Below are positions 1-64,000 of a stretch of 64,000 nucleotides of DNA, one piece after another. Each line of letters begins with the position of its first letter. The first letter of the stretch is position 1. The notes beneath the pieces were generated by a model. It did no database searches. It saw only the letters and a program-made list of their open reading frames with translations, and had not been told where the DNA came from. The translations under genes and the position numbers were made by a program. This DNA comes from Mesorhizobium amorphae (GTDB taxonomy: Bacteria > Pseudomonadota > Alphaproteobacteria > Rhizobiales > Rhizobiaceae): the NCBI GenBank assembly GCA_003240775.1, contig QFNI01000019.1, forward strand, positions 671 through 64,670, given 5' to 3'.

Positions 1-16
1 AGGAGGAGAGCGCCCG

Positions 17-1135
17 ATGAACTCGCCCGAACGCGTGGGCGTTCCCCTTCCCGGTCGCGAATACGATATCCTGATCGGCCCGGGCCTGCTTGCCCGCGCG
101 GGCGAGGAGGTGGCGAAACGCCTCGGACCCGTGCGCGCGGCAGTGGTGGCCGACGAAAACGTCGCGGCGCTTCACCTCGCGCCCCTGATCGAGGGGTTGG
201 CGGCAGGCGGCGTCGAGGCGCGCGCGCTCGTGCTTTCGCCGGGCGAAAAGACAAAGGGGTTCTCCTCGCTGCAGGGCGTGGTGGAGTTCGCGCTCGCCGA
301 GCGGCTCGAGCGCCGCGACGCGCTGGTGGCGCTGGGCGGCGGGGTGATCGGCGATCTCGTGGGCTTCGCAGCCGGCATCGTGCGGCGCGGCATGCCTTTC
401 GTTCAGGTGCCGACCTCGCTTCTGGCGCAGGTCGATTCCTCGGTCGGCGGCAAGACCGGCATCAACAGTCCGCATGGCAAGAACTTGGTCGGCGTATTCC
501 ACCAACCCCGCCTGGTGCTCGCGGACACGAACGTGCTCGACACGCTTTCCCCCCGCGAGTTCCGCGCGGGCTATGCCGAGGTGGTCAAATACGGACTGAT
601 CGACCGGCCCGACTTCTTCCGCTGGCTGGAAGAAAACCGCGAGGAGATCTTTGCGGGCGGCCCCGCACGCACCCGCGCCATCGCCGAATCGTGCCGCGCC
701 AAGGCGGATGTGGTGGTGCGCGACGAGTTCGAGCACGGCGACCGCGCGCTTCTGAACCTCGGCCACACCTTCGGCCACGCGCTCGAAGGCGCGACCGGCT
801 ATGACGGCGCCCGCCTCGTCCACGGCGAGGGCGTTGCCATCGGCGTAAGCCTGGCGCTGCGCTTCTCGGCCCGCCTCAACCTCGCGAGCCCTGACGACGC
901 ATCCCGCGTCGAAGCCCATTTCCGCGCAGCCGGCCTGCCCACCCGCATCCAGGACATCCCAGGTCCCCCGCCCGACGCCGAAACGCTGATGGGCTTCATG
1001 CTGCAAGACAAGAAGGTCGAAGGCGGCAAGCTGACATTCATCCTGTCCCGCGCTATCGGCCAGAGCTTCATCGCCAAGGACGTGCCGCTTTCCGAAGCCC
1101 AATCCTTCCTGAGCGACACGCTTTCGACGCCCTGA
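17..1135 (+). CDS. aroB: 3-dehydroquinate synthase
   Basis: Motifs ALGGGVIGD, QVPTSLLAQVDSSVGGKTGIN, LNLGHTFGHALE and HGEGV; AGGAGG RBS upstream. Confidence 0.97.
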   Translation: MNSPERVGVPLPGREYDILIGPGLLARAGEEVAKRLGPVRAAVVADENVAALHLAPLIEGLAAGGVEARALVLSPGEKTKGFSSLQGVVEFALAERLERRDALVALGGGVIGDLVGFAAGIVRRGMPFVQVPTSLLAQVDSSVGGKTGINSPHGKNLVGVFHQPRLVLADTNVLDTLSPREFRAGYAEVVKYGLIDRPDFFRWLEENREEIFAGGPARTRAIAESCRAKADVVVRDEFEHGDRALLNLGHTFGHALEGATGYDGARLVHGEGVAIGVSLALRFSARLNLASPDDASRVEAHFRAAGLPTRIQDIPGPPPDAETLMGFMLQDKKVEGGKLTFILSRAIGQSFIAKDVPLSEAQSFLSDTLSTP

Positions 1136-1141
1136 CCCCCG

Positions 1142-1170
1142 TTGGCGCCTGCCCGCCGATCGTCTATAGC
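1142..1170 (+). promoter_or_regulatory. Putative sigma70 promoter of tRNA-Arg
   Basis: TTGGCG-N17-TATAGC directly upstream of the tRNA. Confidence 0.5.
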
Positions 1171-1181
1171 AGGCGCGTCGT

Positions 1182-1258
1182 GGTCCCGTAGCTCAGTAGG
1201 ATAGAGCGGCAGATTCCTAATCTGTAGGCCACTGGTTCGAATCCAGTCGGGATCACCA
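1182..1258 (+). tRNA. tRNA-Arg (anticodon CCT)
   Basis: 77-nt cloverleaf GGTCCCG...CGGGATC-A-CCA; D arm GCTCAGTAGGATAGAGC; anticodon arm GCAGA-TTCCTAA-TCTGT; T loop GGTTCGAATCC. Confidence 0.96.
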
Positions 1259-1350
1259 CCCTTCCCCCATCGCATGTCTGCCTGAAGCCCGCTCTTGCGT
1301 GCGGGGTTCGGGTTTGGTCTCATCTGCGTGTTCGCAAGGGAGGAACGCAG

Positions 1351-1581
1351 ATGGATTGGGTGGAAACGGTTTGCCCTGTGAGCGAGGAGCCGGCGTTGCG
1401 GCGGGCGGAGGGGGCTGACGTCGAGGAGTTCAAGTGCCCGATCTGCCGCAAGTTCAGGATCAGCGCAGAGGCGCTGGAGGGAATCAAGCGCTATGATCGC
1501 GAAGGGCGGATGGAATTGCTGCATCTCGCGCAGGGGCTGGCTGGGCCCGACGAGGTTCCGCTGATCGACAAGGTGCCCTGA
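1351..1581 (+). CDS. Small hypothetical protein with CPV...CPIC (zinc-ribbon-like) motif
   Basis: 76-aa ORF, GGAGG RBS, protein-like composition. Confidence 0.6.
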   Translation: MDWVETVCPVSEEPALRRAEGADVEEFKCPICRKFRISAEALEGIKRYDREGRMELLHLAQGLAGPDEVPLIDKVP

Positions 1582-1665
1582 GGGATGGGGAACCGCAGCG
1601 GGGTTGAGGCGTCTTCGTGATCGTGGGGCATGCGGGGCGCTGCCCGGCGATGGCGGAGATGCGGG

Positions 1666-1908
1666 ATGTTCGAGGTGGTGCACGAGACGCGCAAGGACGG
1701 GCAGACGCCGGATGCGCAGGCCGCGCCGCTGACGAGCCTGGTTCTGTCCTCGAAATTTCAGACCGAAGCCAAGGCGCGCTCGGCCTGCCAGGGTTTTCAG
1801 GCGCCCTATGACGAGCGCTGGGACGAGGAAGGCCGCAACTGGTTTTTCGGGCGCTCGGCGAAAGAGCCGGGCAAGGTCTCGATCTGGTACTACCGGCCCG
1901 AGGCCTGA
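1666..1908 (+). CDS. Small hypothetical protein (80 aa)
   Basis: ATG at 1666 after GGAG; abuts the convergent MFS stop; protein-like composition. Confidence 0.55.
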   Translation: MFEVVHETRKDGQTPDAQAAPLTSLVLSSKFQTEAKARSACQGFQAPYDERWDEEGRNWFFGRSAKEPGKVSIWYYRPEA

Positions 1909-3075
1909 TCAGCCGGCAAGGGTTGCGACGGGTGCGGGCGCCTGGGCCTGCGGGCGGCGGCGCAGCCAAGCGGTGAGCGCGAGAGCCAGCGCAAAGAGAA
2001 GTCCGTTCACCGCAAAGGCGACGGGATAGGCGAAACGCTCGGCCATCTCGCCGAACAAAAGGGGCGCGGGAATGCGCGGGAGCGCCGTGACGAGCGCGAG
2101 CACGCCGAGCGCCTGGGCTGCCGCAAGACCCGCATAGCGCGGGGCGAGCGAAAAGCCGCATGGCACGAGGCAGCCCGTGCCTGCGCCGATCAGCGCGAAG
2201 CCCACAGCACTTTGGGCGAACGAAGTGCTGGTCGCCACCACGGCGAAGCCCAAGGCCGCCCCCAGGATCGACAGTTCCATCACGCGCAGATCGCCGAGCC
2301 GACGGCGGAACCGGTCGGCCCAGCATCGCACGAGGCCCTGGCAGAGCGAGAACGCGGTGGCGCCGAAGCCGGCATAGGCCGCAAGCTCGGGCGACTGGGC
2401 GGCGAGCGCGGGTGCCGAAAACATGATGGCCGCCATCTCGCCGGCGATGCAGATGCCGACGATCAGGCCGAGCAGCACGATCGGCCGGTTGAAACGCCAT
2501 GATTGCGGGGGCGCGGTGTCGTCGAGTGCGGCCACGGCGCGACGAGGGGTCAGGCGGCGAACGGCGATCAGCGCTGCGCCATAGACGAGGCAGGCGAGAA
2601 GGGCGGTGGCCAACGGGCCGCCATGCGTCATCACTAGGCTGCCGAGGATGGCGGTCGCGGCCGAGGCGAAGGAAGCGGAGGCGTGGAACCCCGCGAGAAC
2701 GGGGCGGCCGATCTCGGCTTCCACCGCCGTGCCTTCGGCGTTCATCAGGCCGTCGAAAGCGCCCGCGACGAGGCCGAAAGCGGTGATGCCCGCGAGAAAG
2801 CCGGCCGGGCTCTGCACGTTGAGAAGCACGATCAGGGCGGCCATGGCGAGCGCGATGGAACACAGCAGCAGCGTCTTGATCGATCGGCTGCGCGAAAGAA
2901 CGCCGCCGCCGGCCATGCCCAGAAGCGACGCCGCGATGAAGGTGGTGACGGCATAGCCCAGCAATTGCGGCGTCATGCCGGAGCGCAGCGCAACGCTCGC
3001 GATGGCGCCCGCCCAAAGGCCGTAGCCCGCGCCAAAGGCGATGAAGGCAGCGAAAACAGCGTGGCGCGGTGTCAT
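1909..3075 (-). CDS. MFS transporter
   Basis: Many hydrophobic helices and a motif-A-like segment (WADRFRRRLGD); start probably MTPRH (3075) or 3090. Confidence 0.85.
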   Translation of the reverse strand: MTPRHAVFAAFIAFGAGYGLWAGAIASVALRSGMTPQLLGYAVTTFIAASLLGMAGGGVLSRSRSIKTLLLCSIALAMAALIVLLNVQSPAGFLAGITAFGLVAGAFDGLMNAEGTAVEAEIGRPVLAGFHASASFASAATAILGSLVMTHGGPLATALLACLVYGAALIAVRRLTPRRAVAALDDTAPPQSWRFNRPIVLLGLIVGICIAGEMAAIMFSAPALAAQSPELAAYAGFGATAFSLCQGLVRCWADRFRRRLGDLRVMELSILGAALGFAVVATSTSFAQSAVGFALIGAGTGCLVPCGFSLAPRYAGLAAAQALGVLALVTALPRIPAPLLFGEMAERFAYPVAFAVNGLLFALALALTAWLRRRPQAQAPAPVATLAG

Positions 3076-3157
3076 GGTGCCGCTGTGCATCGGCGAAATC
3101 GCGCGCGCAATGGGGTGGAAGGGGCGCCGTGCAGATTTGATCGACGGCGTGCTTTCG

Positions 3158-3775
3158 TCACCCGCCGTCGAGCACGTGGAGGCGGCCTTCGGCTGCGGCG
3201 CGCTCCACGAAGCTGCGCTCGTCTCCCCAGGCGTGGCGGCGCCAGCCGGCCCAGGAGAAGCCGACAAGCTCGATCCGCCATTCGGCTGCGGGAAACCGCT
3301 CGAGCGCGTCCCAGACACCGAAATAGCCGGTGGAGGGAAAGACCTCGCGCATGGTGGCATCGGAGAGGCCGAGTGCCGCGCAGCCGTCGAGATAGAACTG
3401 CCGGGGCAGCACGCTCACCGTCTTGCCCGCGCGGCCGAAGGCGAGAATCGTGGCCCAGGTCCAGTCGGCGCGGCGGCCCTTGATGCGCGACAAGACGTTG
3501 GGGCGGGGAAAGAAGCGTTGGATGATGTCGGGATGGTAGGCGAGCACCACCTCGCGCGCGGCCCGAAAGATGGGCGAGCCGATGAGGGCGGGGTCGCGAA
3601 GGCGGCGCTGCATGGGCTTGCCGGAATTGGCCATCATCAAGCGGTCGGTGCGCGTGCCCGAAAGACCGATGCCGGCCTTGGGCTCGTTGAAGCGCAGCAC
3701 GAAGTCCGCCGCATCCACATGGGCGCTCCAATCGCGCCCGAGCGGGCCGTTGCCGACGATCACCAGCCGCTTCAC
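3158..3775 (-). CDS. GT29 (sialyltransferase-like) family protein
   Basis: Sialylmotif-like segments VIVGNG..VDAADFVLRFN..GTRT, FPSTG, LVGF and H-x4-E (HAWGDE). Confidence 0.7.
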   Translation of the reverse strand: MKRLVIVGNGPLGRDWSAHVDAADFVLRFNEPKAGIGLSGTRTDRLMMANSGKPMQRRLRDPALIGSPIFRAAREVVLAYHPDIIQRFFPRPNVLSRIKGRRADWTWATILAFGRAGKTVSVLPRQFYLDGCAALGLSDATMREVFPSTGYFGVWDALERFPAAEWRIELVGFSWAGWRRHAWGDERSFVERAAAEGRLHVLDGG

Positions 3776-3832
3776 CGCCGCGCCTCCGTTTGCTCGGCCC
3801 CTTGCCCCGAATGGCGCGGGGCCGCAAGGGCG

Positions 3833-4894
3833 TCAGCCCGAGCGCTGCTCTTTCAGGAGAAGGGCGCGTTTGCGGTCGACGCCCCAGCGATAGCCGGACA
3901 AGGCGCCATCGTTGCGCACCACGCGATGGCAGGGCACGGCGACCGCGAGCGGGTTCGCAGCGCAGGCCCCGGCCACCGCCCGCGTCGCGGACGGCGCGCC
4001 GATGCGCGCGGCGAGTTCGGCATAGGAAACGGTTTCGCCCGCAGGGATGGCGACGAGCGCGCGCCAGACCCGCTCCTGAAAGGCCGTGCCCTGGATGTCG
4101 AGCGGCAGGCCATGCCCGCGGTGGGGGTCTTCCACAAGCCCGACGACCTCGGCCACCACCTGCTCGAAGCCTGCGTCACCGGGTTGGAGCTCGGCTTGGG
4201 GGAAACGGTCCTGGAGATCTCGGACGAGTGCCTCGGGATCGTCGCAGAGCAGGATGGCACAGACGCCACGCGCGCTTTGCGCGACGAGCACCGCGCCCAG
4301 CGAACTCTGGCCGACCGCGAAACGGATCGTCGAGCCGGCGGCCCCCTTGCGCAGGCTCGCGGGCTTCACGCCGAGGCGCTTCGCAGCACTCTCATAGAAG
4401 CGGCTGTTGGAGGTGAAGCCCGCTGCATAGATGGCATCGGTGACAGTGGCAGAGCTGTCCGCGAGTGCTGCACGCATGCGCTTGGCCTGCTCGGCCGCGC
4501 CATAGGCCTTGGGCGTCAGGCCGGTGGCAGCCTTGAACAGGCGATGGAAACGCGATGCGCTGAGGCCGACGCGGGTCGCGAGTTCCTCGAGCAGTGGAGG
4601 CTCGGGCGTGTCTTCCAGGATGCGGCACGCCCGAGCGATGCGGGAAACGTCGCGCTCGCTTTGCGAGGGACCGTCGGGCGTGCAGCGCAGGCAAGGGCGG
4701 AAGCCTGCACGTTTGGCCTCAGCGTTGTCGGCGAAGAAGCGGAGGTTTTCGGGCCGGGCGGGACGCGACGGGCAGGACGGGCGGCAGTAAACGCCGGTGG
4801 TCGTCACGCCGTAGACGAAACTGCCGTCCGCACGCGCATCGCGCGCGGCAACGGCCGCCCAGCGGGCTTGGGGATCGGTCATCGGCTGGTCCAT
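3833..4894 (-). CDS. ada: Bifunctional transcriptional activator / O6-methylguanine-DNA methyltransferase
   Basis: N-terminal Zn site YCRPSC...RPCLRC, AraC HTH, C-terminal PCHRV; start MDQPM after GGAG. Confidence 0.93.
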   Translation of the reverse strand: MDQPMTDPQARWAAVAARDARADGSFVYGVTTTGVYCRPSCPSRPARPENLRFFADNAEAKRAGFRPCLRCTPDGPSQSERDVSRIARACRILEDTPEPPLLEELATRVGLSASRFHRLFKAATGLTPKAYGAAEQAKRMRAALADSSATVTDAIYAAGFTSNSRFYESAAKRLGVKPASLRKGAAGSTIRFAVGQSSLGAVLVAQSARGVCAILLCDDPEALVRDLQDRFPQAELQPGDAGFEQVVAEVVGLVEDPHRGHGLPLDIQGTAFQERVWRALVAIPAGETVSYAELAARIGAPSATRAVAGACAANPLAVAVPCHRVVRNDGALSGYRWGVDRKRALLLKEQRSG

Positions 4895-5022
4895 GACGGG
4901 TGCTCCGTGTTGTGATGGAGCCAAGGTAGTTTGTCGATGGGGTGCGGGCACTCCGGTCCTTGCTGCCGAATTCGGGAAGTGAACTGACGTCGCGTGCTTG
5001 ACCACACCCACCTCCCATTTTA

Positions 5023-5040
5023 TGAATGATCGTTCATTCA
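5023..5040. promoter_or_regulatory. Palindromic operator, likely bound by the adjacent TetR
   Basis: TGAATGA-TCGT-TCATTCA directly upstream of the TetR-liu operon. Confidence 0.65.
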
Positions 5041-5050
5041 GCGAGGTGCC

Positions 5051-5653
5051 ATGCCGCCCAAGGGCCAAGCCACCGCCGAACGCATCGAGCAGGCAGCGTT
5101 GAAGCTGTTTGCAGCGCGGGGTTACGCGGCTGTCTCTATGCGCGACATCGCCGACGGCGTGGGCATCCGCCAAGGCGGGCTCTACAACCATTTTCCGACC
5201 AAGCAGAGCATCCTGTTCGGCCTGCTCGCGGGCCACATGGAGCGGTTGATCACGGCATGGGGCGAAAACGCGGCGGGCGGGAGTGCCGCCGAGCGGCTTA
5301 CGGCGTTCGCCCGCTTCCACATCCGCTTCCATTTCGCACGGCCCGACGAGGTGTTCATCGCCTACATGGAGCTGCGAAGCCTGGAGGCGGAGAACTTCAC
5401 GGCCATCGAGCGCCTGCGCGACCGCTACGAGGCGGGCCTGCGCGACATCCTGGACGAGCTCGGACAAGCCGAGCCGGCGGTTGCCGCGCGCGCGCTGATC
5501 GCCATGCTGACGGGCGTGACCACATGGTACCGGCCGGGTGGGCGGCTGTCGATCGGGGCGGTGGAAGCGCTCTATGTCGACATGGCGCGCGGCGCGGTCG
5601 GCCTTTCTCCCCTTTCCCAAGAGATGGAGCTTGCATGTTCGACGGCGGCTTGA
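5051..5653 (+). CDS. TetR-family regulator of the leucine catabolism operon
   Basis: HTH segment [11 protein letters not shown]...GLYNHFPTK; overlaps the ivd start. Confidence 0.92.
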
Positions 5654-6801
5654 GCTTCGGCCTGCCCGAGGAGATCGGGCTTCTCCAGGACACCGTGCGC
5701 CGCTTCGCCCGCGAGCGGGTGGCGCCCTTGGCCGACGAGATGGATCGCGAGGGCACGTTTCCCGCGGAGCTCTGGGGCGAGCTCGGCGCGCTCGGACTTC
5801 TCGGATTGACGGTGGAAGAAGAATGGGGCGGGGCCGGCATGGGCTATCTCGCCCATGTGGTTGCGATGGAAGAACTGAGCCGCGCCTCGGCCTCGGTCGG
5901 CTTGTCCTATGGCGCGCATTCCAATCTCTGCGTGAACCAGATCAGGCGCGCGGGCTCGGACGCGCAGAAGCGGACATACCTGCCTGCTCTCGTTTCCGGC
6001 GAGGCGGTGGGAGCGCTTGCGATGTCCGAAGCCGGCGCTGGCTCGGATGTGGTGGGTATGAAGCTGCGCGCGGAGAAGCGGAGCGACGGATACCTGCTGA
6101 ACGGCACCAAGATGTGGATAACCAACGGGCCGGACGCCGCGACACTGGTGGTCTATGCCAAGACCGAACCAGAGGCCGGCGCGCGTGGGATCACGGCCTT
6201 CATCGTGGAGCGCGGGTTCTCAGGGTTTTCCGCTTCGCCCAAGCTCGACAAGCTGGGCATGCGGGGATCCCACACGTCGGAACTCGTGTTCTCCGACTGC
6301 CTCGTGCCCCTGGAGAACGTTCTGGGCGAGGAGAACCGGGGCGTCGAAGTCCTGATGAGTGGGCTCGACTATGAGCGGATCGTGTTGGCCGGCGGGCCGC
6401 TCGGCATCATGGCGGCCTGTCTCGATGCGGCACTTCCCTATGCGCGGGAGCGCCACCAGTTCGGCGAAGCGATCGGCAGCTTCCAGCTGATGGGAGGCAA
6501 GCTCGCGGACATGTATGTGCGCGCCAACGCCGCCCGCGCCTATGTCTATGCGGTGGCGAATGCTGCCGACCGGGGCGAAACCACGCGCAAGGACGCGGCG
6601 GGCTGCATCCTTTTCGCCGCGGAGACGGCGACAGCATTGGCGCTCGAAGCCATCCAGACCTTGGGCGGCAACGGCTACACCAACGACTATCCTACCGGCC
6701 GCCTGCTGCGCGACGCCAAGCTTTACGAGATCGGCGCCGGCACCTCCGAGATCAGGCGGATGCTGATCGGGCGCGAGCTGCACCGGGAGACGGCGCCGTG
6801 A
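5635..6801 (+). CDS. ivd: Isovaleryl-CoA dehydrogenase
   Basis: [29 protein letters not shown] and [15 protein letters not shown]; start MFDGG at 5635. Confidence 0.95.
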
Positions 6802-8405
6802 GCGTGCTGTCCTCCCAGCTTTCCCCACGCTCCGACGCCTTCCGGCGCAACCGGGAGGCGATGGAAGAGAAACTGCGGGCGGTGGATGCGGCGGCGCGAA
6901 CCGCGCTCGACGGGGGCGGCGAGACGGCGCGCGCGCGCCACGTGTCGCGCGGCAAGCTCCTGCCGCGCGAACGGGTCGCGCGTCTTCTCGATCCCGGCTC
7001 GCCCTTTCTTGAGATCGGCCTGCTCGCGGCCAACGGCCTCTACCGCGACGAGGTGCCGGCTGCCGGGATGATCGCGGGCGTGGGCCGGGTGGCGGGCCGC
7101 GAGGTGATGGTGGTGTGCAACGACGCCACCGTGAAGGGCGGCACCTATTATCCGCTGACCGTGAAGAAGCATCTGCGGGCGCAGGAGATTGCCTTCGAGA
7201 ACCGGCTTCCTTGCGTCTATCTCGTGGATTCCGGCGGCGCCAACCTGCCCGAGCAGGACCAGGTGTTTCCCGACCGCGACGGTTTCGGCCGCATCTTCTT
7301 CAACCAGGCGCGGATGTCGGCCGAAGGCATCGCGCAGATTGCCGTCGTCATGGGCTCGTGCACGGCGGGCGGCGCCTATGTTCCCGCGATGTCGGACGAA
7401 ACCGTGATCGTGCGAAACCAGGGCACGATCTTCCTGGCTGGCCCACCGCTCGTGAGGGAGGCGACGGGCGAAGTGGTCTCCGCCGAGGACCTGGGCGGCG
7501 GCACGCTTCACGCCACGCTGTCGGGCGTGGCCGACCATCTGGCCGACGACGACGACCACGCGCTCGTTCTCGCCCGGCAGGCGGTCGCAAGCCTCAACGG
7601 TTCCAAGCAGTTGGGCGTCGAGATTCGCGCGAGCGAGGAGCCTATTCACGAAGAAGATGAGCTTCTGGGCCTCGTGCCAGCCGACGGGCGCACGCCGTTC
7701 GACATGCGCGAGCTGATCGCGCGCGTGGTGGACGGCTCGAAGCTGCACGAGTTCAAGCCGCTTTATGGCGAAACACTGGTTTGCGGCTTCGCGCATATCC
7801 ACGGGATGCCCGTGGGCATCATCGCGAACAACGGGGTGATCTTTTCCGAAAGTGCGGTGAAGGGCGCGCATTTCGTGGAACTCTGCTCGCAGCGCCGCGT
7901 GCCGCTGGTGTTTCTGCAGAATGTCACGGGCTTCATGGTGGGGCGCGACTACGAGGCGGGCGGCATCGCCAAGCACGGAGCGAAGCTCGTGACGGCCGTC
8001 TCCACCACTTCCGTGCCCAAGATCACGGTGCTGGTCGGCGGTTCCTACGGGGCGGGCAATTACGGCATGTGCGGACGAGCGTTCTCGCCGCGTTTTCTGT
8101 GGTCGTGGCCGTCTGCGCGCATCGCGGTGATGGGCGGGCCGCAGGCGGCGGGCGTGCTCGCGACCGTGAAGCGCGAGGCCATGGCGCGCAAGGACGAGGC
8201 GTGGAGCGGGGAGGCCGAGGAAGCCTTCAAGGCGCCGACGATCCGCCAGTTCGAGGAGCAGAGCCACCCGCTCTATGCCTCCGCACGCCTGTGGGACGAC
8301 GGCATCATCGACCCCCGCCACACGCGCAGCGTGCTCGCACTCTCGCTTTCGGCGGCACTCAACGCGCCGATCCCCGAAACGCGCTTCGGCCTTTTCCGGA
8401 TGTGA
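6798..8405 (+). CDS. mccB: 3-methylcrotonyl-CoA carboxylase, carboxyltransferase (beta) subunit
   Basis: [21 protein letters not shown] and [12 protein letters not shown]; follows ivd. Confidence 0.95.
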
Positions 8406-10390
8406 TGGGAATGTTTCGCTCGCTCCTGATCGCCAATCGCGGCGAGATCGCCTGCCGCATCGTCCGCACCGCGCGCCGCATGGGCCTTCGCACGATCGCG
8501 GTCGCCTCCGAGGCCGACCGCGACGCGCTGCATGCGCGGTTGGCGGACAAGACGGTGGTGATCGGCCCGAGCCCCGCCGCCGAGAGCTACCTGCGCATCG
8601 ACCGCGTGCTCGACGCGGCGCGGCAGACGGGCGCGGACGCCATCCATCCCGGCTACGGCTTCCTGTCTGAGAACCCCGAACTCGCTGATGCGGCCGTGAG
8701 CGCGGGGCTCGTCTTCGTCGGGCCCCCGGCTTCCGCCATCCGTGCGATGGGGCTGAAGGATGCGGCCAAGCGGCTGATGGAGGAAGCCGGCGTGCCCGTG
8801 GTGCCGGGCTATCACGGCGAGCGGCAGGAAACGGACTTCCTTCGCGACGAGGCCGAGCGCATCGGCTGGCCCGTGCTGATCAAGGCCCGCGCGGGCGGCG
8901 GCGGCAAGGGGATGCGGCGGGTGGCGGACCCGAGCGATTTCGCGGCCGCCCTCGAAGGCGCGCGCCGCGAAGCGAAGGCGGCTTTCGGCGACGGCGCGGT
9001 GCTGGTCGAGAAATATCTCGCATCCCCCCGTCACATCGAGATCCAGGTGTTCGGGGACGCGAAGGGCGAAGCCGTTCACCTCTTCGAGCGCGACTGCTCC
9101 TTGCAGCGTCGCCACCAGAAGGTGATTGAGGAGGCCCCCGCCCCCGGCATGACCGAGGAGATGCGCCATGCGATGGGCGAGGCGGCGGTGCGCGCGGCCA
9201 AGGCCGTCGGCTACCAGGGCGCAGGCACCGTGGAGTTCATCGCCGACGGCTCCGAAGGGCTGCGGCCCGACCGGTTCTTTTTCATGGAGATGAACACGCG
9301 GCTGCAGGTGGAGCATCCGGTGACCGAGGCGGTGACGGGCATCGACCTCGTGGAGTGGCAGTTGCGGGTGGCGGCCGGCGAGCCCCTGCCTCTGGCGCAG
9401 GAGGCGATCCGGCTGACGGGCCATGCCGTGGAAGCGCGCCTTTACGCGGAAGACCCCCAAAGCGGCTTCCTGCCCTCCACGGGGCGGCTCGCGCATCTCT
9501 CCTTTCCTGAGACCGTGCGCGTCGATGCAGGCGTGGAGGCAGGCGACCCTGTGACGCCGTTCTACGACCCGATGGTGGCGAAGCTGATCGCCCATGCGCC
9601 CGACCGGGACACGGCGCTGGACAGCCTCGCGCAGGCACTGCGGAGCACGGAGGTGGTGGGGCCTGCCACCAACCGCGAATTCCTGTTTCGCCTGCTGGAC
9701 GATGGGGACTTCCGCGACGGCCGTTTCGACACGGGGCTGATCGAACGCAAGCTTTCCGATCTTTTGGCTCCGCCGGACAGCAGAGAGGCCGGAGCACTCG
9801 GCGCGCTCGCCATGCTCGGCGCGTTCGACGAACCCGCTTCGCCTGATCCGTGGGATCGCCTACGCGATTTCCGCCAGTTCGGCCCTGCCCGCCGCACGGT
9901 GCGGATGCGGCTTGCGGGCGAGGAGCAGGCGGTCGAGACGGCCTTCGACTCGGGAGTCTGGACGGTGGGCGATCGCACGATCCGCGTTCTCAAGCGTGGG
10001 AACAAACCGCGCGTGGAGATCGACGGTTGGGCAGTGCATCTCTCCGTGATCCGCACGGGCGCTTTGCTGACGCTTTTCGTCGGCGGCCGATCCTGGCAAG
10101 TCGAGACCTTGGGTCGAAAGGCGAGCGAGGCCGAGGGGGCAGGCGCGTCTTCGCTTCATGCTCCGATGCCAGGCACCGTGCGGGCGCTGTTCGTGACGGC
10201 GGGTCAGACCGTCGAAAAGGGCGAGCCGCTTTTGGTGCTGGAAGCCATGAAGATGGAGCACACGATCCCAGCCCCGCGCGCGGGCAGCGTGGCGGAAGTG
10301 CTGGTGGCTGCCGGCGAGCGCGTGGAAGCGCGTTCGCTTCTGCTCAGGCTGGCGGATGATGCGGCGGCGCTCGACAGAGGAGCAGACTAG
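8405..10390 (+). CDS. mccA: 3-methylcrotonyl-CoA carboxylase, biotin carboxylase/carrier (alpha) subunit
   Basis: LIANRGEIA, HPGYGFLSEN, EMNTRLQVEHPVTE and biotinylation motif EAMKM. Confidence 0.93.
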   Translation: MGMFRSLLIANRGEIACRIVRTARRMGLRTIAVASEADRDALHARLADKTVVIGPSPAAESYLRIDRVLDAARQTGADAIHPGYGFLSENPELADAAVSAGLVFVGPPASAIRAMGLKDAAKRLMEEAGVPVVPGYHGERQETDFLRDEAERIGWPVLIKARAGGGGKGMRRVADPSDFAAALEGARREAKAAFGDGAVLVEKYLASPRHIEIQVFGDAKGEAVHLFERDCSLQRRHQKVIEEAPAPGMTEEMRHAMGEAAVRAAKAVGYQGAGTVEFIADGSEGLRPDRFFFMEMNTRLQVEHPVTEAVTGIDLVEWQLRVAAGEPLPLAQEAIRLTGHAVEARLYAEDPQSGFLPSTGRLAHLSFPETVRVDAGVEAGDPVTPFYDPMVAKLIAHAPDRDTALDSLAQALRSTEVVGPATNREFLFRLLDDGDFRDGRFDTGLIERKLSDLLAPPDSREAGALGALAMLGAFDEPASPDPWDRLRDFRQFGPARRTVRMRLAGEEQAVETAFDSGVWTVGDRTIRVLKRGNKPRVEIDGWAVHLSVIRTGALLTLFVGGRSWQVETLGRKASEAEGAGASSLHAPMPGTVRALFVTAGQTVEKGEPLLVLEAMKMEHTIPAPRAGSVAEVLVAAGERVEARSLLLRLADDAAALDRGAD

Positions 10391-10424
10391 GCTAGAACAC
10401 TCCCCTTCCATGGGAGGGAAGCCG

Positions 10425-11585
10425 ATGCCGCTCGAACTGACTGCCGAAGACATCCTGCCGGCCGATGGCGGCCTGCTCGTCGGCCGCGTCTGGCTGAACG
10501 AGGCCGGCGGCCCCTCCCCTATTCTGGTTCTCGGGCAAACGGTGCACGATCTCTCGCGCCTTTCGCCCACGGTCTCCGGCCTTTTCGAGCACGAGAATCT
10601 GGCCGCTGAACTGGTGGACGGCAGCTTCCCGGCGCTCGGGAACCTCGATGAGTTCCTCGACGGCGGCGACGGCACGGGCAGCAAGGGCCGCCTGCTCGCA
10701 CCCTGCGACCTGCAGGCGGTGAAGGCCGCGGGCGTGACCTTTGCGGGCTCGATGGTCGAGCGGGTGATCGAGGAGCGCGCCAAAGGCGAACCCGAACGGG
10801 CCGAAGCCATCCGCGCGGAACTGGGCGACATCGTGGGCGAAAGCCTGCGCGGCGTGGTGCCGGGCTCGGATGCGGCGCAAGCGGTGAAGCGCGTGCTTCA
10901 GGAGCGCGGGCTCTGGTCGCAATATCTGGAAGTGGGCATCGGGCCCGACGCCGAGGTCTTCACCAAGGCCCAGCCGATGTCGGCGCTCGGCTGTGGGGCG
11001 GAAGTGGGCGTGAACCCGATCTCGAGCTGGAACAACCCCGAGCCCGAAGTGGTGCTGGCGGTCAACAGCCGCGGCACGATCGTGGGTACCACGCTCGGCA
11101 ACGACGTGAACCTGCGCGACGTGGAAGGCCGCTCGGCGCTTCTGCTCGGCAAGGCGAAAGACAACAACGGCGCCTGCGCGATCGGCCCGTTCATCCGCAT
11201 CTTCGACAAAGGCTTCGCGCTCGCGGATGTGGAAGAGGCCGCGGTCAGCCTGTCTGTGCGGGGCGAGGACGGTTTCGTGCTCGAAGGCGAGAGCCTGATG
11301 AGCGCCATCTCACGCAAGCCTGCCGATCTCGCGGGGCAGACGCTGAATGCCAGCCACCAGTATCCCGACGGCTTCGTGCTGTTTCTGGGAACGATGTTCG
11401 CGCCCGTGAAGGACCGCCATGCGGCCGGTCAGGGCTTCACCCATGCGAGCGGAGACGTGGTGCGGATCGCCTCGCCCCGGCTGGGCGCGCTCGTGAACAC
11501 CGTGCGGCGCTCGGACGAGATCGCACCCTGGACCTTCGGGACCAGGGCGCTGATGGAAAACCTGGCGAAACGCGGACTGCTCTGA
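10425..11585 (+). CDS. xylX: FAH-family protein, 2-keto-3-deoxy-D-xylonate dehydratase (XylX)-like
   Basis: KAAGVTF, WSQYLEVGIGPDAE, WNNPEPE and GNDVNLRDVEGRSALLL match my recall of Caulobacter XylX. Confidence 0.75.
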   Translation: MPLELTAEDILPADGGLLVGRVWLNEAGGPSPILVLGQTVHDLSRLSPTVSGLFEHENLAAELVDGSFPALGNLDEFLDGGDGTGSKGRLLAPCDLQAVKAAGVTFAGSMVERVIEERAKGEPERAEAIRAELGDIVGESLRGVVPGSDAAQAVKRVLQERGLWSQYLEVGIGPDAEVFTKAQPMSALGCGAEVGVNPISSWNNPEPEVVLAVNSRGTIVGTTLGNDVNLRDVEGRSALLLGKAKDNNGACAIGPFIRIFDKGFALADVEEAAVSLSVRGEDGFVLEGESLMSAISRKPADLAGQTLNASHQYPDGFVLFLGTMFAPVKDRHAAGQGFTHASGDVVRIASPRLGALVNTVRRSDEIAPWTFGTRALMENLAKRGLL

Positions 11586-11604
11586 GCCGCCCGCGTCTCA
11601 GGTC

Positions 11605-12180
11605 CTAGAATTCCATGTCGCCGCCGAAATCGGCGCCGGCATCATCGAAGCCGCCCGCGTCGGGCTCGGCTGCAGCGTCGGCGGCGCCCGCGTCGGCTTC
11701 GGCCGCCTGTGCGTCGCCCGCGAACATGCCGCCGATGGCGTTGCCGAGCAGCACGCCGCCAGCGACACCCATTGCGGTCTGCGCAGCACCCGCGAGGAAG
11801 CCGCCACCGCGCCCGCCCTGCTGGACAGCGGCAGCGGGTCCACCTGCGGGCGCGTAGCCACCGGCTGCGCCGCGGCCGGTGCTCGGCACGGAACCGCGTC
11901 GCGCGCCGCCACCGCCGAAGATGGACGACAGGAGGCCGCCGCCGCCTTGCTGCTCCGCGGCACCTTGGGATTCAAGCTCTTGGATGCGCCGCTGCGCCTG
12001 CTCCAGCGCCTGCTCCTGCACCACGATGGTCTGAGCCATGTAGTAGGGTGCGCCGGGCTGGCGCCCGATCTGGTCGCGGATGAAGCGTTCGGCATCCGCA
12101 TCGCGGGGAGCGGCGTTCGCCTCGACGCTCGCGAGCTTGCCGAAAAGCTGCTCGATCGCGGCCTGGTCGTTTCTGTCCAT
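11605..12180 (-). CDS. DUF2076-family protein
   Basis: PRDADAE..QPGAPYYMAQT..QEQAL and GGFLAGAAQTAMGVAGG; acidic C-terminal tail. Confidence 0.85.
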   Translation of the reverse strand: MDRNDQAAIEQLFGKLASVEANAAPRDADAERFIRDQIGRQPGAPYYMAQTIVVQEQALEQAQRRIQELESQGAAEQQGGGGLLSSIFGGGGARRGSVPSTGRGAAGGYAPAGGPAAAVQQGGRGGGFLAGAAQTAMGVAGGVLLGNAIGGMFAGDAQAAEADAGAADAAAEPDAGGFDDAGADFGGDMEF

Positions 12181-12272
12181 CGGTCGTGGGTCCTCTCTTG
12201 GGGCCATAGTCGGCCTGGTGGCCTCACGCAGATGGGGATGCTGGCACAACTTCGCCAGTGTGCTTTGCCGGC

Positions 12273-12662
12273 TCAAATTTCTCCGTGCGAGGGCAGAAGC
12301 GCGAAGCTCGTGTAGAATTCGCCGTAGTCGCAGGTGATCTCCTCGCCCGCCGCGATGTCGCGCAACGCGATGCCGCCACCCTCAGCCGGAAAGCCGCCAT
12401 TCGGATCGTCGGAATGGTTCATGAAGCGCCCGCTGTCCGCCTCGAGCACCAGAGTTTCCGGGTCATCGGGATTGGGATAGGCGTAGCGGTCGAGAAGCTC
12501 GCGCAGCACGGGCGTGGCCGCCTCGTAATCGGCCATCGGCACGAGGCGGTCGAATGCGGGATCGAGCGTCCAGATGACCGTTCCCGCCGCGATCGGCTCG
12601 GCTGCGAACACGCCCACGCCTTCGATGGCGCTGGCGCCGACATAGGTCCGCACGAGCATCAT
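12273..12662 (-). CDS. SET-domain protein
   Basis: SET signatures GVGVFA, RFMNHSDDPN and ALRDIAAGEEITCDY. Confidence 0.9.
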   Translation of the reverse strand: MMLVRTYVGASAIEGVGVFAAEPIAAGTVIWTLDPAFDRLVPMADYEAATPVLRELLDRYAYPNPDDPETLVLEADSGRFMNHSDDPNGGFPAEGGGIALRDIAAGEEITCDYGEFYTSFALLPSHGEI

Positions 12663-12672
12663 GAGGAAACCT

Positions 12673-13704
12673 CTAGTTGCGGGACACGGGCTTGGATCGC
12701 ATGCGCGAGACCGTTTCGCGCTCGGCGCGCTTGCAGCGGAGCGGCGGCAGGTCGAGGTTGACCAGCGCCATGTCTTCCAGAACCATGTCGCCCATGCGCT
12801 TGAAGGCGATGTCGAGCGCGCCCGCGCGGTGAGCCGAGCGCAAGAAGCCCGGCAACTGGCGCACGGGATGGTCGCGCGGCAGGGGTTCTTCGGGGAACAC
12901 GTCGCTCGCCGCCATGATCTGCCCCGAACGCACGGCGTCCATCAGCGCGTCGAAATCCACCACGCCGGCGCGCGAAAGCAGGATGAAGCTCGCTCCCCTG
13001 CGCATCGTGGCGAGTTCCGCTGCACCCAGGAAACCCTGGTTCTCGGAGGTGACGGAGGCCACCACGAACACGAAGTCGCTTTCGGCCAGAACCGTTTCCA
13101 GGCTGGCCGGCTCGACGCCCTGATCGCGCAGCACGGAGCCCGGCAACCAGGGGTCGAAGACGCGGATGTTCGCACGGAAGCCGCCGAGCAGGCGGTTGAG
13201 AGCGCGGCCGAGATCGCCGAAACCCACGATGCCGATGTCCGAACCCGAAAGCAGGCGCGCCCGCGCGTTGCCGTCGCCTCCCCACAATTCGCGGCCCTCG
13301 CGGAAATCGAGATCGGCGTCGATCACGCCGCGTGCGAGGTCGAGCGCGAAGGCGAGGCCGATCTCGGCCACGGGCTCGGCGAACACGGCACCGGTCGTCA
13401 CCACATGGATGCCGCGCTCGAACAGCACCTCGTAGGGCATGTTGAGGATGAGGTTCGACTCCACGTTGAAGATGCAGCGCACCGAAGACAGCTTGTCGAC
13501 GGCCGCGCGGTCGAGCGGCGGCTGGCCGATGATGAAGCGCGCGCGGGAAAGGACCTCGTCGGGCAGGCCGGCCACTTCGTCGGCCGTGCATTCGAAGACC
13601 TCGTAGCGATCGTGCAGGTCCGCGCGAGCGGCATCGGTGAAGATGAGGTCGAGCGAGCGCGGCTCGGGCGCCGCGATCACCAGCGGCTTCGTACCATCAC
13701 GCAT
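12673..13704 (-). CDS. D-isomer-specific 2-hydroxyacid dehydrogenase
   Basis: GIVGFGDLG Rossmann motif, SRAGVVD, DVFPEEP and SAHRAG. Confidence 0.9.
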   Translation of the reverse strand: MRDGTKPLVIAAPEPRSLDLIFTDAARADLHDRYEVFECTADEVAGLPDEVLSRARFIIGQPPLDRAAVDKLSSVRCIFNVESNLILNMPYEVLFERGIHVVTTGAVFAEPVAEIGLAFALDLARGVIDADLDFREGRELWGGDGNARARLLSGSDIGIVGFGDLGRALNRLLGGFRANIRVFDPWLPGSVLRDQGVEPASLETVLAESDFVFVVASVTSENQGFLGAAELATMRRGASFILLSRAGVVDFDALMDAVRSGQIMAASDVFPEEPLPRDHPVRQLPGFLRSAHRAGALDIAFKRMGDMVLEDMALVNLDLPPLRCKRAERETVSRMRSKPVSRN

Positions 13705-13790
13705 CCCGTCTTCTCCTCTTGGCTTGACGCGTCGTCTCTAAAGCGCGACCCCCGCGCCCTGGCAAGGGCCGACACGAAGGGAAACTGCGC

Positions 13791-14594
13791 ATGAGCCTGT
13801 TTGGAATCCACGCGCTGGCCGTGTCGCCCGATGGAAGCTGGGCTGGCGTGGAGCGCGCGGTGGACCAGTTGACCGAAGCGGGCATCCGCGCGGTGGAGGT
13901 GCCGCTCGGGGCGCCCGGCCGCAACGGGGCGGTGCGGCTCGCAGATTTTGCCGCGCGCAACGCCTGGACGCTTCTGCCCTCGCTTACCCTGCCACCCGGC
14001 CTCGACATCCGCGAAGATCTCGATGAAGCGCTCGATTTCCTGGGAGGCGTGCTGCGCGACTGCGCGACCATGGGCGCGGGCACTCTCGGCGGGCAGATCG
14101 CGGGAACCGGCGTTGCGGCAGACCGCGAGAAGGGCTTGGACTCGCTTTCCCGCTTCTTCGAGCGCGCGGCGCGGCTTGCGCGCGCATCCGGCATCGAGTT
14201 GCGCGTGGAGCCTGCGACGCGGTGGGAAACACCTCTCATCACGTGCGCCGCCGATGCGGTGGCGCTGGTCGAGCGGGTCGGTGCGGAGAACCTCGTCATC
14301 GGGCTCGACAGCTTCGCGATGCAGAGCGAGGAGGCGAGCTTTGCCAAGGCCTTCGAGACGGCCGAGCCGTTCCTGCGCTTCGTTCGGCTGGGCGAGTCGC
14401 ATCGCGGGTTGCCGGGCACGGGGATGATGCCGTGGAAGGCACTGTTCGAGCCGCTCGATGCCATGGGCTACAAGGGCCCGGCGGTGCTGCATGTGAAGCC
14501 GGCCCATGGCGTGGTGCGGCTGGAAGCGCTGCTGGAGGAAGGCCTGCCCGCGCTGCGCGAGGAGGCGAAGGCCGCGGGGTTCACGCTGGGTTGA
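13791..14594 (+). CDS. Sugar isomerase/epimerase (D-tagatose 3-epimerase-like TIM barrel), degenerate active site
   Basis: VEPATRWET, GLDSFAM..EE and GESHRGLPGTG. Confidence 0.75.
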   Translation: MSLFGIHALAVSPDGSWAGVERAVDQLTEAGIRAVEVPLGAPGRNGAVRLADFAARNAWTLLPSLTLPPGLDIREDLDEALDFLGGVLRDCATMGAGTLGGQIAGTGVAADREKGLDSLSRFFERAARLARASGIELRVEPATRWETPLITCAADAVALVERVGAENLVIGLDSFAMQSEEASFAKAFETAEPFLRFVRLGESHRGLPGTGMMPWKALFEPLDAMGYKGPAVLHVKPAHGVVRLEALLEEGLPALREEAKAAGFTLG

Positions 14595-14655
14595 AGTCGC
14601 GGGGTGATTAAGTGCTTCGAGGCCCGCTTTGGCGGCCCCCGAAGCACGCACGCCA

Positions 14656-15816
14656 TCACACCCCGTAGGCTGCCATCCAGCTCTTCATGCGGCGGCAGGC
14701 AAGTTCGGGGTCGTCGAGCACGCCGGCCTGGTCGGCCAGGCGGAGGACTTCGGCATAGTGCAGGCCGCCGCGTGCGCTCTGCATGCCGGCCGGCATGGTG
14801 AAGTGGTCCTGGTGGCCGTTGAGCCAGGCGAGAAAGACGACGCCCGCCTTGTAGTATTGGGTCGGCGCCTCGAAGATCTTGCGCGACAAGGGCACGGTGG
14901 GCGCTATCAGCGCGCGGAACTCGTCCACCCGCCCCTCGGCCAGCTCGGCGAGCGCTGCGGAAGCCACGGGGGCCACGGCGTCGAAGATGCCGAGCAGCGC
15001 GTGGCTGTGGCGGGTGCCGTCGCCCTCGATCAGGGGGGCGTAGTTGAAGTCGTCGCCCGTGAAGCAGAGCACGCCTTCGGGCAGGCGCTCGCGAAGGGCA
15101 AGCTCGTAGGCCTCGTCGAGCAGCGAGATCTTGATGCCTTCCACCTTGTCGCGGTTGGCCTCGATGATGGCGATCACGGTGTCGAGCGCGTCTTCGAAGC
15201 GGCTCGAACCCCAATAGCCAGCGAGCTGGCGGTCGAAGGCCTCGCCCAGCCAGTGCAGCACGACCTTGTCCTTGGTCTGGCCGAGAATGCGGGCATAAAC
15301 CCGGCCGTAATCGTCGGGTGAGCGGGCGACGCGTGCCAGGGCACGACTTGCCATCATGATAGAGCGACCGTCCTGGCTCTCGATGAAGCCCACCTGTTCC
15401 TCGTAGGCGGCGATCACATCGTCGAGGCTTTTCGCATCATGGGGCTGAAGCTGGTCGGTGCCTGCGCCGCAGGCGAGATCGGCGCCCTCCACGGTGCGCG
15501 CCTCGGCCAGGCTGCGGCGGATCAGTTCCTGCGCGCCGGTCCAGTCGAGGCCCATGCCGCGCTGGGAGGTGTCCATCGCTTCGGCGATGCGGAAGCCCAG
15601 GCCCCAGAGGTGGTGGCGGAAGCGCAGCGTGGCGTCCCAGTCGATGGCCGGGCTGTTCCAGGGATCAGCGTCGCGGAAGGGATCGGAGACCACATGCGCC
15701 GCGGCATAGGCCACGCGGTTGAAGGCGGGCGGGGCGGCGGGGCGCGGAGTCGGGCGTCCCGTCAGCGCATAGGGTCGGATCGCGCCGTCGTTTCCCGGCA
15801 GATCGAGTTGCAACAT
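14656..15816 (-). CDS. DUF993 / dihydrodipicolinate-synthase-like TIM-barrel protein
   Basis: AYAAAHVV, AEAMDTSQRGMGLDW, GIKISLL, TGDDFNY and SHALLGIFD. Confidence 0.85.
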   Translation of the reverse strand: MLQLDLPGNDGAIRPYALTGRPTPRPAAPPAFNRVAYAAAHVVSDPFRDADPWNSPAIDWDATLRFRHHLWGLGFRIAEAMDTSQRGMGLDWTGAQELIRRSLAEARTVEGADLACGAGTDQLQPHDAKSLDDVIAAYEEQVGFIESQDGRSIMMASRALARVARSPDDYGRVYARILGQTKDKVVLHWLGEAFDRQLAGYWGSSRFEDALDTVIAIIEANRDKVEGIKISLLDEAYELALRERLPEGVLCFTGDDFNYAPLIEGDGTRHSHALLGIFDAVAPVASAALAELAEGRVDEFRALIAPTVPLSRKIFEAPTQYYKAGVVFLAWLNGHQDHFTMPAGMQSARGGLHYAEVLRLADQAGVLDDPELACRRMKSWMAAYGV

Positions 15817-15846
15817 GGTCGCGGCCTCCTTCCGCAATTCGCCATT

Positions 15847-15866
15847 AGTTTGGATCGTTCCAAACT
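15847..15866. promoter_or_regulatory. LacI-type operator 1
   Basis: AGTTTGGA-TCGT-TCCAAACT inverted repeat with central CG. Confidence 0.75.
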
Positions 15867-15925
15867 GCAAGCACCTACAAACCTACATCGTATGCCTACC
15901 AACAGTCTCCAAATCTACATCCTGC

Positions 15926-15955
15926 TTGACAAGTTTGGAACGTTCCAATTATCAC
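15926..15955 (+). promoter_or_regulatory. Sigma70 promoter overlapping LacI-type operator 2
   Basis: TTGACA-N18-TATCAC with the perfect palindrome TTGGAACGTTCCAA (15935-15948) in the spacer. Confidence 0.75.
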
Positions 15956-15995
15956 AGCCCCATCGCGCCCTGGGAGAGGCGCCGGGAGGGTGTTT

Positions 15996-18036
<2,041 letters not shown>

Positions 18037-18037
<1 letters not shown>

Positions 18038-19644
18038 TGAACAAGCACATCACCCTGGCCGAGGCCGCGAACCTCATCCCCGACGGTGCGGTCGTTTCCG
18101 TCTCGTCGTCTTCTGGCCTCGGCTGCCCGGATGCGACGCTTGCGGCAATCGGCGAGCGCTTCGAGCGCACCGGCCACCCGCGCGACCTGACCACGCTTCA
18201 CCCTATCGCGGCCGGCGACATGAGCGGCATCAAGGGCGTCGATCACATCGCGAAGAAGGGCCTGCTGAAGACCATCATCGGCGGCTCCTACCCGTCCGGC
18301 CCCTCCACCTCCGAGCCGCCGCTGATCTGGCAGATGATCGGCGCGGATGAGGTGGCGGCCTACAATGTGCCGTCGGGCATCATGTTCGACATCCATCGCG
18401 AAGCCGCTGCCAAGCGGCCGGGCGTGCTCACCAAGGTGGGGCTGGAGACCTTCGTCGACCCCGACCGCGAGGGCTGCGCGATGAACGCCGCCGCGCGCGA
18501 GAAGGCGATCGTGCGCAAGGTCGAGTTCGAAGGCGAGACCTGGCTCTATTTCCCCGCGATCAAGCCCGATGTCGCGATCATCCGCGCGACCACGGCCGAC
18601 GAGCGCGGCAACCTGTCCTACGAGCACGAGGGCGCCTATCTCGGCGGGCTCGACCAGGCGCTCGCCGCCCGCAACAATGGCGGCATCGTGATCGCCCAGG
18701 TGAAGCGGCTCGCGGCAGCCGGCACGCTGAAGCCGCACGACGTGCGCGTGCCCGGCATGCTGGTGGACTATGTGGTGGTCGATGCCGAACAGAAGCAGAC
18801 GACGCTGACAGCCTACGACCCCGCGATTTCCGGCGAGATCTTCCGCTCGCTCGATTCCTTCCGCACGCCCGACTTCAACATCCAGAAGGTGATCGCGCGC
18901 CGCGTGGCGCAGGAGCTGGAAGGCGGCACGGCCGTCAATCTCGGCTTCGGCATCTCGGCCAACGTGCCGCGCATCCTGCTGGAAGAAGGCCTGCACGGCT
19001 CGGTCACCTGGGTGATCGAGCAGGGTGCGGTGGGCGGCGTGCCGCTCCTCGATTTCGCCTTCGGCTGCGCGTCGAATGCGGATGCCTTCATGCCGTCGCC
19101 CTATCAGTTCACCTATTTCCAGGGCGCGGGCTTCGACGCCTCGCTCCTTTCCTTCCTGGAGATCGGGCGCGACGGTTCGGTCAACGTGTCCCGCCTTTCC
19201 TTCCGTCCGCATGTGACGGCGGGTGCCGGCGGTTTCGTGGACATCACCGCACGCGCCAAGAAGATCGTGTTCTCCGGCATGTTCAACGCGGGCGCGAAGC
19301 TCGGCGTGGCGGGCGGCAAGCTGCAGATCGAGAAGGACGGCAAGCTCAAGAAGCTGGTGGAGGCCGTCGAGCACGTCACCTTCTCCGGCCCCCGCGGCGT
19401 GGCCCAGGGCCAGGATGTCACCTACGTCACCGAGCGCTGCGTGATGAAGCTGACGCCGGACGGGATCGTGGTCACCGAGATCGCGCCGGGCGCTGACCTC
19501 CAGGCGCACATCCTCGACCAGGCCGAGTTCCCGCTCAAGGTCTCCGACAAGCTCAAGGTGATGGACGACGCGCTCTTCCGCGAGGCGCCGATCGGCCTGC
19601 GGCTCAAGGAGAAGCCCGCTCCCCGCCTGGACGAAGCGGCATGA
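18037..19644 (+). CDS. Acyl-CoA:acetate CoA-transferase (YdiF/Pct-like, fused subunits)
   Basis: RATTADERGN, VNLGFGI, EQG and GAGGFVDIT; translationally coupled to afr (TGATG). Confidence 0.9.
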
Positions 19645-20417
19645 GCGAGCGTCTCAACCTCCGCATCGAAGGTGCAACAGCGGTGCTCGCCATCGCGCGG
19701 CCCGAGCGCGCCAATGCCTTGGACATGGATCTGCTGCGTGCGATCGAGCGCGCCTGCGACCGGATCGAGGGAGAGGACGCCGTGCGCGCGGCCATCCTGA
19801 CCGGCGAAGGCAAGGCCTTCTCGGCCGGCGGCGACATCAAGGCCTGGGGCGCGATGAGCCCGCAGGAGTTCGGCACGGAGTGGATCAGGCTCGGGCACCG
19901 CGTGTTCGACCGCCTGGCCTCGCTGCGGATGCCGCTGATCTCCGCCATCAACGGCCATGCGCTGGGCGGCGGGCTGGAGCTGGCGGCGACCGCCGACATC
20001 AGGGTGGCCGAGACCCAGTCGCGCATCGGCCTGCCCGAGACGGGGCTCGGCATGGTGCCGGGCTGGTCGGGCACGCAGCGCCTCGTGCGCCGCTTCGGCG
20101 CGGGCGTCGTGCGCCGCATGGCGCTGGGCGGCGAGGTGTTCCTCGGCGAAGAGGCCAGAGCGCTCGGCCTGATCGACCATGTGGCCGAGACGGGCGGCGC
20201 GCTTTCTCGCGCGCTTGAGCTCGCGGCCGGCATCGCCGAGCGCGGGCCGGCGGCGGTGGCGCTCGCGAAACTGATGATCAACACGGCCGAGGGCGAATCG
20301 CGCGAGGCGGGCGTCGAAACGCTTGCCGGCATCTTGGCCGCCAAGACGGGCGATCTGCGCGAGGGCGTGACAGCCTTTGGCGAGAAGCGCGCGCCCCGCT
20401 TCCAGGGAGAATGGTGA
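19641..20417 (+). CDS. Enoyl-CoA hydratase/isomerase (crotonase) family protein
   Basis: AFSAGGDI, ALGGGLELA and LPETGLGMVPGWSGTQRL. Confidence 0.92.
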   Translation: MSERLNLRIEGATAVLAIARPERANALDMDLLRAIERACDRIEGEDAVRAAILTGEGKAFSAGGDIKAWGAMSPQEFGTEWIRLGHRVFDRLASLRMPLISAINGHALGGGLELAATADIRVAETQSRIGLPETGLGMVPGWSGTQRLVRRFGAGVVRRMALGGEVFLGEEARALGLIDHVAETGGALSRALELAAGIAERGPAAVALAKLMINTAEGESREAGVETLAGILAAKTGDLREGVTAFGEKRAPRFQGEW

Positions 20418-21926
20418 ATGACGGTTCTGGTGAAGCCCGACAGCCTGCGCAGGCTCGAGGCCCGCGACTTCTCGATGCTGGTGGGCAAGGATTGGGTGAA
20501 GGCCGAGAGCGGCCGCACCATCGACCGCACGGCACCGGGCCACGGCGTGGTGGTGTCGCGCGTTCCCGAGGGCACCAAGCATGACGCGGAACGCGCCGTG
20601 GCCGCTGCGCGCCATGCCTTCGACCACGGCCCCTGGCCGCGCATGACGGCATCCGAGCGCTCGCTGCTGCTGCTCAAGGTGGCCGACGCCATCGCGGCCC
20701 GCGCGGACGAATTGGCCTTCCTCGATGCGGTCGAGGCCGGCAAGCCGATCACCCAGGTGAAGGGCGAGATCGGCGGCGCAGTGGACATCTGGCGCTATGC
20801 AGCGGCCCTTGCGCGCGATCTGCACGGCGAAAGCTACAACACGCTGGGCACCGCCACGCTCGGCGTCGTGCTGCGCGAGGCCGTCGGCGTGGTCGGCATC
20901 ATCACGCCCTGGAACTTCCCGTTCCTGATCGTTTCCCAGAAGCTGCCCTTCGCGCTGGCTGCCGGCTGCACCTGCGTGGTGAAGCCGTCCGAACTGACCT
21001 CCGGCTCCACGCTTCTGCTCGGCGAGATCCTGCTCGAAGCCGGCCTGCCCGAGGGCGTGGTCTCGATCGTCACCGGCACGGGGCCGGAAGTGGGCGCGGT
21101 GCTTTCGACGCATCCGGACGTGGACATGGTGTCCTTCACCGGCTCCACCGCAGTCGGTCGCCTGACCATGGCGAATGCGGCGAAGACGCTCAAGAAGGTC
21201 TCGCTCGAGCTCGGCGGCAAGAACCCGCAGATCGTGTTCCCCGATGCCGACCTCGACGCCTTCGTGGACGCGGCCGTGTTCGGCGCTTGGTTCAACGCGG
21301 GCGAGTGCTGCAACGCCGGCTCGCGGCTGATCCTGCACAAGAGCATCGCCGAAGAGGTGACCGCGCGCGTGGCGGAGCTTTCCAAATCCGTGCGCCTGGG
21401 CGACCCGCTCAACCCCGAAACGCAGGTGGGCGCCATCATCACGCCCGAGCATCTGGCGAAGATCCAGGCCTTCGTGAAGGGCGCGGGCGAAGCCGGCGCC
21501 GATGTGGCGCTGGGCGGCGAAGCGCTCGATCTGGGGTCCGGCCAGTTCATGGCCCCTACCCTTCTTGCCAATGTCACCCCCGACATGGCCGTGGCGCGCG
21601 AGGAAGTGTTCGGGCCCGTGCTGTCGGTGCTGTCCTTCGAGACGCTGGACGAGGCGGTGGATATCGCCAACGCCGTGGAATACGGCCTCTCGGCCGGCGT
21701 GTGGAGCCACGACTTCGACACTTGCCTGGGGATCGGCCGCCGGGTGCGCGCGGGCACGGTCTGGATGAACACCTTCATGGACGGCGCAGCCGAATTGCCT
21801 TTCGGCGGAATGCGCCAGTCGGGCCTGGGTCGCGAGCTCGGGCGCCATGCCGTCGAGGACTACACGGAGTCCAAGACACTCAACATGCATATGGGCCCGC
21901 GCACCGGCTGGTGGATGCCCAGGTGA
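20418..21926 (+). CDS. NAD(P)-dependent aldehyde dehydrogenase (L-sorbosone dehydrogenase-like)
   Basis: ITPWNFP, SFTGST, LELGGKNP, catalytic GECC, EEVFGP. Confidence 0.92.
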   Translation: MTVLVKPDSLRRLEARDFSMLVGKDWVKAESGRTIDRTAPGHGVVVSRVPEGTKHDAERAVAAARHAFDHGPWPRMTASERSLLLLKVADAIAARADELAFLDAVEAGKPITQVKGEIGGAVDIWRYAAALARDLHGESYNTLGTATLGVVLREAVGVVGIITPWNFPFLIVSQKLPFALAAGCTCVVKPSELTSGSTLLLGEILLEAGLPEGVVSIVTGTGPEVGAVLSTHPDVDMVSFTGSTAVGRLTMANAAKTLKKVSLELGGKNPQIVFPDADLDAFVDAAVFGAWFNAGECCNAGSRLILHKSIAEEVTARVAELSKSVRLGDPLNPETQVGAIITPEHLAKIQAFVKGAGEAGADVALGGEALDLGSGQFMAPTLLANVTPDMAVAREEVFGPVLSVLSFETLDEAVDIANAVEYGLSAGVWSHDFDTCLGIGRRVRAGTVWMNTFMDGAAELPFGGMRQSGLGRELGRHAVEDYTESKTLNMHMGPRTGWWMPR

Positions 21927-22041
21927 TGTGATTAGTCTCTTGCCGTGAGGAATTCCTCCGGCCTGGGACCGGAGGTGGAATGGCGCTCCGCAATGGTGCG
22001 GATTGCCGAAGTGATGCGAAAAGCATCTTGGGAGGAATGGA

Positions 22042-23292
22042 ATGCGTGGAATGATCGTGAAGGCGGCCGCTGCCGCCCTTCTGCTGTCGTCCGCCGGCAT
22101 GGCCGTCGCGCAGCAGCAGAACGTGGAAGTGCTGCACTGGTGGACGTCGGGTGGCGAGGCTGCCGCCCTTGACGTGCTCAAGCAGGATCTTGGCAAGGAG
22201 AACATCGGCTGGACCGACATGCCGGTCGCCGGCGGCGGCGGCACCGAGGCCATGACCGTGCTTCGCGCCCGCGTCACCGGCGGCAACGCGCCCACCGCCG
22301 TGCAGATGCTCGGTTTCGACATCCTCGACTGGGCCAAGGAAGGCTCGCTCGGCAACCTGAACGACGTGGCTTCCGCCGAAGGCTGGGACAAGGTGATCCC
22401 CACCGCCCTCCAGCAGTTCTCGAAATACGAGGGAAACTGGATCGCTGCGCCCGTCAACGTCCACTCCACCAACTGGGTTTGGATCAACAAGGCGGCCCTC
22501 GACAAGGCCGGCGGCAAGGAGCCCGCGAACTGGGACGAGTTCGTAGCACTGCTGGACAAGTTCAAGGAGCAGGGCATCACGCCGCTGGCGCATGGCGGCC
22601 AGCCCTGGCAGGACGCGACGATCTTCGACGCGGTCGTGCTCTCGCTCGGCAACGACGTCTACAAGAAGGCCTTCATCGACCTCGACCCGGCGACGCTCTC
22701 GGGCCCCCAGATGAAGGAAGCCTTCGACCGCATGACGAAGCTGCGTTCCTATGTGGACGACAACTTCTCGGGCCGCGACTGGAACCTGGCTTCCGCCATG
22801 GTGATCGAAGGCCAGGCCGGCGCGCAGCTGATGGGCGACTGGGCCAAGGGCGAGTTCATCAAGGCCGGCAAGAAGCCGGGCACCGACTTCGTCTGCATGC
22901 GCTTCCCCGGCACGCAGGGCTCGGTCACCTTCAACTCCGACCAGTTCGTGATGTTCAAGGTGGCCGCTGACAAGGAAGCGGCGCAGAAGGCGATGGCGGC
23001 AGCCATCGAGAGCCCCGAGTTCCAGTCGGCCTTCAACGTGGTCAAGGGCTCCGCCCCTGCCCGCACCGACGTGCCGGACACGGCGTTCGACGATTGCGGC
23101 AAGAAGGCCATCAAGGACTTGGCCGAAGCCAACACCGCCGGCACGCTGATGGGCTCCATGGCCCATGGCCACGCCAACCCGGCATCGGTCAAGAACGCGA
23201 TCTATGACGTGGTGACCCGCCAGTTCAACGGCGAGCTTTCCTCGGAGGAAGCCGTGACCGAGCTGGCCGCCGCCGTGGAAGCCGCGAAGTAA
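22042..23292 (+). CDS. Sugar ABC transporter substrate-binding protein (GtsA-like)
   Basis: Signal peptide, [10 protein letters not shown] and MGDWAKGE. Confidence 0.93.
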
Positions 23293-23309
23293 GCTTCGCC
23301 GCTCCGAAC

Positions 23310-23383
23310 TGCGCTGCCTCTCAAGCCCATCCATCGGGCACCCCTTCCCCGCGCAGGCGGGAAGGGGTCTGAGGGGCAGCGCA
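23310..23383. repeat. REP/RIME-like intergenic multi-hairpin element
   Basis: Outer stem TGCGCTGCCTCTCA/TGAGGGGCAGCGCA enclosing the hairpin CCCCTTCCC..GGGAAGGGG. Confidence 0.55.
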
Positions 23384-23411
23384 TCCCTTCCCCATCTCCA
23401 AGGCCCCGCCC

Positions 23412-24350
23412 ATGAGCGCCCAAGGCAACGCCGCAGTGCCCGTCGCCATCGCCGCCGAACGCGCCGCGCCGCAAAGCCGCGTGCGTTTCGAAGACTGGCT
23501 CCCCAAGCTCGTGCTCGCACCGAGCTTCGCCATCGTGCTCGTCTTCGTCTACGGCTTCATCCTGTTCACGGGCTACCTGTCCTTCACCGACAGCCGCATG
23601 CTGCCCTCCTTCGGTTGGGTGGGCTTCGCGAATTACGAGCGCCTTTGGGCACTGCCGCACTGGTGGCGCGCGGTGTCGAACCTCGCGATCTTCGCCTCGC
23701 TCTACATCGTGATCTGCTCGGTGCTGGGCCTGGGTCTCGCCATCCTGCTCGACCAGAAGATCCGCGGCGAGGGTTTCCTCAGGCCGATCTATCTCTACCC
23801 GATGGCGCTGTCCTTCATCGTCACGGGCACTGCGTGGAAGTGGTTCCTCGACCCCGGCATCGGCTTGCAGAACACGATGCAGCTCTGGGGCTGGGAAAGC
23901 TTCACCTTCACCTGGATCAAGGACCGCAACTACGCGATCTACTGCCTCGTGATCGCGGCCGTATGGCAGTCCACCGGCTTCGTGATGGCGATGTTTTTGG
24001 CGGGCCTGCGCGGCGTCGACGGCGAGATCGTCAAGGCTGCGCAGATCGACGGCGCCTCGAACGTCACGATCTACCGCCGCATCATCATCCCCTTGATGCG
24101 CCCGGTCTTCCTGTCGGCCTTCGTGGTGCTCGCGCACCTGGCCATCAAGGCCTATGACCTCGTGGTGGCGCTGACCGGCGGCGGTCCCGGCCAGGCGACC
24201 GAACTGCCCGCCACCTTCATGTATTCCTACACCTTCACCCGCAACCAGATGGGCGTCGGCGCCTCCTCGGCCATCATCATGCTGGTGATGATCTTCTCGA
24301 TCATCGTGCCCTACCTCTATTCCGAGCTGCGCGGAGCCAAACGTCGATGA
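23412..24350 (+). CDS. Sugar ABC transporter permease
   Basis: Hydrophobic helices and EAA-like loop KAAQIDGA. Confidence 0.93.
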   Translation: MSAQGNAAVPVAIAAERAAPQSRVRFEDWLPKLVLAPSFAIVLVFVYGFILFTGYLSFTDSRMLPSFGWVGFANYERLWALPHWWRAVSNLAIFASLYIVICSVLGLGLAILLDQKIRGEGFLRPIYLYPMALSFIVTGTAWKWFLDPGIGLQNTMQLWGWESFTFTWIKDRNYAIYCLVIAAVWQSTGFVMAMFLAGLRGVDGEIVKAAQIDGASNVTIYRRIIIPLMRPVFLSAFVVLAHLAIKAYDLVVALTGGGPGQATELPATFMYSYTFTRNQMGVGASSAIIMLVMIFSIIVPYLYSELRGAKRR

Positions 24351-25228
24351 GCCGTGCAGCCACAGAGAACCCCGTCACCCACAACCTGTTGACCCGCGCG
24401 CTCATCTATTCCGCGCTGATCCTGTTTGCGATCTACTCGCTTCTGCCGCTCTACGTGATGCTGGTGAACTCGTTGAAGCCGCTCGACGAGATCCGCCAGG
24501 GCGGCATGCTCAATCTGCCGCAGACCTGGACGCTGGCGCCCTGGGCGGCGGCATGGTCGACCGCGCAGATCGGCGTGGAGGCCACGGGCCTGCGGCCCTT
24601 CTTCATCAACTCGATCCTGATGGTGGTGCCCGCCGTCGCCATCTCCACCGTGCTCGGCGCGCTCAACGGCTACGTGCTGACCAAGTGGCGCTTCCGGGGC
24701 GACGGCATCGTCTTCGGGATGCTGCTGCTGTCCTGCTTCATCCCCTTCCAGATCGTGCTGATCCCCATGGCGCGGATGCTCGGCCTGTTCGGCCTGTCGG
24801 GCTCCATTCCCGGCCTGGTGATGGTGCACGTGATCTACGGCCTGGGCTTCACCACGCTCTACTTCCGCAACTACTACGAGGCCTTCCCGACCGAGCTCGT
24901 GCGCGCGGCCCAGATCGACGGCGCGGGCTTCTTCCAGATCTTCCGCCGCATCCTGCTGCCCTCCTCGGGGCCGATCATCGTGGTGTCGGTGATCTGGCAG
25001 TTCACGAACATCTGGAACGACTTCCTGTTCGGCGCATCCTTTTCGGGCGCCTACTCCACGCCAATGACGGTTGCGCTCAACAACCTCGTGCAGTCCTCCA
25101 CGGGCGTGAAGGAATACAACGTGCATTTCGCGGGCGCGATCCTCGCCGCCCTCCCAACCCTGATCGTCTACGTCGTGTCCGGCCGCTATTTCGTGCGTGG
25201 GCTGATGTCGGGCGCGGTGAAAGGCTGA
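24347..25228 (+). CDS. Sugar ABC transporter permease
   Basis: RAAQIDGA and WNDFL. Confidence 0.93.
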   Translation: MSRAATENPVTHNLLTRALIYSALILFAIYSLLPLYVMLVNSLKPLDEIRQGGMLNLPQTWTLAPWAAAWSTAQIGVEATGLRPFFINSILMVVPAVAISTVLGALNGYVLTKWRFRGDGIVFGMLLLSCFIPFQIVLIPMARMLGLFGLSGSIPGLVMVHVIYGLGFTTLYFRNYYEAFPTELVRAAQIDGAGFFQIFRRILLPSSGPIIVVSVIWQFTNIWNDFLFGASFSGAYSTPMTVALNNLVQSSTGVKEYNVHFAGAILAALPTLIVYVVSGRYFVRGLMSGAVKG

Positions 25229-25233
25229 TCCCG

Positions 25234-26343
25234 ATGGCGTTTCTCGAAATCGCGCAGCTGCGCAAATCCTACGGCTCGGTCGAGATCCTCAAGGACATCA
25301 ACATCGAAATCGAGCGCGGCGGCTTCCTGGTGCTGGTCGGCCCGTCCGGCTGCGGCAAGTCCACGCTGCTCAACTGCATCGCGGGGCTCGAGCCGATCAC
25401 GTCAGGCGACATCGCCATCAACGGCAACTCGGTGGCGGGGCTGCACCCCTCCAAGCGCGACATCGCGATGGTGTTCCAGTCCTACGCGCTCTACCCCAAC
25501 ATGACGGTGGCGGGAAACATCGCCTTCGGCATGGAAATCCGCGGCGTGCCCAAGGAAGAGCGCGAGAAGGCCATCAAGCGCGTGGCCGACACGCTCCAGA
25601 TCGGCCACCTGCTCGACCGCAAGCCTTCCCAGCTTTCCGGCGGCCAGCGCCAGCGTGTCGCCATGGGCCGGGCGCTTGTGCGCGATCCGCAGGTGTTCCT
25701 GTTCGACGAGCCCCTGTCCAACCTCGACGCCAAGCTGCGCGTGGACATGCGCACCGAGATCAAGCGCCTGCATCAGCGCATGAAGACCACCATCGTCTAC
25801 GTCACCCACGACCAGATCGAGGCGATGACGCTGGCGACCAAGATCGCGGTTCTGAAGGACGGCGTGCTCCAGCAGTTCGGCACGCCGGCCGAGATCTACA
25901 ACAACCCCTCCAACATGTTCGTGGCCGACTTCATGGGCTCGCCCGCCATGAACCTGCTTTCCGCGCGGGTGGAAGGCGCGGGCAACGGCCTGGCCGTGTC
26001 GCTCGATCGCCCAGGCGCCGAGCCGCTCAAGCTGCCGGTCTCGGCCGAGGCCCTCGGCGCCTATGCCGGCCGCGACATCGTGTTCGGCATCCGCCCGGAA
26101 GCCTTGACCGATCCGGACGGCGCCGACCGCAACGCACGCGCGCTCGCCGAAGGCGATTGCCTGATCGAGGTGGTCGAGCCCGCGGGCTCCGACACTTTCG
26201 CCGTCACCAAGCTCGGCGGCAAGGAAGTGGTGGCGCGGCTTCGTGCCGACGCCCGGCTCGCGCCCGGCCAGGTCTCGCGGCTCGCCTTCAACCTCGACAA
26301 GGCGGTGTTCTTCGATCCCGCAACCCAAGCCCGGATCGCCTGA
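25234..26343 (+). CDS. Sugar ABC transporter ATP-binding protein (MalK-like)
   Basis: [16 protein letters not shown] and FDEPLSNLD. Confidence 0.95.
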   Translation: MAFLEIAQLRKSYGSVEILKDINIEIERGGFLVLVGPSGCGKSTLLNCIAGLEPITSGDIAINGNSVAGLHPSKRDIAMVFQSYALYPNMTVAGNIAFGMEIRGVPKEEREKAIKRVADTLQIGHLLDRKPSQLSGGQRQRVAMGRALVRDPQVFLFDEPLSNLDAKLRVDMRTEIKRLHQRMKTTIVYVTHDQIEAMTLATKIAVLKDGVLQQFGTPAEIYNNPSNMFVADFMGSPAMNLLSARVEGAGNGLAVSLDRPGAEPLKLPVSAEALGAYAGRDIVFGIRPEALTDPDGADRNARALAEGDCLIEVVEPAGSDTFAVTKLGGKEVVARLRADARLAPGQVSRLAFNLDKAVFFDPATQARIA

Positions 26344-26349
26344 GCCTCC

Positions 26350-27855
26350 ATGTCCTCCCCCGATGTCGTGATCATCGGCTCCGGCATCGGCGGAGCCACG
26401 ATGGCAGCCGGCCTGGCAGAAACGGGCGCGGAGATCCTGATCCTGGAAGCCGGCGAGCGGCTGCCCGACATCCCGGAGAACCGCGACCCCCGCGCCATCT
26501 TCCAACGCGGCCATTTCCGGCCGAAGGAGTTCTGGCACGAGGCGGGCGGCGGGCCGTTCAACCCCGGCAACTATTACAATGTCGGCGGCAATTCGAAATT
26601 TTACGGCGCAGTGCTCGCCCGCTACCGGCGCGAGGACTTCGAGGAGCTGCCGCACCAGGAAGGCGTGTCGCCGGCCTGGCCTTTTCGGTACGAGGAGTTG
26701 GAGCCCTGGTATTCGGAGGCGGAGCAGATCTTCGCCGTGCGCGGAAGCGCGGGCGAGGACCCGACCGAGCCGCACCACTCGCAGCCCTACCCTTTCGCAC
26801 CCGTGCCCGACGAGCCGCCCATCGCCCAGGTGCGCGCCCGCATGAAGGCCTTGGGTGTCCACCCTTTTTCCTTGCCGCTCGGCGTGGACATCGAGCGGTG
26901 GCTCAATAAGGGCAAGACGCCCTGGGACGCGCATCCGAATGCCGACGACGGCAAGATGGATGCGGAAACAGCCTCGCTCGCGCGCGCGCTCAAGCACGCG
27001 AATGTCCGGCTCCAGACGGGATCGCGCGTGACGCGCCTGGAAGCGGCACCCGACGGCTCGTGCATCGAACGGGTGCATTACACGCGAAACGGCGAGACGC
27101 ACACGATTTGCCCGCGGCTCGTGGTGCTGTCGGCGGGCGCGGTGCAATCGGCGGTGCTGCTTCTGCGCTCGGCTGATGCGAAGAACGCGTCCGGGCTAGC
27201 CAACCGCTCCGACCAGGTCGGCCGCAACTTCATGAACCACAACCTGAGTGCCGTGATCGGCATCTCGCCGCGCTATCGCAACGACTCCGTTTATCAGAAG
27301 ACCTTCGGCTTCAACGATTTCTACCTGTCGGACGGCGAAGGCGGCCCGCCGCTCGGCAATGTGCAGCTGCTCGGCCGCGTGTCCGGCGCCATTCTGAAAT
27401 CCGACCTGCCGCGCATGCCCGAATGGCTGCTCGACCGGCTTTCGCGCCACTCGATCGACTTCCTCGCGATGAGCGAGGACGTGCCCAATCCCGAAAGCCG
27501 CGTGACCGTGGACGGCGACCGCATCGTGCTCGCCTGGGCGCGCACCAACTGGGGCGCACATCTGCGGCTCGTGGCGAAGCTCAAGCAGTTGCTCAAGCGC
27601 GCGGGCTTCCCGCTGGTGGTGAACCAGGCCTTCGACAAGCGCACGCCCTCGCACCAGTGCGGCACAGTGAAGATGGGAACCGATGGAGCGAGCGCGCCGC
27701 TCGACGTGTTCTGCCGGGCGTTCGACCATCCCAACCTCTTCGTGGTGGATGCAGGCTTCCTGCCGACTTCGGCTGCAGTGAACCCATCGCTGACCATCGC
27801 AGCCCAGGCGCTGCGGGTGGCCGAGCATGTGGCCAAGGGAGAGCTTGCGCGATGA
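26350..27855 (+). CDS. GMC-family FAD oxidoreductase
   Basis: IGSGIGG, VGGNSKFY, VGRNFMNH, SHQCGT and AVNPSLT. Confidence 0.9.
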   Translation: MSSPDVVIIGSGIGGATMAAGLAETGAEILILEAGERLPDIPENRDPRAIFQRGHFRPKEFWHEAGGGPFNPGNYYNVGGNSKFYGAVLARYRREDFEELPHQEGVSPAWPFRYEELEPWYSEAEQIFAVRGSAGEDPTEPHHSQPYPFAPVPDEPPIAQVRARMKALGVHPFSLPLGVDIERWLNKGKTPWDAHPNADDGKMDAETASLARALKHANVRLQTGSRVTRLEAAPDGSCIERVHYTRNGETHTICPRLVVLSAGAVQSAVLLLRSADAKNASGLANRSDQVGRNFMNHNLSAVIGISPRYRNDSVYQKTFGFNDFYLSDGEGGPPLGNVQLLGRVSGAILKSDLPRMPEWLLDRLSRHSIDFLAMSEDVPNPESRVTVDGDRIVLAWARTNWGAHLRLVAKLKQLLKRAGFPLVVNQAFDKRTPSHQCGTVKMGTDGASAPLDVFCRAFDHPNLFVVDAGFLPTSAAVNPSLTIAAQALRVAEHVAKGELAR

Positions 27856-28583
27856 CGCTCGCCCTCGTCACCGGCGGCAATTCCGGCATCGGCCTTTCCT
27901 GTGCCGCGCATCTGGCGGCAGCCGGGTTCGACATCCTGGTGGCCGACCTCGCATCGGCGCCTTCGCCAGCGCTCAAGGCGGCTGTCCCGACAGCTCTCAC
28001 CTACCACCAGACCGACATCGGCGATCTCGCATCCCATGCCGGCCTTGTCGCGGCGGCCCCCTCGCCCATCGCCTGCCTCGTCAACAATGCCGGCATCGGC
28101 GCGCCCGTTCGTGGCGATCTCCTCGATCTGCGCCCGGAGAATTTCGACCGCGTGATCGACGTCAACCTTCGCGGCACGGTGTTCCTGTCCCAGGCGGTGG
28201 CGCGCGCGATGGTGGGCGCAAGCGGGCCGCGTTCGATCATCACGATCACCTCCGTCAGCGCCGAGCTCGCCTCGCCCGAACGCGCCGACTATTGCGTGTC
28301 GAAAGCCGCCCTTTCCATGTGGGTGAAGAACCTGGCCCTTCGCTTAGCGCCCGAGACCATCGGCGTGTTCGAGCTGCGCCCCGGCATCATCCGCACCGGC
28401 ATGACGGCGGGTGTGTCCGAGAAATACGACCGCCTGATCGAGGGCGGGCTGGTGCCCGCCGGCCGCTGGGGCGAGCCCGACGACATCGGCCGCATCGCGG
28501 CATCGCTCGCCACCGGGCAGTTCGGCTTTGCCACGGGCTCCGTGATCCACGCCGATGGCGGGCTCTCGGTCGGCAGACTCTGA
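27852..28583 (+). CDS. SDR-family oxidoreductase
   Basis: TGGNSGIG, NNAG and YCVSK. Confidence 0.92.
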   Translation: MTLALVTGGNSGIGLSCAAHLAAAGFDILVADLASAPSPALKAAVPTALTYHQTDIGDLASHAGLVAAAPSPIACLVNNAGIGAPVRGDLLDLRPENFDRVIDVNLRGTVFLSQAVARAMVGASGPRSIITITSVSAELASPERADYCVSKAALSMWVKNLALRLAPETIGVFELRPGIIRTGMTAGVSEKYDRLIEGGLVPAGRWGEPDDIGRIAASLATGQFGFATGSVIHADGGLSVGRL

Positions 28584-28596
28584 GAAGAAGACGATC

Positions 28597-30252
28597 ATGG
28601 CACGACAGGCCTTCGACTACATCATTACGGGCGCCGGCCCCGCCGGCTGCGTGCTCGCCCACCGCTTGTCGGAAGACCCGAGCGTTTCCGTGCTGCTTCT
28701 GGAAGCGGGCGGGTCCGACAGGCATCCGCTCTTCCACATGCCCGCAGGCTTCGCCACGATGACCAAGGGCGTGGCGAGTTGGGGCTGGGAGACGGTGCCC
28801 CAGAAGCACATGAAGAACCGGGTGTTGCGCTACACCCAGGCCAAGGTGGTGGGCGGCGGCTCCTCCATCAACGCCCAGCTCTACACGCGCGGCAATGCGG
28901 CGGACTACGATCTCTGGGCATCCGAAGACGGCTGCACCGGTTGGAGCTACCGGGACGTGCTGCCCTATTTCAAGCGCGCCGAGGACAACCAGCGCTTCGC
29001 TGATGACTACCACGCCTATGGCGGGCCGCTCGGCGTTTCCATGCCGGTTTCCGCCCTCCCCATCTGCGACGCCTATATCCGCGCCGGCCAGGAACTCGGC
29101 ATTCCCTACAACCACGATTTCAACGGCGCGAAGCAGGGGGGCGTTGGCTTCTACCAGCTCACCCAGCGTGACCGCCGCCGCTCCTCGGCTGCGATGGCCT
29201 ACATCAAACCGATCCAGGACCGGAAGAACCTTTCCGTGCGGCTGGGTGCTCCCGTGCGGACTGTCGATCTCGAAGGCCGCCGCGCGGTGGGCGTGACGCT
29301 GATGAGTGGCGAAACCATCCGCGCGGGCCGCGAGGTGATCGTCTCATCGGGCGCCATCGGCTCGCCCAAGCTGCTCTTGCAATCGGGCATCGGCCCGGCG
29401 GATCACTTGAAGAGCGTCGGCGTGTCTGTGCGCCACGACCTGCCCGGCGTGGGCGAGAACATGCAGGATCACCTCGACCTCTTCGTGATCTGCGAATGCA
29501 CGGGCGACCACACCTATGACGGCGTGACCAAGCTCCACCGCACGCTGTGGGCGGGGCTGCAATATGTGCTCTTCCGCTCCGGCCCCGTCGCCTCCTCGCT
29601 CTTCGAGACCGGCGGTTTCTGGTATGCCGACCCGGACGCGCGCTCGCCCGACATCCAGTTTCACCTGGGCCTGGGCTCGGGCATCGAGGCGGGTGTGGAG
29701 CGGCTCAAGAATGCGGGCGTGACGCTCAATTCCGCCTATCTCCACCCCCGCTCGCGCGGCACGGTGCGCCTTGCATCGTCGGACCCCGCAGCAGCGCCGC
29801 TGATCGACCCCAATTACTGGTCCGACCCGCACGACCGCGCGATGTCGCTCGAAGGCCTGCGGCTCGCGCGCGAGATCATGAGCCAGCCGGCGCTCGCGCC
29901 CTACGTTCTGGCCGAGCGCCTTCCGGGACCGAAGGTGAACACGGAAGAAGAGCTCTTCGAATATGGCTGCCGCAACGCCAAGACCGATCACCACCCCGTA
30001 GGCACCTGCCGGATGGGCTCGGACGTGGGCTCGGTGGTCGATCTCGAACTGCGGGTGCGCGGGCTCGAGAACCTGCGCGTCTGCGATTCCTCGGTGCTGC
30101 CCCGCGTGCCTTCCTGCAACACGAACGCGCCGACCATCATGGCGGGCGAAAAAGGCGCCGACATCATCCGCGGCCTGCCCCCGCTACCGGCCGCGGTGTT
30201 CACCTATGAGCGCAACGACCAGCGCCCGAGGGCACGCGCGGATGTGCGGTAG
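28597..30252 (+). CDS. GMC oxidoreductase (choline/L-sorbose dehydrogenase-like)
   Basis: GAGPAG, GGGSSINA, GENMQDH, HHPVGTC and NTNAP. Confidence 0.9.
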   Translation: MARQAFDYIITGAGPAGCVLAHRLSEDPSVSVLLLEAGGSDRHPLFHMPAGFATMTKGVASWGWETVPQKHMKNRVLRYTQAKVVGGGSSINAQLYTRGNAADYDLWASEDGCTGWSYRDVLPYFKRAEDNQRFADDYHAYGGPLGVSMPVSALPICDAYIRAGQELGIPYNHDFNGAKQGGVGFYQLTQRDRRRSSAAMAYIKPIQDRKNLSVRLGAPVRTVDLEGRRAVGVTLMSGETIRAGREVIVSSGAIGSPKLLLQSGIGPADHLKSVGVSVRHDLPGVGENMQDHLDLFVICECTGDHTYDGVTKLHRTLWAGLQYVLFRSGPVASSLFETGGFWYADPDARSPDIQFHLGLGSGIEAGVERLKNAGVTLNSAYLHPRSRGTVRLASSDPAAAPLIDPNYWSDPHDRAMSLEGLRLAREIMSQPALAPYVLAERLPGPKVNTEEELFEYGCRNAKTDHHPVGTCRMGSDVGSVVDLELRVRGLENLRVCDSSVLPRVPSCNTNAPTIMAGEKGADIIRGLPPLPAAVFTYERNDQRPRARADVR

Positions 30253-30290
30253 GACGCTCCCGCGCTGATCGAATTCGAGGAAGAGTTTCC

Positions 30291-30599
30291 ATGATCCGCC
30301 ACTGCGTCTTCATCCGCTTCCGCTCCGACGTGTCGCGCGCAGAGCGCGACAACGTGCTTGCGGGGATCGCCGCACTCCAGTCCACCATCACCGGCATCGA
30401 GGCCATCCATCTCGGGCAGAACGCCAGCCCCGAGGGCATGGATCGCGGCTTTTCCGAAGGCTTCACCGTGGATTTCTCGGATGAGGCCGCGCGCGACGGC
30501 TATCTCACCGATGCTGGGCATGCGGCGGCAGGCAAGCGCATCGTGGATGCGGCCGAGGGCGGGATCGACGGCATCCTGGTGTTCGACCTCGCTATCTAA
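30291..30599 (+). CDS. Dabb (stress-responsive A/B barrel) protein
   Basis: MIRHCVF..SPEGMDRGF..F..RDGYL..H pattern. Confidence 0.85.
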   Translation: MIRHCVFIRFRSDVSRAERDNVLAGIAALQSTITGIEAIHLGQNASPEGMDRGFSEGFTVDFSDEAARDGYLTDAGHAAAGKRIVDAAEGGIDGILVFDLAI

Positions 30600-31216
30600 G
30601 AGGCGAGTCCGTTCCGCGCGGCCAGGCCGTCGCAGAACGCTTCGACGATGAAGGTGATCTCCGCCTCCACCGCCTCATCGGCCACGGCCATGAAGCGGCG
30701 CTGCTCGGCCAGGCTGACGATGCCATGCACGGCAGAGAAAAGCCCGCGCGCATGATGTTCGAGGATCGTCTCCTCGGCACCCGGCAGCAAGGGACGCAGC
30801 GCGCCGGCGATCAGCCGGAGTAGGCGCAGATGCTCGTCCATCGGCGCCTGCGCGCCGTTGCCCTGCCGGAAGCCCAGTTCGAAGATGGCCGACCAGAGCA
30901 GCGGGTTCGCGCGCACGAAGCCCGCATAGGTCGTGCCCAAGGCAACGAGCGCGGTCTTCGGATTGCGGTCGGGCAGGCTCGCGAAGCGCTCGGCCACGGC
31001 CTCTTCCAGCCGGCGCAGGGTCCGCGCGTTGATGAGGGCGGCCAGCGCGTCGAGATCGGCGAAGTGGGTGTAGATGGCGCCCAGCGCACAGCCCGCGCGC
31101 GCGGCGAGTTCGCGCGCCTTGAGCGCACCGAGCCCTTGCGCCGCGACCAGCCCCTCGCCTTCCGCGATCAGCACCTGCCGCAAGGCTTCGCGGCGCGCTT
31201 CAATCTTTGCCGACAT
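30596..31216 (-). CDS. TetR-family regulator (WHG-type C-terminus)
   Basis: ARELAARAGCALGAIYTHF and LFSAVHG. Confidence 0.9.
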   Translation of the reverse strand: MSAKIEARREALRQVLIAEGEGLVAAQGLGALKARELAARAGCALGAIYTHFADLDALAALINARTLRRLEEAVAERFASLPDRNPKTALVALGTTYAGFVRANPLLWSAIFELGFRQGNGAQAPMDEHLRLLRLIAGALRPLLPGAEETILEHHARGLFSAVHGIVSLAEQRRFMAVADEAVEAEITFIVEAFCDGLAARNGLAS

Positions 31217-31234
31217 AACAGGCTCCCTACAAAA

Positions 31235-31270
31235 TGAACGTCGTTCAAAATACTTCTTGAACAACGTTCA
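31235..31270. promoter_or_regulatory. Two TGAAC-N3-GTTCA operators between the divergent TetR and lipid genes
   Basis: TGAACGTCGTTCA (31235-31247) and TGAACAACGTTCA (31258-31270). Confidence 0.7.
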
Positions 31271-31326
31271 TTCATGATGTAGCCATTGCGTCAGGGAATG
31301 TCCACAAGGGGACAGGAGGAACGCGA

Positions 31327-31926
31327 ATGGCGACGCTTTACGATCTCAAGCCAGCTTTCCAGAGACTGCTGCGACCGGGCGTCGCCAGGCTCGCCCGCGC
31401 CGGCGTCACCGCAAACCAGGTCACGCTCTTTGCCGCCGCAATCTCGGTCGGCCTGGGCGCAATCCTGTGCGCCATGCCCGACCGTCGCGGCCTCTTCCTT
31501 CTCCTGCCCCTGCTTCTCTTCATCCGCATGGCGCTCAATGCCGTCGACGGAATGCTGGCGCGCGAGCATGGCCAGGCTTCCAAGCTTGGGCTTTACCTGA
31601 ACGAGCTGTCCGATCTCGTTTCCGACGCGGCCCTCGCCCTGCCCTTCCTGTTCGTCGCACCATTCGCACCCTGGGGCGTGCTGCTCTTCATCGCCGTCGC
31701 CTGGCTTGCCGAGGTGGCGGGAATGCTGGGCACGGCGGCAGGCGTCGGACGCTCCTATGCGGGGCCTTTCGGCAAGAGCGACCGGGCAGCCGCGCTCGGC
31801 GCGCTCGGGCTTCTGGTCGGCCTTACCTCCACCCTGCCCGGTTGGCTCGCGATCGTCTTTCCCGTTCTGACGGCGCTTGCGCTTCTCACCCTCGTCAACC
31901 GCATCCGTTTGGGAGCGCGCTCGTGA
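31327..31926 (+). CDS. CDP-alcohol phosphatidyltransferase family protein (YnbA-like)
   Basis: TANQVT, DGMLAR..G..LNELSD and GPFGKSDR. Confidence 0.88.
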   Translation: MATLYDLKPAFQRLLRPGVARLARAGVTANQVTLFAAAISVGLGAILCAMPDRRGLFLLLPLLLFIRMALNAVDGMLAREHGQASKLGLYLNELSDLVSDAALALPFLFVAPFAPWGVLLFIAVAWLAEVAGMLGTAAGVGRSYAGPFGKSDRAAALGALGLLVGLTSTLPGWLAIVFPVLTALALLTLVNRIRLGARS

Positions 31927-32588
31927 ACCCCTCGAACCTCTTCAAGCGCTGCGTGCGCCGGGCGGCAGCGACGCTCTTCAACGGCTTCGCACGGGTCGTC
32001 ACGGGCGTGCGCCCGATCTGGCTGGGCGCCTCGCCCTCCTCGAGCGGCCAGCGCATCTACTTCGCCAACCATGCGAGCCACGGCGACTTCATCCTGCTTT
32101 CGGCCTGCCTGCCGCCCGAAGAGCGCGAGCGCACCCGCGCGGTGGCAGCCGCCGACTACTGGGGCAAATCCTGGCTGCGCCGCCTGATCGCCGAAGACAT
32201 GCTGCGGTCCGTGCTCGTCGAGCGCAACATGGCCGAGCGCACGGGCGACCCGCTGGCCGGCATGGTTTCGGTGTTGGATGCCGGGCACTCGCTGATCCTG
32301 TTTCCCGAGGGCACGCGCAACACGGCCCCCGAGCGAGGCCTCCTGCCTTTTCGCTCGGGCCTCTACAACCTCGCGATGCGCCGGCCCGACGTGGAACTCG
32401 TGCCCTGCTTCATCGAGAACATGAGCCGCGTGCTGCCCAAGGGCGAGTTCCTGCCCGTGCCGCTGCTCTGCCGCGTGGTGTTCGGCACCCCGCTTCGGCC
32501 CGAGGCGGGCGAGGAACGCCGTGCCTTTCTCGACCGCGCGCAAGGCGCGCTCGCAGCCCTCGACCCCCGCAAGGAGATCGCCGCATGA
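31923..32588 (+). CDS. Lysophospholipid acyltransferase (PlsC family)
   Basis: NHASHGD and FPEGTR; GTG start overlapping the previous stop. Confidence 0.9.
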   Translation: MNPSNLFKRCVRRAAATLFNGFARVVTGVRPIWLGASPSSSGQRIYFANHASHGDFILLSACLPPEERERTRAVAAADYWGKSWLRRLIAEDMLRSVLVERNMAERTGDPLAGMVSVLDAGHSLILFPEGTRNTAPERGLLPFRSGLYNLAMRRPDVELVPCFIENMSRVLPKGEFLPVPLLCRVVFGTPLRPEAGEERRAFLDRAQGALAALDPRKEIAA

Positions 32589-33514
32589 ACACCGAGACCA
32601 TCCTTCTTTTTGCCGGTCTGCTCGGCGTGCTGACGCTGGCGAGCACGGTCTCCGGCATCCTGTCCGCCCGCGCCGGCACCCCGAGCCCGGTGCTGCAGAA
32701 CCTGTCCGAGCGCATCAAGGCGTGGTGGGCGATGGCAGCACTCCTGGCGCTCGCCGTGGCGCTCGGCCCAAAGGGGGTGATCGTGCTCTTCGCGCTCGTC
32801 TCGTTTGCGGCGATGCGCGAGTTCATGACCCTGTCCAACACCCGCCGCGCCGACCACTGGGTGTTGCTCGCCATGTTCGGCGTGGTGCTGCCCGTGCAGT
32901 ACTGGCTGGTCTGGACGAACTGGTACGGCCTCTTCGCCGTCTTCGTGCCCGTCTGGTGCTTCCTGTTCATGCCAGCTCTCACCGTTTTGCGCGGCGACAC
33001 GGAGAATTTCCTGTTCCGCGTGTCCGAGCAGCAGTGGGGCGTGATGGCGACGGTCTACTGCCTGAGCCATGTGGCAGCACTCGCGACCCTGCCGATTCCC
33101 GGCTTCGAGGGCAGGCAGGTGCTGCTTGTCGCTTTCCTGCTCGTCGTGGTGCAGGGCAGCGACGTTCTCCAGTATATCGCAGGCAAGCTCTTCGGCCGTA
33201 CCAAGATGGCGCCGGCGGTCTCGCCCTCCAAGACCTGGGAAGGCCTCGTCGGCGGCTTGGGCGGTGCGACCCTGCTGGGTGCCGGGCTATGGTGGCTGAC
33301 CCCGTTCTCGCCCTGGCAGGCGGCGCTCGTCGCGCTTGCGGCCTGCCTGATGGGCACGATCGGCGGGCTCGTCGCATCCGCCATCAAGCGCGATCGCGGC
33401 GTCAAGGATTGGGGCAGCCTGATCGAAGGCCATGGCGGCATGATGGACCGCGTGGACAGCCTCGTCTTCGCCGCTCCCGTCTTCTTCCACCTCGTCCGCT
33501 ACAACTGGGTGTGA
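32585..33514 (+). CDS. Phosphatidate cytidylyltransferase (YnbB/CdsA family)
   Basis: SPSKTWEG and SAIKRDRGVKDWG..GHGGMMDRVDS. Confidence 0.92.
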   Translation: MNTETILLFAGLLGVLTLASTVSGILSARAGTPSPVLQNLSERIKAWWAMAALLALAVALGPKGVIVLFALVSFAAMREFMTLSNTRRADHWVLLAMFGVVLPVQYWLVWTNWYGLFAVFVPVWCFLFMPALTVLRGDTENFLFRVSEQQWGVMATVYCLSHVAALATLPIPGFEGRQVLLVAFLLVVVQGSDVLQYIAGKLFGRTKMAPAVSPSKTWEGLVGGLGGATLLGAGLWWLTPFSPWQAALVALAACLMGTIGGLVASAIKRDRGVKDWGSLIEGHGGMMDRVDSLVFAAPVFFHLVRYNWV

Positions 33515-33515
33515 C

Positions 33516-33971
33516 CTATTCGGTGATAACGATCGAAGTGTTGGCGAGGCCCACCGTCTCCACCAGCGTGAAGAAATCCTCGGCATTGTCGGGATGGAGC
33601 CGGATGCATCCATGCGACGCAGGGCGGCCGAGTTTGCGCAGGGCGTCCGTCGCATGGATCGCATACCCCTCGTGGAAGAACACGGAGTGCGGCATGGGCG
33701 CGTTGTCGTATTTGCGCGAATGCCACATCGGGTGGAGCCGGGTCGGCCGGAACGAGCCCGTGGGCGTCCGGTAGCCCTTGGCGCCCGTGGAGACCTTCCA
33801 CTCAAAGGCGGGGCGGCCATCCACGCTCACCACCATGCGCTGACGGGCTAGGCTCACTTCGGCCACCATCGCGCCCGCCGCATGAGCCTGATCCGACCAG
33901 CACACGATGGCCACCGCCACGCTGCCGATCACCGCCATGTCCATCAGCACGTTCGCCATTTCCTTCAGCAT
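33516..33971 (-). CDS. L,D-transpeptidase (YkuD family)
   Basis: VSTG, TPTG and AIHAT..LGRPASHGCIRL. Confidence 0.92.
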   Translation of the reverse strand: MLKEMANVLMDMAVIGSVAVAIVCWSDQAHAAGAMVAEVSLARQRMVVSVDGRPAFEWKVSTGAKGYRTPTGSFRPTRLHPMWHSRKYDNAPMPHSVFFHEGYAIHATDALRKLGRPASHGCIRLHPDNAEDFFTLVETVGLANTSIVITE

Positions 33972-34216
33972 CGTCTTCCCCTCTTTCCAGGATTTTCCTG
34001 ACGTCTTGTCGGGCCGCCTTCTGAGGGGTCTGCGTTTCCTCCGGTCTTTGCGAAACTGCCCGCGCGTTTCGTTTCGGTTTCGGATTTCGCCTTCACGTCT
34101 CCGATTGAAACGAAAACGCGCGTCGATCGAACGTCGCAGGCATCCGGCCGTTACGCAGCGCAGTCAGAAGGCTGATGTCGGACAACGATCCGACAACGAG
34201 GATGGGGTCCAACCAC

Positions 34217-34372
34217 ATGAAACGCACTTTCGCCGCTTCTCTGATTTCCACGCTTCTTTATGCGCAGGCGCTTCTGGCCTTCGCGGGCGTGGCATCCGTG
34301 CTGCTGAAGGATCAAGCACCCGCAAGCATCGAGCTTGCCGCCAGCGACGACGCTCCGAGCGTGCTGCGCTGA
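34217..34372 (+). CDS. Small secreted/membrane hypothetical protein (51 aa)
   Basis: MKR followed by a hydrophobic helix; lies between divergent/convergent genes without overlap. Confidence 0.5.
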   Translation: MKRTFAASLISTLLYAQALLAFAGVASVLLKDQAPASIELAASDDAPSVLR

Positions 34373-34378
34373 GCGGGA

Positions 34379-35083
34379 TCAGCTTTCGCGTGCCGCACCC
34401 TTGGATGCTCGCGGCGGGTCAAACCGATAGCCGCTGCCACGCACCGTTGCGATGGTTTCCGTGTCGAGCTTGCGCCGCAGGCGCGCGATGCGGGAATCGA
34501 TCGACCGGTCGAAGGCGTCCGTGTCCTCGGCTGGAGCTGCAGCGATGATGTCCTCGCGCGACAAGACCATGCTTGGCCGCTCGGCGAACAGCCGCAGAAG
34601 CGTGACCTGCCCCGGCGACAGGCTCTCCTCCCGGCCCGAGCGGTGCATCACGAGCGCCGCCGAAAGATCGACCGTGGAGTTCTCGAGCATCATGAGGTCC
34701 CCCCCGCGCAGGCCGAGCCGGGCGGCAAGCCGCCCCAGACGCGCGGCGAGTTCGCGCGGAACGATGTCGAGGGGCACGAAGTCCGCCGCACCCGCTTCGA
34801 GCGCGAGCACCTTCTCCACCATGTCCTCGTCGCGGCCGACCAGCACGAAGAGCGGGGCTGCGCCATGGCGGTCCATGCGAAGCATGTCCAGCGCTTCCGT
34901 GCTTGAGAGCGCGGGGCCGAGCACAGCGAGGTCGATCCGCTTCTCCGCGATGAGCCGCTCCGCGCCCCAAACGCTCGGCGCGCGCTCCACCACGAAGCCG
35001 CGCCGCTCGAGGTGGTCGCCCATCCCGCGCTCGCCTTCGTCTTCCCAACCGATCAGTGCGATGGCCGCACGTCTCACCGCCAT
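34379..35083 (-). CDS. OmpR-family response regulator with atypical (pseudo) receiver
   Basis: Winged helix FDRSIDSRIARLRRKL..TVRGSGY; receiver reads DLAVLG and DFVPLD; GAGGAG RBS. Confidence 0.85.
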   Translation of the reverse strand: MAVRRAAIALIGWEDEGERGMGDHLERRGFVVERAPSVWGAERLIAEKRIDLAVLGPALSSTEALDMLRMDRHGAAPLFVLVGRDEDMVEKVLALEAGAADFVPLDIVPRELAARLGRLAARLGLRGGDLMMLENSTVDLSAALVMHRSGREESLSPGQVTLLRLFAERPSMVLSREDIIAAAPAEDTDAFDRSIDSRIARLRRKLDTETIATVRGSGYRFDPPRASKGAARES

Positions 35084-35167
35084 CTCCTCGTCGAACAGCC
35101 AAGAACAAGCCTGGACAAGATGTTTCCTTCCCATCTAACGTCCGCCGCGAGCGGAAAAGAGGCCGGC

Positions 35168-35884
35168 GTGCGGGCACGGATCGCCATTGTCGAGGATGAA
35201 CCCGACCTTCGGGAAGCCGTCGCCGAATATTTGGAGGCCAACGGCTTCCAAGTATTCGCCGCCGAGAATGCCGCCGAGATGCGAAAGCTGGCGGAACGCG
35301 AATCCTTCCACTTGGCAATACTCGACATTGCCATGCCTGGCGAGGACGGCTTGTCGCTCGGGCGCTGGCTCCGCACGCAGATGCCGCTCGGCATCATCTT
35401 CGCCACAGCCGCCGGCACCTCGCTCGACCGCATCGTGGGCCTGGAGCTGGGCGCCGACGATTATGTGGTGAAGCCCTTCGAGCTTCGCGAGCTTCTGGCG
35501 CGCGTGCGCAGCGTCCTGCGCCGCGTGCCCGCGGAAGCCGCCTCCCTGCCGCAAGGAAATGCGCCCGAAAGACACGCGCGCCGCACCATGAGCTTTGGCG
35601 CCTTCGAAGCGGATTTCGAGGGCCGTCGCCTGACCGGTCCGGATGGCGCCACCGTGGAGCTGGCCAAAAGCGAGTTCGACGTTCTGGAAGTGTTTTTGTC
35701 GCGGCCCAACAGGCTCTTGTCGCGCGCCACCGTGCTTCAGGCCATCGGGCTCGACGACGAGGCGGACACCTCGCGCGCGCTCGACATCCGCATCATGCGC
35801 TTGCGCAAGAAGATCGAGCCCGACCCCAGCACGCCGCGCTTTCTGCGCACGGTGCGGGGCGAAGGCTACATCTTCTCTCTATGA
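35168..35884 (+). CDS. OmpR-family response regulator
   Basis: VEDE, ILDIAMPG, GADDYVVKPF and RTVRGEGY. Confidence 0.93.
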   Translation: MRARIAIVEDEPDLREAVAEYLEANGFQVFAAENAAEMRKLAERESFHLAILDIAMPGEDGLSLGRWLRTQMPLGIIFATAAGTSLDRIVGLELGADDYVVKPFELRELLARVRSVLRRVPAEAASLPQGNAPERHARRTMSFGAFEADFEGRRLTGPDGATVELAKSEFDVLEVFLSRPNRLLSRATVLQAIGLDDEADTSRALDIRIMRLRKKIEPDPSTPRFLRTVRGEGYIFSL

Positions 35885-35968
35885 TGTGATGCGATCTGTT
35901 GCAGAAAGAGCGCCACAACCAATGGTGTTCGGCAGTATAGCACAAGCAACGACGGGGGTCGGAGCGAC

Positions 35969-38038
35969 ATGCTGGGGAGCGACTGGCAGGGGGGAGAGCA
36001 CGAGGACGGGCTGACCGCGCAGACGGCAGCCTTCGTCCATGTGATGCGTGGCGAGGACTGGCGGGAAAAGCTTCCCACAGCACTGGGCCGCTTTGCGAGC
36101 GCGCTGGACTGCCAGCGCGCGGTGGTGTTCCGCCTGGAAGACACCAAAGACAAGGGCTTCATGCAGCTCATCGAGGCGTTGTGGAGCGATCCCGACACCG
36201 CTGTGGGCTGCGAGCGGCCGACCGAAATCCTGCAGGAAACCGTGGTCAGCGATCCGCTCCTGCGCGACATCGCGACCCGCGGCCGGCACGGCACGGCCTT
36301 CCAGGGTCACACGGACGAGCTTTCGGGCTTTCTGCGCGGCGATTTCGAGCGCCAGGGCATCAAGTCGTTCCTGTCGCCCACCATCTTCGCCAACGGGCAT
36401 CTCTGGGGCTCGATCGCGATCAACGACTGCGAGAAGCGCCGAGAGTGGACGCCCGACGAGTTCGCCGCGATGGAACTCGCGGCAATCGCGATCGGCAACG
36501 CGGTGGAGCGCTCTTCGTCGGACGCCCATGTGAGCGAAGTGATCCGCGCAGCCCTCATTCACGGCGCACTGGACGGCGTGATCGTCACCGACGAGGTCGG
36601 CAACATCATCGAGTTCAACCCGGCCGCCGAGCGAATCTACGGCTGGAAGAAGGAGGATGTGCTCGGCAAGGACTTGCTGCACATCCTGATCCCGCCCTTC
36701 TACCGCTCGGGCTATTCGTCGGGTGGCGACTACATGGCAGGCCGCGGCGCGCCGATGCTCGGCCGCCGCATGGAAACCGTGACCACCCACCGCAGCGGCG
36801 AGATCTTCCCGATCGAACTGACGGCCTCCCTCGTGCATGTGGCCGGGCGCCGCCTGATGATCGGCTCGATCCGCGACCTCCGCCCCCAGCGCGAGGCAGA
36901 AGGCGAGATCGACCGCCAGCGCGAGCGGCTGCACCAGAACGAGAAGATGGCGGCCATGGGCTCGCTTCTCGCGGGCGTGAGCCACGAGCTGAACAACCCG
37001 CTCGCCGTGGTGGTGGCCCAGAGCACGCTGCTCCACGAGTTTGCCGCCGATCCGCAAACCAAGCTGCGCGCCGAAAAGGTCCGCGCGGCGGCCGAGCGCT
37101 GCGGGCGCATCGTCAAGAGCTTCCTGGGCATGGTGCGCCTGCGCCCGCCCGCGCAGGCCAACACCGACCTCAACGCCGTGGTGCGCGCAGCACTAGAAGT
37201 GACGGCTTACGGCGCGCGATCGAGCGGCATCGGCATCAGCACTGAGTTCTCACCCGAAAGTCTGCTCGTCACCGGCGATTCCGACCATCTGACGCAAGTG
37301 GTCGCGAACTTCCTCGTCAACAGCCAGCACGCGCTTGCCGCCCAGACGGGGGAGCGGCGCATCAAGGTTCGCACTTTCCACACCGGCGAACGCTGCGGCT
37401 TCTCGGTGGAGGACAACGGGCCGGGCGTGCCGCCGTCGATCCGCGAGCGGATCTTCGAGTCCTACTTCACGACGAAGCCGGTCGGGGTGGGAACAGGCAT
37501 CGGCCTTTCCATCTCGCGCTCCATCATTGAGCGGCACAATGGCAAGATTTGGCTGGAAGAGATTGCCCCGCAAGGTGCTCGCTTCGTGGTCGAGCTGCCC
37601 TCCCAGCGCCGAGCGAATGTGGACGAAGCAGCCACCCGCCCCGTCTCCAAAGGTCTGCACCACGCGCTCATCATCGACGACGAGCCCGATGTGGCCGGCG
37701 CACTGGCCGACATCCTGGAGCTGATGGGGGTGAAATCGCGCACCGTCACCGCTTGGACGAACGCCGCCGACATGGTGGAGGACCGGCCCACCGACATCGT
37801 GTTCTCCGACCTGCGCATGCCCGGAATCGATGGCGCCTCGATCTACCGCGCGCTTCTGGAGCGCCGCCCCGATCTCGCGCGACGCTTCGTTCTGGTGACG
37901 GGCGATCTGTTGGGCGCGCGCGCCGAGGTCGACATGTTGCCGCCTGCCCTTCGCCCGCATATCCTGGAGAAACCGTTCTCCACGCTCGACGTGCGCGGCA
38001 TCCTGATCGCGGTGGGTGATCAGAGCGTGAGCGGCTGA
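35969..38038 (+). CDS. GAF-PAS hybrid sensor histidine kinase
   Basis: GAF, PAS (FNPAAE), H box SHELNNP, GTGIGL and a C-terminal receiver (SDLRMP). Confidence 0.92.
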   Translation: MLGSDWQGGEHEDGLTAQTAAFVHVMRGEDWREKLPTALGRFASALDCQRAVVFRLEDTKDKGFMQLIEALWSDPDTAVGCERPTEILQETVVSDPLLRDIATRGRHGTAFQGHTDELSGFLRGDFERQGIKSFLSPTIFANGHLWGSIAINDCEKRREWTPDEFAAMELAAIAIGNAVERSSSDAHVSEVIRAALIHGALDGVIVTDEVGNIIEFNPAAERIYGWKKEDVLGKDLLHILIPPFYRSGYSSGGDYMAGRGAPMLGRRMETVTTHRSGEIFPIELTASLVHVAGRRLMIGSIRDLRPQREAEGEIDRQRERLHQNEKMAAMGSLLAGVSHELNNPLAVVVAQSTLLHEFAADPQTKLRAEKVRAAAERCGRIVKSFLGMVRLRPPAQANTDLNAVVRAALEVTAYGARSSGIGISTEFSPESLLVTGDSDHLTQVVANFLVNSQHALAAQTGERRIKVRTFHTGERCGFSVEDNGPGVPPSIRERIFESYFTTKPVGVGTGIGLSISRSIIERHNGKIWLEEIAPQGARFVVELPSQRRANVDEAATRPVSKGLHHALIIDDEPDVAGALADILELMGVKSRTVTAWTNAADMVEDRPTDIVFSDLRMPGIDGASIYRALLERRPDLARRFVLVTGDLLGARAEVDMLPPALRPHILEKPFSTLDVRGILIAVGDQSVSG

Positions 38039-38054
38039 CGCGACATCAACAACG

Positions 38055-38087
38055 AAAAAAGGCCCGCGCGGTTGGCGCGGGCCTCTT
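38055..38087. terminator. Intrinsic terminator between convergent genes
   Basis: AAAAAA-GGCCCGCGC-loop-GCGCGGGCC-TCTT. Confidence 0.75.
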
Positions 38088-38110
38088 CGATTCAGCCTTG
38101 GGCCGAAAGC

Positions 38111-39058
38111 TTACTGCACGATGATGCGCTGCTGCTCACGCTCGGTGGCGTAGGTGCCGGCGTCATAGGCGGGCTGCGCCTCGAGCTGCTCCTTCGTGAA
38201 GTTGGTGTAGAGATAGCGGTTGTTGTTGGCGTCCTGCATGAATGCAAGGCTGTCCATGCCGACCGCGACCTGCTTGGCACCGATCCCGAGGAAGCCGCCG
38301 ACATCGATCAGCACGGCGTCGACCTGGCCATCCGCCGTCAGCACGATATCGCCGATGGAGCCGACATTCGAGTCGTTCGCACCGTAGACCGTGGTGCCTA
38401 CGAGGTTCTCAGCGGTGAGGTTCGCCGCGGGAACTTCGGTCAGCGTGGTGCGGTCGATCGCAGCCGTCTGCGTGGCGTCGGTGCCAGCAGCGGTCGTGTC
38501 GGTTGCCATCGTGCCGGCCGGAGCGGTGGTCGCGGCGGGTGCCGTCGTCGTCACTGCCGGATCAGTCGCCGCCGGGGCCATGCCGCCCGCGGTGGTGGTG
38601 TCGGTGTTCATCGCGGTGGTCGCGACGGGCGCCGGGCCGTAGATCGAGCGGTCGAACGACGGCAGAGCCTCGAGCGATTCGCGCGTTGCGGCCGAGACCA
38701 GCCAACGATCACCGTCGCGCTCGTTCCAGGTCAGTTCGCCGAAGTTGATGGCGACGTTCTTCTGGCCGATGCCGAGGAAGCCGCCGACGCCCACGATCAC
38801 GGACTCGATCTGGCCGGCATCGCTGACGACGAGGTCGTTCACGTCACCGATCTTCTCGGCGTTCTCGCCGGCACCGTTGTAGACGTTCTCGCCGATCAGG
38901 TTGCTGGCGAGATGGCCGTTGGGGGCTGCGACTTCAGTGGCGCCCGTGGTCGCCGCCGGAGCGGTCGTGGCGGGGGCCGTGGTGGTTGCTTCCTGAGCAT
39001 AGGCGCCGGTCGCGAGCAGGGTCGCGAACGCGGTGGTAGCCAAAAGCTTGCGGATCAT
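38111..39058 (-). CDS. Periplasmic tandem PRC-barrel protein
   Basis: Signal peptide; two repeats of L.G..VY..IGD....GGFLGIG.K.VA joined by a Thr/Ala-rich linker. Confidence 0.9.
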   Translation of the reverse strand: MIRKLLATTAFATLLATGAYAQEATTTAPATTAPAATTGATEVAAPNGHLASNLIGENVYNGAGENAEKIGDVNDLVVSDAGQIESVIVGVGGFLGIGQKNVAINFGELTWNERDGDRWLVSAATRESLEALPSFDRSIYGPAPVATTAMNTDTTTAGGMAPAATDPAVTTTAPAATTAPAGTMATDTTAAGTDATQTAAIDRTTLTEVPAANLTAENLVGTTVYGANDSNVGSIGDIVLTADGQVDAVLIDVGGFLGIGAKQVAVGMDSLAFMQDANNNRYLYTNFTKEQLEAQPAYDAGTYATEREQQRIIVQ

Positions 39059-39147
39059 GATATTTTCTCCTCGTGCGTGGATAATGCACCGCCGCGTCGG
39101 GCGAGACCGTGGAAGGGACAAACTCGACGCGGCGTTTACGGTCGGAC

Positions 39148-39172
39148 AACGAATCCCCCCTGCTTGGGTTCC
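39148..39172 (-). promoter_or_regulatory. Sigma-EcfG promoter (PRC-barrel gene)
   Basis: GGAAC-N16-CGTT on the minus strand. Confidence 0.8.
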
Positions 39173-39239
39173 CAGGCTTTTGCCTCGAACGGCCTGTTTC
39201 TGGGCTTCGACTTCCCATCTCCTCGCAGTTCGCAAATGC

Positions 39240-39270
39240 AAAAAACCCCCGCAGCGGAGTGCGAGGGCTT
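39240..39270 (-). terminator. Intrinsic terminator after the small ORF 39300-39470
   Basis: Minus strand CCCTCGCA-loop-TGCGGGGG followed by a U tract. Confidence 0.6.
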
Positions 39271-39299
39271 GAAACCTTTTGCAGTGGAAACCTGAAGCC

Positions 39300-39470
39300 T
39301 CAGGAGGTCGAAGTTTCCAGCTGCGTCGGCTGGTTGCTGATCGCCTGACCGTAGTTTTCGGCGATGAACCATGCGATCGCGGCCAGGATCAGGGCGGAGA
39401 CCAAGATGATGAGGACCTTGGACCCTTTGCGCCCCTGACGTGCGCGTTCCTCATTGACGATCTTGGACAA
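39300..39470 (-). CDS. Small single-TM protein, 56 aa (not in the ORF track)
   Basis: TTG start after AAGGAG; MSKIVNEERARQGRKGSKVLIILVSALILAAIAWFIAENYGQAISNQPTQLETSTS; own promoter and terminator. Confidence 0.75.
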   Translation of the reverse strand: MSKIVNEERARQGRKGSKVLIILVSALILAAIAWFIAENYGQAISNQPTQLETSTS

Positions 39471-39514
39471 TGCGCTTCTCCTTCAAGCGGCGACCATTCG
39501 CAGCTTCCCCATGG

Positions 39515-39539
39515 AATGCGCTTGCCCGTTCCAGGTTCC
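39515..39539 (-). promoter_or_regulatory. Sigma-EcfG-like promoter (small ORF)
   Basis: GGAAC-N16-CATT. Confidence 0.6.
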
Positions 39540-39624
39540 TTGCCTAACACGCTCGGGTCGCGGGAAAAGACGGGCGCAGCGGCCGGCGATCTGCGCCACC
39601 GCCAAAGCTGGAGCCGCAAAACTG

Positions 39625-41085
39625 GTGTTGCCACCTGACGAGCAGAAGCCGCATGACGCCTTGCCGCCGGAGCCCGCTCGCTCCGCCGACGAAGCGGCGG
39701 CATCTGCGGGGCAGGAGGACCAGGAGCTCGCTCGGATAGCCGCGCTCGCGGCATCGCTGTTCGGCGCGCGAGATGCGGTGTTCGTGGCGCGGGATGGAAT
39801 GGTTGCGGGCATGCCTGAAGCGCCATCCTCCTACTCGGTCTTTGCCCGCCATGTGATCGCGGAAGGGGAAGCCTTGTCCGCAGCAGACGTTTCCACGTCG
39901 CCTCGCCTCGCCTCCCTGCTCGATGAGCCCGGCTTCCACTTTTGCGCCGGCGTGCCCGTTATCCACCACGGCAAACCGCTGGGCGCGCTATGCGTCTTCG
40001 ACCCCCTGCCCCGCCCGGTGGAAGCGACGGCACTCGCACAGCTTCGCCTGCTTGGCGGTGTCGCGGCCGACCTTCTTCATTCCCGGCAGGCCTCCCTTTC
40101 GGGCCAGGCAGCGCTTCAGCGCGAAGAGCAGCGGCGCGGCATCGCGCTCCAGGCGGCGGGGCTCGCAAGCTGGGTCTGGGATTTCCGCCACCACGAGATC
40201 GAGTGCGACCCGCTTCTTCCCATGCTCTTCGGCCTCAAGCCCGCGACCCGCGTGCGGGCGCGAACCTTGTTCGCCAACATCGACCGGCGCGACCTGCGCA
40301 ATGCGCGTGCCCGCTTTCGCGAGGCGGTGAACGGGGCGGGCGAGTATGAAGGCGAGTATCGCGTGCGCCCCGACCCAGCTGCGCCGCCGCGCTGGCTTAT
40401 GGCGCGCGGACGCGTGGTGGAGCGCAACGCGCAGGGCCATCCCCTCCTGGTGTTCGGCGTCAACCAGGACGTGACCGAGCGCAAATCCATCGAGGAGCGG
40501 CAGAAGCTCCTGCTGCGCGAGATCAACCATCGCGTGAAGAACACGCTCGCCACCGTTCAGGCACTCGCGAGCCAGACTGTGCGCCACGCGCGCCAGCCGC
40601 GCGAGTTCCTGGAGGCGTTCAGCGGGCGCCTTCAGGCCCTGGGCGCCGCGCACAATCTCCTGTCCGACGGTGAATGGCGTGGCATCGCGATGCGAGACCT
40701 CGTGGCGCTCGAAGTGCGGCCCTTCGAGGACCTAAACATGCCGCGCATCGAAACGGAAGGTCCCGATCTTATCCTGCCGCCGGATCAGGCGCTGGGACTT
40801 GGCCTCATCCTGCACGAGCTGGCGAGCAACGCCTTGAAATACGGCGCGCTGTCGGTGGGCGGCGGGCGGGTCTCTCTGCGCTGGCGCCTTGCACGCAAGC
40901 GGCTCCTGCTCGAATGGACGGAGCTCGGAGGACCGCGTGTGGAGCAGCCAAGCCAGCATGGCTTCGGCACGATTCTGATCCGGCGCAGCCTCGGCAAGGT
41001 GCTGGGAAGCACCGTCGAACACCGTTTCTTGCCAGACGGTGTGCAAGCCTCGATCAGCTTGCCGCTCGCCGACGAGGAAGACTGA
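39625..41085 (+). CDS. GAF-PAS HWE-family histidine kinase (start uncertain)
   Basis: EINHRVKN (HRxxN), HELASNALKYG and WTE. Confidence 0.88.
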   Translation: MLPPDEQKPHDALPPEPARSADEAAASAGQEDQELARIAALAASLFGARDAVFVARDGMVAGMPEAPSSYSVFARHVIAEGEALSAADVSTSPRLASLLDEPGFHFCAGVPVIHHGKPLGALCVFDPLPRPVEATALAQLRLLGGVAADLLHSRQASLSGQAALQREEQRRGIALQAAGLASWVWDFRHHEIECDPLLPMLFGLKPATRVRARTLFANIDRRDLRNARARFREAVNGAGEYEGEYRVRPDPAAPPRWLMARGRVVERNAQGHPLLVFGVNQDVTERKSIEERQKLLLREINHRVKNTLATVQALASQTVRHARQPREFLEAFSGRLQALGAAHNLLSDGEWRGIAMRDLVALEVRPFEDLNMPRIETEGPDLILPPDQALGLGLILHELASNALKYGALSVGGGRVSLRWRLARKRLLLEWTELGGPRVEQPSQHGFGTILIRRSLGKVLGSTVEHRFLPDGVQASISLPLADEED

Positions 41086-41187
41086 CGATCGCGCAAGTCA
41101 CGCGCTTTCGACCATGCCAGCGTCATAGTTAAATGACACTTGCCCGCCCAACCGCTCAGATCGAGCTTGCGGTGGAGTGATTCTATT

Positions 41188-41583
41188 TTGACAATCAATG
41201 CGCTCGAGGGCGCTCGCATCCTGCTTCTGGAAGACGAATTCCTGATCGCGATGGATGTCGAGCAGCTTTGCCGCGATCACGGCGCAGGCGAGGTGTCCGT
41301 CGTGCGCTCGCTCAGCCAGACCCAGGAGCGCAGCTTCCGTCCGGCCGATTTCGACGTGGCGATCATCGACGTGATGCTGGGCGGCGCGTCGTCTTTGTCG
41401 TTCGCCAACCGCCTGCGCGAGCACGCGGTGCCTTTCGTGTTCGCATCTGGCTATCCGACGGCCGACGAGGTGTTCTCAGCCTTTCCGGATGTCGCCGTGA
41501 TCAACAAGCCTTATGCGACCGAAGAGCTGATGGGCGCGGTCGCCCGCGCCTTCCGCTCCCGGCCGCAACCGGCCGGAAGCTGA
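41188..41583 (+). CDS. Single-domain response regulator (FATGUY-type)
   Basis: EDEFLIA, IIDV, FVFASGY and KPY. Confidence 0.88.
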   Translation: MTINALEGARILLLEDEFLIAMDVEQLCRDHGAGEVSVVRSLSQTQERSFRPADFDVAIIDVMLGGASSLSFANRLREHAVPFVFASGYPTADEVFSAFPDVAVINKPYATEELMGAVARAFRSRPQPAGS

Positions 41584-41596
41584 ACGGAGACGGTCC

Positions 41597-42145
41597 TCAG
41601 GCCGCGCTCGACCCCATCACCTGCGAGGCGATGGCGTCCGGCCCGTAGTCGGAGTCGCCCGAAATCTTCAGGATGTCCTGCAGACGCGTGCGCGCGCGGC
41701 TGACCCGGCTCTTGATGGTACCAACCGCGCAGTTGCAGATGTCTGCGGCCTCCTCATAGGAGAAACCCGACGCGCCGATCAGAATGATCGCCTCGCGTTG
41801 GTCTTCCGGCAGTTGTTCGAGCGCGTGGCGGAAATCCTTGAGGTCGAGCATGCCGTGCTGGGACGGATGCACGGCGAGCCGGCCCGTCATCACGCCATCG
41901 GTGTCCTGCACCTCGCGGCCACGCTTGCGCATCTGCGAGTAGAACTCGTTGCGCAGAATGGTGAAGAGCCAGGCCTTGAGGTTCGTGCCGGGCTGGAAGC
42001 TCTCGTGCTTGTCCCAGGCCTTGACCAGCGTCTCCTGGACGAGATCGTCGGCCTTGTCGGCATTCTGAGACAGCGAGACGGCGAAAGCTCTCAGGCTCGG
42101 GATCGCGCCGAGCAAGTCCTGCTTGAAACCGGGGGAAACGACCAT
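41597..42145 (-). CDS. ecfG: ECF sigma factor EcfG (RpoE2/SigT type)
   Basis: LRAFAVSL, DDLVQETL, FQPGTNLKAWLFTILRN and GTIKSRVSRAR; nepR/phyR context. Confidence 0.95.
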   Translation of the reverse strand: MVVSPGFKQDLLGAIPSLRAFAVSLSQNADKADDLVQETLVKAWDKHESFQPGTNLKAWLFTILRNEFYSQMRKRGREVQDTDGVMTGRLAVHPSQHGMLDLKDFRHALEQLPEDQREAIILIGASGFSYEEAADICNCAVGTIKSRVSRARTRLQDILKISGDSDYGPDAIASQVMGSSAA

Positions 42146-42149
42146 CGTC

Positions 42150-42350
42150 TCACCCTTCCTCTTTTTGTGCGGACTCGGCCCGCTCGAGCCGGCTCAGGAG
42201 GTCGGCGAAGCGGTCGGGAACGGCATCGGAAACTCGATCCTCGTAATACTCCTTGAGCTTGCGGCCGATTTCGGAATGGTTGCCCAACGGATCGCCTTGG
42301 CCCGCAGCATCCGAGCTGTGCGGCCCGGCGGCGGTCTCATTGTCCTGCAT
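42150..42350 (-). CDS. nepR: Anti-sigma factor NepR
   Basis: IGRKLKEYY...VPDRFADLLSRLE, directly upstream of ecfG. Confidence 0.92.
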   Translation of the reverse strand: MQDNETAAGPHSSDAAGQGDPLGNHSEIGRKLKEYYEDRVSDAVPDRFADLLSRLERAESAQKEEG

Positions 42351-42544
42351 GATGCGTCTGCCCCAAACAACGTCTGCTTTCCCGAACGGCGCCTGTTCAG
42401 ACGCCGTTCAGCCGCGCCGGCCTAATGCAGCCGGCAGATGGTGCGGCACAAGCAACGATGCAATCCCCCGCCGCGCCATGTGCCACCCGAGAGACCGATG
42501 CCCGCTTCTGCTCCAGCGACCAACCGCACTCCCATTCGGATGCA

Positions 42545-42569
42545 AACGGGGAGCGGCGCAAAACGTTCC
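42545..42569 (-). promoter_or_regulatory. Sigma-EcfG promoter (nepR-ecfG)
   Basis: GGAAC-N16-CGTT. Confidence 0.85.
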
Positions 42570-42575
42570 ACGCAA

Positions 42576-42600
42576 GGAACGAAACTTCGCAGTGGACGTT
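42576..42600 (+). promoter_or_regulatory. Sigma-EcfG promoter (phyR)
   Basis: GGAAC-N16-CGTT, back-to-back with the nepR promoter. Confidence 0.85.
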
Positions 42601-42728
42601 TCGGGCTCGGTGAGGGGTTCGCGCGCATCGGAGTGGTGGCAGACCGCGCGTCCCTGCTTATATCGTCTTTGTTCAGGCCAGCGCCTCCCCGCGCCGGCCA
42701 TCACGTGTCTCGAGGGAGATTTCCACTC

Positions 42729-43523
42729 ATGGGTTTGTCCGCAACCATTGCGCCGCATCTTCCGTTTCTCCGGCGCTTCTCGCGGGCTCTGTCCGGTTCC
42801 CAGTCCAGCGGCGACGCGCTCGTGAGCGCGATGCTCGAGGTTCTGATCGCTGATCCCAGCGCCTTCCCGAAGGCGTCGAGCGATCGCATCGCGCTCTACA
42901 AGGTCTTCGCCAAGATGTTCTCCACGGTCGCCATCCGCGTGCCGCAGGAGATGCCGACGGCCATCTGGGAGCAGCGCGCCAAGGCCAACCTGTCCGCCCT
43001 CGCCCCCCGCGCCCGTCAAGCGTTCCTGCTGGTCGCCGTTGAGGGCTTCGACGAGACCGAGGCGGCCGAAATCCTCGATGTGGACGACAAGGAGTTCTCG
43101 CAGCTCCTGACCGATGCCAGCAACGAGATCTCCCGCCAGGTCGCGACCGATATCATGATCATCGAGGACGAGCCTCTGATCGCGATGGACATCGAGGAGA
43201 TGCTGGAAAGCCTCGGCCACCGCGTGGTGGGCGTCGCGCGCACGCATTCGGAAGCCACCGCGCTCTTCGCTAGCAGCAACCCCAAGATGGTGCTGGCCGA
43301 CATTCAGCTGGCCGACGGCTCCTCGGGCATCGATGCGGTGAACGAGATCCTTTCCACCGCGCCCGTTCCGGTGATCTTCATCACCGCATTCCCCGAGCGC
43401 CTGCTGACCGGCGAGCGCCCGGAGCCTGCCTTCCTCGTCACCAAGCCGTTCAATCCCGACATGGTGAAGGCCTTGATCAGCCAGGCCCTGTTCTTCGACA
43501 GTCAGGCCAAAGCAGCGGCCTGA
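42729..43523 (+). CDS. phyR: Anti-anti-sigma response regulator PhyR
   Basis: Sigma-like N-terminus (LPFLRRFSRALSGSQ) plus receiver (ADIQLADGSSG, FITAFPERLLTGERPEP). Confidence 0.96.
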   Translation: MGLSATIAPHLPFLRRFSRALSGSQSSGDALVSAMLEVLIADPSAFPKASSDRIALYKVFAKMFSTVAIRVPQEMPTAIWEQRAKANLSALAPRARQAFLLVAVEGFDETEAAEILDVDDKEFSQLLTDASNEISRQVATDIMIIEDEPLIAMDIEEMLESLGHRVVGVARTHSEATALFASSNPKMVLADIQLADGSSGIDAVNEILSTAPVPVIFITAFPERLLTGERPEPAFLVTKPFNPDMVKALISQALFFDSQAKAAA

Positions 43524-43584
43524 GGGCAACGGACTTCCATCTTCGCAGGGTCGCTTCAGGGCGGCCCTGTTTCTTTGCCGGGCC

Positions 43585-43609
43585 GGAACAAACGGGTTTT
43601 GCTCCCGTT
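43585..43609 (+). promoter_or_regulatory. Sigma-EcfG promoter (DUF1328-kinase)
   Basis: GGAAC-N16-CGTT. Confidence 0.8.
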
Positions 43610-43670
43610 TTGGCTCGATCCTTTCATCTGCCGGACTTTTCGATCCGCTGGATTCTGCAGGAGCATTGCC

Positions 43671-43835
43671 ATGCTGTACTGGGCGCTCGTCTTTTTGGTC
43701 GTGGCTGTGATCGCGGGTGCGCTGGGCCTGGGCGGCATCGCCGGCTCGTCAGCCGGCATTGCGCAGGTTCTTCTCTTCATCTTCCTAGCCTTCCTCGTGA
43801 TCTCGCTCGTCGCAAGCCTCACGCGGCGCGCCTGA
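43671..43835 (+). CDS. DUF1328 small membrane protein
   Basis: [32 protein letters not shown]. Confidence 0.9.
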
Positions 43836-43849
43836 CCGCCTGACGGAGG

Positions 43850-44905
43850 ATGACCGCACCTTCCTATAGCGGGCTTGTGTCCGAGCGCGGACCGCCTCTT
43901 GGCGAGAGTTCCGAACATGCGGTTCTGGGCGTCGAGATCGGCGCCGTCACACCCGAGATGCGAGGGTTCGAGGAAGGCCTCGTGAGGGCCGTACGTCATG
44001 CGGGCGCTTCTGTGCTCGCACAGGGGCACGATCTCCGTATCCTCTGGACGGTCAATCTCCCCTCCCCCTGGAGGCGCGCCCGGCCAGGGATGCGCGAGAG
44101 CGAGTTCCTGCCGGAGAGCGAGGCTGCGAAGCTCGCCGAAGTGAAGCGGCGGGTGCTGGCCACCGGGCGCACCGAAAGCATCGATCTCGCCATCAACACG
44201 CGCTGGTTCGACATTTGGATCGACCCTTGCCTCGACGCGGCGGGCTCTATTGCCGGCGTCGTCACGACGATCGTTGACACCACCGAGCACCGCCAGCGCG
44301 AGCAGGTGCTGCGCACGCTCCTGCGCGAGGTCAGTCATCGCTCCAAGAACCTGCTCGCCATCATCCAGAGCGTTGCGGCTCAGACCGCACGCTATTCCGA
44401 CACGATCGAGCAGTTTCTCGAACGCTTTCGCGGTCGCTTGCAGTCCCTTGCCTCCTCGCAGGATCTCGTCACCCTGTCCAACTGGCGCGGTGCCGATTTG
44501 TCCGAGCTCGTGGCCGACCAGATCCGGCGTAGCGCGGTGGAGCCGCGCAACCGCATCCGCTTCACCGGCGTGAACCTGCACCTCAATCCCAATGCCGCCC
44601 TTCATATCGGGCTGGCCCTTCATGAGCTGACCACGAACTCGCTCAGCTATGGCGCCCTGTCGCAAGCCGAGGGGCAGATCGCCATCGACGCCAAGCTGGT
44701 GGAGACCGGCGGCGAGCGTCGTTTGCGCATCCTGTGGAACGAGAGTTTGACGGGGGCGAGCGAGGGAAGCCCCGAGAAGCGCTTCGGCAGCCTCGCGCTT
44801 GAACGTGTGGTGCCCACCTCCCTGCGCGGTCGCGCCGAGTGGCGGATAGGGGCACACGAAGTCACCTATGACCTGGTAGTCCCCGCAACGAGCGTGCTGT
44901 CCTGA
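43850..44905 (+). CDS. PAS HWE-family histidine kinase
   Basis: EVSHRSKN, HELTTNSLSYG and WNE; GGAGG RBS. Confidence 0.9.
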   Translation: MTAPSYSGLVSERGPPLGESSEHAVLGVEIGAVTPEMRGFEEGLVRAVRHAGASVLAQGHDLRILWTVNLPSPWRRARPGMRESEFLPESEAAKLAEVKRRVLATGRTESIDLAINTRWFDIWIDPCLDAAGSIAGVVTTIVDTTEHRQREQVLRTLLREVSHRSKNLLAIIQSVAAQTARYSDTIEQFLERFRGRLQSLASSQDLVTLSNWRGADLSELVADQIRRSAVEPRNRIRFTGVNLHLNPNAALHIGLALHELTTNSLSYGALSQAEGQIAIDAKLVETGGERRLRILWNESLTGASEGSPEKRFGSLALERVVPTSLRGRAEWRIGAHEVTYDLVVPATSVLS

Positions 44906-44948
44906 CGGGCTAAGCATCACTCTCCTTTTCTCGAAGGACAGCACAACG

Positions 44949-45071
44949 AAAAAGCCGGCCACGCAGGGCCGGCTTTCTGGTTTGGGTCGAGGGGGGGGGG
45001 GGTCGAGACCCAAGCCTCTGCAACGGCGCCGCGGGGGTGGGGGTGGGGGGCTGCGGCAGCCGCTTCATCGG
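44949..45071 (-). ncRNA. Candidate sigma-EcfG-dependent sRNA with C-rich loops (cuckoo/alpha-r14- or GsrN-like)
   Basis: Upstream GGAAC-N17-GTT; two hairpins with loops CCCCCCACCCCCACCCCC and C12; terminator GCCGGCC-loop-GGCCGGC-TTTTT. Confidence 0.7.
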
Positions 45072-45077
45072 CCAGAC

Positions 45078-45102
45078 AACTGCGACCCACAGCGATGGTT
45101 CC
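45078..45102 (-). promoter_or_regulatory. Sigma-EcfG promoter (sRNA candidate)
   Basis: GGAAC-N16-AGTT. Confidence 0.7.
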
Positions 45103-45143
45103 GACAAACCAAAAGAATCTCGGACGGCCCGCATTCAGCCTTC

Positions 45144-45168
45144 GGAACCCGCTCGGCAAGCAGTCGTT
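45144..45168 (+). promoter_or_regulatory. Sigma-EcfG promoter (small ORF 45195)
   Basis: GGAAC-N16-CGTT. Confidence 0.75.
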
Positions 45169-45194
45169 AACGGGTCATGGGAAGAGGATAGGCC

Positions 45195-45371
45195 ATGACC
45201 ATGGAAAGCCGCCACCTTGAAGATGCTGCCCGCCGTGGGATGGGTTCGCTGTCCTCCGACGATTTCAAGGCGGAGCGCAGCAATGGTTGGCTGACCGGCC
45301 ACTACACACGCATCGTCCTCTTTGCCTCTACCGTGGTGATGAGCGGCGCTCTCGGCTACGGCACATTCTGA
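45195..45371 (+). CDS. Small protein, 58 aa, with C-terminal hydrophobic segment (not in the ORF track)
   Basis: GAGGA RBS; MTMESRHLEDAARRGMGSLSSDDFKAERSNGWLTGHYTRIVLFASTVVMSGALGYGTF; consensus EcfG promoter upstream. Confidence 0.6.
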   Translation: MTMESRHLEDAARRGMGSLSSDDFKAERSNGWLTGHYTRIVLFASTVVMSGALGYGTF

Positions 45372-45401
45372 CATTGCCGGCGTACCTTTTGGATCAGTGC
45401 G

Positions 45402-45426
45402 AGAACAAAATTCCACTTCGCGCGTT
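45402..45426 (+). promoter_or_regulatory. Sigma-EcfG-like promoter (glycine-zipper lipoprotein)
   Basis: AGAAC-N16-CGTT (one mismatch). Confidence 0.55.
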
Positions 45427-45529
45427 GATGCGCGTGGTGTGAATGATCGCGCCTCAAAGGCATCTCGGTTGCAGGCCTTGGAAGGGGATTGCCGGGCTGC
45501 AGATTCTGATCCAAGCGAGGGAATGTCCC

Positions 45530-45784
45530 ATGAAGAAAATCATGCTTGCGCTGAGCCTGGTCGGCGCCACTGCCGTGACCGGTTGCACCACTGCCGAGCA
45601 GACTGCTGTTGCGGGCGCCGCCGGCGGCGCCGTGATCGGCGGCATTGCGGGTGACACGTCGGGTGCGCTGATTGGCGCCGGCGCCGGCGCGGTTGCCGGT
45701 TACCTGATCGGTCGCGCGGCCGAGCCCGGCCAGTGCCGCTATCGCGACCGTCGTTCGGGCCGCGTCTACACCGCGCGCTGCTGA
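45530..45784 (+). CDS. Glycine-zipper lipoprotein
   Basis: Lipobox VTGC, GAAGGAVIGG..GAGAGAVAG, C-terminal CRYRD...C. Confidence 0.85.
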   Translation: MKKIMLALSLVGATAVTGCTTAEQTAVAGAAGGAVIGGIAGDTSGALIGAGAGAVAGYLIGRAAEPGQCRYRDRRSGRVYTARC

Positions 45785-45803
45785 TCCCCGCCTCTCTCGA
45801 ATG

Positions 45804-45837
45804 GAAAAGGCCCCGTCATCCGGGGCCTTTTCTTTTT
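45804..45837. terminator. Bidirectional intrinsic terminator
   Basis: GAAAAGGCCCCG-loop-CGGGGCCTTTTCTTTTT. Confidence 0.8.
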
Positions 45838-45851
45838 GGGTTGTCCTTCCC

Positions 45852-46304
45852 TTATGCCCGCTCAGCAGTCTTGGACAGGAGATGCAAGGGTGGCAGCGAT
45901 GAGGGCCTGGTCTTGGGCGGCAGAAAGCGCCCGTCGTGGTAATGCGTGAGATATCCGCTGGCGCGAGGGCGCGCGAGGCGTTCATCCTTGAAGAAGGCGA
46001 GCGCATCGAGCCGCTGGCGGGCTGCCGTGACAACCGGGATCAGGCGTCGAAAGTTGCCAGGCTTGCCGATCTCCTCTGCCTCGTCCACGCCGTCGAGCTG
46101 CTCGGGCGAAACGCCGAAGAGTTCTCCCACGACCCGCAGGCCGCGCCCGGGACGGTCGATCATCATCGGCCCGCGGATGCCGCCGGCCACATACATAGGA
46201 AATGCCTCCACCGTTCGCCCCGGTCCCATATAGGCGGCATTGTGGAGCTTGGGGTGGAGTGGGAAGCCGCGCTTGAGCGTGCCGAAAACAAAAATGAGTT
46301 GCAT
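45852..46304 (-). CDS. Gamma-glutamylcyclotransferase (AIG2-like) family protein
   Basis: FVFGTLKRG and VVGELF..LD..E. Confidence 0.8.
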   Translation of the reverse strand: MQLIFVFGTLKRGFPLHPKLHNAAYMGPGRTVEAFPMYVAGGIRGPMMIDRPGRGLRVVGELFGVSPEQLDGVDEAEEIGKPGNFRRLIPVVTAARQRLDALAFFKDERLARPRASGYLTHYHDGRFLPPKTRPSSLPPLHLLSKTAERA

Positions 46305-46402
46305 GCAGCCAAGCTAGGGACGCTGCTCCCTATTTCCTCCCATCCTACGGCATTCACACGCGTCCGTGTCCACGCACCATCGACACGTGAAGACGAGAGG
46401 CG

Positions 46403-47089
46403 TCAGAGTTCCTGGATCGCGTAGCCCGCGCCGCGCACGGTGCGGATCTTGTCGGCCATGCCGTCGAGGTTGATCGCCTTGCGCAAGCGGCCGACATGAA
46501 CGTCCACGGTGCGCTCGTCGATGTCGAGCGTCTCGTCCCAGACCTTGTCGAGCAGCTGCCCGCGCGAGAACACCCGGCCGGGGTGGCGCATCATGAACTC
46601 CAGGAGCCGGAACTCGGTCGGACCGAGCTTCAGCTCCGTCGGCCCGCGCCAGGCCCGATGGGATTCGCGGTCGAGCACCATGTCGCCTGCGGTCAGAACG
46701 TTGGACAGGACCTGGGGCTTCGCCCGACGCAGCAGCGCCTTGACGCGTGCCACGAATTCCGGCGTGGAAAAGGGCTTCACCAGATAGTCGTCGGCGCCGG
46801 TCGAGAGGCCGCGCACGCGGTCGGCCTCTTCGCCGCGCGCGGTCAGCATGATGATGGGCAGGCTGCGCGTTTCGGCGCGCAGGCGCAGGCGGCGGCACAG
46901 CTCGATGCCGGAGACCTGGGGCAGCATCCAATCGAGCACCAGGAGATCGGGCACCTCCTCCTTCAGCCGGATGTCGGCTTCGTCGCCGCGCTCCACCACC
47001 TCCACCGCGAAACCCTCGGCTTCGAGGTTGTAGCGCAGGAGGAGCCCGAGCGTCTCCTCGTCTTCCACCACCATGATGCGCGCGTTCAT
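46403..47089 (-). CDS. phoB: Phosphate regulon response regulator
   Basis: LDWMLP, LTARGEEADRVRGL and ERTVDVHVGRLRK; follows phoU. Confidence 0.95.
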   Translation of the reverse strand: MNARIMVVEDEETLGLLLRYNLEAEGFAVEVVERGDEADIRLKEEVPDLLVLDWMLPQVSGIELCRRLRLRAETRSLPIIMLTARGEEADRVRGLSTGADDYLVKPFSTPEFVARVKALLRRAKPQVLSNVLTAGDMVLDRESHRAWRGPTELKLGPTEFRLLEFMMRHPGRVFSRGQLLDKVWDETLDIDERTVDVHVGRLRKAINLDGMADKIRTVRGAGYAIQEL

Positions 47090-47093
47090 GGGA

Positions 47094-47798
47094 TCAGGCC
47101 GCCGGCTGAGCCATGGTTTCGTCGCGCTTGGGGCGCTTGGCCGGCAGTTGCAGGCCGGTCGACACGTAGTAGGCGTTCTCGGCGATGTTGGTGACGTGAT
47201 CGCCGATGCGCTCCAGGTTCTTGGCACAGAACAGAAGATGCGTGCAGGTCGTGATCACGCGCGGGTCTTCCATCATGTAGGTGAGCAGCTCGCGGAAAAT
47301 CGCGGTGTAGCGGATGTCGATCTTCTCGTCCTCAACGCGCAGGGCTTCGAGCGCGTCGGCGTCACGCGCCACATAGTGGTCGAGCACCGCTCCCACGCTG
47401 TCGAGCACGAGCTGCGCCATGCTCTCGATGGAGGTGGCGAGCGTGCCCGAGATCGGCGTGCGGCCGACCGCGTTCACGCGCTTGGCCATGTTCTTGGCGA
47501 GATCGCCGATGCGTTCGAGATCGCCCGCCATGCGCAGCGCGCCGACCGCCGCGCGGAGGTCCTGCGCCATGGGCTGGCGCTTGGCGATCAGCGTGATCAC
47601 GCGGGCGTCGACATCGCGCTGCTGGGCGTCCATGGTGGCGTCTTCCGCCACCACACGCGACGCGAGCCGCTCATCCGCGCTCAGAAGCGCGTTGGTGGCA
47701 TCCTCCACCATGCGCTGCGCCAGAACCCCCATGTCGAGGATCAGGCGATCGATCTCTTCGAGTTCCTGGTCGAAGGAGGAAACTGTGTGCTCGCCCAT
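47094..47798 (-). CDS. phoU: Phosphate signalling protein
   Basis: RQPMAQDLR, LERIGD twice and TYMMEDPR. Confidence 0.96.
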   Translation of the reverse strand: MGEHTVSSFDQELEEIDRLILDMGVLAQRMVEDATNALLSADERLASRVVAEDATMDAQQRDVDARVITLIAKRQPMAQDLRAAVGALRMAGDLERIGDLAKNMAKRVNAVGRTPISGTLATSIESMAQLVLDSVGAVLDHYVARDADALEALRVEDEKIDIRYTAIFRELLTYMMEDPRVITTCTHLLFCAKNLERIGDHVTNIAENAYYVSTGLQLPAKRPKRDETMAQPAA

Positions 47799-47847
47799 CG
47801 TGGTGTCTCCTGGCGAAAGCGGGAAAGGGCGGGCTCCTCGGGAGCCC

Positions 47848-48669
47848 TCAGCCGTAGCGGCCGGTGATGTAGTCGCGCGTGCGCTTGTCGTCGGGGTTCG
47901 TGAACATCTTCTCGGTCGGGCCCTCCTCGACCAAGCGGCCCAGGTGGAACATGGCCGTGCGCTGCGACACGCGTGCCGCCTGCTGCATGGAGTGCGTCAC
48001 GATCACGATCGTGTAGTTCTGGCGAAGCTCGTCGATCAACTCCTCGACGCGGGCGGTGGCGATCGGGTCGAGTGCCGAGCAGGGCTCGTCCATCAGGATC
48101 ACTTCGGGGGAGACCGCGATGGCGCGCGCGATGCAAAGGCGCTGCTGCTGACCGCCCGAGAGGCCCGTTCCCGGCTCCTGCAGGCGATCCTTGACCTCGT
48201 TCCAGAGGCCGGCGCGCGTCAGGCTCTTCTCCACGATGGCGTCGAGCTCGGCACGGCCCGCGGCCAGGCCGTGGATGCGGGCGCCATAGGCCACGTTCTC
48301 GTAGATGGCCTTGGGGAACGGGTTGGGCTTCTGGAACACCATGCCCACGCGGGCGCGAAGTTCCACCACGTCGATCTTGGGATCGTAGATGTTTTCGCCG
48401 TCGAGCGTGATGTCGCCCGCGATCCGCGCGATCGGGATCGTGTCGTTCATGCGGTTCAGGCAGCGCAGGAAGGTGGACTTGCCGCAGCCGGACGGGCCGA
48501 TCAGCGCGGTCACCTGACGCTCACCCATGTCGAGATCGACGTCGAACAGCGCCTGCTTGGCCCCGTAGAACACGTTGACCTTGCGGCCCATCATCTTGGC
48601 CTTGACGGGAAGTGCCGTGGTCTCGACGGGGGAAAGCGTTTCAGCGGATTGCATCAGCATGGTTTCCAT
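47848..48669 (-). CDS. pstB: Phosphate ABC transporter ATPase
   Basis: [28 protein letters not shown] and YITGRYG. Confidence 0.96.
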
Positions 48670-48674
48670 TCTTT

Positions 48675-50246
48675 CTACCAGCGCCGCTCGAAGCGCTTGC
48701 GCAGGATGATCGCCAGCGCGTTCATCACGATCAGGAATAGCAGGAGCACGAGGATCGCGGCAGAGGTGCGATGGCTGAAGGCCTGCTCGGGGAAATCGGC
48801 CCACATGTAGATCTGCACGGGCAGAAGGGTCGCCGGATCGGTGAAGCCGCCGGGCACGTCCACGATGAAGGCGACCATGCCGATCATCAGAAGCGGCGCG
48901 GTCTCGCCCAGCGCATGTGCCATGCCGAGGATGGTTCCCGTCATGATGCCGGGCATGGCGAGCGGCAGCACATGGTGGAACACCGTCTGCACATGGCTCG
49001 CGCCCACACCCAGCGCACCCTCGCGGATCGAGGGAGGCACGGCGCGGAGTGCTGCGCGCGAGGCGATGATGATGATCGGCAGCGTCATCAGGGCCAGCAC
49101 GATGCCGCCCACCACGGGGGCGGAGCGCGGCATGCTGAAGGCATTGAGGAACACCGCGAGGCCCAGAAGACCGAACACGATCGATGGCACGGCGGCCAGG
49201 TTGTTGATGTTGACCTCGATGAAGGTAGTCAGCCGGTTCTTGGGCGCGAACTCCTCGAGATAGATGGCTGCCGCCACACCGATCGGGAAAGTCAGCGCGA
49301 GCGTCACCGCAAGCGTCAGGATGGAACCGACGACGGCACCCCATACGCCCGCGAGTTCGGGCTCGCGGCTCGCCGTTCCGAACAGGAACTGCGTGTTGAA
49401 GGTGGACTCGATCCGACCCTGGTTCGCCAGCGTGTCGAGCATGGCGATCGTGCGGTCGTTGAGGCGGCGGTTGCCCTCGGGGGTGGACAGCACGCGCAGC
49501 ACGCCCTCGCCCGCTGTAGCGCTGGGCTCTTCGAGCACGGTGCCTGCCGCCACATTCCCGGGGCCGACGCTCGAAAGCTTGATGACGCCGCCGTTGAATT
49601 CGAGAAGCAGCGAACCCTGGCCGGAACCGAGCGTGAGTTCGCCCGCTTCGTTCTTACTCGCCCGCGCATTGGTGGCAGCGAGCTCCACCGTGTTGTCGGG
49701 GAAGGAGAGCGTCACATCGCCCGTGGTGCCGGACGCCTGGACATTGCCAGAAAGCTGCTGGCGGGTGCCCTCGCCTGCGATCAGGCCCTTGAAATAAAGG
49801 TCCGACACGTCGTCGAGCAGCACTTCGCGAGTGACGGTGCCGCCGAGCGCCACGCGTCCGTCAAGCACATCGCGCTTGAGCAACGGGCCCGCACCCGAGG
49901 AAACGAGCCCACGCAGGGCACGCCGGTCCTGACGGCTGGTGGCGGACGGGACGGCCGCTGCGAGCGCGTCGAAGATCGGCGTGTCGAAATTGGCGCCCGC
50001 CACGTTGGCAGGGTCGATCTGCGCAGCCGACAGGTCGACCTCAAGCGTCACATAATTGGCGCGCAGGGCAGGCCACGCGCCGGTCACGACCGACGACAGG
50101 AGCGCGACCAGAAAGAGGCCGGCAAGGATGACGGCGCCCGCGCCCATCCACTTGAAGCGACGCTCGGCGGCGTAGCGCTTGGCGATCCTGCTCTTGGCAG
50201 CTGCGCGGACGGGCGATACCGCGCCGGGGGAAACGAGGTCAGTCAT
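48675..50246 (-). CDS. pstA: Phosphate ABC transporter permease with large periplasmic domain
   Basis: [22 protein letters not shown] and GETAPL. Confidence 0.94.
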
Positions 50247-51627
50247 AGAGTTCCCGGTATTTCTTGACGACGCGGAGCGCGAAGACGTTGAGAGCCAGGG
50301 TCACGCAGAAAAGCACGAGGCCGAGTGCGAAGGCGGCAAGCGTCTTGGGGCTGTCGAATTCCTGGTCGCCCACCAGAAGCGTGACGATCTGCACGGTGAC
50401 GGTGGTGACGGCTTCGAGCGGGTTGGCGGTGAGGTTGGCGGCGAGGCCTGCGGCCATCACCACGATCATGGTTTCGCCGATGGCACGCGACACCGCGAGC
50501 AGCATGGCCGAGACGATGCCCGGAAGTGCGGCCGGCAGCACCACGCGACGGATCGTTTCCGACTTGGTGGCGCCGAGTGCGGCGGACCCGTCACGCAGCG
50601 CCTGGGGCACGGCGTTCAGGATGTCGTCCGACAGCGAGGACACGAAGGGGATGATCATGATGCCCATCACGAGGCCGGCTGCGAGCGCGGATTCGGACGC
50701 GACGCCCAGACCCACCGACTCGCCCCAGCCGCGGATCAGCGGAGCGACGGTGAGGGCTGCAAAGAAGCCGTAGACCACGGTCGGGATGCCCGCCAGGATT
50801 TCGAGCACGGGCTTGGCGAAGGCGCGGACACGGGGTGTCGCGTAATCCGACAGGTAGATGGCCGCCATTAGGCCGATGGGAGCCGCCACCAGCATGGCGA
50901 TCAGCGTGATCATCAGCGTGCCGGCAAACAGCGGCACGGCGCCGAAGATGTCGGGGTTGACCGAAACCGTGCCTGTGCCGGCGCCGGTATAGGCGCTCTG
51001 CGGGCTCCAGTGCAGGCCGAACAGGAACTTGAACACCGGCACCTGCGCGAAGAAGCGCAGGGATTCGAACACCAGCGAGAGCACGATGCCGACCGTGGTC
51101 AGAATGGCGACGCCGGCCGCGGCCAGAAGAAGTCCGCGCACGATGCGCTCGACGGTATGGCGGGCGCGGAAGGCGGGCGCGATGCGGTTCAGTCCCCACA
51201 CGATGCCGCCGACCACGATGGCCAGCGCGAGCACGCAAAGCAGCGTCATGCTCCAGAAGTGCAGCGAGGAAACCACGGCCGCCGCCGCATCCTTTGCGGG
51301 ATCGGGCACGGCGATCCGCTCGCCGGAAGCAAGGGCGCGCGCGTCACGGATGAAGGCCTGCGCCTCGATCGGGCTCAGCCCTGCCGTGGCGGAGGCCAGC
51401 CGGTCGCGCAAGAGGGCGCCTTCGGCCATCGGCGAGAACATGCCCCATAGGGCAGCAAGAATGACCGCGGGCCCGACCGAGATGAGCGCGAGAAACGCAC
51501 CGTGCTGGTTGGGCCGGGAATGCAGGCGGGAGCCGTTGCCGCCCACGGTTTGCAGGGCACGGGTGCGCCCAAGCACCCAGGCCGCCGCGAATGCGACGGC
51601 CAGAGCGAGGACCAGAAGTGTGGCCAT
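50239..51627 (-). CDS. pstC: Phosphate ABC transporter permease
   Basis: LAGIPTVVYG and SRAIGETM. Confidence 0.95.
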   Translation of the reverse strand: MATLLVLALAVAFAAAWVLGRTRALQTVGGNGSRLHSRPNQHGAFLALISVGPAVILAALWGMFSPMAEGALLRDRLASATAGLSPIEAQAFIRDARALASGERIAVPDPAKDAAAAVVSSLHFWSMTLLCVLALAIVVGGIVWGLNRIAPAFRARHTVERIVRGLLLAAAGVAILTTVGIVLSLVFESLRFFAQVPVFKFLFGLHWSPQSAYTGAGTGTVSVNPDIFGAVPLFAGTLMITLIAMLVAAPIGLMAAIYLSDYATPRVRAFAKPVLEILAGIPTVVYGFFAALTVAPLIRGWGESVGLGVASESALAAGLVMGIMIIPFVSSLSDDILNAVPQALRDGSAALGATKSETIRRVVLPAALPGIVSAMLLAVSRAIGETMIVVMAAGLAANLTANPLEAVTTVTVQIVTLLVGDQEFDSPKTLAAFALGLVLFCVTLALNVFALRVVKKYRELYD

Positions 51628-51656
51628 GGAATGCTATCCGATTACCGGGAGGAGGA

Positions 51657-52661
51657 TCAGGAACCCATCGGCTTCAGGGCGCGGGCGTCTTCCGCGGCCT
51701 GGGCGCGCTCGGCGTCGGGCAGCGGGATTAGGCCCTTGTCGGCGAGGTAGCCTTCGGGGCCCCAGGCGGCGTCGGACGTGTACTCGTTGATGAACTCGGC
51801 CATGCCGGGGATCACGCCGGCATGCTCCTTCTTCGCGTAGACGAAGAGCGAGCGCGACACGCCGTACTTGGCGTCGGCGATGTTCTCGAAGGTCGGGTCC
51901 ACGCCGTCGATCTTGTGGCCCTGCAGCTTGTCGGCGTTCTGGTCGAGGAACGAGAAGCCGAAGATGCCGATGGCGTTCGCGTTGGCTTCGAGCTTCTGCA
52001 CGATCAGGTTGTCGTTCTCGCCGGCTTCCACATAGGCGCCGTCTTCACGGATCTGGGCGCAGGCGTCCTCGTTGGCGGCCTTCACTTCGGCCGGGCAGTG
52101 CTCGACCATCACGAGTTCCACGAAGGCGTCGCGGGTGCCGGAGGTCGGCGGGGGGCCGAGCACTTCGATCTTGGTCGCGGGCAGCGAGGCGTCGATGTCA
52201 GACCAGTTCTGGTAGGGGTTGGCGACGACCTGGCCGTCCACCACGACTTCCTTGGCGAGCGCCTTGACGATCTCGTCCTTGGTCAGGTCGAACTCGGCGC
52301 CCGACTTGGAGCCGGCGAGCACGATGCCGTCGAAGCCGATCTTGATCTCGACCGGGGTCACGCCGTTCTTCTTGCAGGTCTCGAGCTCGGAGCTCTTGAT
52401 CGGGCGCGAAGCGTTGGCGAAATCGGGGGTGTTCTCGCTCGCGCCTTCGCAGAAGAGCTTGAGGCCGCCGCCGGTGCCGGTCGACTCGACCACGGGCGCG
52501 GGGAACTGACCGCCCTGGCCGAGACGCTCGGCGACGGAGGTCGTGAAGGGGAACACGGTGGACGAGCCGACGATGCGGATCTGGTCGCGCGCGGAAGCCG
52601 CGCCGGCGGAAAGGGCGATGGCGAGAGCGGCCACGCTCGCGCCGAGAAGGGTGGATTTCAT
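51657..52661 (-). CDS. pstS: Phosphate ABC transporter substrate-binding protein
   Basis: Signal peptide, GSSTVFP, STGTGGG and PPTSGTRD. Confidence 0.95.
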   Translation of the reverse strand: MKSTLLGASVAALAIALSAGAASARDQIRIVGSSTVFPFTTSVAERLGQGGQFPAPVVESTGTGGGLKLFCEGASENTPDFANASRPIKSSELETCKKNGVTPVEIKIGFDGIVLAGSKSGAEFDLTKDEIVKALAKEVVVDGQVVANPYQNWSDIDASLPATKIEVLGPPPTSGTRDAFVELVMVEHCPAEVKAANEDACAQIREDGAYVEAGENDNLIVQKLEANANAIGIFGFSFLDQNADKLQGHKIDGVDPTFENIADAKYGVSRSLFVYAKKEHAGVIPGMAEFINEYTSDAAWGPEGYLADKGLIPLPDAERAQAAEDARALKPMGS

Positions 52662-52735
52662 CAGGCCTGCTCCTTGGGGCAAATCGGGATCGAGCACCGC
52701 CTGTGGCGCCCGCGGGCTGCCATTAGGAGGCTTTC

Positions 52736-52775
52736 ACGACAGTTGCATGACACACACAAGACAGGCGGGTGACGC
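52736..52775 (-). promoter_or_regulatory. Tandem Pho boxes
   Basis: Four 7-mers at 11-bp spacing on the minus strand (GCGTCAC, CTGTCTT, GTGTCAT, CTGTCGT), consensus CTGTCAT, upstream of pstS. Confidence 0.85.
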
Positions 52776-52780
52776 GGGTC

Positions 52781-55633
<2,853 letters not shown>

Positions 55634-55783
55634 CCGCGCGTCTCGCCTGTCGGCCTTGTGCGGCCTGCTCGCAATCCAGAAGGAAGACTGCCATACAACG
55701 CTTAAGGACCCGCTACCCCGCCGATCTTGTCAGGTGACGCTGCGCCGCTAGCTCACCTGGGGCAGTCAATGGGAGTTCTCTTC

Positions 55784-55921
55784 ATGACGTCCTTGCTCAA
55801 ACTCGCCGCAACGGCGCTCATTCTCGCCGGACTGGCGGCGGGCGCCACCGCCTGCCAGACCAAGCCGAACCCCGATCCCGAGACCCAGCGCGATGCCGTG
55901 CCTCCGCCGGACCCAGCGTGA
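55784..55921 (+). CDS. Small putative lipoprotein (45 aa)
   Basis: GGAG RBS; hydrophobic signal ending ATAC; Pro-rich tail. Confidence 0.55.
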   Translation: MTSLLKLAATALILAGLAAGATACQTKPNPDPETQRDAVPPPDPA

Positions 55922-56092
55922 TCAACTCCCACCCATGGGGAACGGCCTGCTCCAGCGAACCAATTTCTGAGCAGGCCGTTCCAACTTACAGCTGAAATTT
56001 AGCAAAAATCATTCGCTTCAGCCGATCAATCAGTTCGAGCCAATGCGTTGGATGCCCCAGCGCCAAGCGACTAGTTTCGCTGCATCGCAAGG

Positions 56093-57139
56093 ATGCACAT
56101 CGTGGCGGAACTGGGTCTACAGGCTGGAAGCACACGGGTCGGCAAATCCGCATCGCTGCAGGCCGGGCTCCTTTCCGGCATAGCGCTCGCCGCCGCCGTC
56201 GCAGCCTTGGCCTTCGCCCTGCGCAACTTGCCCGGTCTCGGCTGGGCCAGCCCCATGATCATCGCCGTCCTCCTGGGGATCGGCATCAACAACATCGTCG
56301 GCACGCCGCGCTGGGCGAAAGCCGGCCTCGCCATCTGCCTGCGCAAGCTTCTGCGATTCGCTATCGTGCTTCTCGGCCTCCAGCTGACCGGCGCTCAGAT
56401 CGCGGCTGTCGGCGGCTCGGGTCTTGTCGTGCTCGTGGCCACGGTCTTCGCGACCTTCACCTTCACGCTTTGGGCGGGGCGCCTGCTCAAGGTGGAAGCG
56501 CCGCTCACCCAGTTGATCGCCGCCGGCACCTCGATCTGCGGTGCGTCCGCAATCGTCGCCACCAACACCGTGGCGCGCGGTTCCGACGAGGATGTGGCCT
56601 ACGCCGTCGCCTGCGTCACGCTCTTCGGCACGATCGCCATGCTCGGCTTTCCGCTCGCGGCCGAAGCGTTAGGGCTCGCCGCGCGCGAATACGGGCTTTG
56701 GGTGGGTGCATCCGTCCACGAGGTGGCGCAGGTGGTTGCCGCGGCCTTTCAGGGCGGGCAGGAGGCGGGCGAGTTCGGCACCGTCGCCAAACTCTCGCGC
56801 GTGATGCTGCTCGCACCCATCGTGCTCGGCCTCGGCTGGTTCGCGCGCCAGCGTCTCGCGGCGGCCGGCGGCGGCGGAGCAAAGGCCCCGGCCCCCTGGT
56901 TCGTGCTCGGCTTCCTCCTGATGGTGGTGCTCAACAGCGCCTTCGCCATCCCCGTCGAGGTGAAGTCGCCGCTCGCCTCGCTGACCACCTTCCTGCTTGC
57001 CATGGCGCTTGCGGCGGTCGGTCTCGAAACCAATCTCGGCAAGCTGCGCGCCAAGGGTTGGCGTCCGTTCGCGCTCGGCTTCGCAGCCTTTCTCTTCGTG
57101 TCGCTCTGTGGTCTGCTGCTCGTCCTTTCCCTCGGCTAG
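56093..57139 (+). CDS. YeiH-family putative sulfate exporter membrane protein
   Basis: LIAAGTSICGASAI, GASVHEVAQV and KLSRV. Confidence 0.9.
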   Translation: MHIVAELGLQAGSTRVGKSASLQAGLLSGIALAAAVAALAFALRNLPGLGWASPMIIAVLLGIGINNIVGTPRWAKAGLAICLRKLLRFAIVLLGLQLTGAQIAAVGGSGLVVLVATVFATFTFTLWAGRLLKVEAPLTQLIAAGTSICGASAIVATNTVARGSDEDVAYAVACVTLFGTIAMLGFPLAAEALGLAAREYGLWVGASVHEVAQVVAAAFQGGQEAGEFGTVAKLSRVMLLAPIVLGLGWFARQRLAAAGGGGAKAPAPWFVLGFLLMVVLNSAFAIPVEVKSPLASLTTFLLAMALAAVGLETNLGKLRAKGWRPFALGFAAFLFVSLCGLLLVLSLG

Positions 57140-57151
57140 GCGGGTTCGCGT

Positions 57152-58048
57152 TTGACGCTTGAGCAGTTGCGCATCTTCGTGGCCGTCGCCACGCGGGAAC
57201 ACGTCACGCAAGGCGCGCGCGACCTCAACCTCACCCAATCCGCGACCAGTGCTGCCATCGCGGCACTCGAAGCGCGCTACGCCACCAAGCTCTTCGACCG
57301 CGTGGGCCGCCGCGTGGTGCTGACCGAGGCCGGCCGCGTCTTCTTGGAAGAAGCGCGCGCCGTGCTCGCCCGCGCGAGTGCTGCCGAAACCGTGCTGGCG
57401 GACCTTGCCGGTCTCAAACGCGGCAGCCTGCGGGTCGCGGCCAGCCAGACCGTCGCGAACTACTGGCTGCCCCACCACCTCGCCCGCTTTCACGAGGCCT
57501 ATCCCGGCATCGCCGTTCAGGTGACCATCGGCAACACCGGCACGACGGCGGCCCTGGTCCACGAAGGTTCGGCCGATCTCGGCATCATCGAAGGCGCGAT
57601 CGACGACCCCCATTTGGCGATCTCCACCGTCGCGCAAGACGAGCTCGTGCTCGTGGTTTCGCCCCACCACCCCTGGGCGGGCATCGAGCAGCTGGAGCCG
57701 GCTGCGCTTGAAACCTCGCGCTGGGTGCTGCGCGAGCCGGGCTCTGGCACCCGCCAGGCCTTCGAGGAGGCGCTGGGCTGCGCGGGCCTCGCGCTGGCCA
57801 ATATCGAGGTGGCGCTGGAAATCCCATCCAACGAGGCGGTGCGCGCAGCGGTCGAGGCGGGCTCGGGTGCCGCCATCATGTCGCGCCTCGTGGTCGAGCA
57901 GTCCGTGCGGCTCGGCACGCTGGCGCTCGTGCCCTTCGCCCTGCCCCCGCGCCGCTTTCTCGCGCTTCGCCACAAGCAGCGTCACGTCACACGCGCGGCG
58001 GAGGAGCTTTCCCGCCTGATCGCAGAAGGATTGCAGCCTGCGCGATGA
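57152..58048 (+). CDS. LysR-family regulator (CysL/YeiE-like)
   Basis: TLEQLRIF..LTQSATS..LFDR and REPGSGTR. Confidence 0.92.
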   Translation: MTLEQLRIFVAVATREHVTQGARDLNLTQSATSAAIAALEARYATKLFDRVGRRVVLTEAGRVFLEEARAVLARASAAETVLADLAGLKRGSLRVAASQTVANYWLPHHLARFHEAYPGIAVQVTIGNTGTTAALVHEGSADLGIIEGAIDDPHLAISTVAQDELVLVVSPHHPWAGIEQLEPAALETSRWVLREPGSGTRQAFEEALGCAGLALANIEVALEIPSNEAVRAAVEAGSGAAIMSRLVVEQSVRLGTLALVPFALPPRRFLALRHKQRHVTRAAEELSRLIAEGLQPAR

Positions 58049-59162
58049 CGCGCTCTTCCTCGGTCGGCAGCACGTGCACCGAGACCGAGCTCCCATCTGA
58101 TGAGATCGTGGGCGCGTGTCGGCTATTTGAGGCAGCGTCCAGCCCAAGCCCGAGCCAGCCCAACTGCTCCACGAGTTGCGCACGGATCGGGCTCGCGTTC
58201 TCGCCGATGCCACCGGTGAACACGAGCGCGTCGATCCCGCCGAGTGCTGCAGCGCAGCCGCCCACTTCCTGCGCCAGCCGGTCCACGAACATGGCGACGG
58301 CAAGCCCAGCCGTCTCGCTCCCGTCTGATAGCAAGTCCCGCATGTCCGAGGTGATGCCGGACACGCCGAGCAGACCAGCCTCTTGGTTGAGAATGCGCCC
58401 GACCTCGCGCCAGTCCCCGCCATGCCGCTCCACCAGCCAGAGCACGGCGCCCGGATCGAGCCGCCCGGGCCGCCGGCCCATCATGAGCCCGTCGAGCGGC
58501 GTGAAACCCATCGTGGTGTAGACCGAGTGTCCCTCGACAAGCCCGGCCAGGCTGCACCCGTTGCCGAGGTGGCACAGGATCACGCGTCTCCCTGCCCTGT
58601 CGCCCAGAAGAGCCGGCAGCCTGTCCGCAAGGCTCTGATAAGAGATGCCGTGGAAACCGAAGCGCAACAGCCCTTCAGCCGCGAACCGCGCGGGCAACGC
58701 CATGCGCTGGCGGTGGAGCGGGATCGTGCGGTGAAACGCCGTGTCGAACACGGCCACCTGGGGCAAGGCGGGGTCAAGCCGCTCGACGGCGTCGATGCCT
58801 GCGAGGTTGTGCGGTTGGTGCGCGGGCGCGAAGGGCGCGAGAGCGGCGATCTCCGCGCGCGTCTCCGCGTCGATCGCCACCGGCTCCGTGAAGCGCGTGC
58901 CGCCGTGCACGATGCGATGGCCCACAGCCGCGAGCCCGCCGAACCGGTCGCCCACAAGTTCCAGAAGGGCTGCAATGGCACCGCGGTGATCGCGACAACC
59001 ATGAGGCAGTGCCGCTTCTTTCCCGTCTATCCTCATGCGCGGCACGAGGCCGGCGCCCAAGCCCTCGACATCCCCCGACAGCACCCGCCGCAACGCGGTG
59101 TCGAAGATGCCGAATTTCACCGAAGACGAGCCGCAATTCAGCGCTAGAACCGTTTCCGTCAC
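57987..59162 (-). CDS. ackA: Acetate kinase
   Basis: LNCGSSSVK, GHRIVHGG, FDTAFH, HLGNG, FTGGIGEN and PTEEE; GTG start after GGAGG. Confidence 0.93.
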   Translation of the reverse strand: MTETVLALNCGSSSVKFGIFDTALRRVLSGDVEGLGAGLVPRMRIDGKEAALPHGCRDHRGAIAALLELVGDRFGGLAAVGHRIVHGGTRFTEPVAIDAETRAEIAALAPFAPAHQPHNLAGIDAVERLDPALPQVAVFDTAFHRTIPLHRQRMALPARFAAEGLLRFGFHGISYQSLADRLPALLGDRAGRRVILCHLGNGCSLAGLVEGHSVYTTMGFTPLDGLMMGRRPGRLDPGAVLWLVERHGGDWREVGRILNQEAGLLGVSGITSDMRDLLSDGSETAGLAVAMFVDRLAQEVGGCAAALGGIDALVFTGGIGENASPIRAQLVEQLGWLGLGLDAASNSRHAPTISSDGSSVSVHVLPTEEERVIAQAAILLRSGGKAPPPRV

Positions 59163-59282
59163 ACCGTGGTCCTCCCCACCCCTTGCGGCTTGAAAGGGGC
59201 GCGCCTGCCTGTCAAGGCAAGCAGGCTCTGGCTTTCTCGCGCGCTTTGGCCCAAAGCGGCGCGGCGGGGATCGGGGAAACCG

Positions 59283-59963
59283 TTGGACCTTCAATTCCAC
59301 CAATGCACGGTGCGTTTCGGCGCGCGCACGGCGCTCGAGCCGCTGACGCTGCACGTCGAGGGACGGCGGCTGGGCGTGGTCGGGCTGAACGGCTCGGGCA
59401 AGACCACCTTCGTGCGCCTGCTCAACGCCTTGACGCTGCCGACCGAAGGTCGGGTCACGGTGAACGGGCTCGACACGGCGGCCGAGCCCGATCGGGTGCG
59501 CGCGGAAGCGGGTTTCGTGTTCCAGCATCCGCAGAACCAGCTGATCATGCCCGTGGTGCGCGAGGACATCGCCTTCGGCCTGCGCGCGCGGGGCGCCTCG
59601 ACCGCAGACGCCGAAAGCCGCGCAGAGGCGGCACTTGCCCGCTTCGGCATCATGGAACTCGGCCCCCGCCGCATCCACGAGCTGTCGGGCGGCGAGCTGC
59701 AATTGGCTGCGATGGCGAGCGTAACCGCGCTTGAGCCCCGCATCCTGATCCTGGACGAGCCCACCAACCAGCTCGACCTGCGCAACCGCCGCCGGGTGGT
59801 GGATGCCATCACGGCGCTCGACGAGGATTGCGTGGTGGTCACTCACGACCTCGATCTCGCGGCCACCCTGCCCCGCCTGCTGCTCTTTCACGAGGGGCGC
59901 CTCGCGGCCGATGGCCCGCCCAACACGGTGCTTGGTCGTTATCGCGAGATCGCCGGATGCTGA
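59283..59963 (+). CDS. bioM: Biotin ECF transporter ATPase
   Basis: GLNGSGKT, LSGGE and LDEPT; operon with bioN and bioY. Confidence 0.85.
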   Translation: MDLQFHQCTVRFGARTALEPLTLHVEGRRLGVVGLNGSGKTTFVRLLNALTLPTEGRVTVNGLDTAAEPDRVRAEAGFVFQHPQNQLIMPVVREDIAFGLRARGASTADAESRAEAALARFGIMELGPRRIHELSGGELQLAAMASVTALEPRILILDEPTNQLDLRNRRRVVDAITALDEDCVVVTHDLDLAATLPRLLLFHEGRLAADGPPNTVLGRYREIAGC

Positions 59964-60592
59964 GCGCGCTTCATGTCGAGGGCACCGGCCTTCTGCACCG
60001 GCTGGGTGCGCGCACCAAGCTCGCAGCGCTCGCCATCTCCGGCGCGCTTCTCTTTCTCGTGGAACGGCCCGTCGTTCTCGCAGTCCTTCTGGCAATTGCC
60101 GCAGGGCTCTACCTCACCGCCGGCCTCCCGATATCCGAAGCGTTGCGGCGGCTGCGCTGGACGCTCGTCTCCATTGCTCTTCTGGCTGCGCTCAACCTGT
60201 TCCTGCTCCCGCCGGGCGAAGTGCTCACGCTCACCCTGCGCATCCTGGCGCTGGTCTTCCTCGCCGCCGCCGTCACCGCCACAACGCCGCTACCCCTCAT
60301 GATCGGGGCGGTGAACCGCTTTGCCCTGCCCCTGGAGCGGCTGGGCCTCGTGCGGCGCGGCGATCTCGGCCTGATGGTCGGTCTCGCTATACGTTTCGTG
60401 CCCGAGATCGCTTCCCGCGCGAACGCTTTGGCCGAAGCGCACAAGGCGCGCGGGCTCAAGCTCAGGCCGCACACGCTGATCGGCCCGCTCGTGATCCAAA
60501 CCCTGCGCGAGGCGGACGCCGCAGCAGCAGCCATTGACGCACGCGGCCTCCGCGCGCCACCACGCCATTCCCAACCAAGGAGACCTTCGTGA
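59957..60592 (+). CDS. bioN: Biotin ECF transporter T component
   Basis: LHRL..K, AIRFVP and two ARG motifs. Confidence 0.85.
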   Translation: MLSALHVEGTGLLHRLGARTKLAALAISGALLFLVERPVVLAVLLAIAAGLYLTAGLPISEALRRLRWTLVSIALLAALNLFLLPPGEVLTLTLRILALVFLAAAVTATTPLPLMIGAVNRFALPLERLGLVRRGDLGLMVGLAIRFVPEIASRANALAEAHKARGLKLRPHTLIGPLVIQTLREADAAAAAIDARGLRAPPRHSQPRRPS

Positions 60593-61152
60593 CAACACGA
60601 GACCTTTCGCTCGCGGCCCTTTTCGCCGCCTTGATAGCCGTTCTCGGAATGATGCCGCCGGTGCCGCTCGGCTTCATTCCCGTGCCGATCACGCTGCAGT
60701 CGATGGGCGCGATGCTCGCCGGCACCATCCTGGGCGCCAAGCGCGGCGGGCTGGCCGTGCTGCTCTTCATACTGCTTGTGGCGGTCGGCCTGCCGGTGCT
60801 GTCTGGCGGCCGCGGCGGCTTGGCCGTGCTGCTCGGGCCGACCGGTGGCTACATCTTCGGCTGGATCGCGGCGGCCGTCGTGTGCGGCCTCTTGTCCGAG
60901 CGTCTCGTGCGCGAGGGCCAGAGCGAATGGCGCCAGATGGGTGGCTTCTTTCTGGCCGCGGTGCTCGGCGGCATCGTCGTCCTCTACGCGATCGGCGCGC
61001 CTTGGGTGACGGCCTCCACCGGCACTCCGCTCGGCACCGTTCTCGCCGGGTCGCTCGCCTTCATTCCGGGCGATCTGCTCAAGGCAGCCGTCGCAACCGT
61101 TGCCGCCCGTGCGGTGCTCGCCGGCTACCCCCTCCTGCCCCAGCGCGCCTGA
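60589..61152 (+). CDS. bioY: Biotin transporter S component
   Basis: PVPITLQ, GLPVLSGGRGG, GPTGGYIFG and FIPGD..K. Confidence 0.93.
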   Translation: MTTRDLSLAALFAALIAVLGMMPPVPLGFIPVPITLQSMGAMLAGTILGAKRGGLAVLLFILLVAVGLPVLSGGRGGLAVLLGPTGGYIFGWIAAAVVCGLLSERLVREGQSEWRQMGGFFLAAVLGGIVVLYAIGAPWVTASTGTPLGTVLAGSLAFIPGDLLKAAVATVAARAVLAGYPLLPQRA

Positions 61153-61671
61153 GGATCACGCATTAAACCGTGCGGCCCCGCCGCACGGCCTCCTCATCCT
61201 TTCCCAAGCGCACAGGTGATCACGAAAGGATGAAGGGAAATCCGGGGAAAGCTCGGACTTGCGGAGTGCCGTTCCTCGGTCTGGTCAGAGGTCCCGCAGG
61301 AAAGCAATCACCACATCATTATCGGGCAGCGCGGCCTCAAAAAGACTGATCGGCAGTCAACTTCCCAGATTATCAAGTTTGATTAAGCATCTGCTTAATT
61401 ATAGTTTTTTCTGGGCCGCTGAGTGGAACGACGACGCGGCGTGACACGCGTGCCTGGCCGACAGTTGATCCACTGCGCAAAGTCGTTGAATCATCGTCGC
61501 AACCACGGCCCTCCCCGAAAGGCGTAGAACCCGCATCGGCAGACGTAGAGCGGGTCGCGCGAGCGTAAGTCGCCTACACCCTTGTGCGCAGTTTCCCGGC
61601 CCCCGCCCGGACCCCTAGCCTTCGGCGGAAAAGCTGCTCCACCGTTGAGCGGCAAGGTTTTGGAGCCGAAC

Positions 61672-62889
61672 ATGCTGTCGCGACTGGGGGGTGCGGGGCT
61701 GATCCTCGCATTGGGGATGTGCTCGGCCTGGGCGCAGGAACTCTACCGCCTCGAAGCCAACGACCGTGTCGAAGTGTGGTCGCCCGCCGAGCCGAGCCTC
61801 CAGCGCACGGCCGTGATCGGCCCGGATGGCTGGCTGGCGCTTCCGCTCGTCGGCCACGTCAAGGCCGCGGGCCTTTCCGCACCCGACCTCGAACATCTCC
61901 TGCAGGAGAAGCTCAAGGGCTTTTTCAAGGAAACCGTCGACATCACGGTGATGCTGCAGCCGCGCGAAGAGAGCGCGCAGACCGTCTATGTGAGCGGCAC
62001 GGTGGCCACGCCGGGCTCCTACCCTTTCCGTCCCGGCATGATCCTGCTGCACGGCATCAGCATGGCGGGCGGCCTGCGCACGGGAGCGGATGCGGGTTCC
62101 GACGAGCAGCGCATCGTCGAAACGCGCGGCGCCATTGCCCGGCAGACCGCGCGGCTGGAAGCGCTCGACGCTCAGGTCGCGCGCGTGTCCGCCGAGATTG
62201 CCGGCGAAGACCTGCCGCCCGCCAAGGCCGACGAGCCCCAGGCGATCGCACGCGAGCGCAGGGTGCTTGCTGCGCGACAGGCCGAGGAAGCCGCGCTGCG
62301 CCGGGCGCGCGACGAGGCGTCCGAACTGCGCCGCAACTCCGCCCAGGCCATCGCCCAGCAGGCCGACACCCAGACGGAGCGCATCGCGCTCGCAGAGCGC
62401 AGGCTCGAAGCCATCTCCAAGCTTGTGGCCAAGGGCTTCGCCAACGAGGCGCAGCAGCTCGAATTGCAGGGCAGCTTGGCTGAAATGCGCGCGCGGCTCC
62501 TGGCGCTCCAGGTCGAGCGGCTCGATGCCGAACGCGAAGCGGGCGCGGATGTCGCAAGCGCCGAGGCCCAGCTTCAGGAGCGCCGCACGGGCATGGAGGT
62601 GGAATTGCGCGACGCCGAGCGCGCGCAGGCCGACGCGAAGTCGGAACTGGCCGACAACAAACGTGTGCTGAAGCTCCTGCTCGAAGGCAATGACGTGCCG
62701 ACCGAGGAAGCCACGGGGCCAACCCGTCTCAGCATCATCCGCAACGTGAACGGCAAGCCCACCGAGTTCGAAGCGGACGAACTGACGGAAATCCAGCCGG
62801 GCGACCTTATCCGCGTCGGCCCCGCCCCGCAGATGGCGACCACCGAGGTCTCCGACGCAGGCCCGGCCCAACGCACGGTGTCCCAGTGA
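61672..62889 (+). CDS. Polysaccharide export protein (ExoF/Wza-like)
   Basis: Signal peptide, YRLEAND, GPDG..LP..G..KAAG, VYVSG.V..PG.Y, coiled coil and QPGD. Confidence 0.85.
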   Translation: MLSRLGGAGLILALGMCSAWAQELYRLEANDRVEVWSPAEPSLQRTAVIGPDGWLALPLVGHVKAAGLSAPDLEHLLQEKLKGFFKETVDITVMLQPREESAQTVYVSGTVATPGSYPFRPGMILLHGISMAGGLRTGADAGSDEQRIVETRGAIARQTARLEALDAQVARVSAEIAGEDLPPAKADEPQAIARERRVLAARQAEEAALRRARDEASELRRNSAQAIAQQADTQTERIALAERRLEAISKLVAKGFANEAQQLELQGSLAEMRARLLALQVERLDAEREAGADVASAEAQLQERRTGMEVELRDAERAQADAKSELADNKRVLKLLLEGNDVPTEEATGPTRLSIIRNVNGKPTEFEADELTEIQPGDLIRVGPAPQMATTEVSDAGPAQRTVSQ

Positions 62890-62931
62890 ACCCCGCGCAG
62901 CATCTCCCTTGCGCCCGTCCGGAGTGAGACC

Positions 62932-64000
62932 ATGGTCGACCAGATCCTCCGCAACGTGATCTACTATGTCGAAGCGCTCCTGCGCCGGCCGCTCTGGGTG
63001 ATCCTGCCGTTTCTCGCCGTGCTCGGGCTCGGTGCCGGCGTGGTGTTCAACCTGCCGCGCAGCTATCAGTCGGCGGCACAGCTTCTGATCGGCGCGCCCC
63101 AGACCCAGGGCTCGCTCGTGCCCGCGACGGTCGCGGCCGAACACCTCCAATTCGTGGAACAGCGCGTGCTCGCCCGCGACAAGCTGATCGCGCTCGCCCG
63201 CAAGCTCGACCTCTTTCCCGGCCTGCGGGACGAGATGACGGAAACCAAGCTCGCCGAGCAGATCCGCCGCCTGATCCTGATCACCACCTTCGCCGCCGAG
63301 CCGACCGAGCGCTATTCAGGCACCACGGCGATGCACGTGATGTTCACGGCACCCAGCGCCGAGCAGGCCTCCGCGGGCGCTTCCGAACTGGTGCGGCTGA
63401 TCGTCGAGGAAAGCCGCGGCCAGCGCATCCAGCGCGCCACCGAGATCTCCGCGTTCCTCGAGCGCGAAGTGTCCGACCTGTCGGACAGGCTTCAGGAGCG
63501 CGAAGCCGGCTGGAAGACCTTTTTCGACACCAATGCAGACCTTCTGCCTGCCCGCCTGCCCGTCCTCGACGGCGAAGTCTCCGAGCGCGAGCGGGAACTG
63601 ACGGGTCTCGACCAGTCGATCGCAGCCCTCGATCAGGAACTGCGCCTGCTCGAGGCCGAATTGCGGCTGGGCCGGCAGCGCCCGGAAACGGACACGCGCG
63701 ACCGCGCCCAGCTTGCCGACCTCGAATCCGAGCTTGCCGCAAAGTCCGTCTCCCTGTCGGACGCGCATCCCGACATCCGTTCGCTCAAGCGCCGCGTGGA
63801 AAGCCTGCGTCAGCGCGTGGCGAGCGATGCCGGTGCGCAGGCATCCCAGCTCTCGCCCGAGCTCGCGCTCGTGGCCGAACGCGCGGCCATCGCACGGGGC
63901 CGCCATGCTTCGCTGACCGAGAAGCGCGCGGAGGTGAACGCGCGCATCACGGAACTGCGCAAGGCCATTGAGCAGGTTCCCGCGGTCGCCGCCCAGGCCG
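62932..64000 (+). CDS. Polysaccharide chain-length determinant (Wzz/GumC-like), truncated by the window end
   Basis: ATG after GGAG; MVDQILRNVIYYVEALLRRPLWVILPF..LPRSYQSAA, then TM, coiled coil and HPDI; no stop seen before 64000. Confidence 0.8.
   Translation, partial: MVDQILRNVIYYVEALLRRPLWVILPFLAVLGLGAGVVFNLPRSYQSAAQLLIGAPQTQGSLVPATVAAEHLQFVEQRVLARDKLIALARKLDLFPGLRDEMTETKLAEQIRRLILITTFAAEPTERYSGTTAMHVMFTAPSAEQASAGASELVRLIVEESRGQRIQRATEISAFLEREVSDLSDRLQEREAGWKTFFDTNADLLPARLPVLDGEVSERERELTGLDQSIAALDQELRLLEAELRLGRQRPETDTRDRAQLADLESELAAKSVSLSDAHPDIRSLKRRVESLRQRVASDAGAQASQLSPELALVAERAAIARGRHASLTEKRAEVNARITELRKAIEQVPAVAAQA

Follow-up and report, generated by a model that had tools for sequence, protein, structure and literature searches.

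In the alphaproteobacterial stress response, PhyR is phosphorylated upon stress and takes NepR off EcfG (PMC3892343). [quoted passage not shown] 2018, PMC5869019). A follow-up preprint adds osrP as a target of GsrN (10.1101/344820). Two rhizobial RNAs, ReC64 and SmelC601, have been described separately, with no target given in their published descriptions and no model in Rfam, and their transcription was reported to depend on EcfG and RpoE2, respectively (PMC3892343, PMC3616915). ReC64 of R. etli lies behind the kinase gene tcrY and is an 85-88 nt RNA of the minus strand that gave an additional, larger band of unexplained origin on northern blots (Vercruysse et al. 2010, PMC2881028); 5' RACE located its start, and an ecfG1 mutant no longer expressed it (Jans et al. 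2013, PMC3892343). SmelC601 of S. meliloti, of 127 nt, is located between rsiB1/phyR and SMc01503, has an RpoE2 promoter and gave a signal log ratio of 2.30 upon rpoE2 overexpression (Schlueter et al. 2013, PMC3616915); its published family model consists of five Sinorhizobium sequences only (PMC3927594). Bsr6 of Brucella has been reported to be RpoE1-dependent (PMC12772402), and the cuckoo RNAs are defined by CCUCCUCCC in each of their hairpin loops (PMC4615179). The relevant parts of four other papers (PMC7143759, PMC4167512, PMC3184786 and PMC5596092) held nothing decisive for the RNA described here.

In the window, which is the whole stretch of 64,000 nucleotides that was analysed, we propose with good confidence that the edge of the phyR-nepR-ecfG island holds a conserved RNA gene with three hairpins and an EcfG-type promoter, that this gene is the likely orthologue of ReC64 and SmelC601, and that its RNA, predicted to be made under stress, would use its two exposed loops, both rich in C, to pair with G-rich parts of other mRNAs. 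The sequence of this gene, its computed fold, its conservation with compensatory changes, its promoter motif and its position were established in the present analysis. Pfam assigned an ecfG-like sigma factor, nepR, phyR, a DUF1328 gene and an HWE kinase to the locus, confirming that it is a phyR-nepR-ecfG island (Table 1). The RNA gene is intergenic and close to ecfG-nepR-phyR; it lies just past the kinase gene and converges on it without overlap, an arrangement identical to that of the ReC64 loci.

Table 1. Features of the stress island and of the RNA gene, in window coordinates
Feature	Coordinates	Strand	Basis or remark
nepR and ecfG-type sigma factor gene	41597..42350	-	PF18557, sigma-70 r2/r4; NF009199
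phyR	42732..43523	+	NF006623 above cut-off; Pfam
HWE histidine kinase gene, stop at 44905	43850..44905	+	Pfam PF07536
Predicted sRNA, ~121 nt	44949..45069	-	start by analogy with the mapped SmelC601 start
Intrinsic-terminator-like hairpin (44973-44954) and U5 (44953-44949)	44949..44973	-	sequence, fold
Hairpin 2, C12 loop (C run 45002-44991)	44982..45013	-	fold; relatives have a shorter CCCCUC-type loop
Hairpin 1, C-rich 20-nt loop (45052-45033)	45022..45064	-	fold and alignment A6
EcfG-type -10 box, AGTT	45078..45081	-	16-nt spacer after GGAAC; consensus CGTT
EcfG-type -35 box, GGAAC	45098..45102	-	sequence; conserved in aligned long members
Consensus EcfG promoter (45144-45168) and 58-codon ORF (45195-45371)	45144..45371	+	back to back with the RNA promoter

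The promoter, the two C-loop hairpins and the terminator claimed in the first-pass annotation were all found at their positions on the minus strand (45102-44949) when the sequence was checked. With AGTT one mismatch away from CGTT, the -10 box of sigmaT as defined in the methods of Tien et al. (PMC5869019), GGAAC-N16-AGTT is a near-consensus promoter of the EcfG type. The start, previously placed at 45071, is now predicted at 45069-45068 by analogy with that mapped for SmelC601. The minimum-energy fold had -57.6 kcal/mol, as compared with -43.6 +/- 3.4 kcal/mol for shuffled sequences (z -4.06, with none of 200 shuffles equalling it), a score to which the terminator alone contributes part. The C-rich loop of the 5' stem-loop is predicted to be exposed, its modelled unpaired probability being mostly 0.8-0.9 or above. 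The C12 loop of hairpin 2 was borne out, but the UCGA pairing proposed along with it was not, for the minimum-energy fold leaves an 18-nt loop. The C12 run, at its length as assembled, exceeds every other C/G homopolymer of the 4.35-Mb assembly. A simple terminator scan called no terminator and missed the hairpin at 44973-44954, in our reading because an A-U extension of the stem consumes the U tail. The 58-codon ORF on the other side of the RNA promoter matched no Pfam or NCBIfam family; by eye, a small ORF resembling it seems to follow the kinase gene in many Mesorhizobium loci without the RNA.

Only a single tRNA, distant from the RNA gene, reached the Rfam gathering score in the window, and the RNA itself matched no Rfam family, alpha-r14/cuckoo and GsrN having been named beforehand as the entries to look for; at E<=10 it gave seven matches of chance level, none of them alphaproteobacterial. 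Rfam was likewise blank for 12 homologue loci, the ReC64-type loci, SmelC601 and one short-form locus. The RNA resembles cuckoo and alpha-r14 RNAs in being built of modular adjacent hairpins, in its C-rich loops and in the variability of stems and of hairpin number (PMC4615179), and differs from them in its EcfG-type promoter, in the missing Rfam match and in its loops, the proposed derivation of which from cuckoo loops is not supported, as CCUCCUCCC occurs in 0/24 long and 0/21 short members (0/45). We liken it to GsrN by design and position, that is, by a SigmaT/EcfG promoter, an exposed C-rich loop and the vicinity of the stress locus; GsrN has one recognition loop in contrast to the two found here, and its target katG was not found in this genus.

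Two genomes of this genus gave BLAST matches to the RNA. When 80 phyR loci, each with up to 8 kb of flank, were searched with the covariance model R2, 15 carried the long form at E<=3e-5 and it was not found in the other 65, which were mostly of Mesorhizobium and some of which were short or truncated. The GGAAC box was present in 17 of the 18 aligned long members, the eighteenth (L054) having GCAAC; the R models themselves do not include the promoter. The 17 long homologues that were folded singly, a set from which L054 was left out as it has no GGAAC, showed mostly two C-rich hairpins and the terminator, with z-scores from -3.2 to -8.1. In the 18-row alignment A6, 87% of the cells were paired, as compared with 72% in shuffled controls, and two-sided changes were seen in 22/32 pairs (13/14 in hairpin 1 and 8/9 in hairpin 2), showing that the stems, on whose conservation in relatives the first-pass annotation had staked its reading, are strongly diverged in sequence and keep their pairing. 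As A6 was fitted to the structure, these counts lean to the favourable side, and more weight was therefore given to the single folds and to the promoter. RNAalifold on a plain MAFFT alignment recovered the terminator and nothing else, the stems being too diverged for such an alignment; the terminator is the sole part conserved in sequence. Together, the folds, the promoter and A6 support a structured, conserved RNA gene with an EcfG-type promoter and a GsrN-like design.

Motifs were counted in 24 of the 25 long members, one having been missed by the script. CCCCUC was present in the second loop of 21/24. Nearly pure poly-C loops, as had been described from this sequence, turned out not to be a trait of the family: the longest C run is 12 here and only 5-10 in the other 23 long members, so that the C12 run, at the length assembled, appears to be a local expansion. 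One member of about 170 nt (L150, G148:C11:208771-208938), at the usual site behind the kinase gene, has an additional hairpin separating the C-loop stem from the terminator.

The same genome contains a 75-nt paralogue (C30:11811-11884, minus strand; locus L018/L101) upstream of a TerC-family gene. It has one C-loop hairpin, the terminator core of the island RNA and a GGAAC promoter of its own, was found in 5/5 genomes of the genus, and shows compensatory changes in its stem. The short-form model R1 matched hairpin 2 and the terminator of the window RNA with 43.8 bits. Among the best 30 R1 loci in 146 genomes of the family, the promoter was at the expected distance in 22, as compared with 54 of 11043 random positions; these 22 comprised 19 short forms, two of which were training sequences, and three long ones, and the remaining eight loci were terminators or other RNAs, one of them Rfam ar15. 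In one genus the short form was matched in 25/26 genomes, with the promoter in 11/11 of those inspected. The flanks of the short form vary, EamA and acyltransferase/AMP-binding genes recurring among them, and such forms occur in many genera of the family, frequently with an EamA gene on one side and an acyltransferase gene on the other. A literature search by name and keyword returned no description of the one-hairpin form, a type of search that leaves an earlier description possible. It is likely that the paralogue and the island RNA share targets. Another locus of this genome (L189, C7:68221-68298, minus strand) has a hairpin with a pyrimidine-rich loop and the same terminator core without an EcfG promoter; it scored 36-40 bits with R1/R3 and is possibly a 3'-derived RNA.

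The novelty initially attributed to the RNA did not hold, as it matches ReC64 and SmelC601 in phyR side, promoter, architecture and loop motifs. The published ReC64 probe matched 5/401 genomes of the family, all of one genus, and the promoter, the pair of C-loop hairpins and the terminator recurred in all five loci, facing the kinase gene, with 121 nt to the U tract. The ReC64-type RNA and ours alike are encoded on the minus strand past the kinase gene of the phyR operon, towards which they are transcribed, and have an EcfG promoter, two C-loop hairpins and an AGCCGG-type terminator; the ReC64 type differs in an extra small hairpin within stem 1, in C runs of 5 and in stem sequences that are unrelated. 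For SmelC601 (SMc_sRNA_298) we used a metagenome contig that was located by the promoter and carries the sequence printed in Reinkensmeier et al. 2011 (PMC3927594). It had the same three hairpins, its loop 2, AUCCCCCCUC, being the consensus motif of the clade, and resembles our RNA in its length of 127 nt, its RpoE2 promoter and its orientation, convergent on rsiB1/phyR; in contrast, SmelC601 lies directly beside phyR with no intervening kinase gene and its first C motif is shorter. The small inner hairpin beside the 5' loop, absent from the fold of the window RNA, was seen in the folds of ReC64, SmelC601 and a few clade members; it figures in the legend of Fig. 9C in Tien 2018, outside the three search criteria of that paper (PMC5869019).

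Model R3 was built from the 18 clade rows with ReC64 and SmelC601 excluded. Its top full-length match was the ReC64-type RNA in 5/5 loci, with weak scores of 15.1-24.8 bits, the lowest of which ties with the best control, and SmelC601 was the top match in its locus with a similarly weak 17.8 bits (6/6 loci in all). In 21 unrelated control loci (70.6 kb) the best score was 15.1 bits and the others were <=11.1, and scores within the clade (36-120 bits with R2) were far above those of ReC64 and SmelC601. The models also gave scores of 30-43 bits to terminators and to other RNAs with C loops (one being Rfam ar15), so that position, promoter and architecture carry as much of the case for homology as the scores do. 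R1 gave only a misplaced terminator match of 9-15 bits on the ReC64 loci. Outside the family, R3 matched 15/140 other genomes of the order at E<=1e-4 and the promoter was at the expected place in 0/18 loci inspected, so that we claim no members there. SmelB126, an RpoE2-driven multicopy RNA, was considered as a counterpart and rejected, as its fold is different, it has no C-loop hairpins and R3 gave no match at its position.

By analogy with GsrN, PhyR would free EcfG from NepR and EcfG would transcribe the RNA from 45069-45068. Hfq, the gene of which is present in this genome, would stabilise the RNA, which might be processed to a stable form that lacks the terminator, and the open loops would pair with G-rich mRNA leaders, activating or repressing translation as GsrN does. 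The larger northern band of ReC64 may be the full transcript, because 88 nt from the predicted start, counted on the sequence of a ReC64 homologue, end at the base of the terminator; this suggests that the stable form of the homologue would be one without the terminator.

Regarding targets, the ackA leader put forward in the first-pass annotation was not sustained. The complementary 9-mer occurs 260 times in the genome, the leader ranked 189/3964 for loop 1 (RNAduplex), and ackA was found with this query in 2/5 genomes of the genus, the upstream region of the other copy having no G tract; the ranks were obtained with a crude gene caller of our own and RNAduplex without accessibility, the ackA start having been entered one base off. 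The ackA gene itself (57987-59162, minus strand; Pfam acetate kinase) was missed by the codon-based gene caller and, being present in 2/5 genomes of the genus, was possibly acquired. GsrN activates a glycine-zipper protein in Caulobacter (10.1101/344820), and a glycine-zipper lipoprotein gene lies close to the RNA (45530-45784 of the window, plus strand) and is also nearby in several homologous loci. As an osrP-like target this neighbour was rejected, with a rank of 1264-1618 of 3964 and no notable complementarity in its leader. The proven GsrN target katG was found in 0/5 genomes of the genus, and this genome, which is 96.6% complete, had neither katG (TIGR00198) nor a PF00199 catalase at E<=1e-20; it is the exception among the five, the other four having the monofunctional catalase family, by eye with no shared upstream G tract. 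Loop complementarity was not enriched among genes with EcfG-type promoters (p 0.44-0.66). The complement of the shared short loop gave 26 matches with <=1 mismatch in three genomes of the genus; three were the sRNA genes themselves, and among 18 of the other 23 that were examined none were orthologous to one another and no target site was shared. Ranking, conservation and shared-site searches in the genus genomes thus identified no target.

The low model scores (15-25 bits), the low complexity of C-rich loops, the commonness of the terminator core in these genomes and the missing inner hairpin in stem 1 would also fit an independent invention, in which an RNA of the same kind, with an EcfG promoter, C loops and a generic terminator, arose beside phyR by convergent evolution without being homologous to ReC64 or SmelC601. 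We consider this unlikely, as strand, phyR side, length class and hairpin order are all shared, the loop 2 motif of SmelC601 fits the clade consensus, and all these RNAs belong to one bacterial family. We regard it instead as a real, conserved stress-sigma sRNA gene and a further member of a described kind, likely of the ReC64/SmelC601 family; the findings suggest that ReC64, SmelC601 and this RNA form one family, patchy across Rhizobiaceae sensu lato, with a short paralogue at other loci. This leaves the kind of system unchanged, offers a model and many divergent homologues usable in comparative target prediction, and opens a way to ask how general GsrN-like riboregulation is in the stress response of Alphaproteobacteria. 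A leaderless mRNA or dual-function RNA, with the peptide as the product, was also considered, because a proline-rich frame of 52 codons begins with an AUG at the predicted start, an ATG or GTG occurs within a few bases of the predicted start in 16/24 long members, and the members of the genus start with MKRLP or VTRLP. Nevertheless, such frames range from 16 to 80 codons with neither end nor sequence conserved, 9/16 have no stop before the terminator region, the start codon forms part of stem 1, and ReC64-type RNAs, SmelC601 and 20/21 short members have no such start, so that a coding role is very improbable. As for the terminator hairpin, 45 nt past the kinase stop and the only part conserved in sequence, it may also end the convergent kinase transcript. 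That this should be its whole function and the rest unexpressed spacer is hardly credible, considering that relatives retain the promoter, the two stems and the two C loops, with compensatory changes, that matching RNAs are reported as expressed in R. etli and S. meliloti (PMC3892343, PMC3616915), and that the U tail is on the RNA's own strand.

A different set of partners for the RNA was suggested by a palindromic intergenic repeat with a G-rich tail, present in about 140 copies in this genome, often as inverted pairs, and in none in this contig. The repeat, which we take to resemble the CIR class, accounts for the excess of G tracts in the genome. Its tail 10-mer, which ranges from 2 to 191 copies over 41 genomes, occurs 191 times here against about 10 expected; loop 1 is complementary to the tail over 11 bases (-30.4 kcal/mol, accessibility costs excluded), repeat-bearing leaders were among the top duplex matches, and 76/173 intergenic copies of the 10-mer lay at most 150 nt past a gene, in sense orientation. 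The main partners here could then be the repeat tails, bound in untranslated regions or soaking up the RNA. This is improbable in view of several observations: between tandem genes there was no strand bias (43 sense versus 50 antisense), 92/140 copies had an inverted partner at <=250 nt, which would mask the tail, and the short loop was near-invariant across genomes of the genus in which the 10-mer occurs 5, 12 and 13 times. The link between loop and abundance over 36 genomes was weak, with a raw p of 0.048 among kin that are not independent, 0.096 after subtracting the matches of the sRNA genes themselves and 0.16 leaving out this genome, and at least 25 copies were present in 3/13 versus 4/23 genomes. 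An equally small chance is given to the extended form of this idea, in which the two EcfG-driven C-loop RNAs would use the G-rich tail as a ready-made site and the C12 stretch would be a response to the expansion of the repeat; if true, dozens of transcripts that carry the repeat would be addressed by a stress sRNA, or would titrate it, all together.

A further observation was made in three of the loci (L069, L079 and L082, at about 2140-2275, minus strand), where the leader of a gene whose product starts with MIRTL, perhaps the PRC-barrel gene of the island, has a hairpin containing a C-rich stretch behind a second GGAAC promoter.
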